Shown here: in pieces, positions 1 to 64,000 of the stretch
How positions within the stretch are numbered: the stretch's first letter is position 1
How the letters are laid out: every line of letters begins with the position of its first letter
NCBI RefSeq assembly: GCF_009914755.1
Contig: NC_060941.1
Source: the human T2T-CHM13v2.0 reference genome, Homo sapiens
Length of the DNA stretch: 64,000 nucleotides
Reading direction: 5' to 3' (one strand)
Notes under the pieces: generated by a model
Seen by the model: the letters and a program-made list of their open reading frames with translations, nothing else
Told to the model about the DNA's origin: nothing
The model's database searches: none
Translations under genes and position numbers: made by a program

Positions 1-239
1 TGGGGATGCAGTGGTGAATAAACCAGACAAGGTCCCTGTCCCCTTAGAGCTTACAGTCAGGTTGTGCACATGAAATGTAACTTTAAAATATTTTCTTATA
101 CGAAGACACCCTCTGCCCCAATCTAGAAAGAAATCTGTTAGGCATCAAGCTTAGATTACTTGGTAAATATACAGCTATTTACTAATGTTAGTTAATGGAC
201 TATAGAAAAGGGACAATGATATTTATTACAGTGTTTTGT

Positions 240-1240
240 TTTTTCTTTTATTGTTTAACTTTTATTTTAGGTTCAGGGGTACATGTGCAAGTTTGTTACA
301 TGGATAAATTGCATGTTATGGGGGTTTGGTGTACAGATAATTTCATCACCCAGGTAATAAGCATGGTACCCGCTAGGTAGCTTTTTGATTCTCACCCTCC
401 TCCCACTCTCCACCCTCAAGTAGGCCCTGGCGACTGTTGTTCCCTTCATTGCGTCCATGTGTACTTGATGTTTAGCTCCCACTTACAAGTGAGACTATGT
501 GGTATTTGGTTTTCTGTTTCTGTGTTTGCTAACTATAATGGCCTTATAGCTCCATCCAAGTTTCTGCAAAGGACATGATCTCATTCTTTTTCATGGCTGT
601 GTACATAGTAGTCCATGGTGTATGTATACCGCATTTTCTTTTTTCAGTCTACCTTTGATGGACCTTTAGGTTGATTCCATGTCTTTCCCACTGTGAATAG
701 TGCCGTGATGAACATATGAACGAATGCATGTGTCTTTATGGTAGAATGCTTTATATTCCTTTTGTGTATACCCAATAATGTAATTCCTGGGTCAAATGGT
801 AGTTTTAAGTTCTTTCAGAAATCACCAGCCTGCTTTCCATAGTGGCTAAACTCATCTGCATTCCCACCAGCAGTGTGTAAGTGTTCCCTTTTCTCTGCAA
901 ACTCACAAGCATCTGTTATTTTTTGACTTTTTGGTAATAGCCTTTCTGACTGGTGTGAAATGGTATCTCACAGTGGTTTTGATTTATTTCCATTTCTCTA
1001 ATGTTTAGTGATGTTCAGCATTTTTTCATATGCCTGTTGGCCAGGTGTAAGTCCTCTTTTGAAAAGTGTCTTTTCACGTCCTTTGGCCACTTTTTAATGG
1101 CATTGTTTTGTTTTTGCTAATGAATTTATTTAAGTTCCTTATGGATTTCTGGATATTACACCTGTATTGGATGCATAGTTTGCAAATATTTTCTCTCATT
1201 CTGTAGGTTATCTGTTTACTCTGTTGATAGTTTCTTTTGC
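240..1240 (-). mobile_element. L1 3' end (ORF2 C-terminus + 3'UTR), older L1PA/L1PB-type
   Basis: T-rich tail at ~240-270, then antisense L1 3'UTR/ORF2 motifs (ggttcaggggtacatgtgca; tggtatctcacagtggttttgattt; ctgttgatagtttcttttgc). Confidence 0.85.
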
Positions 1241-1366
1241 AGACAGTGGAATACTATGCAGCAACTAAAGGAACCACCTAGCATGATGTGTATCAGTATG
1301 GATACATTGCAAAAACAAAGCTAAAAACAAGCTACCAGGCATATGAAGCACAGGATGGTAGAGGAC

Positions 1367-3070
<1,704 letters not shown>

Positions 3071-3103
3071 TATTTGAAAACCAATAAAAATCAAGATCAT
3101 TAT

Positions 3104-3234
3104 TTTATTTAGCTATTTATTTTTAGAGATGGGGGGGGGCCTCACTATGTTGCCCAGGCTGGACTCGAACTACTGAACCCAAGTGATCCTCCTGCCTCAG
3201 CCTCCTGAGTAGCTGGGACTACACATCTACCCAG
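3104..3234 (-). mobile_element. FLAM/Alu monomer with TSD
   Basis: Antisense monomer flanked by the direct repeat caagatcattat (3092-3103, 3235-3246). Confidence 0.75.
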
Positions 3235-4781
3235 CAAGATCATTATAATCACACCTGTACCCTCTGGTCACCAAAGGATGTGAATTTTAAGTGGAGGTAG
3301 AGGGAGAATAGGAAAACTAGATTTCACAGTGTTCCCTACTGAAACAGTAGTGAGGCCATTCTGGGTGGCCTCTGCATCTGCTTTTGTTTGTTTGCCTCTG
3401 TCTTGATTCCCTGTTGTCTGTCATTGGAAGAAAATCCGAGTCTGGACTTGGGTTGCTTCACATGGACGTTATTTTAATGATAAATGATAAAAGACAAGTC
3501 CTGAGTTTCCATGGTGGCCCTGAATAGATTCTTCTATGAGACACTGCGTTTCTTACGTATATTCTGAGACACAGGCCAGGTTCTTGTATGAGATGCCATG
3601 TTTCTTAGGTATATTCTGAGACATGGACCAGACCATGTAGCATGAACCTGATATTCTAGGAAATCTCCGCATGGGTCCTGGCGGTTTAGGACTCCCTATG
3701 CTGCATCCTGCATCTTCAATCTTAACGTCACCTTTTTTTTTTTTAACACAGAATGTTTCTTTTTTGATTTTCCAGTGATTTACAAACCTACCTCCCAATC
3801 TAGCAGTTTAACCCCTTACTACAAAACATTTCAAAATTTTAGAATGAACCAATGAGAACATGTCATGGTACTGAAATTAGGCTTCAGAACATTTTTGTCT
3901 GTCATTGCATTTGGCAGGAAGTCAGACAAGTACCGGTGATTGCCGGTTTCTTGTCTGATTTTTGCACTTCTCTGGCAAGCTGCCCCCTCTGAAGAGTTGA
4001 CTATTTGGGAGTTACTCACTGATGGTTCAGCCACTTCCAGAACCTACCCCAAGAGCAAGACTTGAAACCAACTCGCACCCTCAAAGCTCCGGAAGCCATT
4101 CAGTGTTTCCATCTTGGCTGAGTGAGTTCTTCACTGAAACTCAATTTGACTTTGACAGTCATCTAATGAGAACTCAAAAGTCATTCTTGGTTCAGCCACA
4201 GTCAAAGAACTTGCAGAGCATTCTCTGACGAGGTCCTCAAGGACAACTGAGAGAAGGTAAGATCCAAAAAGCACCTGGATCCTGACACAGGATTGCCTGG
4301 TTCTTAAGCTCTGTTTGCATCCATGGGCACTCACCGGGTTGATTGCAGCCAGGCCGATGGGCAGGAGATGAAGTGCCCAAGCCGGAATGCAAGTCAGCAT
4401 TTATTAGAGGAACCCAGTACCTACACAGGTGGAATGTGTCTAACCCATCGATGATCTTCAGTCCTGTTATATTTTCACAGATATTTTATTTCAGAGTCAG
4501 AATAACTGATGTTAAGGTACATGGGGAAGGAAGGCGGTAGCCTCATCTTTGTAGCCAACCAGCAGTATCTCATTCCCAGCCCTGCCTCCTACCTCTGTTA
4601 AAAGAGATGGGAAGAGTTGGTAGTTTTCAAGGTTCCTTGAGCTCTGCTGTTCTCTGGAGTAGTCGGCTAACCTTTCCCTGGTGGGAGAGTCAGAAACTCC
4701 AGTGTCAGCTTTAACACTTGAATTTTCTCTTCTAGAATTGGTAGTTTAGCACTTTTGCCTATATTTTCACCGAGCTGATTG

Positions 4782-4896
4782 TTTTTTTCTCATCAGCGTA
4801 TAAGTCAGTATTTTATTAAGGAATGTGGGTTCTTTTGTTTTTTTTTCTCATCGTTTTATAACTCAGTATTTTATTAGGGATGTGAGTTTTTTTGTT
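4782..4896. repeat. Diverged ~57-bp tandem duplication
   Basis: ttttttctcatc...tcagtattttatta(a/g)g(g/a)atgtg(g/a)gtt occurs twice back to back. Confidence 0.75.
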
Positions 4897-4909
4897 ATAT
4901 GGAGGACGG

Positions 4910-5207
4910 TTTTTGTTTTTTTTTCTGAAATGGCGTCTCACCCTGTCACCCAGGCTGGAGTGCAATGTTGCGATCACGGCTTACTGCAGCCTCGACCTCC
5001 CAAGCTCAAGCAATCCTCCCAGCTCAGCCTCCCAAGTAATTGGGACTACAGGCATGCACAATCATGTCTGGCTAATCCTTTCTAATTTTTGTAGAGATGG
5101 GGCATCACTTTATTGCCCAGTCTGGTCTTCAGCTCCTGAGCTCAAGTGATCATCTTGCGTTGTCTCCCAAATCACTAGGATTACAATTGTGAGCCGCCAT
5201 GCCTAGC
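4910..5207 (-). mobile_element. AluJ-like
   Basis: Diverged antisense Alu dimer. Confidence 0.8.
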
Positions 5208-5719
5208 GAAGCATGTGTTTTTGTCCTCAGTATGTTATGAGCCTTTTGGCCTTAACATCTTTGTCATAGACAATTTTATGTTGTTATATAAACTGCCAGT
5301 GTCATCTTGTTTCTGGTTTTTTAAAGATTTACTCTCCCCAATCTTATGCAAATATGCTATTAAATGTGTTCATCTATTTTATGTACACACATGCAGGTGT
5401 TTGATCCACCTCTCTTTATTTAATCTGATGTGAAGTGTGAGTCTTTCTCTCCCAGGTAGATAGCCGATCATGCCAGCGCTATTTATTACCAGAACTGTTC
5501 TTTGCCCACTGAATTGACATCTTACCTTGACACGGTTTATTTCATCTACATTCAGAGACCTGCCCTAGATAACGCCCCTATTTCTTTTTCTTTTGAGCTC
5601 TGCTTTAAAATATGTCTCATGGGTTATTAGATTGCTTATATTAATTTATCTTTTTATTTTAAGTTGTCATTCTCCGTTTATGTTTCCTTATTTTATTTAT
5701 TTATATATCTATTTATTTC

Positions 5720-5999
5720 CTTTTTTTGAGACAGACTCTCACTCTGTCGCCCAGGCTGGAGTGCAGCGGCGTGACCTTGGCTCAGCGCAATCTCCACCCC
5801 CGGGTTCAAGCAATTCTCCTGCCTCAGCCTTCCAAATAGCTGGGACTACAGGAGTACACCACCATGCCTGGCTAATTTTTTGTAGAGACGGGGTTTCACC
5901 ATGTTGGCCAGGCTGGTCTTGAACTCCTGACCTTAGGTGATCCACATGCCTCAGCCTCCCAAAGTGCTGGGATTACAGCATGAGCCACTGCGACCTGCC
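5720..5999 (-). mobile_element. AluS-like
   Basis: Antisense Alu dimer. Confidence 0.85.
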
Positions 6000-7372
6000 T
6001 TCTTATTTTATTGAATTTCAAGGTAGATGGTGTCAGTGTCAAACTCTGTTTCCAGTCATGAATTTACAAATGTCGGTTCTCTTGAGTGCAGTTTCCCCTT
6101 CACTTTGTATTATAAAATACTTGCATCGAGCAGGGCATGATTTTGCCTGTCACCTTCTCCTGCTGAAACAGATCCAGGTGTGGCAGGGCCTGATGTTTGC
6201 CCCAGGTCTGTGTCTGGATTCTGCTCAGATCCACTGCCTTTGCCTGACAGTGCCTCTGATCTTCTCATGACTTAAACGCGATGGAAGGCTCTTGAAGACG
6301 CATTTATATTACATATTGGGAGGTACAGAAGCTCAGGTAGAGAAGGGCGAGTGCCTAGTGGGAAATTCACCTGTGCCCAGTTTCTTCTCTGCTTGGTGAG
6401 CCTGGAATGCAGAGCCCGCTCTCTGAGTCTGTGTGTGTGCCCCTCCTGCCTTTTAGATGTACACTGTGGCTCTTCCTGCCCTCCCCCTTGTCACTACTGT
6501 CCTTTGTGCCTGGGGCCCATGGCCTCCTCTGATGTCAGATCTTCTTGTTCCTGATCCTTTGCCAGAACGCCCTTGATCTTCTTGTGCTCCTCTCCAGCAC
6601 TGGCCCTCTAGGGTGGGGGGCGTTAGTGGAGGTTTCCCATATCTCCATTTTCTCTGGAAGGGAATTGGGGGAAAGTCCTGTATTTCCGTTTTCTCTCACT
6701 CTCTCAGTAGAAATTCTTCAAAGTCTAAGCTTGTAGATGATACCCGACTACAAGATTTTTACTGTGTCTTTGATTATTTTTGTTGGGATTTGTAGATTAA
6801 GATGCTGGTGGTCAAACTGCTGGCTTATCCTGTTTGATTTTATTGTTATATATGCTTGTATAGAAATTTGAAAGTGAAATTCAGAAGATAATTTTTTGAC
6901 ACCTGAGAGACAGAGTACTTCATAATTTATGTCTCATGATAGAGTGACAGATTTCTCTTAGATTTGTTTGTCTAAAACAGTAAGTATTTAGAGAAAATTG
7001 CATTCCAGGCAAGGGCATGGAATGAGCAAAGGCACAGAGGCAGGACATAAAAAATAAAAACAAAAAAACGTCAGGTGCCTGGGTGAATAGTCCAAAAACT
7101 AGACGGGCAGAGGGGAGTCTTGGGAGATCAACCAAAAGGCCTGGGCTGGGCTTCATCCAGGTGTTCAGGAAAGAGCCCGGCAGGTGTGAGCGTGTGGTTG
7201 ACATGACCCACCCTTCACAAATATTAATCTTCCTGTTGTGAAGGTAGCAGCGGTGTCATGCAACGCCTCCCAGAGTTAACCATTGAATACTTTAAAAATC
7301 ATCATATACCAGGAGCTCACCTGTGCCTGGATCAGAATAAATGACAACATAACGTGATGTCTTGAGGAAGGA

Positions 7373-7422
7373 TAGGTTGGTGCAAAATTAATTTTTGCCA
7401 TTACTTTTGCAGCACCAGCCTA
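7373..7422. mobile_element. MADE1 (Hsmar1-derived MITE), internally deleted
   Basis: taggttggtgcaaaa...attacttttgcagcaccagccta resembles the MADE1 inverted termini. Confidence 0.7.
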
Positions 7423-7810
7423 TATTTACAATAAATGCTACAGACAGTCACAAACATTTGAAGACTCTATTCTCTAACATAACAAGGAAAGAAACAAATT
7501 AGAGATGTTAAATAAAAGTTTTAAAGGAAAACAATTACAGACATATACAGACATATATGTGTATGTGCTTAAATGAGAAGACACAGAAGGCAGACTGGCG
7601 TTCAGTGAGGAGGGCCGTGCACCTTGCTGTGCTCCCTGGAGACACTGCCTGCCTGTGGGGTGCACATCACCTGCAGTGTGTGACAGCACTGGGTGGTCTG
7701 GCCTCCAACTGTCGTTCTCAGGCATGGGTTGTCAGCTCACAAGAGCAGATTACTATATAAAAATAACACTGGAATATCGGGAGTATTTTTTCTTAAATAT
7801 GCTTAAAATA

Positions 7811-8095
<285 letters not shown>

Positions 8096-8512
8096 AAAAT
8101 AAATTTTAAGAAGAAATACTGTCAGTATTATTTTTAGAACCTTCTATACTTCTCACAGTACACTTGCGCACTACAGAAAATTTGAGAAAACATGGCCAAA
8201 TAGAGCTGGATTTGCATCCCAGATTCACCATTTATGAACCACATGACTCTTGTCAAATTTTCATCTAAAATAAAGGCTAATATGTGGGAGTTCTGTGGAA
8301 AAATTAGGTAACTTTAGACACATGGTACCATGCCTGGCATATACAGTGGAGTCATATCAGACACGTATTTATTTGTTTCAGTAAAATTACCTATTATTAT
8401 TATAATTTTACATGGTGGGAGCAAGTAGAACACATGCTTCATTTTTCTTTTAAATGTGGCCCCTAAACACAAAGGAGCTATTTCATCTGGGATGTAACTA
8501 AAGAAGGAGCCA

Positions 8513-8809
8513 GGCCAGGTGCGGTGGCTCACGCCTGTAATCCCAGCATTTGGGGAGGCCGAGGCGGGCGGATCACAAGGTCAGGAGATTGAGACCATCC
8601 TGGCTAACATGGTGAAACCCTGTCTCTACTAAAAATACAAAAAATTAGCTGGGCGTGGTGGTGGGCACCTGTAGTCCCAGCTACTCGGGAGGCTGAGGCA
8701 GGAGAATGGCGTGAACCCGGGAGGCGGAGCTTGCAGTGAGCCGTGGTTCTGAGGTTGTGCCACTGCACTCCAGCCTGGGCAACAGAGCAAGACTCCGTCT
8801 AAAAAAAAA
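8513..8809 (+). mobile_element. AluY-like with 13-bp TSD
   Basis: AluY motifs (gagaatggcgtgaacccgggaggcggagcttgcag); TSD aaagaaggagcca at 8500-8512 and 8807-8819. Confidence 0.92.
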
Positions 8810-9383
8810 GAAGGAGCCAACTCTGAAATGCTGGAGGGAAAGTGAATGTGTGAGACTTACTGAGAGATGGTGTGTTTATAAACAATCGTGTTTACAAAAG
8901 CACATATTTCTGAGTGACTGGAGGGATTTTCAAGGCTTATTTGACCACATGTGTGATTGTTACTTTACAGGTTGAGTTTAGAACCTAACCTCAGCCTTAC
9001 AGGCAGTAGGTAGCCTTGAACAAATGTTTAGCCAGTAGTGGTATCTTGCAGTTTTTCCTTTATTTAATGAATTTGCTAAGATATATCTGGCTATATGCTT
9101 AAAGATTTTGCAAAATATTTTTTTAAATTATTTTGAAATTCTTTAAAAAGATTTGTTTATTAATATTCTTTATAGAATACAGAGTTTTCTTCATTGGAAC
9201 AGAGGAAATGTAATAACTTCATTTATTGCTAGGGCTGTTATTGATTCTAAACAATTCTATGATAGGCTTCTGCAAGGAATTTCAATCTTATTTATGATTA
9301 AAGTACATACTAATGAACACAGTAGCATTATTAATAACCATTTTCTTTGGTTATTCAATTCAGGCTTTGTTTTGTGAATCCCC

Positions 9384-9385
<2 letters not shown>

Positions 9386-9428
<43 letters not shown>
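9386..9428. repeat. (CA)n microsatellite, ~21 units
   Basis: Direct reading. Confidence 0.95.
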
Positions 9429-9429
<1 letters not shown>

Positions 9430-11493
9430 CGCTGTTGTATAAGACGGTGGGTATGTAGTGGGCATTTCTCTAATGTGCTTAAATAAGACAGGGTTTTCTC
9501 ATACTGACTCTTACTGTTCTAGCCAAGGAGACTCTGTTTGAAGCAAGAAGGCAGGGGTACTGGAAACTGATTTCTTGTGTCCTTGCTTTTTTCTTGTGAA
9601 GAGTCTAAATTAGTCTATTTATCATTTGATATTTTGAATTCCAGAGAAACTTAGATAACTGAAGGGAATACCTCAGCAGAGTGTAGGCTTCTCTATTTTG
9701 TTCTTATTAAATTATCAAAGAAGGAAATGAATATGAATTATTTAAAATAATCGTCCTTGGAGGTCTTGGGTACTGAGTCATTTGAATGGACTGGTAAGGA
9801 GGTGGCCCATTTTGTTTGTTGATTTCACCTTCCTGAGAGTGGCTGGCACAGACAGAGGAGATATTTTTCTGCTCAGACCTAACCCGATTTCATTATCTTT
9901 CTGCATTCACCGCCTGATTTTATTCTGTAAAGTATGAACACCGGTCTGACTTCTCTATATCTTACCTTGTCATTTAAGCATATGAATTGTATTATGTAAC
10001 ATAAAGGGGAAAATATGAAAACCAGTTCCTCTCAGTAAACCTTTTAAAACATTATTTAAAAGCCCAGCCTCCTACAATTTCCAAAGTTCCTGGTAATTTT
10101 TTTCAGTGGAGTTTTCAGTTTACTGATTTTTTTTTTCACTCAGAAGGGGCTGTGAAGTCAACAATTTTAAGGCAGTGTGGTTTAAGTGTTTTAAGTTCTG
10201 TTTCTGTTAAATGTATTCTATTCATGTTTACAAAGCAACAGAAGAAAGCTTAGAGAATTAAGTACACATAAATTTAATCACACAAGCTTGAGTAGCTAGA
10301 TTAACTTCAAAACGATCAGTAAATAATATTTTAAACTTCTACTGACCTTATTAAAATACACTTCCAGAAACATTCTGTTTGAACTATTCTTGTAAATTAG
10401 TCATCTTGCAAAACAGCTGTGACAATATGATATAATGAAGAGAGCAGTGATTTAGCAATGAGAAGGCTGGGAGTCCTTGTCTTGGCTCATTCACAGGGAG
10501 ATCACATGACATGCCAAAGTCCCCTAGATGAGGAAGCCATGCATTGAGAGGATTGAGGATTGGGTCAATGATCTATCATAGAATACTTTCTATGAGTCTG
10601 TGCTTAAACTTAGAAACCTCACAAAGAACACACTGGGGAATTTGGTGCAAGCAGGAGCTTCACCTCATGCAGAATTGCAGTGTGATTTTAGAGTGCTGTT
10701 ACCATTCTTATGCTTAGAAGGCAGAGTGTCTTCAGTTAGGATTCTGTCGTGTTTAATGGATCCCACTCTCGTTGGCTTAGGCAGAAAGGTGTTAAATGGT
10801 TTGCAGAATTGTTGGGAAGGCTAAGCTTCCAGGAGCAGCTCCCAAAGTCTCCACACACAACTGGACCACCAGGGAACCTGCTCCCTCCACCAGGACAGGA
10901 CTTGGAAACCTGCCACCGCAATTACCAGCACCAGAAGGATCTTGTCTCTGCTAAGTCTCTGTCGACATAGTGAATACCCTGTGCCCTGCCTCTCTCTCCC
11001 TGACTCAGGTCCCATTCCAGGTCTTGCCCAAGTCTTTCTGATTGGTGGGACTTAAATCACACCCAAAATTCCAGCTGCAGGAGAGCTCTGAGATTTCATC
11101 TTTCCAACCTCTGTGTGCTACGTGGGGGTTGGAGCACTTGCTGACAAGCCTTGCAACCACCATTGACAGTAAGTGAGATATTTATGATCAATAACATTTG
11201 CATTTTTCACAATTTACAGTATAGCTGTACATTTTATTTAGAGCTAGTATCAAGTCACTCTACAGATAACAATATTATTTCTGACCATTTTGGAAGAAAA
11301 CAGCTTTTTTAAAATTGAGAGCAATATCTACATTATTTCCTAAAGAGCCAAAGCTGATAGAGAAAACAGGATGTTGAATTTTGAATTTTCCTTTCAGCTT
11401 TATCTTCTCCATGTCAGTTCTGTTTTCTTCTGTCTTTTTTTTCCATAGGGATGTCCTCCACCTTTTCAATCTGATTTGCTCTTTGCCATGCAG

Positions 11494-11639
11494 ACCTGTG
11501 GATGAAGAGCCAGAGTCCTCCAAGGTAAATGCTCCTGGCCAGTGGCCTGGTGTCTGTGTTAACTGAACATCTCCAACGCCCTCAGAGTCCACAACCACCA
11601 TTAAGTCACTTATCAAGTCATTTGACTTGGGATGCCCAG
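11494..11639 (+). pseudogene. SPECC1 (cytospin-B) pseudo-exon, 146 bp, with in-frame stop
   Basis: cag|A CCT GTG GAT...CCA G|gtattt encodes [47 protein letters not shown], versus recalled SPECC1 [48 protein letters not shown]. TGA at 11564-11566. Confidence 0.88.
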
Positions 11640-12459
11640 GTATTTGATCACTTTTTTTCTATAAGCAAAGCTCCAAATTCAAACTTTGGCCCAACATTTG
11701 ATATGTCAACTGTCTCTACTCCACCCTGGCTCCACGTTGGCTGTTACAATCACAAGGGTGCTTTCCAGGTCCTACCAGGTGCAGCCACTGCCTACAGGAG
11801 CCTGGCTGAGGCTCCAGGGAGGCGCTGATGGAGAGCCTGGCCCATGAATAACACAAATGCAGCCTCTTCCTCTCTACCTCTTCCTTCCATCCAGTTCCTG
11901 CCTTGTCACCTTTCTTTTCTGCCTCTCATAGCCATTAAATTCAGGTCACTACTATTTGCCTTTTTGTCGTCTCATGAGAATTACAAGGGTCAGCTGGAGA
12001 CTTCACCTCCTAGGAAATGAGGCATCACATCTGTGCACCTGGCCCTCTTGTAGGCACCCCTGGCCATCCCCATCTTGAACCTGCTAGATGTTTTTCTACC
12101 TGGTCTTGTACCTGAGCACCTGTGCTAATCTGTCACTCCTGATCTTGGTACATTCCCAGCTTTTCCTGGAATTGTCTGATGGACTCACAATTCCACTTTA
12201 GTCATGCTTATCTTTATATATGAGAAAGATACGTAGCTATACTTCATACATATACTGTACACATAAACATAGCAAATAGAAGAAACAGAATGTGCATCTC
12301 TCTACAGTAACATATATTTCTTCCCTGGACTGCAACAAATATGCCATTGAATTGGAAGACTGTTGTAAAAGTTAATCCTAGGATGTACCTAGTTGTCTCT
12401 GCTAAAATAGTTTGCAGCTAAATTAGATGATTAGACTGTGCATATTGAAAGACATGGAA

Positions 12460-12887
<428 letters not shown>

Positions 12888-13116
12888 TCAGTTATCCTAC
12901 ATCTAAGACTGATCTCCACTCAGCCAACTCCTCCTGCCCTCTCATTTCTCCAATTCAGCTTTAGTCCAGAGGAGAAAAGGATAATAGAGTAAATGTTACA
13001 CTAAACATCATGGGATACTTCTTAAGTCACCAAAAAAGTAACAACAAATTAAGAAGTATTATTTGCTATTTTGAACTGGATCAACATATAAATGTTCCCA
13101 TCTCTTTTCTTGGCAG

Positions 13117-13217
13117 GTGAAGCTGGACTGAATATTTCTGTCCATAAGACTATTAGAATCCCCCAAAGTGGGATACCAGTGAGGACCTCACCAGCAGCTG
13201 CTGTCTCTCCAATGCAG
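13117..13217 (+). pseudogene. SPECC1 pseudo-exon (next exon, 101 bp)
   Basis: tggcag|GT GAA GCT...ATG CAG|gtagat encodes [34 protein letters not shown], versus recalled SPECC1 [34 protein letters not shown]. Phase matches the upstream exon. Confidence 0.88.
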
Positions 13218-14552
13218 GTAGATGAGCCTCAGAAATAACCGCTGCTTGTGGTTTGCTGTGTATTCCTCTAGATGTTTTTCTTTACACATATTAGTGAGTG
13301 TGGAGAGAGAGTGTGTATGTGTTCTGTAAATTTGATTACACTGCGCATTTATTCCGAAATCCATTTCACTTTACCGTTGGAACGTAAGCTCTGTGAGGGC
13401 AGAGACTTTTGTTTATTGCACTTGCTGTTAGAGCTCTTGTCTGTAACAGTGGCTGGCACATGGTCACATCATAGTAGAAGCTCAATAAATATTTGTTGAA
13501 TGAATGAAAAAATACGTCCAAGACATCTTCAGATTTCAATATTTGGAGAAATGATTCATTTTTTAAAGAAAGTTACGTAATATATGGTGATTTATTTAGC
13601 CACTATTCTACTGATAGACATTTAGGTTGTTTTGAGTTTAACTTATTACAGAAACAATACAGGGAAGATCCTTGTACAAATTTTTGATGGTTAAAGGGGC
13701 TATTTCTGTATAAGGGTATATATCAGGATTCATTTGCAAATATCAGAGATCACTGTAATTAAGCAGAAAGGAATTTAATCCAGGGCATTTGGTACTAGAA
13801 GGGCTGGAGAAGGCAGTAGGCTCCACTGAGCTTCCAGGAAGGGTTCCCAGAGCATCTCAATGCTGACCCATTAAAAGACCTTCTGTTTCTGCCAGAATCA
13901 GGAAGTCTTTCTGTAGGTGCTTGCTTAGGACCACCAGTGCTGCCAAGATATAGGATAAGCCTCGGGATCACACAGGCACAGGTGCAGTCCGTACCTGCAA
14001 AACAGGCTCTGTGCCTGCCTCACACTGCCCAGATGATGGTGAAACAGACCCCAGAACCTCTGCTCCCCTGCCACAGAACAGCAAATGCCTTTCCAGCCAT
14101 GCTTGCCAGGAGAAGCTGCAGACGGGCAGCCTTACACTCCCTTGCACCTTCCAGATCCTCTAAGAGGGGGCCTCTTCGACAGAAACTAGGCCACTTGATG
14201 AGCCAAGCTTTTAAGACTTTGGCAAATACACCCTTCAGGCAAATACATCCTAGTCTCTTATGATTCAGTAAATCACCCTACAAAGAGATGAGGATGGAGT
14301 CGAGTGAGCCTTTGCTGAGATCTTCCACACATTGATTCCTAGAAAAGGAAAATGGAGTCCTAGAGAAGGAAGTAGATTGACCTGTCCCGGCATGTTGAAA
14401 AACTTGATAGACACATTGCCCTTCAGTTTGCCCTCCCACTCACAGCATGCAAGGTACTGTTTTCCCAGAATTTTCACACTCTGTAAATAATTTTAAAGAT
14501 TAAGTAAATGAACAATGATAACTTGTTTTGCTTTGTTCATCAGTAAGGTTGA

Positions 14553-14971
<419 letters not shown>

Positions 14972-15399
14972 ATCTTTTTCCTGTTTATAAGAAATCTTGA
15001 TATATTGTGCTTTTTAACTTTTTTTCATATGTAGTGCTATTATTTCTTAGTCATCTTTTAACTTTGTTTATAGTTATATTTTACTGAAGAGAAATGTTGC
15101 CTTTTTGTGTTGTTTTTCTTTGATTTTAAGTGTTTTGTTTCCTTCCTTAAAATGTCTTTCTAGCTATTAGTTTATTAAAATATTCTTCCTTAGCATCTTT
15201 AAAAAGCCTTTTATTTGTTCAGTCTTAAAACCCATAGAAACATGGGCTTTGGATTTTGATGATCTTCTCCTATCTTGACTGTCTTCTGGAATCAAATGGA
15301 TACTCTGGAGGAATATTACATCACCTAGAACCTCAAATTATAGCCATGTTTTATTTTTATTACTGTACACAAAATAGAATGAGTTTCTGTATTCATCTT

Positions 15400-15655
15400 C
15401 TTTCTTCCCTTTTTAAAAACTTTTCAGTTCAGGGGTACATGTGCAGGTTTGTCATATAGGTACATTCGTGTCGTGGAGGTCTGTTGTACACATTATTTCA
15501 TCAACTCGGTATTAAGCCTCGTACCGATTAGTTATTTTTCCTGGTTTGATCCCTCATCCCACCCTCCACCCTCAGGTAGGCCCCAGTGTCTGTTATTCCC
15601 CTCTATGTGTCCATGTGTTCTTATCATTTAGCTCCCACCTATAAGTGAGAACATG
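15400..15655 (-). mobile_element. L1 3'UTR fragment
   Basis: gttcaggggtacatgtgcaggtttg...tttagctcccacctataagtgagaacatg. Confidence 0.8.
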
Positions 15656-15999
15656 GGTAGGGATGTTTTTTATTAGGCAAAATGCAGGAATGGATACCAA
15701 GGTAGGGAATGTGGGCTGGGCTGTGTAGAGCACGTGGAGGGGTGGGGGGCTGCAGGTCACCATATCTGCTGGCGATGGCTGTCTTGAGTCATGGGCCACC
15801 CGGTGCTCTGACCAGTGGCAGCAAGGCTGTATGAACCAGTTCAGTTTTCCTTCCTGAGGTGGGACAGTCACAACTTTGGTTGGATATTTTGGCTCGCCTA
15901 CGGCCAGTTCCTGGAATTCTTTAAGTAAAAGGCAAGGTTAAGCATTATGAGAGCACCAAAGAGCAAGCTTTTTTTTTTTTCTATAAAGGTCAGATAAGG

Positions 16000-17550
16000 A
16001 ATTGATACCTGATACGTTTAAGCCTTTTTGTGAAATACCATACACAAAGATAAAAGCGAACAAAATGTAAATGACAGTTTCTTGAATGATTAGAACATGA
16101 AAAGTCATGCAGTCACCACTCCCGTCCAGAAGAGGAGCAGCGCCAGCTCCCCTAGACCTCTCCTACGATTTTCCCATCGTAACCCTCACTACTCCCAAAG
16201 GTAACCGTTGCCTCACAATTCTTCTCTTTAACAGATCTTTACAAAACTATGCAGCCCTAAACATTATGTTACTTTTCCTTACATCTGAATTTTATCACAA
16301 ATGGAATTTAAAAACTATGTAATATTTACATCTAGTTTTTTTTACACATTATTAAGTTAGTGAGATGTATCCATGTTGTTACGTATACCGTAATTTGTTC
16401 ATTTTCTTCAATTAAAGGCCATTGTATGAGTATACCTTTATCCATTCTGTCATTAATGGACAGTTGAGTCATGTACAGTTTGGGGCTATTGTGAATAGAA
16501 CTGTTACGTTCTTGTCGATGTCTCTTGAGACATGTATGTGCTCGTTCCTGTTGGTTACATACTTAGGAATGGAATTCCTGGGCCTTAGGGTATGCATACA
16601 TTCTAGGATAGTGCCAAACAGATGACTGAAGTATTTGTATAACTCATGTCTTTTCAGCAATTTATGAGAGGTCTGTTTCTCTGCATTCTCATCAATACTT
16701 AGTAGTGTGTTAGTCTTTTTACTGGCGGTCATGTGGGTGATGTGTAGTAGTGTCTCACTGTGGTTTTGATTTGCGTTTTTCTTTTGGCTGGGGAGGCTGA
16801 ACACTTTTTCTTTTTTTCTTTTCTTTTTTTTTTTTTTGAGACGGAGTCTCACTCTGTCGCCTGGGCTGCAGTGCAGAGGTGCGATCTCAGCTCGCTGCAA
16901 CCTCTGCCTCCCAGGCTCAAGCGATTCTCCTGCCTCAGCCTCCTGAGTAGCTGGGATTACAGGCACCTGCCACTACGCCTGGCTGATGTATTGTATTTTT
17001 AGTAGAGACAGGGGTTTTACCATGTTGGCCAGGCTGGTCTCAAACTCCCTGACCTCGCGATTCACCCGCCTCGGACTCCCAAAGTGCTGGGATTACAGGC
17101 ATGAGCCACCGCCCCCCCACTGGCTGAACACCTTTTCATATGCAAATTGACCATGTGGATAGTGCCTTTTGGGATGCACCTGTTCAGGTTTTTTTGCCCA
17201 TTTTGTTTGTTTGGGGGGTGGGATTTATTGGCTCTGTAAGCAGGATATGAGCTTTTGCCCATTTATAAAATCAGATTCTCGTTGTTTTCCTTATTGCTTT
17301 AAAGAGTTCTTTATGTAGTCTCCATATAAGTCCCTTGTCAAACAAATATGTGGCAAATACCTTCTCCCAGTGTGCCTTAAATTATCTTCTTTTGATGAAC
17401 AAAGTTCTTAATTTAATTAAGTCTAATTCATCAGTCTTTTCTCTAATGGTTAGTGCTTTTTGTATTCTGTGTAAGACATTGTTTATTCCAAGATCGTGAA
17501 GATATTGTCCTGTGTTTTCCTGTAAAAGCTTTATTGTTGTATATTTCACA
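16000..17550 (-). mobile_element. Old L1M fragment containing an antisense AluS (~16805-17120)
   Basis: Degenerate antisense ORF2 end (NSIPKY; LFTIAPNC). The Alu is flanked by ggctgaacac repeats. Confidence 0.7.
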
Positions 17551-17714
17551 TTAAATAGATACGTTCTTTAAAATTGCCAACTCCTACTGCATCCTTACAA
17601 CATTTTGCTAAAACTTCCGACAATTCCAGTGCCACAACACTCCCTTCCCAGGCTGAAGCTTTTTGGGAGGTGGGGATGGAAAATGAAAGAAGCTGGCAAG
17701 AAAAACCCAGGCTT

Positions 17715-18059
<345 letters not shown>

Positions 18060-18196
18060 TCAGCCAGGACCCAGCACAGAGAGTAAATTAGCGGGGCTGG
18101 GAGTTTCTGCCATATCAGCAGTCAGATGTCTTAAAACCAGAATCTACCCAGAGTATATGTATCTTGTATCTTTTCCATAACGTTCTTTTCACTTTA

Positions 18197-18391
<195 letters not shown>

Positions 18392-19231
18392 TCAAGGTGT
18401 AAACTCACCTCAGATCCCTGTTTGTTCTTCCTGTCCACTCTGCCTCTACCCTGTTTCAAAGCTGGACCATGCCATGAAGGAAGGCTCCTCGGTTACAGCC
18501 TCCCCGAGCCCGTCAGCCACGCTGCCGAGGACACGGGAAAGAATAAGAAGCCAGAGGGAGGCGGCTGCCTGCAGGAGGTTTAGCATAAAGGAAATAGGAA
18601 TGGTAATTTGAAATTGAAGAAAACATTTAAAAAGAGCTGTCATTCAAGTATGACACCCCTGATGCCACCTGTGCTGTCCCCCATCTGACAGAAATGGACT
18701 GAGGCAGCTGCCAGAGGGGATATGAAAAAGCAATTAACATTTTCAGAAGGGGTGGCCTTCTATGGTGTAACCTTGTTGTACTGAGATTGCAGGGAAGAGA
18801 CACAAAGTTTCCAGTCATGATCACAAGAATAGTATTTCCTGCTGGAGTGATTTTTTGGTTTGTTTTTATGAACATCCTGGATTAGTTTGCAAAACATTTT
18901 ACATTTGAAGAAATCCAAAACTCATTTTGCCTGAAGAGTTATATTCTTTCATCGTTAAATCTGTAAAATTACAAATATAAGTGTGTGTCTGCTTTACTTA
19001 CTCTTCACAAAATAGTATGTGTCTAGATCTGATTGTCATAGGCTTGTTCTCTCAGAATTAGAAGCCAAAAGAAAAAAAAGAAGAAAAAAACTGGTGAAAG
19101 TCAGATGGTTCATAGTCTTTTTGAAAACCAGTAGCCATGTGCATTTTACTTAAAATAACTTTATTTCTACCTCACGAAAATACACCATGGTAGGTTATGT
19201 CTTTCCCTCTCTCTCTTTCTCTCTCCTCCCC

Positions 19232-20860
19232 ATACACAACACACACACACACACACACACATACACACAAGTTTTAGATTCAAGGGGTACATGTGCGGGT
19301 TTGTTACAGTGGTATATTGTGTGATGCTGAGGTTTGGGATACAGTTGATTCCATTACCCAGCTAGTGAGCATAGTACCCAATGGTTAGCTTTTCAGGCCC
19401 TGCCCTCCACCCTTCCTCACCCCTTTTGGAGTCCCCAGTGTCTGTTCCTATCTTTGTGTCTCTGTATACTCAATATTAAGCTCCCATTTATAAGCGAGAA
19501 AGTGTGGTAAGGTTTTCTGTTCCTGCATTGGTCACTTAGAATAATGGCCTCCAGCAGTGTCCATCCTACTGCAGAGGACATGGTTTCCTTTTTATGGGTG
19601 CATAGTATTCCATGGTGTATATGTACCATATTTTCTTTATCCATTCCACCATCGATGGGCATCTAGGTTGATTCCATGTTTTTGCTATTGTGAATAATGT
19701 GATGAATATACAAGTGCACGTGTTTTTTTGGTAGACTTTTCCTTTGAGTACATACCCAGTAATAAGATTGCTAGGTTGAATGGTAACTCTGAGGTTCTTT
19801 GAGAAATCTCAAAACCACTTTCCACAGTGGCTGAAATAATTTACACTCCCAATAGTGTATAAGTGTTCCCTTTTCTCCACAGCCTCACCAGCAGCTATTA
19901 TTTTTTGCCTTTTTAATAGTAGCTGTTCTGACTGGTGTGAGATGGTATGTTATCTCAACGAAGTTTTCATTTGCATTTCTCTGATGATTAGTGATGATCA
20001 GAATTGTTTGTATGTTTGTTGGCCACTTGTATGTCCTCTTTTGAGAAGTGTCTGTACATGTCCTTTGCCAATTTGTTAATGGGGTTGTTTTTTGCTTGTT
20101 GATTTTCTTTATCAATTCTGGATATTAGATACATAGTTTGCAAATACTTTCTCCCATTCTGAAAGTTGTTTACTCCATTGATAGTTTCTTTTGCTGTGCA
20201 GAAGCTCTTTAGTTTAATTAGATCCCACTTGTCAATTTTTGGTTTTGTTGCAGTTGCTTTTGGGGACTTAGCCAAAAATTATTCACCAAGGTCAATGTCA
20301 ATGGTATTTCCTGGGTTTTCTTCTAGGATTTTTATATTTTGAGTTCTTCCATTTAAATCTTCAGTTAATTTTTGTATGTGGTAAAAGGTAGGCCTCTAGT
20401 TTCATTCTACTCTATATGGCTAGCCAGGTATCTCAGCATCATTTACTGAACAGGGAGTTCTTTCTCCATTGTTTGTTTTTGTTGAAGATCAGATAATAGT
20501 AGGTATGCAGCTTTATCTTCTCTTCCATTGATCTGTGTGTTTGCTTTTATATCGGTACCATGCTGTTTTCATTACTGTAGAGTTGTAGCATAATTTGAAT
20601 GCCAGTAATGTGATGCCTTCAGCTTTGTTCTTCTTTTTTAGGACTGCTTTGGCTATTCAGGGTCTTTGCTGGTTCTATATGAATTTCAGAATAGTTTCTT
20701 CTAAATCTTTAAGAAGTGCAGTTGGTAGTTTGGTGGGAATAACATTGATTCTGTAAATTGCATTGGGCAGTATGGCCATTTTAATGATAGTGATGCTTCC
20801 AATCCATGACCATGAAATGTTTTTTCATTTATTTGTGTCATCTCTGGTTTCTTTCAGCCC
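19232..20860 (-). mobile_element. L1PA/PB 3' segment with (CA)n at its tail
   Basis: Antisense ORF2 ([20 protein letters not shown]; YHLTPVR) and 3'UTR; CA repeat at ~19232-19269. Confidence 0.85.
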
Positions 20861-23800
20861 CCTTCCATATGTTAACTCAGTAATGAACTTGTGTTCAGGG
20901 ACATGTTCAGCTCCAGGTAATATTGTAGGTGCTGGGGATTCCACAGTGAATGAAACAGGCAGCAGTCCCTGCTCTCATGGAACTTAAACATCCTCATGGG
21001 GTCTGGCAGTTAACTGAAATAAAAGGTAACATATGTACCCTATTTGAAGGTTGTATTGCTGTGGAGAGAAATAAAGCAGGGAAGGAGGGTTGGGAATATT
21101 GGGTGAATGGTACAATTTATACACAGTGGTCAGGGAGATGACATTCAAGCACTTGCTCCCCTCTCTTGAAGGGCTTTGGTGTCTGCATGAAGGTTTATTT
21201 CCCACCAAGGCCTAGGTGTGGAGGGTCAGAGTAAGGAGGTCTTCACTGCCGTGACTGTGCCGATAGGATCTAAAGTGACACACGGTGGGAGCCTCAGGTC
21301 AGCAGCACTGGGAAGTGAGCACCACAGCCAGACCCACCTGCCAAGCCCCGGGCCAGCTGTGTGACGTCTTGAGTGGCCCAGGATTGAGACCCAGTGAAAG
21401 GATGTGAGTCTGCCCTTGCTATGAAGTGAGGCCCTCACTGAGCTCAAAATGGCGCTCCTAGGAGGCCCTTCCTCACATTCTGCTCAACTCAGCCATTTTC
21501 CAAGCCAAGTGGGCAGCCCTGACCCAGGGAACTCATACTCCTCCTTTTCTTTCACCTAAAAGTCTACTTTGGGCTCCTAGTTTTGTGTTCTGATGGGGAA
21601 ATTTCCATCTCTAATGTAATTTCCAGTAAGAATTCTGAAGGGACAGAAAGCTGAGATGGGAATATGTCAGAAAGAATTCTAAAGATAACCCCCATGACTC
21701 TCCCTGGTAGAATGTCCTCCCCTTTATATGACACAGGGAGATGGTCTGGATGTGCCCCACCTAATCACAGAGCCCTGTAAAAGCCAAGTGATGTCTCTGG
21801 CTTGTGGCAGAAGTTGGGGAAATTCAAAGCATGAGAAGGACTCTGCATGTTCTTGGTGGCTTGAAGAGGGAGGGGCATGTGAGGAGCCGAGAAGGGCCCC
21901 TGGCTGACAGCCAGCAGGAAACAGGGACTTTCTAGCACGAAAACATTAGTGCTGAGGTCCTAGCAATGCCCAGAAATTACCATGTCAGTGCTCTGGAGTT
22001 TTGAGGTTGACAACTCCAAGTGTGGTGCCACCAGGTCCTTTGTCTCCTCCTCTGTCCTGATGCCCTCAGACCTCAGCAAAGCCAAGGATGCTCAGTTTGC
22101 TTTGCCTTCTGCTTTCCCTCAGCTGGGGGATCTTGGGCTGGAAGTCAGTCTGATGAATGTGTGGAATTCAACTCTAAGTCTCTCCTAAGTTCTCTGTCAC
22201 CTCCCAAGAAGCATGATGAGGCACAGCCACCCTACACTTCCATGGGTGGCACCTTGGCTGCATTCCTTGGTCCCTGCCATACCACTGGACCCTTGGACAC
22301 TGGTGAATCAGGCAAGGGCATGGATTGAGTCCCTACATCTCACCTGTATCTCCAAAGTTGGAATCCATAACCCTTAGCAAGTTGTAATGGGATGTTTAAG
22401 AGTTTTAAAGGCCGCTGGTTTCCTGAGTGGAATTAGAATATTATTAGAGCAGTACTGTAGCATTAGAGCCAGCTGCTCCGTGAGGTGGTGAGAGTCCTGA
22501 CCCTGGGGGTGTGAAAACAGGAGGTAAGGAGGGACACAATGAGGGCATCCCGTAGTGACTTTAGGCTTGCTCATTTCCGCAGACAGAAAATTCCTAGCAA
22601 TGGGATCTCTTTATTATATCGCTCTTAGAAACCCACCTGCCAGATCCCAGCTGTGGTTTTGTTACTATTCATTGACAGGAGTAATGAAATTTAAATGTTA
22701 CAAATACAGCTAAAGGCCTCTTTGATGCAGTCCTGGTTCCCTCTTGCCTCACTTGGTGAGAGCTGGTGACGTCATGCAAGTCCTTGCAGGCTTCTTATGC
22801 TTCACACTCAGTGTGTGTGTTCACAGACAACACAGCACTGTACTGTGTGTGTGTGTGTGTGTGTGATCTGTTTGGTTTTGGTATTGTTTTACTAAAAGGG
22901 ATCATACTGTAAGGCTCATGCTATAAACTACTTTTATTCACTTAGCATCTGTCCTAAGAGCTTCCAGATCTGTCTCGTTAACTGTGGCACAGACTTCTGA
23001 CTCTGGCCTGTGCACCCTGCGGATTCAGGCATCCTCTGTTGCATGGACATTTACATTGCTTCCAGTTTCTGGCTGTCATTAGGGGACTCACTGAGGAGGA
23101 GAATTTCTTGGCGGGTGGGTTAGGTTTGGGGTCTACATTTAACTGACCCTGGCCAGTTGCCCTCCAGAATGCTGCTGCCAGCTCCCTCCCTCCAGCAGGG
23201 CATGAGTTTATGTTTCTGTAGATCACCCCCTGCCCCTGATGTTAGCAAACGTTAAAACTTTGCAACCTGATTGGTGAAAGTTACTTTTTCATTGTTTAGT
23301 TGTTTTTTTCTGATCTGAGGGACCTGGCGTTTTCTGTGTTTGCTGACCGTCTGCATCTCCTCTCCTGCTCTGTGCACCATCACCCTGCTCCAGCTGCTTC
23401 CTGGAGCCTCCCTCCTTCCTCTCCACCTGCCCGCGTCCTCTTTCTCCTTCAGTTTCTTCCTAAGGGCCCATGGGCTTTCTTTGGCTTTTACGTTCTTCTC
23501 ACTCCGCCTTTGGCTGTTGCTGGGCCTCCCATCCCCTGGGAGGTTTCAGAGGATGGGGAAGACACAGGAGTGCAGTCACCATGCAGTGCAATATGGGCTG
23601 TAATGTTAATCCTCCACGGCCTTTATTGAGGACTTACTGTGTGCCAAGAACCTGCTCTGAGAACTTAACTGTGCTCCCTCCCTTCATGCTCATAACCACC
23701 TGTGAGACAGGCAATGTTCTCATCCCCTTTCACACAGAGAACATGGAGGCACAAAGGAGTTTCATAAATTGCCACTAAGGCCGTCCACTGGTGTGCGGCA

Positions 23801-24258
23801 GAGTCAAGATTCAAACCCAGGCTGTCTGGCTCTGGGTTTCCTCTGTTAGGTGTCAGATAGGGCCAAGGAGACACAGAGAAGGAGCACCACCTGACTTGGG
23901 CTGGGGCAGTCAGGGATGGCTTCCTGGAGGAGGTGACACCTCAGTGGAGCCTTCAAGGAGGAGCTGACCAGGCTTTGAATGTCCAGGAAGAGTGAAATGC
24001 CTGAGTGATGCTGGGAGGCTGGAGAGCTGGCCTGGCTCGGGTTGTGTGCCAGGGGGCAGGAGATCAGGACTAAGGGGTGGCCAGGGTCAGATCTAGAAGA
24101 CTTGGGCCATCCCATAGTCAATACCTCATCGCAAGGCCAGGCAGGCCTTCCACTGCTCTGTTTGTACCCCATGGGACACCAGGAGCCTGGGCCGCGGCCA
24201 CCCACCTGGGCCCCTGAGACCCAATGCACAGGCATGGGGGCGGGAGTGGGTGTGGCTG

Positions 24259-24297
24259 ATTTACATCCAACAGGTTGAGGGGAAAACCCAGGAAGTG
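24259..24297 (+). promoter_or_regulatory. TACI-paralog proximal promoter: Oct-like ATTTACAT, kB-like GGGAAAACCC, ETS CAGGAAGTG
   Basis: Motifs at 24259-24266, 24280-24289 and 24289-24297, just 5' of the exon-1 homolog. Function is inferred. Confidence 0.5.
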
Positions 24298-24333
24298 CAG
24301 CCCAGGCAATAATCAAATCTAAGACTAATAATA

Positions 24334-24406
24334 AGCATCCTGAGTAGTGAGTGGCCTGGGCTGGAGTGGGCAAGCTGGCCAGAGTGGATGGACCAGGAGG
24401 AGCCGT
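24334..24406 (+). pseudogene. TNFRSF13B (TACI) pseudogene exon 1; ATG>GTG and 1-nt deletion
   Basis: agcatcctgagta GTG AGT GGC CTG GGC...GAC CAG GAG GAG CCG T|gtgagt matches the recalled TACI 5'UTR and [20 protein letters not shown]. The CDS part is 60 nt versus a recalled 61. Confidence 0.88.
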
Positions 24407-26379
24407 GTGAGTAGCCAGGCAGGAGGGCAGGTGGGAGGTGTGAGGAGGGTTGGGTCTGAGTGCCGTGGGGGTTGGCAGGGTCCAGTAGGTGCAAGGCCCA
24501 CAGCAGATCCACACACTGGGGCAGTCCCAGCCTCCCCAAGCCCCTGCACATGGAGAGCCCCAAGTCTGGATGCCTCTGGGGTGTGGGGCTTGCCTTCTGG
24601 GAGAGAAGCCACTGAGGCTACAGGGTTGGCCACACCGGCAGGAATTCCCTTTGTCACCATGGCCCCCGCACAGCCTCCATTTTCCCCCTTACATGCCCGC
24701 TGGACCATTTTAATGCTAATCTCAAATACCAGATTGTTTTGAGTTGCTGAGACTGCAGGATTTATTCCTTAAGAACACAAACTAAAAACAAAAAACTAAG
24801 CATCATACAATTCCTGCTAAAACAATTCCTAAACATCATCACATAACCCGCCAGGGTTCAAACTGCTCTGACTATCTCTTCAATGTCTTTCTCAGTTGAT
24901 TTGTTCAAATCAGGATCCCAGCATAGCCCACATTAGACATTTGGCTATGTTTTAATCTATAACAGTTTCCACTTGTTTTTTTCTTGGTTGGTTGGTAAAG
25001 ATACTGGACTATTTATACTGCAACATTTTTATCAGGGTAGGTTTCTAAGGCTTTATGAAAGGGCTCCAGATCCTTCACTGTGCAGACAGAATCCAAGGCT
25101 GGATGGACCTAGGGCATAGCCTAGATTCACAGCCTCTCCCTGCAGCTCTGTCCCCACACTCCAGGCAGAGAACAAATCTGTTCTCTCATCCTCTTTTGTG
25201 TCCTGCGACCACATCCCCAGAATCTACCCAGCCAGGGGCTCAAATACGTAATGTTTCTCTTTCTGAGAGAGTTAGACAAGGCAGTGACCAGAGGCTGCCT
25301 TGACACAGGATGAAATTGCCCAGAGCCCTGGGGCCGGGAGTCAAGACCCAGCTAGAACTGTGACCTGGCACTAGCAGAGGCCGCCTGGTGCTGCAGAATC
25401 ACCCCTGGCCAGTTGTTCAGTGACCCACTCTGAGACCTTGGCTGAGCCACTTCCCCTCAGTGTAAAATGAAGAAGACTGTCTTTCCTACCAGATATCCCT
25501 CAAAAAAAACAAAAGTGCTTTGAACCTGTCAGATCCCCTGTTAAAGAGTCACAAGGAAAGGCTCTGAGAAGACTTGCAGTTAAAAAAATCCTTTGGCTTC
25601 CTTTAACCCAGAGATTTTTCAAGGTAATTTGACCACAGAGAACTTTCTTGGTGCAGCAGCTGTTAACTAGCCAAACGTGTGGAGGCACAAGCAGAGGGCT
25701 CAGAGAATCACCCTCTTTGGCTGCTCTCTGGTCTCAGGGTGCAGGGGAGAGTCTCTGTCCTGCATCCGAGTCTGCAGCAGCCTGGAGTATGAGCCCAGCC
25801 CACAGAGCTAGTGTCCAAGAGGAGTTCCCTTTCTTCCCTTTCCATCAATGGAGCTTCTCTCTCAAGCTTCTATTCTGCCTGGCTGGTGTCAATCTTGGGG
25901 TTTTCCTGCCCTCCTTTGACACTTGATGGTGGTTCTGGGATTTTGATGGTGGTGGAGGAGGGGGCAGGGACAGGCCCTCTGGTCAGCTTGGCATCTGCCA
26001 TCTGGTCAGTCAGGCACTGTCTCTCCATAGGTCCGGTGGCTTTGGTGGCTTCTAGGCCATGAATGGGTCTTGGAACCTCTCCAAGGCTGCCCTTGTCACA
26101 TAGAACCTGCTGCCCACGTTCCACTCAACCATCCCTTCACGGTGATATGTGGTGGGTGGTGGCTTTCTCCCTCTTTGCTCCCCCCACCCAAAAGGGGGAA
26201 GAATCAGGGGTCTGTCTTTAATTTTGTTTGATCCTTTGATTTTACATTTGCTTTTAAATATACAGTAGAGTCAGATGGTTTGAAACCCAGAAAGTATTGG
26301 AAGATGTATAATGGAAAGTCTCTTTCCCACCTTGTCCTCCATCTGCCCAGTTCCCACCTCCTCTAGAATAAGCAACATT

Positions 26380-28600
<2,221 letters not shown>

Positions 28601-30031
28601 AAATGTTTTATTTAAAACGGTGTTTTTGGTTTCTTATTTTTCAACAGGATTTCTTTATGCGTATATGATCATTCACAAAATACAGATCAGAGCTTCCCCC
28701 TTTTTGCAAAAACAACCCCCGAAATAAAAACAGAGCCTATGAGCCATGCTGTTATATACCTTATTTTGTTTTTATTTTTATTTTTTTAGTCAATATGTCT
28801 TGCTGTTCTTTCCATAGCAACATATAAAGAGCTTCCTCATTACTTCGATAGCTACATAAAAATCTAGTGTATAAATATACTGTAATTTACTCAGTCAATT
28901 CCCTGCCGATGGTTGTTGGGTTACTTTTAGTCTTCTGCTATTACAAATGTTACTGCAATGAATTTATCATTTCACACTTCAGGATAAATTGCAAAGTTTA
29001 ATCACTGGGTCAGTGGGTAAATCCCTCAGTAATTTTGACAAATGTTGCCAAATTACCCCCATGGGGGTTATTTCTGTTTACTCTCCTTTCATGAGGAATA
29101 AGAATGCCACTCTCCCCATGGCTCTGCCAAAAGAAGGTGTTACTAAACTTTTGGAGTTTTAACAATCTCTTAGGGTGAAGATGGTATCAGTGTAGTTTGA
29201 ATTTGCCGTCTCTTTTGAATGAGGCAAAGCATCCTTATGTTGTATTTTCCTGTCTATGAACTGTGTATTCATGCACTTTGCCCATTTTTCTCTTGGGTAG
29301 CTGGTCTTTATTTTTCCGTTTATTCTTTAGATTTGAGTTGCAAAGGTTTTGTGCCTGTTTTTCATATGTCTTTGGACTTAGGTGTTTGTTGTCATGAAGA
29401 AGTTTTTTTGTTTGCTTGTTTTGTGGATTCTATATTATGCATCTTTTCTTTTATGGATTTTGGGTCATAATTAGAAAGGCGTTTCATATTCCAATAATGT
29501 AAAGAAATTATCAAATGGTTTCTTCTCTATTAACTTTACATATTTTTATTCTTTTCACATTTAAATATTTTATTGGGTTGGGTCTTGATCTGAGGGAAGT
29601 TATTTCCTGTGCCTGTTTCTGGCCCAGTCACTTTGTGCCAAGAATCCTTTCTCTGAAGTGTTGAAAGCAACAGCCAGGACTTTCCCATTTCCCCACCAGG
29701 GCACCTCTCTGGATGGAGTCCTCCCTGGATGGAGGATGGAGGAGATGCAGGCAGGGAGGGAGCTGCTGATGAAACTCCGTATGATCCCTGCCCAGCTGTC
29801 TATCAGCACAGTGCAAGAATGTGGCTTGCTTTTCCTTCCACAAGCCTTTACTGAGGACAACTATATACAAGGAATCCAGTTACTGATTAGCATTTATCCA
29901 GCAACTGCTGTGTGCATGCTATCATGGAAGGCACTGGATTCAGAGACAAATGAGACAGTAGGAGGAGGCAGAATGGCTACACCCTGAAATGTCACCAATA
30001 AGAAATGTCACCCAGCAGTGGGTGCTGGGAA

Positions 30032-30067
30032 TTCAGGTTCTGGGAGTAGTTCAGGTTCTGGGAGTAG
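30032..30067. repeat. Perfect 18-bp tandem duplication
   Basis: ttcaggttctgggagtag x2. Confidence 0.9.
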
Positions 30068-30121
30068 TTCCCTCCCACCAGGAGCACTAATTTGATGCTA
30101 CTATTATTAATAATCATCATT

Positions 30122-30274
30122 GGCTGGGCACGGGGGCTCACACCTGTGGTCTTAGCTACTTAGGAGGCTGAGTGGGGACAATCGCTTGAACCCAGGAGTT
30201 CAAGGCTGCAGTGAGCTGTGATTACACCCCTGCAGTTTTGTAGAGACAGAACAACACCCTGTCTCTACAAAAAA
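30122..30274 (+). mobile_element. FLAM/Alu monomer with a perfect 3' hairpin
   Basis: ggctgggcacgggggctcacacctgt...; 14-bp inverted repeat at 30236-30272. Confidence 0.75.
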
Positions 30275-32104
30275 TTATCGTTAATATTATAATTATTTTA
30301 TATTATTATAAGATTATAACTATTGACCCATTATATTTCATACTATTTATATCACAGTAACAACTACCAGTAGTAGCAGCCGTGTCTTGGGCCAGTTACA
30401 TGCTTGTCATATACACACCCTTGAGAAGAGCTAGAAAAGGAAGCCTAGAATTCCCATTTTACAGGTCAAGAAAACTGAGGTTTTGCTTGGCCCAGGTTCT
30501 TCCCAGGATGACTCAGCTGTCCTTTCCCCACCACAGGCACTTCACTCCGGCACACTCTGGGTTACTCATCCATGGTGAATCCATTTTCAACATGAGCTGA
30601 CAGGAGTCAAAAATTATGATGGGTAGAAGTGGTTGTCCCCATTTCACAAACAGAAAACTAAGAAGGTGACTTGACCAGTTCACCCAGGACCTAATTAAGT
30701 AGTTCTTCCTTTAGAACTAGCATGGGGATGGTGGGCTCTCAACCCTGAAAATCTCTGAAGGTTCATTCTGGGTGGAGATAGGAGCAGGCAGGGGTGGGTC
30801 TTAGTGCCATTTTCAATATTTCAAAATAGCCAGGTGAGAAATCATATACAGCTCACAGAAACCAAAAGCATCTTTTCCTCCTCCTCCATCATCCTCTTCC
30901 CCCTCCTCATCTGTCCTCCTCTTTTTTCTTCTTCCACCCTTGTGTCTCCTCCTCTTCATCCTTCTCCTTCTCCTCTTTTTCCTCCTTCCTCTCCTTCCTG
31001 ATTAACAGAAACCAGATTGTAAAGTCGTCATCTATTCCCATGCACGTCGCCCAGGTCTCAGGCTGCAGCCTCATCCAGGCACACATGCCGTGTCGTCACA
31101 CTGGAATGCTCTCCTGTGCCCACCTCATTGATGAGCTCAGCTCATAGCCCCCAACCCAAGTTTGCACTCAGTGTTTGCTTGAAGGATTGAGTGAGAAATT
31201 CCTCCTATCTGCCAAGCTTTACTGTCTTTTTCCAGTCACATCTGCAGGTTTTCTTGGTGAAATTGTAAAGGGCAAGAACAAGGAGCTGACGTCTCCCCCC
31301 AACCCTGCTCCAAACTCCTGCACAGACCCCTCCCCACCAAGGAGGAAAAGATGGAGTTGGCTCACGCCAACAGGAATTGGCCCCTAAATTTTTGTTTCCT
31401 CAGTGCAGGTGTGGGCCTTGTCCAGCACAGCATTCTGTATCACAGAGAGTGGCAGTATTGATAAGGGTAGCAGCTCAGGAGGTTAAACCTTTACTAACAT
31501 GCTTAGTACCATGCTAGGCACCTGCCATGCATATGCTACTCACAATGACCCTGTGCAGTAAGCAACAGCATCCTCATTTTACAGGGGAGGATGCTGGGTC
31601 TCCAAGAGGGGAAGTTGTGCCCAGGGTCACACACACAGGAGTACCAGGCACGTGATGCACAGTCCAGGGTTCCCAAGCAGGGCTGCCCCATGGCTTTCCC
31701 CAGGCTCATCCCCAAAGGCTCAGAAACTGGTCCACTCCCCATGCTGGTCCTTCACTTGTCCATTTTAGACGCTCTGGATTGATTTCCTACTTTCTAAGGT
31801 GAGGACTTGGACGTCACTATCTGCATGCATGCAGCCTCCCTTCCCCAGGCCCCCAGTGAAGGAGGGGTGCGTGTTCAGCTGGAGTCAAGGCAGACCTGCT
31901 GGCTGCCAGCTCTGCTCCAGAATGTCAACTCCTCTGCAGTTTAGTTCTCTTCCCTCTCCTTCCTCTCTCCTAGAAAGCCTGTTTTTGCCTTCGTTCATTG
32001 ACGGTGGCCTAATGGCTCATACAGTGAGTAAACAATTTTACAGAAGAAATAATTCCACAGATAGCTCACTTATTTATGATGATGTAAATACTGCCCACAC
32101 CTGA

Positions 32105-32890
32105 GCTGTACTTTTACCATTTTAATCGTTATGATGTGTACAGTAAAGTGGCATTAAGTACATGAACAAGTACCACTATCGATACCAAAGACTTTTCTAT
32201 CGCCCCAGACAGAAATTCTGTACGCATTAATAACTTCTGCCTGTGGTAATCTCTGTTCTACTCTCTAACTCTATGAATTTGCTTCTTCTACTTTCTTCAT
32301 GTAAATGGAATTGTACAATATTTGTCTCTATATGATTGTCTTATTTCACTTAGCATAATATCTTCAAGTTCATCCATGTCGTAGCATGTGTAAGTATTCC
32401 ATTCATTTTAACAACTGAATAGTATCCCTCCGCGTACCTGTAACACATTTTGTTTATCCATTCATGCGCTGATAAACGATTGGGCTGTTTCCACCTTTGG
32501 CTGTTGTGAATATGCTGTTCTGAATGTTGGGGCACAAGTATCTGTTCACATCCCTGTTTCAGTTCCTTTAGATATTTACTTAGGCGTGGGATTACTGGGT
32601 CATGTGGTAGTTTTATGTTTGTCTTTTTGAGGAACTGCCAGACTTTTCCACAGCTGTTGCTCTGTTATACATTCCCATGAGCAGTGCCTTCACATCCACT
32701 TTCTTCACATCGCTGAAGCTGCTTATTTTCCATTTTTTTATAATAGCCATCCTAATGGGTGTGAACTGATATCTCATTGTGGTTTCAATTTGCATTTCCC
32801 TAATGAATAATGACATTGAGCATCTGTTCATGTGCTTATTGACCACTTGAATGTTTTATTTGGAGAAATGCTGATTCAAGCCTTTTGCCC
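32105..32890 (-). mobile_element. L1MB-like 3' fragment
   Basis: Antisense ORF2 end (IREMQIETTMRYQFTPIRMAIIKK). Confidence 0.8.
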
Positions 32891-32892
32891 AG

Positions 32893-33560
<668 letters not shown>

Positions 33561-34823
33561 TGCTCCTAAATTGCATGATAATGTATGCTAGTATTTGAGA
33601 CTGTATTGCAATGATGCTTGATTGACTCTTTCAGTCTGGAAGCCAATGTCCTTCACATCATTAGTCAACCTTTGGAGTTCCTGAAATGATTCCATAATTT
33701 CGTATCTTTTGTCTCCTGTTTTCTGAACAATTATTCAATTACATCTTTGAGCTTTTCTACTGATATTTTTATTCTGGCTATAAAATAATTTCTTATAATT
33801 CTCATTTGTTCTACGAACGTCCTTTACAATAGTCTGCTGTTTTGTTTCTTAGATACACAATCCTCTCTTATATTTCTGGGGATCTCAACTCTTGCTGCTC
33901 TTGTTTTAAAATGCTCTTCTGTTTCCTGCGTGTCTTCGTTGGCACCAGGTGTCTGCCTTCTGTTTGGTTTGAGTTTGCTTTCCTGCTAGAGGCAGTGCTC
34001 CCATATCAGGTGACCCTTGGCCATTGGTTCACAAGTCAGACTGAGGCACTGACAGCTGCCTGGAAGTTCTGGGTAAGCAGATGGGCTCACTCGTGTAGAA
34101 GCTTTGCTCCAGTGGGATCAGGCAGGGACTTGGACATTTTCTGGAGAGAATCTCCCGCTGTCAGTGCCTCTGGGTCTTTTCCTTTGGGTCTGTTTTCCCA
34201 GAGCAGAGACTTCTGATTTCCTGCCAGTTTCAGGGTAGGAAGGCAGGTGTCTTTAAAAACCTGGTTGCCGTACTCCTTAGGTAGGGGCTGGGGTGAGTGA
34301 AGAGAGGGGAGACTGACCATCCAAGAGGAAGATTTTCACAGTCTCCCTGTTGCCAGGAAGGACCACGTTGCTACCCTCAGCTGTGTCCAAGGAGACCCCA
34401 CTGTTATGCCCGGGCGGGTGGAGGGACTGGCACCTGCCTTGGAATGGGGATGTGCTGTGGTCACGCCCTCTTTATGTAAGTTTTCAACCAATCCTCTTTC
34501 AGAGCTTCCTGCCTCCTGCCCAGCCCCTGCTGTCAGAGATACTTGGTGCTTCCAGTTCTGGAGACTTCCTTGAGTTCTGTGACTCAAAACAACTTCCTTC
34601 CCCTGTGGGCATCAACAATGAGAGATCTTCAGATGCGATCAGGCACTCCAGTCCTTCCATCTCCCACAATGTTGGAGACCTGTGTTCCCTGCTGTAGAAA
34701 CCTCTGCCATTCCCTTTATCTCTGAAGACAGATGGACTTGACTGTCAGCTTAGCTTGGTTTCAGGAGGAAAGGAAGATAAACCCCTGTGTTTAAGCTGCC
34801 GTGTTAAATGGGAGGCACCTGGT

Positions 34824-35112
34824 CTTTTTTCTTTTTCTTTTTTAAAGACTGGGTCTCGCTCTGTTATCCAAGCTGCAGTGCAGTGATGTGATCATAGCTC
34901 ACCTCAGCCTTGAACTCTCAGGCTCAAGCGATCCTCCAGCCTCAGCCTCCTGAATTGCTGGGATTATAGCACCTGGCCAATTTTAAAATCTTTCTGTAGC
35001 GACAGGATCTCACTATGTTGCCCAGGCTGGTCTTGAACCCCTGGCCTCAAGGAATTCTCCCACAACCTCCCAAAGTGCTAAGATTACAGGCAAGAGCCAT
35101 GGTGCCCAGCCA
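34824..35112 (-). mobile_element. AluJ-like
   Basis: Diverged antisense Alu. Confidence 0.75.
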
Positions 35113-36305
35113 CCTCTGGTCTTCCCTCAGTTTGCTTTCATTAAAGGACAAACACATGCCTTGCAAAATGCTTTTAAACATTTTTAAGGAGAAGTTGTTG
35201 GGGGAAGCAAATGTCATGAAATCAGAAAAGGATGGAGAAGGTGATGCATGCACACAGTGGAAGACTCACAGTAACACAAAACCAGACACACAGAGAGCAC
35301 CCACATGGATGAGTCTCAGGCACCACGTGGAGGGACAAAACCAGACACGGAAGTTCCAGAAGGGGCAATATTAACCTATGGGGGTAACAACAGAACAGTA
35401 GCTGCCTCTAGGAGTGGGCATTGGGTAGGAGGGGACCCCAGGGAGTCTTCGGGGTGAGGAAATGTCCTACGTCTCCATGTGGGCTGTAAAGACACAGGTG
35501 CATACATACATCAAATTTCACCAAGCTGTATTCTTCAGCTTTTTGTGCACCTTACACACATCATTGTGGTTGTTTCATACTTTAGTAAAAAAGAAAATGG
35601 AAAGGAAATTGACATTTCTTGGTTCTTGCTGTGTGCTAGGCACTGACTTGGTCCGCACTTAAAGAAACCATTCACTTAATGAGCAGGTGCTGTGTCCTAA
35701 GTACTATCTAGGTTCTGAGGACTCAGCAATTAATAAGAAAAATTAGGCACAGTCCCTGCCAGATGGTGCTCACAGTTAGTGTAGGAGCCAGCATCAAATA
35801 ACCACACGCACAGAAGGAAAGTGACCACAGCAACAGGTAAAGGGCAGTGCGAGTGTGTAGAAGAAGGACCGTGTCCTAGTCTAGGGGGCAAGTCAGAAAG
35901 GCTTCCCTGGGAGATCAGGTTTAGACAGAGGTCTCAGGTTGAGAAGGAATAAGCAGCTGAGGGGCAGGGGCTGGGGAGAAGGGCACGTCATGCGAGGGAA
36001 CAGCAGGTGCAAAGACCCTGTGGCAGGGAGAGGAGCGGCACGTTAAGGAGGGCAAGGGGCAGGGCCCAGCAGGGCACTATTGATGTGAGAGAGCAGGGGG
36101 CCTGCAAACCATTTGCAGATAGGGAAACTGAGGCTGGAGAGGGGAGGTGGCTGCCCTAGGCCTCCAGCCAGCACAGTGGGAGTTGGAAGCCAGCTTTCTC
36201 TGCCCTCTCTGCTCCTGAGACAGCACTTATGTCTATGGGAAAGTGGACAGCAAGAGGCTGGGCTGCGACCACCTGCCAGCTGCCCTCACGCTTCTGGTCT
36301 CTCAG

Positions 36306-36443
36306 CTCCACAGGGCCTGTGAGCAGGGCTGGCTATGAGATCCTGCCCTGAAGAGCAGTACTGGGCTGCTCTGCTAGGCACCTGCATGTCCTGCAAAGCC
36401 ATCTGCAACCATCAGAGCCAGCGCACCTGTGCAGCCTCCTGCG
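36306..36443 (+). pseudogene. TNFRSF13B (TACI) pseudogene exon 2 (cysteine-rich domain 1), 138 bp
   Basis: ctcag|CT CCA CAG GGC CTG TGA...TGC G|gtgagt encodes [44 protein letters not shown], versus [49 protein letters not shown]. Confidence 0.93.
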
Positions 36444-37579
36444 GTGAGTTCTGGGACCTGAGCCCAGGGGACAGTGTGATCACCCCCAACGCCTGTCCCC
36501 AGAGCACCCTCTGGCCCCACAGTCAGGTGGCTGAGGAGAGGATGGCAGGAGGAGATGTACAGTGTGGCACCTCTTATCCCTCCACCTTCCTGCTCTGGCC
36601 ACACTGCCTCCTTTCAGTGTCGAACATGCCATGTTCTTCCCTGCCTCGGGTTCTTTGCACATGTTGTTCCCGCTGCCTGGAATGCATGCTCTCTATCATC
36701 TTCCCTCAGCTCCCTCCTACCCAACTTTCAGGTCTCGGCCCAAACATCGGGGGTCTCCTCTGACCACACAGTAGTACTGGGCCCTCCTTTGTACTGCTAG
36801 TGTTACTTTCTTTTGAAACTTTTAATTACAGAACTTACCACACATATACATAGAGAGGACTGCACAATGATGCCCTCCTCATCCATTACCAGCTTCACAA
36901 ATCATTTAAATTCTGCCTTGTACTTTCCCAACCAGTTGTTTTGGCTTGTGTATTTTAAAGCAAAGCCAAGACCTCATATCATTTTACCTGCAGATACTGG
37001 GCCATAAAGATCTGTAAAACATAACCCAAATATCCTATCACTGCCAGCAATAATTTATTAACATCATCTAATATTCAGGCCATATCCAATTTTCCCTGAT
37101 TGTCTTGAAAACTATCCATTGCTTGCTGTTCTTTTTCATAATCTGTCTTTTTCCTTGATAGAACTTACCACAATTTGCTGTTTTGTTCTTTTGTGTGTAT
37201 GTGTTTCACATCTACTCAGCCACTGGACTGGGTGCTCCCTGAGGGGAGGAACCATGTCTGACTTGAACCTAGCACAGTGCCTGACACATAGTAAGTCCTT
37301 CATGAATACTTGCTGAGGGGAACTCAGAGAGGCTGAGTGACTTACCCAAGATCACACAGCTTAAAAGTGAAGATGTCAGGGTTTGAACCCAGGACTCTGA
37401 CTCCTAAATCATACCCTGAACCGTTACCCATTAATGAATTAGAACATTCATTGATTCATCCCACAAACATAGATGGAGTGCTCCAGCCCCATGGAAATAG
37501 GAATCTGGTGTGGCCCTTCAAGGACAGTATCATCTAATGGGAGAAATGATTGTGTGTCAAGGTAGAAAGCCATAGTTGG

Positions 37580-37890
<311 letters not shown>

Positions 37891-38717
37891 GCCACAGTTG
37901 GGAGAGACCACCTTCAGCTGGCGGCGGGGGGTAGCAGGGAGGTGTCCCTGGAGGAAGCACCATCAGAGGCAGATTGTTAAGAGGCCACAGAATGCAGAAA
38001 TCAGTTGAAGGGGAAGGGTGCCTGGAAGAGAGGACAGCATGAGCAGAGGTGGGAAACATAGCGGGGAAGACTGAGTCCTGGGTGGGGGCGGGGTGGGGTG
38101 TGAGGTCAGGCAGGGAGGGTCAGCGGTCTGGGGCGCTCAGGCACCACCTGCAACAGCCATACTGGGACCACTGAGGAGGGGAGGAGGTCACAGAAAGCCT
38201 CAAGGACACCACTGCTGGGCTGAGTGTGCCAGGAGTGGAGGTATCAGTTTCTGTGCAGTTCACTGAGCCCTGGGATAGGGCAGGGCCAGAGTAGGGGAGG
38301 CCCCATGTGGGCCATCTGAGTTTTCTTCGAGGTTCCAACTCCGTGGTCTTTTAGGTCCGTCCTTTACTCTGTCAAAGACACAAGGACAGGTGTGTATTTA
38401 CTTTGTGAAGAGGCTCAAATGAGTATTCTACTCAAGCCTTCCATTAAGTGGACATTTAGTATGTGCCAGGTGCTGTGCTGGGCACTTCAACTCTGCCAAC
38501 GACCCTAAGAAGTCAGTACTGTTATTTTCCCTTTATTGGAAATGAGGAAACTGAGGCATGGAGAGGCTATGACCACACTGCCTGCAAGTGGTACAGCCAA
38601 GGTAGGCTCTGAAATGTGGGTTCTTATCCACTCTCCTGCAATGCCTCTGAAATGTGTCCTTAAAATATCTCTGTGAGCCACAGAGGGACCATCTCCTACA
38701 ATTAAGAATGGCTATTG

Positions 38718-38865
38718 GCAGCCGCCGCCGCCCGACCGCCGGGAGGATGGAGTTCAGCGGGCAGCGGAGCTGTCTCAGTCTTTGCCGCCGCGCCGGCGAG
38801 CGCCGCCCGGGAGGCAGCGGCTGGAGGAGCGGACGGGCCCCGCGGGGCCCGAGGGCAAGGAGCAG
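38718..38865 (+). other. MAST2: Transduced MAST2 exon-1 fragment (CpG-rich)
   Basis: Encodes QPPPPDRREDGVQRAAELSQSLPPRRRAPPGRQRLEERTGPAGPEGKEQ (MAST2 N-terminus), joined after ...GAGCAG to SVA sequence ccgcctgccttggcctcccaaagtg. Confidence 0.92.
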
Positions 38866-41078
38866 CCGCCTGCCTTGGCCTCCCAAAGTGCCAAGATTGC
38901 AGCCTCTGCCCGGCTGCCACCCCGTCTGGGAAGTGAGGAGTGTCTCTGCCTGGCCGCCCATCGTCTGGGATGTGAGGAGCCCCTCTGCCTGGCTGCCCAG
39001 TCTGGAAAGTGAGGAGCGTCTCCGCCCGGCCGCCATCCCATCTAGGAAGTGAGGAGCGCCTCTTCCCAGCCGCCATCACATCTAGGAAGTGAGGAGCGTC
39101 TCTGCCCGGCCGCCCATCGTCTGAGATGTGGGGAGCGCCTCTGCCCCGCCGCCCCATCTGGGATGTGAGGAGCGCCTCTGCCCGGCCGAGACCCCGTCTG
39201 GGAGGTGAGGAGCGTCTCTGCCCGGCCGCCCCGTCTGAGAAGTGAGGAGACCCTCTGCCTGGCAACCACCCCGTCTGAGAAGTGAGGAGCCCCTCTGCCC
39301 GGCAGCTGCCCCGTCTGAGAAGTGAGGAGCCTCTCCGCCCGGCAGCCACCCCATCTGGGAAGTGAGGAGCGTCTCCGCCCGGCAGCCACCCCGTCCGGGA
39401 GGGAGGTGGGGGGGGTCAGCCCCCCGCCCGGCCAGCCGCCCCATCTGGGAGGGAGGTGGGGGGTCAGCCCCCCCGCCCGGCCAGCCGTGCCATCCGGGAG
39501 GGAGGTGGGGGGGGTCAGCCCCCCGCCTGGCCAGCCGTGCCATCCGGGAGGGAGGTGGGGGGGTCAGCCCCCCGCCCGGCCAGCCGCCCCGTCCGGGAGG
39601 TGAGGGGCGCCTCTGCCCGGCCGCCCCTACTGGGAAGTGAGGAGCCCCTCAGCCCGGCCAGCCACCCCGTCCGGGAGGGAGATGGGGGGGTCAGCCCCCC
39701 CACCCGGCCAGCCGCCCCGTCCGGTAGGGAGGTAGGGGGGTCAGCCCCCCGCCTGGCCAGCCGCCCCGTCCGGGAGGGAGGTGGGGGGGTCAGCCCTCCG
39801 CCCGGCCAGCCGCCCCGTCTGGGAGGTGAGGGGCGCCTCTGCCCAGCCGCCCCTACTGGGAAGTGAGGAGCCCCTCTGCCCGGCCAGCCGCCCCGTCCGG
39901 GAGGGAGGTGGGGGGGTCAGCCCCCCGCCCAGCCAGCCGCCCTGTCCGGGAGGGAGGTGGGGGGGGGTCGGCCCCCCTGCCCGGCCAGCCGCCCCGTCCG
40001 GGAGGTGAGGGGCGCCTCTGCCCGGCCGCCCCTACTGGGAAGTGAGGAGCCCCTCTGCCCGGCCAGCCGCCCCGTCCGGGAGGGAGGTGGGGGGGTCGGC
40101 CCCCCGCCCGGCCAGCCGCCCCGTCCGGGAGGGAGGTGGGGGGGGGTCGGCCCCCCTGCCCGGCCAGCCGCCCCGTCCGGGAGGTGAGGGGCGCCTCTGC
40201 CCGGCTGCCCCTACTGGGAAGTGAGGAGCCCCTCTGCCCGGCCAGCCGCCCCGTCCGGGAGGGAGGTGGGGGGGTCAGCCCCCCGCCCGGCCAGCCGCCC
40301 CGTCCGGGAGGGAGGTTGGGGGGTCAGCCCCCCGCCCGGCCAGCCGCCCCGTCCGGGAGGGAGGTTGGGGGGTCAGCCCCCCGCCCAGCCAGCCGCCCCG
40401 TCCGGGAGGGAGGTGGGGGGGGTCAGTCCCCCTGCCCGGCCAGCCGCCCCGTCCGGGAGGTGAGGGGCGCCTCTGCCCGGCCGCCCCTACTGGGAAGTGA
40501 GGAGCCCCTCTGCCCGGCCACCACCCCGTCTGGGAGGTGTGCCCAACAGCTCATTGAGAACGGGCCAGGATGACAATGGCGGCTTTGTGGAATAGAAAGG
40601 CGGGAAAGGTGGGGAAAAGATTGAGAAATCGGATGGTTGCCGTGTCTGTGTAGAAAGAAGTAGACATGGGAGACTTTTCATTTTGTTCTGCACTAAGAAA
40701 AATTCCTCTGCCTTGGGATCCTGTTGATCTGTGACCTTACCCCCAACCCTGTGCTCTCTGAAACATGTGCTGTGTCCACTCAGGGTTAAATGGATTAAGG
40801 GCAGTGCAAGATGTGCTTTGTTAAACAGATGCTTGAAGGCAGCATGCTCGTTAAGAGTCATCACCAATCCCTAATCTCAAGTAATCAGGGACACAAACAC
40901 TGCGGAAGGCCGCAGGGTCCTCTGCCTAGGAAAACCAGAGACCTTTGTTCACTTGTTTATCTGCTGACCTTCCCTCCACTATTGTCCTATGACCCTGCCA
41001 AATCCCCCTCTGTGAGAAACACCCAAGAATTATCAATAAAAAAATAAATTAAAAAAAAAAAAAGAATGGACTTTCCCA

Positions 41079-41387
<309 letters not shown>

Positions 41388-43473
41388 TCAAAGAAAATGT
41401 ATTTAAATGTCTGCACCAATAATTCCAGCATGTGTATGAATAAATATGATATGTCCTTTACAGTGAAAAAAAAAAAAAAGAATGGCTATTGTTAGTCAAA
41501 AAACAACAGATGCTGGTGAGGCTACAGAGAAAAATGAACACTTTATACACCGTTGGTGGAATGTAAATTAGTTCAGCCACAAGAAAGCAATTTGGAGATT
41601 CCTCAAAGAATTTAAAACAGTTACCATTCAGCACAGCAATCCCATCACTGGGTGTGTATGACCCAAAGGAAAATAATACATCCTACCAAAAGGACACATA
41701 CACACGTATGTTTGTCACAGCACTGTTCACAATAGCAAAGACATGGAATCAACCTAGGTGCCCATCAGTGGTGGATTGGATAAAGAAAATGTGGTACATA
41801 CACACAATGGAATACTACACAGCCATGAAAAGAAAAATCATGTTCCTTGCAGCAACATGGATGCAGCTGGAGGCCATTATCCCAAGTGAATTAATGCAAG
41901 AACAGAAAACCAAATACCGCATGTTCTCACTTACAAATGGAACCGTAAGCATTGTGTACAGATGGACATAAAGACAGGAACAACAGACACTGGGGCCTAC
42001 TTGGGGGGAGGCAGGGAGGGGCCAAAGGCTGAAAAACTACCAATCAGGTATTATGCTCACTACCTGGATTTTGCTCTAACACAGCCTCTCCTGAGAGGAA
42101 GCACAGATTCACACAGAGGGGGTGTGGATACAGAGGGGCTGAGCCCAGCCACAGATGCGAGGGGCCATGCCTGCCGCCCTGGTGTCTGGCCACCTGCACA
42201 CCTTCCCTGCATCCAGTGATGCATTTGAAACTTCCCGCCAAACTTGGAACCTTTCTCACCTGCAGTGCAATGGATTCCCCTTTGGTTCATCCTTACCCAC
42301 CTCACAGATCAAGAGACTTGAGTCTCAAATTTGGAGTGACTCGCTGACAGTCACAGAGAATGCACAGCTGAGTTGGGATTTGAGCACAGTCTGTGGGTTC
42401 CAAAGTTTGTCCCCTCTGCAACCGCAAAATGACCCAGTGGCATCCACAGGGCTAGTGTTCCTTGGGCGTGAGCTGTTGCCCCTGGGACAAGGTTAGCCAC
42501 TTCCTGTGTGTGACCCCCAGTCAAGCCCCCTTCCCAGAGGGCACTGGGCAGAACATCAGATCCTCATCTTGGCTTCAGGGATGGAGCCCCAGGCTGTGAG
42601 CGTGGGGGCTGTGTGAGGACATGTTGGTGCCAGTAGGGTCGGCATTACCACACCTCACCCCACATCAGCTGCCACACTTGTGCCATGGCGTGGATTTTGG
42701 TGGCTCTGTGACTGTCACTGCCCAGCCCTGTGTTTCTCCAGGGGCCCAGGGCTAAGGTCTGTTCTGACCTCTGATGCCTGCATGGGCTGGTGGGGCAGGA
42801 GGGGAGCTTGCTGTGGATTGCAGACACGAAGTACAGAGCTACATGGCCAGGGGAGGGGACCCAGAGGTAGACCTATTTGAGGACAGGGAGCAGAGAACAC
42901 CATGTGACCAAGTTGTCTAGCTGCACACGCTGGAAGGGCTGACCTGTTCCTCTGGCCCCTTCGTGGGCTCCCTGAATTCTGCTGTCCCGTCTCCAGCCCT
43001 GCCAGACCCCACCTCACCCCGACTCCAGGTTTCCCACTGAGAACTGCCACTCCTTAGTGAGACCTGGAACTGTGGTGGGCTTGTTGTGCGTGGGGAGGGA
43101 AGACAGTAAGGCAGGTCCTGTCCCAGACTGGTGGAGTTCACCACCTTGTGGAAGGCCAAGCAGTGGACGAGTTACGCAGGTGACACATTCCTCTCAGTGC
43201 ACGGAGGCCACATAACCCAGCTGCAGGTGAGATGGGGAAGGGGAAGGCTTCCCCAAGGAGGACAGGGCAGGCTGTGGCAGGGGTGTGGAGTGTGGAGCCA
43301 GGCCCCTAGTTATGTCCCTTACAAGGTGTGTAGCCTGGAGCAAGTGACTGTCGGTTCTGTGAGGCTGAGGTTGTTCACCTCATGCAGTCGCTGTGAGGAT
43401 AATCTGGGAGAATACATTTTGAGGGGATCACGTGCTCTGTGCACTGGAACTGCTCATTCAAAAAGCAACCATG

Positions 43474-43774
43474 GGCCAGGCGCGGTGGCTCACACCAGTA
43501 ATCCCAGCACTTTGGGAGGTTGCGCCATGTGGATCACCTGAGGTCAGGAGTTTGAGACCAGCCTAGCCAACATGGCGAAACCCCGTCTCTACTAAAAATA
43601 CCAAAATTAGCCAGGCGTGGTGGTAGGTACTTGAAATCCCAGCTACTTGGGAGACTGAGGCAAGAGAATCACTTGAACCCAGGAGGCGAAGGTTGCAGTG
43701 AGCCAAGATCAGGCCATTGCGTTCCAGCCTGGGTGATGAATAAAACTCCGTCTGAAAAAAAAAAAAAAAAAAAA
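43474..43774 (+). mobile_element. AluS-like with TSD
   Basis: Flanked by aaaaagcaaccat. Confidence 0.88.
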
Positions 43775-44054
43775 GCAACCATATTGAAACCACACAGTGG
43801 GGACAGGGGGTTCCAGGCAGAGGCAACAGCACTTACAGGTGCTGCTAGGAGCAGGGAAGGCTGTGAGGGGCTCTGTGCTGAAGGCTGGGCTAAATCCCTT
43901 CCTCTGGGGCTCCCAGCCTGTGGGAGTGTGGGGTTCACTCTACATACAGAAGCAGGAGGGACCCCACCCCAGATCTCCTTTGAAGGTGGAGACACTTCCA
44001 CACGCTCACCAAGAGGGCACAGAAAGACCTTCCACGCACACAGCAAGAGGGCTG

Positions 44055-44157
44055 TGAAAGACCTCTACAAGGAAAACTGCAAAACACTGCTGAAAGAAAT
44101 CACAGATGACACCAGCAAAGGGAGACACATCCCATGCTCATGGATGGGTAGAATCAA
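44055..44157 (+). mobile_element. ~100-bp internal L1 ORF2 fragment
   Basis: [35 protein letters not shown]. Confidence 0.85.
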
Positions 44158-44167
44158 TTTTTTTTTA

Positions 44168-44298
44168 GTTATTCCCAAATTTTTATGAGGGATTCACACA
44201 TATTATGAACACTTAATAAAACCCACCTGTTGCTGTTATTTCCAAATATTTATGAGGGATTCATACATATGAACATTTAATAAAACCCACCTGCTGTT
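44168..44298. repeat. ~65-bp tandem duplication, each copy containing AATAAA
   Basis: gttatt(c/t)ccaaat...tatgagggattca...ttaataaaacccacctg x2 (44168-44234, 44235-44298). Confidence 0.85.
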
Positions 44299-45026
44299 CA
44301 CACATTGGGCTTCGTGGGGAGAGCAGGGGCAGGCTCCCAAGCTGGACTGAAAATGGCTTGAGATGTTGATCAGGAGAGGAGACTGGCCTGGGGTTCTGTT
44401 GTGACGACTCCAGGCTGACGCGAGGAGCTCCCTGTCCAGGCTTGGGGGTAGGTGCAGGGAGCATCTGTGTCTCCCTAAGGGGACAGGGAGCCTGCCTCAG
44501 CGACTGGGGGCTGCTCATTTGCCCGGCAGAGGAGGAGGAGGAGCACCAAGGGCACAACACTGTTCCTCCACGTGAGGGTTGCTAAGGACTGAGTTGGGAA
44601 GAGCAAGGATTCATGGGTGGCTGGAGATGGCACCAGGAGGGACCAGGTGATGGCTCCATGTGTGAGGCTGGGAGGCCGATGTCCTGCTGGGGGGAGGGGC
44701 AGCCACTGGAAGAGGGGTCAGAGCAGGGCTGTGGGGAGAGCCCCTTGTTGCTCCTGGATGATGGTGATGGCAGCAGGGGTCCTATGAAAGGCTGTTTCTG
44801 GCAATAATGGGAACCAGAGATGACAAGGACCTGGAAGGGGGACAGAGGAACAGTGCATTGGCATGAGATTAGAACTGGAGGGAGAGGCCCTGTAGTGATC
44901 ATAATGGCTGTCATCTCACAGGGCTCTTGTGGGGCCTCAGTGACTTGGGGTTTGCCAAGTACAGAACCATGCCCAGGACTGAAAGGTCCACCACCCTGGC
45001 TGGATGGGTGCCATCCTAGGACAGGC

Positions 45027-45470
45027 TGTATTTGCTTCCTGGGGCTGCTGTGACAGGGTCCACATGCTGGGTGCTTAAAATAACACTGATTGATTCTCTC
45101 GGGACTGGAGGCCAGAAGTCTGAGATTCCACGGTCAGCAGGGCCCCACTCCCTCTGAAAGTCCAGGGGAGGATCCTTCCCTGCCTCCTCCAGCTTCTGGT
45201 GGCTGCCCCAGGCCTCCTGGGCTGGTGGCCACTTCACTCCCATCTCTGTCTCTGTCTTCACATGGCTTCTTTCCTGTGCCTGTGTCTCTTGCCTTCTCTT
45301 CTCGTATAGGACACTTGTCACTGGATCTGGGGCCCACCCTAATCCAGGATGATCTCATTTCCAGATCCTTGTATTCATATGTCTGCAAAGAATCTTTTAT
45401 CCAAATAAGGTCACATGTGCAGGGGGCATACCCTTCGGGTGAGGGGGGGCACCATTCAGCTTACTACATA
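45027..45470 (-). mobile_element. MLT1 (MaLR) LTR
   Basis: ggggctgctgtgaca...ctggaggccagaagtctgagat...gggcccaccctaatccaggatgatctcat...aaataaggtcacat. Confidence 0.75.
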
Positions 45471-48400
45471 GGGTGAGGGACAGGGCTGCCTGCCAGGGCA
45501 GGTACTTCATAGAAACCAGCTCTGAGTTAGGACCCCGCCCCCATGTGAGGGTGATACCGGCCTTGGGGTCAGCCAGGGCCCCCATGTGGGTTCAGAGTTC
45601 TGTGGAGCCTTTCACCTGGAGAGTTTACATTGTGTTGGCCTAGAAGGTGGCAGTTGAAGTCACAGAAATGGAAAAGGTTGTGCAGGGACTGGGAGGTGTA
45701 AGGAGAGAAAGGGATAGAAAAGAAGGTCCTATGTGGGGGAATCTGCATTTGAGGGGTCAGAAGAGGAAGAGGGTCCCACAGAGACATGGAGAAAGAGCAG
45801 GTGGGGAGGTCAGAGCAGCTCCAGCAGGGCTGTGTCCACAAAGAAAGTTCTAGAAGGCCGTACTTAACAGCACAGAGAAAGGACATCATAAGACACCTAC
45901 ATATGTCCCCAGCTCTGCCACAAGGAGGTCAGAGGATGCTATAAAGGGCCATTTTCAGGTGCCCCCAAGTTGAGGTTGCCCTTGGTGGCTCTGGCCAGGG
46001 GCATGGTGGGAGCTGTGAGCTCGGAGCCCTGTGTCACTGCTGGGAGGCTGGGAAAGGCTGACAAACTGGACCCTTCCTCTGCCCTGCTTTTTTCTTAGAC
46101 GCATCATTTGTCCGTCCCTTCACTCTGGCTCATGGGAACCTCATCAGATACAAATGTGGCAGGGGTGGGGTGTGGGTGGACAGGACCCCCATCTGGAAGA
46201 AATCAGAAATGGTCAAGCTGATGCCTGGGGGTTGGAAGCCAGTGCACACTAGGGTCAGGCCAGACATGGGGTGAGCGTGAGCCCCATGCTCACGGGGAGG
46301 AAGGACGTGCCAGGGAGCGCCGGCGTGACATGGAGTCATGGTAGCCTTGAAAGCAGAGGCAGCGCTGTCGCCGGTAGGAGCAGGGGTCCCAGGAGCCCGC
46401 CTGGATGGCAGCTTCAAGTCAATGCTCCGCTGAGACCTTAGCTCAGCTCTGCCGGGCTGGGAGTTGAGGGATGGAGTCACACTGTTTTTGCTCCAGGAAC
46501 TGCTCAAGATGTCACTTATTTTAGGTGCTAGAACTAGATGGGGTGGCCCTGGCTGCAGGTCTCCTGGTTTGCATTTCATCTGTGTGTCTTGGGTTGGAAG
46601 GGTGCTTTTTCTTTTGTCCCGACTGCACCATGTGCCCTCACAAGGGAGAAGCAGGACGCTCCGGTTTTGCTTCCCGGGGTTGAAGCCAAGGTCCAGGGAC
46701 CTGCAAAGGCAGGGACAGAACCACAGGGGAGAGGGTGGGCCAGTGTCACAGGGGTGAAGGGCCACCCTAATGAGATGCTGCACAAGATGGGGGGTCCAGG
46801 GAGACTTTTTTTTGATGGGCATGATCTGGGTGCTGGGAACGGGCTGAAGTCTGTGTGTCCCTCCTGGTGTACACAGACGGCCTCCTACCACCAGCAGGAT
46901 GGAGGGTCGCCTTAGAGAGGTGGCCCCAGAAAGACCCAGGGACCCCAGGCCCAAAGGAAGAAAGGAGGTGACACTCTGGAAACCACTTCAGTCAAAGGCC
47001 ACACACGGAATGGGAGACTTACGCCCAGCCTGCCCTCCTGCCTTTTCCCGAACTTAATACACGTGTGCATCACGCACACACATGCAGATGCGCACACATA
47101 TGCACGTGTACACACACGTGCATGCACATACGCAGACACCCGGAGGACATAGGGTCCTCTGCAGGGAAGGCCTGAAGGTGTGCACATTTGGAGGTTGTAA
47201 TGATCTCACAGGAAGGCTGTACCTCACATAGAAAAGCCCCTCTTAAATATTGGCAGCCCACCATGTGTCAGGGACACACCTGAAACGTTCATGGCGCCAA
47301 GACCACAGGGAGGGAAGGAGAGATGCTTGCAGAGCAGAAGGACCAGGAAGTGGGGACCACCACGGGGACCTGCAGCCTGGGACCCCCGAGGAGGGTGGCA
47401 GAAACCTTGGCCGGGCGAGAGATCCGGCAGCCCCTGCCCGCCCGTGCCCACGTTGCCTCCAGGCTCCCCTTGCTGGCTGGGCCCCCAAGGTGTGAGTGCA
47501 TGGCCACGGGCTGGAACTTTCTACCCAGGTTCTCTGCCTCCTGCATGTTTGCAGGGACCCTTGCTAATGCCAAGCCCCTCTGTGGAGAGAGAGGGGTATC
47601 AGGCCCCACTCTGCAGATGCAGACACTGAGGGCCAAGGCGACTGAATGAAACATCCAGAACCATAGCCCCCTGCCCTCCTGCCCCCTCCCTCTCCCCCGC
47701 CAGGCCCACCCCTAAATGACAAGTCCCAGTGCTGCCTAGCAGGCTGGCCCGAGCCTGCGCTGGGAAATGCAGCAGGCTGGGGCAAGTATTTTTGGGTGAG
47801 AGATGGCTTTGAAAACAGTTTGAAAAACAAAAGAAAAAGCGTAGAAATAAACTTTATGCCAGCCTGCCTGGTCCTAAGGCCTCAGAAGCTGTGGGTGCTG
47901 CCTCCTGGTGGTAAGGCCTACAAACTGCACCTCTGGGACCCTTCCCCCAGGCTTGATTTTCAGACAAGGCTAGAGAATGAGCTTTTTTTTTTTTTTTTTT
48001 TTTTTTGACAAAAGCTTGTGACTAGGCCCCTTTGTTCCCAGGAAACAGCAGACAGTGAGCCGCAGGGCAGGGCCTCTCCATGCCGTGAATTCCCGCTTGT
48101 CCTTTCTCACATAATCTCAAGTGAGGCTTATTTACAGCTCCTTGTCTGCCTTCCACCGGGGTGGCACTGGAGTGCCTCCCTGGCTATTCTCACCCCACAT
48201 CTCTTGGAGATCGTTCCCTCTTAGGACACATGGCCTTGCCTCATTGGCTGGAGTGACTGCGTGGTATTCCGTCTCATGAGTGTGTCATGATGCATTTAAC
48301 CCTTCATCCCCTGTGGATGGAAGGTTAGGCTGGATCCCGTCTTTTGCAACCTGAACAATGTTGGAGAGATACCATTTGTGTGCTGGGGGAGACGCAGCCC

Positions 48401-48744
48401 TAGAAGTGAAGCTGATGCAGCAAGGGGAGCCAGGGAGGCACATTGTAAATGGTGGCGGGTGGTTCCAAATGGCTCTCGAGAGTACACTCCACCACGAATA
48501 TGTGAGGTGCCTGTGCTCCCCCCGCCCCCGACGTGACAGGTAGAAACTGATATTTTTCCTAGTTCTAATTTGCATTGATTTTCTTAGGCTAGGGATTTTG
48601 AATGACGTGTGTATCCTAAGGGCCAGGCAGGAGCTATGTTTCATTTCCCACAGAAAGCCTCAGATCACTGGCCTGGGCAGAGAGGAATGAGAAGCTGGGG
48701 CACCTTCTTCATGTCCTCAAGAGCAGCAAGTCTCTGTTCTGGTC

Positions 48745-49100
48745 ATTCAAACTCAGTGCCCTAAAAATGACCATTATGTGACCTTGCATGGCTCTGTGGG
48801 GTGGCGGGGCTCAGCTGGGTGGGTCTTCTGCTGCTCTTGCTTGGGGTCTCTTGAGAAGATGGTCCTGGGGATGAAGCCATTGGAGGCTTGGCTCTGATGC
48901 TGTGATGGTCAGGCCTCGCTTCTCCTCCAGGTGATCTCAGGGCCTGTCCCTCTCCATGGGGCCTCTCCACCTGGACGACTTGAGTGGTGCTCAAAGCTCC
49001 CAAGGGAGCAAACACCGAGGCTGTCAGGCCTTCTTGAGGCGGAGGCCCAGAGTGGCACAGCCTCACCCCCACGGCACTCTCCTGGAATGAGTCCCAGATA
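48745..49100 (-). mobile_element. Old MLT1-type LTR
   Basis: Reverse strand reads ...gctgtgccactctgggcct...cccagctgagccc...cactgagtttg, typical of an MLT1 3' portion. Confidence 0.55.
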
Positions 49101-49132
49101 GTCCACAAGGGTGTGATGTTGGGTGACCGTGC

Positions 49133-49182
49133 TCTGGGCGTGGTGGATCAGCTGCTGGACGGTGAGAGGCACTCCCTGCAGG
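49133..49182 (+). pseudogene. TBC1D26/TBC1D3-family pseudo-exon, 5'-truncated
   Basis: QLLDGERHSLQG|gtaggt versus recalled TBC1D3 WALVQLLASERHSLQG. Confidence 0.75.
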
Positions 49183-49879
49183 GTAGGTGGACGGCTGCCC
49201 CCAGGGCCTTACACAGCAAGGCCAGGGGACGGCCACCCTGGCCGGTGAGCCCGACTTCCAGGCAAGGCGCCTTCCTTGCATCCCAGCTTGTTTGGAGCCT
49301 CCAGGACATCCCTACTGAGGGTCCCACAGGAGCCTGGGTCTGGACAGGGACCCTCTCACCTCAAGTCAGACACCTTTCATCCCCAACAGCAGAGGGACTG
49401 ATACCTCCCCCTGGCTACCCTCTGTCGCCCGAAGCCAGCCCTGACTTTGTGCAGGCGCCACTCACCTTCCTGAGGGTCCACCTGCCTCCCAGCTGGCTGT
49501 GCTCCCAGCCACCCTCCCTGCACATGAATGGGCCAACGAAGTCCAGATAGCAATGTCTGCCCATCACATATCCCCCAGCCTGACCCCATATCCAGCATCC
49601 CAGCACCCACCCTGTTCTGCTGGCACCCACCTGCCTCAGCCCTGCTTCGTGGTGTCAGAGGCAGGCCTATCCTCCTGGCACCTCGACCCAGGAAGCTGCT
49701 GGGCAGCGCCTCCAGCCAGGGCCCTCCTCCCCTGGGCTGAGGCTGTGTGGTGGGGTCACTGGATGGGAGGGAGGGAGGCCTTGGGGCCCGGAGTACCCTG
49801 CCACTACCCAGCAATTCCAGCTGATGCCTCCACATCTTTGGAGTTGGGTCTGATTGGTGATGGGTTGGGGGCTTCTCAG

Positions 49880-49973
49880 TGTTCTACAGTCCAATACTGC
49901 CCAGCTCCGGAGGCTCCTATTGTACCAGGAGCAGGTGTTGCATAAGTGCTTTCTGAAGATCATGAGACACCTG
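49880..49973 (+). pseudogene. TBC1D26/TBC1D3-family pseudo-exon with 1-nt frameshift
   Basis: ctcag|TG TTC TAC AGT CCA (A)AT ACT GCC...CAC CTG|gtgagt gives VFYSP/NTAQLRRLLLYQEQVLHKCFLKIMRHL. Confidence 0.82.
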
Positions 49974-50327
49974 GTGAGTGAACGAAACCCTGGGTCCCAT
50001 GGGCCAGGGGAGACTCGAGCCCCTCCTGGGGCTGGCAAGAGGCCGCGTCCCAGCCATGGCCTGACCTGGGATGGGGATTCTCCATGAGTTGGAAGTTGGG
50101 TTTCCTTTTCTTGCCCCAGAGGATCCAGAGACGCTGGGACCAGGGCTGAGCTCTGGCTAAGCAGGGCTAAGGGAGTGTGTCCACCGGGCGTCGTGCACGG
50201 ACGTGTTGGGAGACCCCTGGCCACCACCCAGGGTTCTGCTCCTTGAGGAAGGGTCTGCAGAGGGGCCTGAAAAGGGGGATTGCAGGGCAGCTCAGGAGGC
50301 CCTGAGTACCTCTGCCTCTCCCTGCAG

Positions 50328-50393
50328 GGCAAGGAAGGACTGTGCATTGAGTGTTTCATGCTGCGGTGGCTCCTCCAGTGTTTCATTGATGGG
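50328..50393 (+). pseudogene. TBC1D26/TBC1D3-family pseudo-exon (66 bp, intact)
   Basis: ctgcag|GKEGLCIECFMLRWLLQCFIDG|gtaagg; compare TBC1D3 [22 protein letters not shown]. Confidence 0.85.
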
Positions 50394-50857
50394 GTAAGGA
50401 GGCACAGGGAGACCCCAGCCCATGGACACAGTGCCCGGCTGCCCCAGCTCAGGGGTCCAGCTCCACCAGGAGGACGTGGCTCACCCCCAGCCCGTAGGAG
50501 GCACAGGCAGGTCCCTGCATGACACACAAACCAGGCCCTGTTTGAGAGGGGGTATCCCATGGCAGAGGCCAGGGCTTAGGCCCAGCTTTATGGGCAGACT
50601 GGACCAGGACCCGACTTGGGAGGGCCCAAGGAAGCCCAAAGTCCTCAGGAAGCCCCTCCTTCCAGAAGCAACAGCGCTGCTGAGGTGGGTCCCCCATGAG
50701 GAGCTGCAGGACCTTGTCTGACCCTGCTTTATAGGGGGCTCTCATCCCATGGAGAGGTGTTCCCAGCATTCCAGGAGACTGAAACCCCAGGCGGCCCTGC
50801 TCAGGCCTCTGAGCCCAGCCCAGAAAGGCAGGTCCTCCCACACTTCCTGTCCCCACA

Positions 50858-50955
50858 AAATCCTTCGGGCTCACCCTGCAACTGTGGGATATGCTCATCT
50901 TGGAGGGCGAGCAGGTACTGTTGGGCATGGCGCATGCATCATTCAAAATACATGG
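50858..50955 (+). pseudogene. TBC-family pseudo-exon with lost AG acceptor
   Basis: ccccaca|AAA TCC TTC GGG gives KSFGLTLQLWDMLILEGEQVLLGMAHASFKIH, ending at gtaag. Contains a TBC 'LRLWD..EG'-type motif; no AG precedes the exon. Confidence 0.85.
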
Positions 50956-51326
50956 GTAAGTCCTGTGTGCCCGAGGGTGCCAGGGGGAATACACAGGACA
51001 GACCCCGGCTGGCCTGAGGGAAGTGTCCTTACACTGTCCCTATGACTCTCTGCTCTGTCTTGAAGGGGGTTCTGGTCTGGTGGGCTGGGCAAGGCACGAT
51101 GACACTGAGCCCACCCCCCACATGACCCAGATGAAAGTCAGGAGTGTGGTGAGCACTTCCCTGCCTGGCCTTCCCCAGCTGTGGCCTCCTGTGCACAGCT
51201 GGACCCCAGGGTGGCCAAGAAGGACCACACACCACCCAGTGGGAGGTGGGCCTGGTGGAAATGGGGTGCAGGCACTGATCCCCCCACAAGGGAATCCTCC
51301 TGGCCTGATACCCGCCCTGTCCCTAG

Positions 51327-51476
51327 AGTGCCTCATGAAGCTTTCCTGGAGCACCATCTGGGAGTTTCAGGAGCGACTTTTTCAGAGCTGGGCCCCGGAG
51401 GACAACGTGGTCCTCAGGAACCTTCAAACCTCCGTGAAGGAACTCACAAGGAAACACTGGGACCTGCCACCCCCAG
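51327..51476 (+). pseudogene. TBC1D26/TBC1D3-family pseudo-exon (150 bp)
   Basis: ccctag|CLMKLSWSTIWEFQERLFQSWAPEDNVVLRNLQTSVKELTRKHWDLPPP|gtgggc; compare TBC1D3 ...[22 protein letters not shown]. Confidence 0.88.
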
Positions 51477-52902
51477 GTGGGCTCCAGCACCAAGTCTCCT
51501 CCCAAGTCACCCTCTGGGGCAGTCAGTGGTGGGGAGTGCCCTGGCCCTACCAGCCCTCCTACCTGGCCTTCCTCCTGCACCTCTTCCTCCTCTACTCTAA
51601 GAAAGTAAAATGGGTCTGCCACTCCTCAGGGCAGGCACTGAGCGTGTGTGTGCGGGACATGAGGTGCAGACAGGCAGGGGCTGTGGGCAGGACCCCCCAA
51701 CTTCCCTCCCCCTCTTTCCACATTGTCCCCATCACCCCCTCAAAGGGCCCTGAAGGGCACTGGGGCAGTCAGATCCAGGTGTGGAAGACCCCACCCCTGC
51801 CTCCAAGCAGCAGGATCCCTCATTCTTGAGTGCCCCTCCAAGCCTGTCAAGACAACAAGCCAGGAGGACAAGAGAGAATCAGTGTCCCAGATCCAGAGAG
51901 GATTTGGGCAGAGGGCACGGGGGGAAGCCCTGACCCAGAGCCAGAACCAAGAGTTCAGCCGGGCATGGGATTTGTCCAGCCCTGGCATGGGGTGGACGGC
52001 CTGGAGGGCAGAGGGAAACCCGTGCCCTTCACTTCTCACCCACTGTGGAGACAGACCCCATGCGAGGTGGCAAGGGGGCTGGGTGACAGTGAAGGTCCCT
52101 TTCACCTGAGTTCTGAGTCAGGGCTGCTGAACAGCCCTGAGGTGAGGGAGGGCGTGAGGCAGGAAGCCCTGAGCCAGCCTGAAGCCTGGGAGCCGTTTCA
52201 GGACCGACCTGAGGTTCCCTGAAAGCTCCCCCACCCCAGGCTGCACACAGCCCTCACCCTGGGATCAGCAGCTTGCAGAGGTGTCCTCAGTGTCAGGCCA
52301 GAGGACACCCGGGGACCCCAGGACTCCAGAGGCCCAGGGCTGTGGGCCCAGCCCTGGAGAGGCCCCTGAGGCCTCTGACCCCACCTGTGGGTCAGAGCCT
52401 GTCCCCCAGGGCCTGAGTCCCAGGCCCAGAGGGACCTGGCTTCAACTCGAGTTGTCCTAGGAGGACAGGGGCACTGCAGATCTCCAGGTGACCACGCAGG
52501 GCACCAGGGCACTGCAAGCCCTGATGCTGTAAGGATTCACATCAGAGAACCTGGGCAAGCCAGGCCAGAGACGCTGAGCCCGTGCAGTGATGAGGATGTG
52601 GAGGGCTGGCTCAAGGGGGTCAACAGCTGTGAACACTGCTGCCTCTTCCCGGCCTCATTGTTGCAGTGCAGGCAGTCTGCACCCCGGAGCCTGGCCCAAC
52701 AGCGCCCCGAGTGCCCTAGTCCACTATGCCAACATGGTACCCGGAGGCTTCGAGGCCCTGCCTGCTGCACCACCCGCCTCCTGGAGGCCTTGTTCTGCAG
52801 CCTAGCCCCTGCCGCAGCCACAGCAGGCACCACTGCCAAGTGCCTTCCAGCCGGGCTTCCCAGAGGACAGAGGCATCCTGCAGTCATTGCCTCAGCAGCT
52901 CA

Positions 52903-53770
52903 CACTGTGAAGATAGTTTCATCCACATTCCCATGTTCCCACCAAAGAGAATCCCTGCAGAGGGTGCTCTTGATCCTGCGGTGGGGAAAACAGCACACTA
53001 GGTGGACTCAGCTCCTTTCCCTGGCCACCATGATTGCTGGATGGGCCCACAAAGCAGCCATCAGACAGGCATGTTGGGGAAGAGCCTAAGCAATCCTGCT
53101 TGTTCCCTGACCAGACCGACACCACTGCCGAGTGCCCCATCTGCTGATGAGAGATTTGGTGTCGATCCCTGGACTGGCACCATTTCCCAGGAGGAGCGGC
53201 TGGCTACCTGTGGGCAGGCTGCCCACACTGTGGAGAGGGCTGAGATCGGCCTTCACTACGGGGAGCCCCTACCTGGACATAGACTCGCCAGCCCTGCCTG
53301 TTGCCATCACAGCAGCCCACATGGCATTGCTTGTGACCAGGGTACCCCATTCACAGTGACGGACATGCAGCAGTGGCCCTTGACTAGGGAACTAACTCTT
53401 CTCGCTACGTCACCCACCGCCTGGAAGCAACTGGACTTAGGATCGCTGTTATGCTGAAGTGGTGAGGTTGTCTTACAAGATGAATTTTATCCTTTCTACT
53501 GGAAGCCAGTGTATGGTGATGACTCCCCCACAACCAGAAGGTGTAGTTCTGAGTGAAGGTGTGAAAGTGGACGATGTTCAGTGTTGCACCGAATGTCTCA
53601 GTCACAAAGTTTTCCTATTGCCTGTCCTGGAGAAATGGAACTTTGCTGGTTGGAAGGTCTTAGGACCCAGGAAGAGTGAAGCTTCCCCCAGGGGAACACA
53701 ACAATGGTTCTATTTAATATGAGGAGACAGGACTAAGTCTGAAACCTCGGGGCATTCTCTGGTGTTCTTG
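52903..53770 (+). mobile_element. Degenerate ERV-L internal remnant (RNase H end, integrase, dUTPase start)
   Basis: Frameshifted motifs in ERV-L order: TVKI..SHQR; LSLATMIAGWAH; TAECPIC; IACDQGTPFTVTDMQQW; YVTHRLEATGL; KVFLLPV..AGWKVL; LPPG/TTM. Confidence 0.75.
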
Positions 53771-54412
53771 AGTGTTTCCATGTAAAGGAAGTCAAGTAAC
53801 TTGCCACAAAGCTTTGCCACAGAAGCATCTGAAAAAGGAGGGGGCAGAACTATTCAGAACTCAGAGGTTTCAGAACCAAAGATGAGGCCGAGAAGATTCC
53901 TGACCCGCTGAGGGCAAGGGAAGTATGTGGGGGCGGCTGGGAGAGGATGTTATAGAGTCCGCCATGGCCTCGTGACCTGTCACAGAACCGTGCACTTTAA
54001 TAGCTGTGCACATCTTCTCTGCACTGATTATAGTATTTCTTTGCCTTTGCTACTCTCCACACAGGGAGCTTGCTACAAAATGCACATAACCACAGCCCGG
54101 GTCTTGCAATCCAAGCCTGGCAAGGATTCAGCATGTCAAGGGCTTCAGGTCTGAAGGTCCATGGCTGTCCTGAATCCTGGATATCACCTTCTTGCCCAAA
54201 AAAGGAGGGACGAGGCTCAAACCGCAGCAGGCCACTCACAGAAAGGGACGAAACGTTGAGTGCGTGGCCTCCCTGACACCCAGACAAGACTTTGGGCCCA
54301 AAGCCAGGCTGCAGCTCTGGCCACTGACTCAGACCAGGGACGCCCCCATGCAGGCCGGTGTCCCCTGGCCGCTCTTCTCCCTCCTGCCACCCTCTCTTCG
54401 GCTGCTTGTGTC

Positions 54413-54418
54413 AATAAA
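54413..54418 (+). terminator. Plus-strand AATAAA convergent with the USP22 end
   Basis: gtcAATAAAag; usage unproven. Confidence 0.4.
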
Positions 54419-54452
54419 AGGAAAACTGGCCAGTTCTCAGAGAAAATGTAGC

Positions 54453-54458
54453 TTTATT
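54453..54458 (-). terminator. USP22: USP22 distal poly(A) signal
   Basis: tttatt on the plus strand. Confidence 0.7.
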
Positions 54459-54599
54459 ATGACATAGGAGAGACTACAAAGCACTGGGGGGGAGGAGGAG
54501 TGACACAGCTCCTCAAAATGGAAGGGGAAAGGAAGAGTAAACATCTTGGTAAATAAAGTCTCCAACCACAGCACAGTCATTGGAATTTTTTTCTTCATT

Positions 54600-54605
54600 T
54601 TTATT
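54600..54605 (-). terminator. USP22: USP22 alternative poly(A) signal
   Basis: tttatt on the plus strand in an AU-rich context. Confidence 0.6.
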
Positions 54606-55575
54606 TTCAAACTTACAGTAAACAAAACAATCACTTAAATTGTCAAAAGAACAGCAATTTTACACAATGAAGAGCATACACACCAAGCCAAAATACAATA
54701 GCACTCAGGTCTATATGTTGCAGTGGTGCTGGCGCTGGAGGGAATGCCCAGGGAGGCTGCAGTGCTCACCACGAAGCCCAGGTCCACGGAGGGAGCCAAG
54801 GTCCACAGAGGGCCCCGGGGCCAGAGGGAGGCCGCCCACACTCCCAGCACATCACCTGCCTCAAAGCACTCCCTTCAGGCATCTGAAGAGGGAAAGGCCA
54901 TGTGTCTTCCTGGGAGGCACTGAAAGGCCAGCCAGCATCTCCAAAATGCAGGCCATTTTAACACTGCTGTGAATGTGCTGGGGTCACCAAGGGGGCCCCT
55001 TAGTGGTCAGATGCACTTTGTCACAATGTACACCTACATGGGGTGATTACTAGGCAACGGGAGGTTTCCTGAATTTCACAGCCAGATGGGGAGCTAAAAG
55101 AAATTCCTGAACCCAACGCGTAAATATTTTGTTCTGACAAAGTAAATTCACAAGAACACATCAAACACAAGACCTAATGCAAGGGGCAGTGCCAGGGCCG
55201 CCGCCGCCTCCTGTGAGCAGCTCTTCAGCAGCAGGCATCAGGTAACTGCTTAGAACGGCAATGCCACAGTGGAATAAGGGGGACTAACTTGGATACGAAA
55301 GTTTAGAATAATGCCCACCAAAAATCCATGTGACTCCATCTCTCTTCCCAGTTCTAATGTTCTCAGAACAGCAGCCACCCCTGAATGCAAGTGGAGACAG
55401 GAAGGGGACTAGGGGTTGGCCGGCGGGAGGGGAGGCAGGGTCTGGCCAAACCCAGGCAGCTGCCAGAAAGCCTTCTGCACTCCGCAAGACACCCCAGTAA
55501 ACTGGGGCGTCCCAAGGTGGCAAGCCTTCATGAAGGCACTGCCCAGCTCACAATCCTGTGGGCCAACTTCAGTCA

Positions 55576-55900
<325 letters not shown>

Positions 55901-56249
55901 GACTGCACATCCTCAAAGGAGATCTTCAAAGCACTGTCACCCAAACAGCAGAACTTGGTCACATGGGACCATTTCTGAAAATCTCGGCCCATCTCTGTTT
56001 CTCTGGTAATTCATTTTATAAAACATGCTTCCATGTGAATTCTTTAAGTGCAGAAAAACAACAGAAAATGAACAGAGCACGTGGGCAAGAAACCGCATCC
56101 CTCAGGCTTCTGCCACACATGATGGTTCTGCGGGCTGTGATTGCCAAGTCCTGTGTTTTCCACACTGAGCAGTGAGTAGCAGCTGCCACTGTCACTACCC
56201 CCTCCCCAGCCCAGCCAGCTAAGGAGCTGGGTCTGGTCCCCACCAGCTT

Positions 56250-56473
56250 CTCCATGGCCTGTGAGCTAAGAATAGGTTTCACGTTTTTAAATAGTTAAAA
56301 AAAAAATCTAAGTTTCTTGACACAGAACAATATATGTCATTCAGATTTCTGTGTCTAAAAGTTGTACTAGACACAGCCACATCTCTGTACTATTTATGGC
56401 AGAGACCATACAGCCCACAGAGCCAACAGTGTTTACTCCCTGGCTGTCTATGAAAACATCTGCCCACCGCTGA
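56250..56473. mobile_element. MER58-like hAT DNA transposon remnant in the 3'UTR
   Basis: tggcctgtgagctaagaataggtttcacgtttttaaa...gcagagaccatacagcccacagagcc. Confidence 0.6.
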
Positions 56474-57871
56474 GACAGATGATCCTGTTCCTGCAGGACT
56501 GAAGAAGCCTCAGTTCAGATGCTGCTGGGGCTCCTGGGACAAGCACAGCCCGAGACACACTTGCTTCATAAACTGTATTTCAGTACTTTTCCTCCCCCTT
56601 GTCCCTAGTTTCTAATTTCTCAGTGGACAAATGGACAAACCATCTCTGTTTGAATTTGAATACACAGATACATGCAAGATATCTTACAAGAAACAATGCA
56701 CATCCTTCTACTTTCTCTTTCAGCTCTGCTGACAAGCTCAATCACGGTGTCATTTTACTGCCACCACGCCCGAAAGTACACCAAATGTAAAGCAGAGGCA
56801 GACGAGACAAGATGCAGGCTCCACCAGAGGCCACTCCAGCTTCGCGACCAACACCCTTGGCTGCCAGGCAGCGGTAGCCAGGCAATGGGATAGAAGGCAA
56901 AGAAAATACGAGGGACAGAACCCATCAGACACCGGCAGACACTGCATTTACTCCAGACTGAGATGACAGACACACCGTATGAGCTGCAGCACAACTCTCC
57001 TCCGCTGCGCCCACTGCCAGCCACCAGCAGACACCAAGGCACCCAGAGGAGCCAGGCACACAGGGCGGGCAGCAACATAAACGGCACCCATTAAAAAGCA
57101 AGACTCGCTCTTGAGACTAAAGGAGAAGTTACCTAAATTTCTGTATAAACTCAGTAATTCATTCACTTTACTAGTATTACATTTATGAAATTCACCTTTG
57201 TGGAAAAAGGAGCGGGAGAGGGATAAGAAAATGCCTGTTTCTAGAAAACCGCGAGATGCTTCCACGTGCAGCTTGATGCTGTTACCTGCAGAACAGACAC
57301 GCTTGAAAACGCGACGTAGTGTCCGTACTTCCGAAGCTAGGAGGCTGCTTCACAGCCGCTGAGAAAATGGAGGTGAAGAGTTCCATACTCTCCGTATTTT
57401 AACACTAAAACACCAACAGAAAGGCATCTGCAAGGCCCTCTGTCCCGCACACTACACCTCTGTGTCCAGCTTACTGCTTTCATGGACCCATAATCTTACA
57501 GCAGGTAGGGGCCTTTCCACACCGAGTGCTGGGGAACGCCAGGCAGCGGTCACTCTGTGCTGTGAGGCCCCCGTTGCACCCCCATGTCATGACACAAGAG
57601 ATGTTCTGGTGACGGGTGTACGCTGCTCCTCCCACCCAGAGCACACCCCTCATCTCATCCATCTTCAAAGCAGCTCCAGGAGCCTCCCCGTCCGTGTGGT
57701 CCATCCCGACCCGATGGGTCCCAGGTGCAGAGGGGCCACATCTGCATGGGAGGTGGTGTCACCAGGCCGGGGAGGCGGCGGGAGACTTGGGGGAGGGGGG
57801 GGCCAGGGAGGATCACTTTGTGAGGCTTGCCAATGCATTGCCTTTGTTTTTCTGACCAGCTGCAGATAAGG

Positions 57872-57914
57872 CTACTCGTATTCCAGGAACTGTTTGTGAT
57901 AGAACAGCAAGTAC
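57872..57914 (-). CDS. USP22: USP22 last coding exon (YLLFYHKQFLEYE*)
   Basis: Acceptor ctccacag|G TAC TTG; TAG at 57872-57874. Confidence 0.97.
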
Positions 57915-58460
57915 CTGTGGAGGCAGAGAGAGGGAGGAGGCTCACCTCTAACTCCTAAGACAGGAGCCAGAACAACCCACCCTACACAAAAGCCTACGTG
58001 CTCTGCGCTCTGCACAGGTCGGCCAGGCCCGAGTTGATGGTTTTGGCTTTTTAGTCCGCAAGGAGGAAAGAGTGCTTCACTGGCTGGTGGCACTGGCCCT
58101 GCCCATCTCTGCAGCCCGACCACCACCCCCACCTGCCACGAGGTCACCCATTGCCTCACCCAACCTCCCACAGCCTCTCCCCCACTTGTGACAGCCCCAC
58201 CCTTGTGCAGAGCCCACTGTTTTCAAGTGGCTCCGTCCAGATCCACCTCATCGCCCTGAAGGCTGTCCTTTATCCCAGATTCTTCCAAATAAAACCTCTC
58301 AAGAGGGCTTGGCTTCCGTGTTGCTCAGAATGTGAAGTGCAAAGCCCTCAGGGAGTTCATGGCAGCTGGGGTCCCCCTGACCCCTGGAGGGTCAACAGGT
58401 TTCTCTATGCCATGAAGGAATGAAACTGGAAAGGAGAGGAGCTGATAAAGAACTGATGTG

Positions 58461-58776
<316 letters not shown>

Positions 58777-59042
58777 TCAGTTCACGCAGTTAAAAAACAA
58801 CTGCTCTGATGTTCTCTGTGCTAAGGGAATGCCTCCAGAGAGGGCCTTTGCTCAGGCACCTCTTCTCCCACCTGAGCACCCATCGAGGCTGGCATCCTAT
58901 CCAGAACAGGCTTCATTACTTCGGCAAATGAAGGTCAACACCTTCGAGTGGTTCTAGGCTCAGACATGGGCTAGTCTCAGCTATACCGGAGGGGAAGCAC
59001 CGTAGCCACCGTAGGGCCTTCCTCCCACCCCACAGGACGCAC

Positions 59043-59192
59043 CCTTCGCTGTCCAGGACGTCCTTGATGCTGGCCTTGGTGATGATGGCATCGTCACACT
59101 TGAACCACTGGTCTTTGTGCTGCCGGATAAAGCTGGTGTAGTGGCCACTCTCCAAGGTCCCTTGATGGTTAACAACAGCAAACAGGGAATAC
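59043..59192 (-). CDS. USP22: USP22 exon with USP His box
   Basis: [50 protein letters not shown]; ctag/gtgcgt splice sites; 150 bp. Confidence 0.97.
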
Positions 59193-59609
59193 CTAGTGCA
59201 GGAGCAAAGGAGAGGGAGGGCGCAGGTGACTTGATGCCGTCACTTGAGGTCATCACCATCAGAAACCAGGCAGCCCAGGCAGGGAGCGGGAGGCCTGTGG
59301 GCCTGTCAACCCCCAGGGCCTCAGGCTGATGCACAGGAGGCTGCAGGAACTAAGGGAGCCTGGTCACCCCCCTTGGCTCTAGCCCGGGTCCAGGCGCTTC
59401 CTGGAACTCCATCTAGTGGGAGTGGTGACTGCAGTCAGCAGTGGGGATCCTGGAACACCCCAGCCTTTCATACTTTCTACAACCCCAAGGCAAGAAGAAT
59501 GAACACCGAGCTTTCCAGATGGAACCTCCCTCCTGCCAGAGGCCAAGAGTGGGGCTGGGCTCCTCCAACAGGAGGGAGCATTTGTGGCACCACGTGGAGC
59601 GGCCTTTCC

Positions 59610-59653
59610 TAGTGGAGCTGCGGGCAGCCAATAGTGGAGCTGCGGGCAGCCAA
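59610..59653. repeat. Perfect 22-bp tandem duplication in a USP22 intron
   Basis: tagtggagctgcgggcagccaa x2. Confidence 0.9.
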
Positions 59654-59768
59654 GCGGGAAGCAGGTCAGTGGCGGGGGATCCGCTGGGCGCCCTACAAGG
59701 CAGACAGGAGCCCACCCCCAGCTCTTGGCCAGAGGCCCTGGACACCCACACCGCTAAGCACCACTTAC

Positions 59769-59831
59769 TTGTTGTCATTGTTGAGACTGTCCGTGGGCTG
59801 CTGGTACTGTCCATTCATCCTGCTCTCTTTG
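59769..59831 (-). CDS. USP22: USP22 exon (SKESRMNGQYQQPTDSLNNDNK)
   Basis: ttacag/gtaagt splice sites; 63 bp. Confidence 0.96.
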
Positions 59832-60589
59832 CTGTAACAGACAACGGCAGGATTCAGCATCATTAAAATCATCAGGCCCAGAGACACAAGGCTCTCGTGA
59901 AACCAACACTTATCCAAGCTTGACCATGCAGATGCTGCACCGAGGTGCACTTTATGCTTCAGGCAGAAATCTCCCCATGTTTCGTGAGGACACTGACGCT
60001 CAAGCTGTGGAGGCCCCTGCCTCAGAGCACACCTGGGTCCTGAGGCCACCTGGCGTGGCCCCTGGTTCTTCCAAGGTGGGTCCTGAATAGGGCTGGTAAT
60101 GGGAGCTGGATCTGGAGGAATGTGAGTTTGGTTTGTGACAAAGCAGATGGTGAAGGTGCTCTTCCTCCCACATGTAAAGGGTTAGCTTGAAAGGGTACGC
60201 TGAATCCATTCTACAACCTAGGCAGGTGCCTCCTCAAAAGGGACAAAGATTGCTGCTCATTATTTCATGACCAGCACCTCCCCTGGTGAGATGGGGGAGA
60301 GGAGTGCTGGGAACAGGAAGCCATGCACATTATTTACTGCATTTTCCTACAGCTGTGTTTGGCAGGAAACACCAAGATCTTTGAGACCCTGACCTTAGAA
60401 CAGTACTGTCACCTCCCTCAGTACGTGACCATCGTGGTCAGACTGATGATATGGAGCTCTGACTCTGGTCTTGTTTTATTCAGGAGGTCATCTGTGTGCC
60501 ACAGGGGTGGGACAGCCATGAGAGGACACCAGGAAGAGGCCGCTAACTACCAAAAAGCAACATGCTTTCCACGGTGCTGGGGCTGGGAC

Positions 60590-61030
60590 TGTGGCCACCA
60601 AAAAATAACACCCTGCAAATAACAACATCCACGTCTCAACCCTCAGAACCTGAGACTGGGACCTCATTTGTAAAACCAGTCTTTGCAGAGACTCAAAGTA
60701 AAGATGTTGAGATGAGATCCTCCTGGATGATCTGCCTAGGTCCTAAAGCCAATGACCACGGTCATGACAGAGAAGCAGAGGGAACTGGACACAGAGTCAG
60801 GGGAGCTGGCCATGTGACCCGGAAGCCAGGGGAGTGACAGCCACAGAAGGAACACGTGGAACCACCAGCAGCTGGAGGCGGTGAGGAATGGAATCCCCAA
60901 GACCCTTGTAGGACATGGAGCCCTGCCAACACCTTGATTTCAGATTTCCAACCTCTAGAACTGTGAGGAAATTAATTTTAAGCCGCCAGGTTTTTGGTCA
61001 TTTGTCACAGAACCACAGGAAACTCCTATG
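60590..61030 (+). mobile_element. MLT1 LTR in a USP22 intron
   Basis: gagatgagatcctcctggat...ccctgccaacaccttgatttcagatttccaacctctagaactgtgag. Confidence 0.7.
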
Positions 61031-61336
61031 TGTCTCATGCATTAGTAAGCAGCTGAATTCCAAGTACCCCAGAATAGGCAGATTTGAAAAGGAAAATGCA
61101 ATCTACAACTGCAAAACCAACTATGTCTGCCTGTACTTCAACATCTGTTCCACGAACTAAAATGTTGCCTTCTCGCTGTGATCCCACCTTGAGGACTTTG
61201 CCGGTTTGAAAGTGGATTGATAATTGTTGAGAAATTCAAAACAAAAACAGGGTATCTGATGAAAAACAACTCATTAACATGTGCTGTATCTTAAGATCAG
61301 GATAAACAGATTTGGGGAAGGTGGGGTTTATATTAG

Positions 61337-61643
<307 letters not shown>

Positions 61644-61736
61644 AACAGTCATCTTAATAGGAGCTCCGAGCTGGATTCCTGTCCTGATAGGATCACAGCC
61701 CCTCAGGACACAGAACGGGCCTACAACCCCACATAC

Positions 61737-61828
61737 CTGGAGGCCATGAAAGGGGTCATGTCCAGCTCCAGGGGGAAGGACACATACGTGGTGATCTTCC
61801 GCCGCAGCTTGGCTGAGTGTTCAAATCG
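61737..61828 (-). CDS. USP22: USP22 exon (RFEHSAKLRRKITTYVSFPLELDMTPFMAS)
   Basis: ctgcag/gtatgt splice sites; 92 bp. Confidence 0.97.
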
Positions 61829-62710
61829 CTGCAGAAATAGGAAGGGGACAGAGGGAAGAGGAAAGAAGATCAGAAATGTCACTGGAAGCTTCAGGGCCTT
61901 CTTCTGATGACAGGTGTCTGTGTTATCTCTTTTGTATTTTATTGAACTGCCTTGTAGCTACATCTAGAATTACAGATTCAAAAACACAGTGGCAATCCAC
62001 CCAAGTCCTCATTTACAGGGTTCAAGTCTTCAAATGATGGGACTGTTCAGTGGTAACACCAAGGGTACAAAAAGTAATCTTACAGCAAACCCAGCAAAGC
62101 ACAGAAAACAAAACAAAGATCCGTGGCCCATGGCAGCAAAAATGAACAAATTGTTCCTTTCACCAGACAGAAGACAGTCCTTTGCCTAGATCAGGAGTCA
62201 CCCATTCCAGCCAGCAAGCTAGGAATGGGCGTTTTCCATGTTTAAAGGGTGGTGAAATGAAACAAAGAACATGTAACAGAGAATCGTATGATCGCACGCA
62301 GCCTGTGGAGCTCGACATCTTCAGTTATCTGGGCCTTTAGAGAAAGAGCTTGCCAACTCCTGGACCAGATCTGCATGCTGAGGGCCTTTGTCTTAAAATA
62401 AAACAGAAAACCTGAGGAGGGGGTAGCTGGAGGAATGGTAGAAGTAATAAAAACTTCACAACCACTCTGCTCCCAAGAAAACTCACATTCTACTTTCACT
62501 GCGAAGCCACTGATTTTGTTTACCGCAGCACAGACAAAAGGACAATTCACAGATGGGAGGACAATTCCCTCACACCCTCCCTTCCTCGGTGTTCTTCCTG
62601 CTTGCTGCAATTATAAAAAATGTAACTGCACAGCAAACCAAAAGGCTGAGGACCGTACTGTGGACTAAAAACTAAGTCTGCCATTAGAGTTGGCTTTCTG
62701 GAAAACTTAC

Positions 62711-62837
62711 TTTGAGATGAAAACAGGCTACGATGGGCAGTTTCTTCATAGTGAGCTGCTTTGTGGACTCCTGGTAGCTATGGCAACCGCTGCACTTGAT
62801 CTTGGCGCTGCTGCCCAAGTGCTCTGGTCTGGTGAAT
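62711..62837 (-). CDS. USP22: USP22 exon ([42 protein letters not shown])
   Basis: ctgtag/gtaagt splice sites; 127 bp; the frame is continuous with downstream exons. Confidence 0.97.
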
Positions 62838-63089
62838 CTACAGGCGTTCAAAAAAGACAGGAGCGGTAAGGGAGATGCAAGAGACAGAAAAATGAGAGGA
62901 AAGAGGTATTTTATCTCTTTCATTGGGTTGATTTCCCTACCAAAAACATACACTTACAACTAAAAATGAAACAATGAAAAAAAGAGAAAATGTTGTCCAC
63001 CTTTGCTGCCTGTCTCTACAGAATATTTATCTTAAATATTTTTTTTCCAGGAAAGGCCTGGGGAAATGGTAATAATTTTCTAAGTACCA

Positions 63090-63630
63090 TATGACCCAGC
63101 AGTTGAATTTGAGCCAGAGAAATGAAAACTAATGTTCACACACAAACTGTCCACAAATGTGCACCAGAATGTTACTCACGAGAGTCACAAAACTGGAAAC
63201 ACCCCGTTTCTTCCCATGGCTGAATAATTAAAGAAACTGTGGAACACTGTACCATGGAGTATGAGACAGCAGCAAAAAAGGAAGGAACTACTGATCCCAA
63301 GCTGTACCCTGGATGCGTCCCCAGAGAATTAGGATGTGCAAGAAAAGCCAATCTCAAAGGGTTCCGTTATATCATTCAGTTGACATGACATTCTGGAATT
63401 GTCAGGCGTATGGAAATGCAGGAGTCCAGGGTGACTGCGGTTACAGAGTGGGTGGTGAGGGAGGAGGCACTGGAGATGCTGGGTACTTTCCGCATGAATG
63501 TCTGAATCCTGGCCAGGGCGTCGCACCACAGTGCTGAGGAGGTCACCATCGGGGGACCGGGGTAAAGGGTACCTAAAGGCTTCTTACAACTGCATGTGAA
63601 TCTACAATGATCTCAACATAAGCAGTTTAA
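63090..63630 (+). mobile_element. Old L1M 3' fragment
   Basis: catatgacccagcagtt...agagaaatgaaaactaatgttcacacacaaac...gtgaatctacaat. Confidence 0.65.
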
Positions 63631-63648
63631 TGTAGAGAGGTGAGAGGT

Positions 63649-63957
<309 letters not shown>

Positions 63958-64000
63958 GGCAAGAGGACTGGGAAAGGTAATTTCCTGACCGTGCAGAGGC

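What the first reader, a model, noticed from the sequence alone, without database searches (positions are those of the whole stretch)
52903..53770. ERV-L integrase remnant suggests the TBC1D3/USP6 C-terminal segment is exapted retroviral integrase
Seen: downstream of the TBC exons the sequence reads GTISQEERLATCGQAAHTVERAEI...HGIACDQGTPFTVTDMQQW, within collinear ERV-L motifs (WAH..., TAECPIC zinc finger, YVTHRLEATGL, dUTPase-like FLLPV..AG..VL..LPPG). From recall, ERV-L integrase reads GTIPRGDQPATWWQVDY...HSIASDQGTHFTAKEVQQWAH, and the TBC1D3 tail reads [23 protein letters not shown]...[18 protein letters not shown]. This copy is intermediate between the two and shares tgagatcggc with TBC1D3 as I recall it. 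Inference: an ERV-L insertion ancestral to the family supplied, in the integrase frame, part of the last coding exon of hominoid TBC1D3 and the USP6 junction region. This locus would preserve the less-deleted ancestral state. I do not know of a prior description.
Basis: partly seen in the sequence, partly recalled or inferred. Interest (0 to 1): 0.8.

Follow-up and report, generated by a model that had tools for sequence, protein, structure and literature searches.

The report
ERV-L pol remnant encodes TBC1D3 tail
A decayed piece of an ancient ERV-L retrovirus gene sits in the last exon of a TBC1D3-like gene beside USP22, and the same piece supplies the last 68 amino acids of human TBC1D3 and the exon end where USP6 joins its two parent genes, with no sign that any integrase activity survives.

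Summary

- **ERV-L remnant.** Window 52901-54043 (+) is a 5'-truncated, internally deleted ERV-L pol fragment: RNase H end, integrase, start of dUTPase. Four natural genomic ERV-L copies align to it at E 2e-28 to 6e-41. The real score is 132.7 bits against at most 0.5 in 100 dinucleotide shuffles.
- **Link to TBC1D3 and USP6.** The human TBC1D3 last exon aligns to window 53170-53439 (E 2e-10) and the USP6 exon to 53169-53443 (E 3e-20).
- **One ancestral fragment.** All family copies share the same ERV-L 5' breakpoint and the same 14-bp, 1-bp and ~48-bp core deletions.
- **Progressive shrinkage.** The spacing between the two integrase motifs falls from 216 nt (ERV-L) to 153 (this window), 136-137 (TBC1D3 pseudogene copies) and 93 (human TBC1D3).
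- **Coding use.** A ~0.9-kb deletion fused the TBC1D3 reading frame to the integrase remnant, so residues 482-549 of the 549-aa protein are ERV-L-derived DNA. In USP6, about 18 codons and the splice donor of the junction exon are ERV-L-derived.
- **Published 43-bp deletion.** This human deletion returns the SDQGTPF stretch to the integrase frame.
- **No integrase domain.** Pfam rve finds nothing, so this is exonisation, not a preserved enzyme.

I found no prior description in six searches.

The parts
52901..54043 (+). 5'-truncated, internally deleted ERV-L pol remnant in sense orientation. The alignment is strong at 52901-53720 and weak at 53720-54043.
   Evidence: nhmmer with four single natural copies: L047 4507-5923 to 52901-54043, E 6.3e-41; L046 to 52902-53722, E 3.9e-37; L044 to 52903-54016, E 6.4e-35; L045 to 52902-53747, E 1.6e-28. 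Alignment printed. Shuffle control.
52903..53000 (+). Remnant of the C-terminal end of RNase H (TVKIVSS..HQ), read within the annotated CDS frame.
   Evidence: The alignment starts at L047 4507, inside the L047:4270-4650 ORF that hits Pfam RNase_H.
53006..53144 (+). Remnant of the integrase N-terminal zinc-binding region, split over two frames: TQLLSLATMIAGWAH at 53006-53071 and ..TAECPIC at 53061-53144.
   Evidence: blastx: 52% identity over 23 aa and 67% over 12 aa to the L044 upstream ORF (joint E 0.034); 41% over 32 aa to the L046 ORF. High-confidence DNA alignment.
53176..53376 (+). Remnant of the integrase catalytic core in the frame of ORF 53002-53457 (GTISQEERLATCGQAAH ... HGIACDQGTPFTVTDMQQW), lacking a net 63 nt relative to ERV-L copies.
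   Evidence: blastp against a natural integrase ORF, E 5e-9. blastx. Spacing 153 nt against 216 nt. DNA alignment.
53406..53438 (+). YVTHRLEATGL, the remnant of the integrase stretch that reads HHPEAAGLIE in ERV-L copies, here in a different frame from the core.
   Evidence: ORF 53388-53465. ERV-L ORF sequences are in the alignments. DNA alignment columns 340-380.
53269..53538 (+). Integrase core to C-terminal part (..VVLQDEFYPFYWKPVYGDDSPTTR).
   Evidence: blastx against the L044 and L047 integrase-dUTPase ORFs, E 5.8e-8 and 7.7e-8.
53612..53689 (+). Remnant of the start of the dUTPase domain (FLLPVLEKWNFAGWKVLGPRKSEASP).
   Evidence: blastx: 42% identity over 26 aa to L044 ORF residues 151-176 (E 4.8 alone). 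Pfam dUTPase covers residues 158-253 of that ORF. The stretch lies inside the high-confidence DNA alignment.
53170..53439 (+). Segment homologous to the 3' coding part of the human TBC1D3 last exon and to the end of the USP6 junction exon.
   Evidence: nhmmer: L051 2206-2436, E 2.2e-10; L049 2205-2481 to 53169-53443, E 3.3e-20. tblastn of the named human protein P0020, residues 479-525, to 53170-53370, E 7.7e-4.
52501..52902 (+). Sorting-nexin (SH3-PX-BAR type) exon-1-like segment abutting the ERV-L remnant. The SH3 half lies at 52568-52669.
   Evidence: L010 1506-1931, E 9.2e-34, with homology ending at 52902. Pfam on the L010 ORF finds SH3, PX and BAR_3_WASP_bdg. blastp gives 59% identity over 34 aa, E 7e-10.
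52461..53089 (+). Last coding part of the predicted gene LOC124900389. Its final 63 codons (52901-53089) are ERV-L-derived DNA.
   Evidence: Coordinates come from the hub's annotation line in the finding.

Best explanation
Window 52901-54043 is a dead fragment of an ERV-L (class III endogenous retrovirus) pol gene. It runs from the end of RNase H through integrase into the start of dUTPase. It lies in sense orientation in the terminal exon and 3' region of a TBC1D3-family paralogue, tail to tail with USP22.

The same fragment was already present in the common ancestor of the TBC1D3, USP6 and chr17p TBC-like copies. It had the same 5' breakpoint against a sorting-nexin-like segment and the same small core deletions.

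It became protein-coding by deletion-driven fusion of reading frames, not by keeping a viral function.
- **TBC1D3 lineage.** A ~0.9-kb deletion removed the sorting-nexin-like piece and the RNase H and zinc-finger remnants. It joined the upstream ORF (..SCWV) to the integrase remnant at ..ISQEDQ. The last 68 residues (482-549) of human TBC1D3 are therefore translated from ERV-L DNA.
- **Frame.** The stretches [16 protein letters not shown] and [27 protein letters not shown] are read in the original integrase frame. The second is in frame only after the 43-bp deletion found in the human cluster copies.
- **USP6.** Translation uses about 18 ERV-L-derived codons and then a GT splice donor inside the ERV-L remnant, which joins to the USP32-derived exons.
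- **This window.** It keeps the least deleted state. Its own predicted protein ends in 63 ERV-L-derived codons.

What is shown: the homologies, breakpoints, spacings and frames. What is inferred: the order and dating of the deletions, and that the tail is a disordered appendage rather than a functional integrase relic.
For: **Reference copies are ERV-L-type.**
- Their ORFs give RNase_H plus rve (L046, 5.5e-10 and 6.9e-15) and rve plus dUTPase (L047, 7.5e-13 and 7.5e-12; L044, 2.3e-06 (28.2 bits, below Pfam's 32.6-bit cut-off) and 1.2e-10).
- dUTPase C-terminal of integrase is the MuERV-L/ERV-L arrangement (PMC1224870, passages).

**Window against ERV-L.**
- nhmmer gives E 1.6e-28 to 6.3e-41 with 4 of 4 copies.
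- blastx HSPs on the + strand are collinear.
- A genome-wide six-frame search returned 144 matches, 136 of them outside the TBC1D3-family loci. Three of those 136 reach E<=0.001 on their own.
- 22 of 22 stored dispersed loci show the ..HSIASDQGTHF.. context on re-examination.

**Shared ancestry.**
- The ERV-L homology starts within 4 nt of the same reference position in the window, L002, L062, L065, L061 and L071: 6 of 6 copies that keep this part.
- The 14-bp and 1-bp deletions and the ~48-bp core of the large deletion are shared by all copies that retain those columns. The group-A, USP6 and TBC1D3 copies lack 16 bp more.

**TBC1D3 and USP6.**
- Alignment to the window is, and tblastn.
- Direct nhmmer of ERV-L copy L045 to USP6 L049 2196-2488 gives E 1e-6, and to TBC1D3 L051 2293-2467 gives E 7.6e-4.
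- The 892-958-bp gap in L051 relative to L062, L061 and L065 has its 3' edge at L051 2216.
- The named human protein P0020 carries AISQEDQ at residue 482 of 549.
- Gorilla USP6 P0067 reads ..[24 protein letters not shown]... Its exons map on L048 at 4625-5038 and 6795-6869.
- The donor G|GTGAGG is at L049 2271/2272.

**Spacing.** It is 93 nt in 9 of 9 cluster copies and 136 nt in 2 of 2 distal copies. This matches the 43-bp deletion of PMC11610581 (passages).
Against: - No Pfam rve, RNase_H or dUTPase hit for any window frame at E<=10, none for TBC1D3 P0020 at E<=1, and no integrase among PDB sequence hits.
- The direct link between TBC1D3 and ERV-L is weak on its own. There are two collinear blastp HSPs at E 0.019 and 0.021.
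- nhmmer hits L051's ERV-L part cleanly with only 1 of 4 reference copies (L045). The L046 hit is inflated by an Alu, and L044 and L047 give none. The case for TBC1D3 therefore rests mainly on transitive homology through this window and the pseudogene copies.
- Between the 14-bp and 1-bp deletions the window is out of the integrase frame, so the protein alignment there is not meaningful.
- A frame coincidence has a prior of 1 in 3 per segment, so 'in the integrase frame' needs no selection.
- PMC11610581 calls the C-terminal extension human-specific. Predicted chimpanzee, orangutan, macaque and green-monkey proteins nevertheless also end ..FPPGF. I could not resolve this without their genomes.
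Confidence: 0.88

Rival explanations
1. The integrase-derived tail is a true domestication. The retained integrase-frame residues, including the SDQG motif, form a selected functional module in TBC1D3 and USP6, such as a binding or regulatory motif.
For: The tail ORF is intact in 9 of 9 human cluster copies. Two stretches are in the original integrase frame. The 43-bp deletion is nearly fixed in cluster copies according to PMC11610581 (95%, passage).
Against: The cluster copies are very recent duplicates, so their shared ORF says little. No rve domain is detected. 123 of the 216 nt between the two motifs are gone in human TBC1D3. The first catalytic-Asp position is E in TBC1D3 and A in the window. 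PMC11610581 reports that the novel C-terminus is predicted disordered. USP6 discards all but about 18 codons.
Confidence: 0.1
2. The ERV-L remnant in this window is real, but its resemblance to the TBC1D3 and USP6 tails is chance or low-complexity similarity.
For: Direct comparison of TBC1D3 with an ERV-L integrase ORF gives only E of about 0.02 per HSP. Direct nhmmer gives E 7.6e-4 with one reference copy.
Against: The nucleotide alignment of L051 and L049 to window 53170-53443 gives E 2.2e-10 and 3.3e-20. The alignment is continuous through intermediate copies at 82-87% identity. Indels are shared. The hits are collinear with the upstream TBC exons.
Confidence: 0.01
3. Separate ERV-L insertions, or gene conversion from a dispersed ERV-L copy, placed similar pol fragments in different TBC1D3-family members. 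On this view the window is not an ancestral state.
For: ERV-L pol copies are numerous: 136 dispersed matches. The family lies in segmental duplications prone to gene conversion (search listing: PMC10172114).
Against: The junction with the sorting-nexin-like segment is identical and the ERV-L start position is the same in 6 of 6 copies. The 14-bp, 1-bp and ~48-bp deletions are absent from 3 of 3 natural ERV-L copies aligned. The chr17p copies also carry the end of the USP22 3' exon, so they were copied from this locus.
Confidence: 0.01

Closest known systems
TE exonisation: transposable-element or ERV fragments recruited into coding exons of primate-specific genes
   Same: A decayed retroelement fragment lies inside annotated coding sequence and also supplies a splice donor. 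It was recruited by indels and has no preserved viral domain.
   Different: Here the fragment is an internal pol (integrase) piece rather than an Alu or LTR. It is shared by a whole core-duplicon family, and it is read partly in the original viral frame.
NYNRIN / CGIN1, a mammalian gene with retroviral RNase H and integrase-derived domains (recalled, not checked here)
   Same: A host gene carrying coding sequence derived from retroviral pol integrase.
   Different: By recall, NYNRIN keeps recognisable RNase H and integrase domains conserved across mammals. TBC1D3, USP6 and this window give no rve hit and keep only short stretches.
Human-specific 43-bp deletion and novel C-terminus of TBC1D3 (PMC11610581, passages read)
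   Same: It is the same 43-bp difference: spacing 136 nt against 93 nt, in cluster against distal copies. It gives the same 41-residue C-terminal extension ending ..FPPGF.
   Different: A term search of that paper's main text finds no 'ERV', 'LTR' or 'transposable'. The retroviral origin of the tail and the return to the integrase frame are additions made here. Its supplementary figures S8 and S9 were not seen.
USP6 (Tre2) as a chimera of TBC1D3 and USP32 (Paulding et al. 2003, seen only as cited in PMC4949931, PMC5381560 and PMC6920530; the paper itself is not held)
   Same: USP6 shares the TBC1D3-type exon up to ..WQAEHC and then continues with the USP-type exons.
   Different: The last ~18 codons and the splice donor of the TBC1D3-derived part are shown here to be ERV-L integrase DNA. 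I could not check whether the 2003 paper says so.

Membership tests
ERV-L (class III endogenous retrovirus) internal pol sequence | Significant nucleotide homology to genomic ERV-L copies | tested here: met
   4 of 4 natural copies, E 1.6e-28 to 6.3e-41; 132.7 bits against a maximum of 0.5 in 100 shuffles.
ERV-L (class III endogenous retrovirus) internal pol sequence | dUTPase located C-terminal of integrase in the reference elements (PMC1224870) | tested here: met
   L047 ORF has rve at residues 4-88 then dUTPase at 170-274. L044 ORF has rve then dUTPase. L046 ORF has RNase_H then rve.
ERV-L (class III endogenous retrovirus) internal pol sequence | Collinear remnants of RNase H end, integrase zinc finger, integrase core and dUTPase start on one strand | tested here: met
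   52903, 53006-53144, 53176-53538 and 53612-53689, all on the + strand.
ERV-L (class III endogenous retrovirus) internal pol sequence | Assignment to a named Repbase or Dfam subfamily, and flanking MLT2-type LTR | not testable with these tools
   No Dfam or RepeatMasker library is available. LTRs were not looked for.
Retroviral integrase catalytic domain (Pfam rve, PF00665) | Profile match to rve | tested here: not met
   0 families for the window frames at E<=10. TBC1D3 P0020 hits only RabGAP-TBC models.
Retroviral integrase catalytic domain (Pfam rve, PF00665) | Full-length core with the D, D, E catalytic residues | tested here: not met
   63 nt (window) to 123 nt (human TBC1D3) of the 216 nt between the motifs are missing. 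The first Asp position reads A (window) or E (TBC1D3). The HHPEA..E stretch is out of frame in both the window and TBC1D3; the TBC1D3 stop falls within it.
TE-derived coding exon (exonisation) | TE-derived DNA lies inside annotated coding sequence | tested here: met
   Named human protein P0020, residues 482-549. Gorilla USP6 P0067, residues 481-498, mapped on the human locus L048. LOC124900389 CDS 52461-53089 from the hub annotation overlaps 52901-53089.
TE-derived coding exon (exonisation) | Transcript or protein evidence that the exon part is expressed | not tested
   Only the passages of PMC11610581 stating that Iso-Seq isoforms carry the ORF were read. No expression data were analysed here.
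Domesticated retroviral gene | Purifying selection on the virus-derived residues across species | not tested
   No primate genomes are available. Only predicted proteins were seen.

The most novel reading that the evidence does not exclude
The progenitor of the whole TBC1D3/USP6 core-duplicon family was a three-part mosaic assembled beside USP22. Its parts were TBC exons, a sorting-nexin (SH3 and low-complexity) exon fragment, and an ERV-L pol remnant. Successive deletions then drew integrase-frame codons into the protein: about 0.9 kb before the catarrhine split, and 43 bp in humans. On this reading the human-type C-terminus of TBC1D3, a gene tied to cortical expansion, is retroviral in origin and was selected for a new function. 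The ERV-L-derived splice donor would also be what allowed the TBC1D3-USP32 fusion that made USP6.
Probability: 0.12. Interest if true: 0.7.

Novelty: new member of a known kind. Interest (0 to 1): 0.45.

Why it matters
TBC1D3 is a heavily studied hominoid gene family, linked to cortical progenitor expansion and to extreme copy-number variation. USP6 is a hominoid-specific oncogene.

Knowing that the TBC1D3 C-terminal 68 residues and the USP6 junction exon end, including its splice donor, come from an ERV-L integrase remnant gives a concrete origin for sequences so far treated as 'novel'. It ties the published human 43-bp deletion to a retroviral reading frame. It also gives a dated series of structural markers for ordering the family's duplications: the sorting-nexin|ERV-L junction, the 14/1/48-bp deletions, the extra 16 bp, the 0.9-kb deletion and the 43-bp deletion.

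It does not by itself imply a new function.

Tried and rejected
- **Pfam on seven window frames.** Nothing relevant. The one hit, DUF4527 at E 0.0044 and below its cut-off, was ignored.
- **PDB sequence search with ORF 53002-53457.** Only a weak BHRF1 match at E 0.06, taken as chance.
- **The search for homologous proteins, near and longer, with the window ORF.** It returned only unnamed proteins 68-98% identical to the window ORF (P0002-P0006), presumably from paralogous or primate orthologous loci, and no ERV-L pol or TBC1D3. The reference copies therefore had to come from the window's own genome.
- **DNA search of the genome with 52400-54400.** It did not return the TBC1D3 genes. They were found only with the USP6 exon ORF as protein query.
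- **Minus-strand blastx hit GMWMKLSSQCELLR at 52931-52890 (E 7.3).** It resembles an ERV-L RNase H stretch but was treated as chance.
- **Low-confidence protein alignment columns.** The window's VERAEIGLHYGE was rejected as an integrase-frame match after the DNA alignment showed a frame offset between the 14-bp and 1-bp deletions.
- **Fetching eight more dispersed loci.** The chr6, chrX, chr11, chr16 and chr7 relatives of the upstream exon part therefore remain unexamined.
- **Paulding et al. 2003.** Could not be read.
- **Literature searches.** TBC1D3+ERVL (1 paper listed; not opened, judged irrelevant from title and abstract start), TBC1D3+integrase (9, none relevant by title), TBC1D3+'endogenous retrovirus' (20; two opened, neither relevant), USP6+HERV-L (0), TBC1D3+HERVL (0), and TBC1D3+'transposable element'+coding (42, none relevant by title).
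Full report
**1. The observation**

- ORF 53002-53457 holds GTISQEERLATCGQAAHTVERAEI...HGIACDQGTPFTVTDMQQW.
- TAECPIC closes ORF 53034-53147.
- AGWAH lies in ORF 52379-53089.
- YVTHRLEATGL lies in ORF 53388-53465.
- FLLPV..AG..VL lies in ORF 53441-53722.

Pfam found no rve, RNase_H or dUTPase in any of these frames, even at E<=10. The PDB sequence search gave only a chance-level BHRF1 match. Profile methods therefore see no viral domain here, and the question had to be settled by comparison with real ERV-L copies.

**2. Reference copies**

The window's own genome could be searched. A six-frame search with the 151-aa ORF gave 144 matches at E<=10, from 150 scored of 307 candidates.
- Eight matches are the window itself and TBC1D3-family loci: chr17 at 16.83, 16.87, 28.37, 42.18 and 5.03 Mb, and chr1 at 15.4 and 245.9 Mb.
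- The other 136 are scattered over the chromosomes, and nearly all cover only residues ~93-146. Three of the 136 reach E<=0.001 on their own.
- On re-examination by tblastn, 22 of 22 stored dispersed loci show the context ..HHGIPHSIASDQGTHFTAKEVQQWAH... Several (L031, L032, L034, L038) also show ..YGTIPQGDQPATWWQVDY.. upstream.

I fetched four such copies with 10 kb each. Their natural ORFs give:
- RNase_H plus rve for L046 (5.5e-10 and 6.9e-15);
- rve plus dUTPase for L047 (7.5e-13 and 7.5e-12);
- rve plus dUTPase for L044 (2.3e-06, 28.2 bits, below Pfam's 32.6-bit cut-off, and 1.2e-10);
- separate rve and RNase_H ORFs for L045.

A dUTPase C-terminal of integrase is the MuERV-L/ERV-L arrangement (PMC1224870, passages read). 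I could not assign a Repbase or Dfam subfamily.

**3. The window segment is ERV-L pol**

nhmmer was run with each natural copy singly as query.

| Reference copy | Window span | E-value |
|---|---|---|
| L047 | 52901-54043 | 6.3e-41 |
| L046 | 52902-53722 | 3.9e-37 |
| L044 | 52903-54016 | 6.4e-35 |
| L045 | 52902-53747 | 1.6e-28 |

- The real segment scores 132.7 bits. The maximum in 100 dinucleotide shuffles is 0.5, and the reversed sequence gives no hit.
- The printed alignment is high-confidence at 52903-53075, 53117-53145, 53170-53235, 53305-53440, 53490-53545 and 53640-53715. It is weak beyond ~53720.
- blastx against the natural ORFs gives collinear + strand hits:

| Window span | Window peptide | ERV-L counterpart or score |
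|---|---|---|
| 53006-53071 | TQLLSLATMIAGWAH | TQLLSPATPVISQWAH |
| 53061-53144 | ..TAECPIC | identical TAECPIC |
| 53176-53376 and 53269-53538 | integrase core and C-terminal part | E 1e-6 to 6e-8 |
| 53612-53689 | FLLPV... | start of the dUTPase domain |

The element runs further 3' than 53770.

**4. TBC1D3 and USP6**

The USP6-type exon ORF at chr17:5.03 Mb (L048/L049, 352 aa) was used as query and recovered the TBC1D3 genes.
- Nine copies lie in the two chr17 clusters (37.1-37.4 and 38.9-39.05 Mb).
- Two distal copies lie at 60.9 and 63.1 Mb.
- Pseudogene-like copies lie at chr17 28.37 and 42.18 Mb and chr1 15.4 and 245.9 Mb.

The 306-aa ORF of L051 ends ..[73 protein letters not shown]. 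The database protein named 'TBC1 domain family member 3L isoform 2 [Homo sapiens]' (P0020, 549 aa) carries this tail from residue 482.

Several comparisons tie the tail to the window:
- nhmmer of the window against the loci aligns L051 2206-2436 to 53170-53439 (E 2.2e-10) and L049 2205-2481 to 53169-53443 (E 3.3e-20).
- tblastn of P0020 on the whole window gives three collinear hits: two TBC exons at 50861-50953 and 51365-51478, and residues 479-525 at 53170-53370.
- Direct comparison with ERV-L is weaker. ERV-L copy L045 hits USP6 at E 1e-6 and TBC1D3 at E 7.6e-4. L046's hit is inflated by an Alu, and L044 and L047 give none.
- blastp of P0020 against a natural integrase ORF gives two collinear HSPs at E 0.019 and 0.021.

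**5. One ancestral fragment, progressively shortened**

- The ERV-L homology starts within 4 nt of the same reference position in the window, its 86%-identical paralogue L002, and L062, L065, L061 and L071. That is 6 of 6 copies that keep this part.
- In a MAFFT alignment with three natural ERV-L copies, every family member aligned there shares a 14-bp deletion. Every member that retains the column shares a 1-bp deletion. The ~48-bp deletion core is shared by all. The pseudogene, USP6 and TBC1D3 group lacks 16 bp more.
- The distance from the TI(P/S)QGDQ codons to the SDQGT codons falls step by step:

| Copy | Spacing (nt) |
|---|---|
| In-frame ERV-L copies | 216 |
| Window and L002 | 153 |
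| L062 | 137 |
| 2 of 2 distal TBC1D3 copies | 136 |
| 9 of 9 cluster TBC1D3 copies | 93 |

- The window and L002 also keep the integrase C-terminal part and the dUTPase start. Homology of the TBC1D3 group to the window stops at ~53440.
- The chr17 15.65 and 16.82 Mb copies carry about 1 kb of the end of the USP22 3' exon. This marks the USP22-adjacent locus as their source.

**6. How it became coding**

Relative to L062, L061 and L065, TBC1D3 lacks 892-958 bp, and the 3' edge of this gap is at L051 2216.
- The missing stretch includes part of the continuous ERV-L homology, so it is a deletion in TBC1D3 and USP6.
- The deletion joins ..SCWV to ..ISQEDQ.
- The predicted titi-monkey protein P0071 ends ..PGTMGQA, like the undeleted copies L061 and L062. 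Macaque and green-monkey proteins have the fused form. I infer from these predicted proteins alone that the deletion happened after the split from New World monkeys and before the catarrhine radiation.

By the column arithmetic, [16 protein letters not shown] is in the integrase frame. The 14-bp deletion then shifts the frame, and a 1-bp deletion restores it.
- In the distal (136-nt) copies a further 1-bp gap shifts the frame again, giving ..TALSHNVGMDFPALQCAQH and a stop.
- In cluster copies the extra 43-bp deletion makes the total loss 123 nt. [19 protein letters not shown] is therefore again in the integrase frame.
- The last ~20 residues are ERV-L-derived DNA read in another frame.

This 43-bp deletion and its 41-residue extension are described as human-specific and predicted disordered in PMC11610581 (passages). 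A term search of that paper's main text finds no 'ERV', 'LTR' or 'transposable'. Its supplementary figures were not seen.

**7. USP6**

Gorilla USP6 (P0067) reads ..[32 protein letters not shown]...
- Residues 360-497 map to L048 4625-5038, and residues 500-524 map to the next exon at 6795-6869.
- In the human sequence the exon ends at G|GTGAGG (L049 2271/2272). This lies inside the ERV-L-derived columns.
- USP6 thus takes about 18 codons and its junction splice donor from the integrase remnant.

**8. What it is not**

No integrase domain survives.
- There is no rve hit.
- Between 63 and 123 of the 216 core nucleotides are gone.
- The first catalytic-Asp position reads A or E.
- The HHPEA..E stretch is out of frame in both the window and TBC1D3; the TBC1D3 stop falls within it.

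A frame coincidence has a one-in-three prior per segment. I therefore read this as exonisation of a dead ERV-L fragment that yields a disordered tail. I give about 0.1 to a selected function of the tail.

**9. Surroundings**

- Immediately 5' of the ERV-L edge, window 52501-52902 is homologous to exon 1 of an SH3-PX-BAR sorting nexin on chr5 (L010; Pfam). The name SNX18 is my recall only.
- The annotated CDS frame reads the C-terminal half of its SH3 domain at 59% identity (E 7e-10).
- Homology to L010 and to two chr19 copies stops at 52898-52902 and does not resume in 53900-58000. The ERV-L piece is therefore joined to this segment by a rearrangement rather than visibly inserted into it.

**10. 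Prior description**

Six full-text searches found nothing on a retroviral origin of the TBC1D3 or USP6 sequence. Three TBC1D3 or USP6 papers were checked by term search (PMC11610581, PMC6920530, PMC5381560) and say nothing about it. Paulding et al. 2003 is not held. RepeatMasker tracks and catalogue supplements could not be consulted, so an unremarked annotation may exist.

**Verdict**

This is a new member of a known kind (TE-derived coding sequence) in two well-known genes.

Noticed in passing
window 52501-52902 (SH3 half at 52568-52669): The stretch directly upstream of the ERV-L remnant is homologous to exon 1 of an SH3-PX-BAR sorting nexin on chr5 (L010; SNX18 by recall only). The predicted CDS of LOC124900389 reads half an SH3 domain in frame. 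The family's ancestral last exon therefore looks like a mosaic of TBC, sorting-nexin and ERV-L pieces.
   Followed up: partly
L011 and L012 (chr19:16.16-16.17 Mb); window about 52360-52376: Two inverted chr19 copies align to window 51912-52376 and 52345-52902 but carry ~0.8 kb between these that the window lacks. They continue the sorting-nexin-like sequence past the point where ERV-L starts in the window. Further relatives of the TBC1D3 exon-14 upstream part on chr6, chrX, chr11, chr16 and chr7 were not examined.
   Followed up: partly
window 54380-55470: The end of the USP22 3' terminal exon is duplicated at chr17:15.65 Mb (80%), chr17:16.82 Mb (74%) and chr17:16.87 Mb (88%), and in short pieces on chr10. 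This marks the locus as the source of the chr17p TBC-like copies.
   Followed up: partly
proteins P0026, P0028, P0030, P0032 against PMC11610581: Predicted chimpanzee, orangutan, green-monkey and macaque TBC1D3 proteins end ..FPPGF like the human protein. The macaque reaches this without the 43-bp deletion. The paper nevertheless describes this C-terminus as human-specific. Gene-model artefact or real difference: unresolved.
   Followed up: no
window 52607-53424: A RefSeq 'enhancer' functional element (from the hub annotation) spans the sorting-nexin-like piece and the ERV-L RNase H and integrase remnant.
   Followed up: no
window 52890-52931, minus strand: The reverse strand reads GMWMKLSSQCELLR, which resembles the ERV-L RNase H stretch GMWMDLSEWSK (E 7.3). 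It lies exactly at the ERV-L 5' edge. Probably chance.
   Followed up: no
L048/L049 (chr17:5.03 Mb): The human USP6 exon reads ..EHCGEG.. before the donor, where the gorilla protein has ..EHCRG... The gorilla protein P0067 is 1405 aa; the human USP6 protein itself was not retrieved.
   Followed up: no
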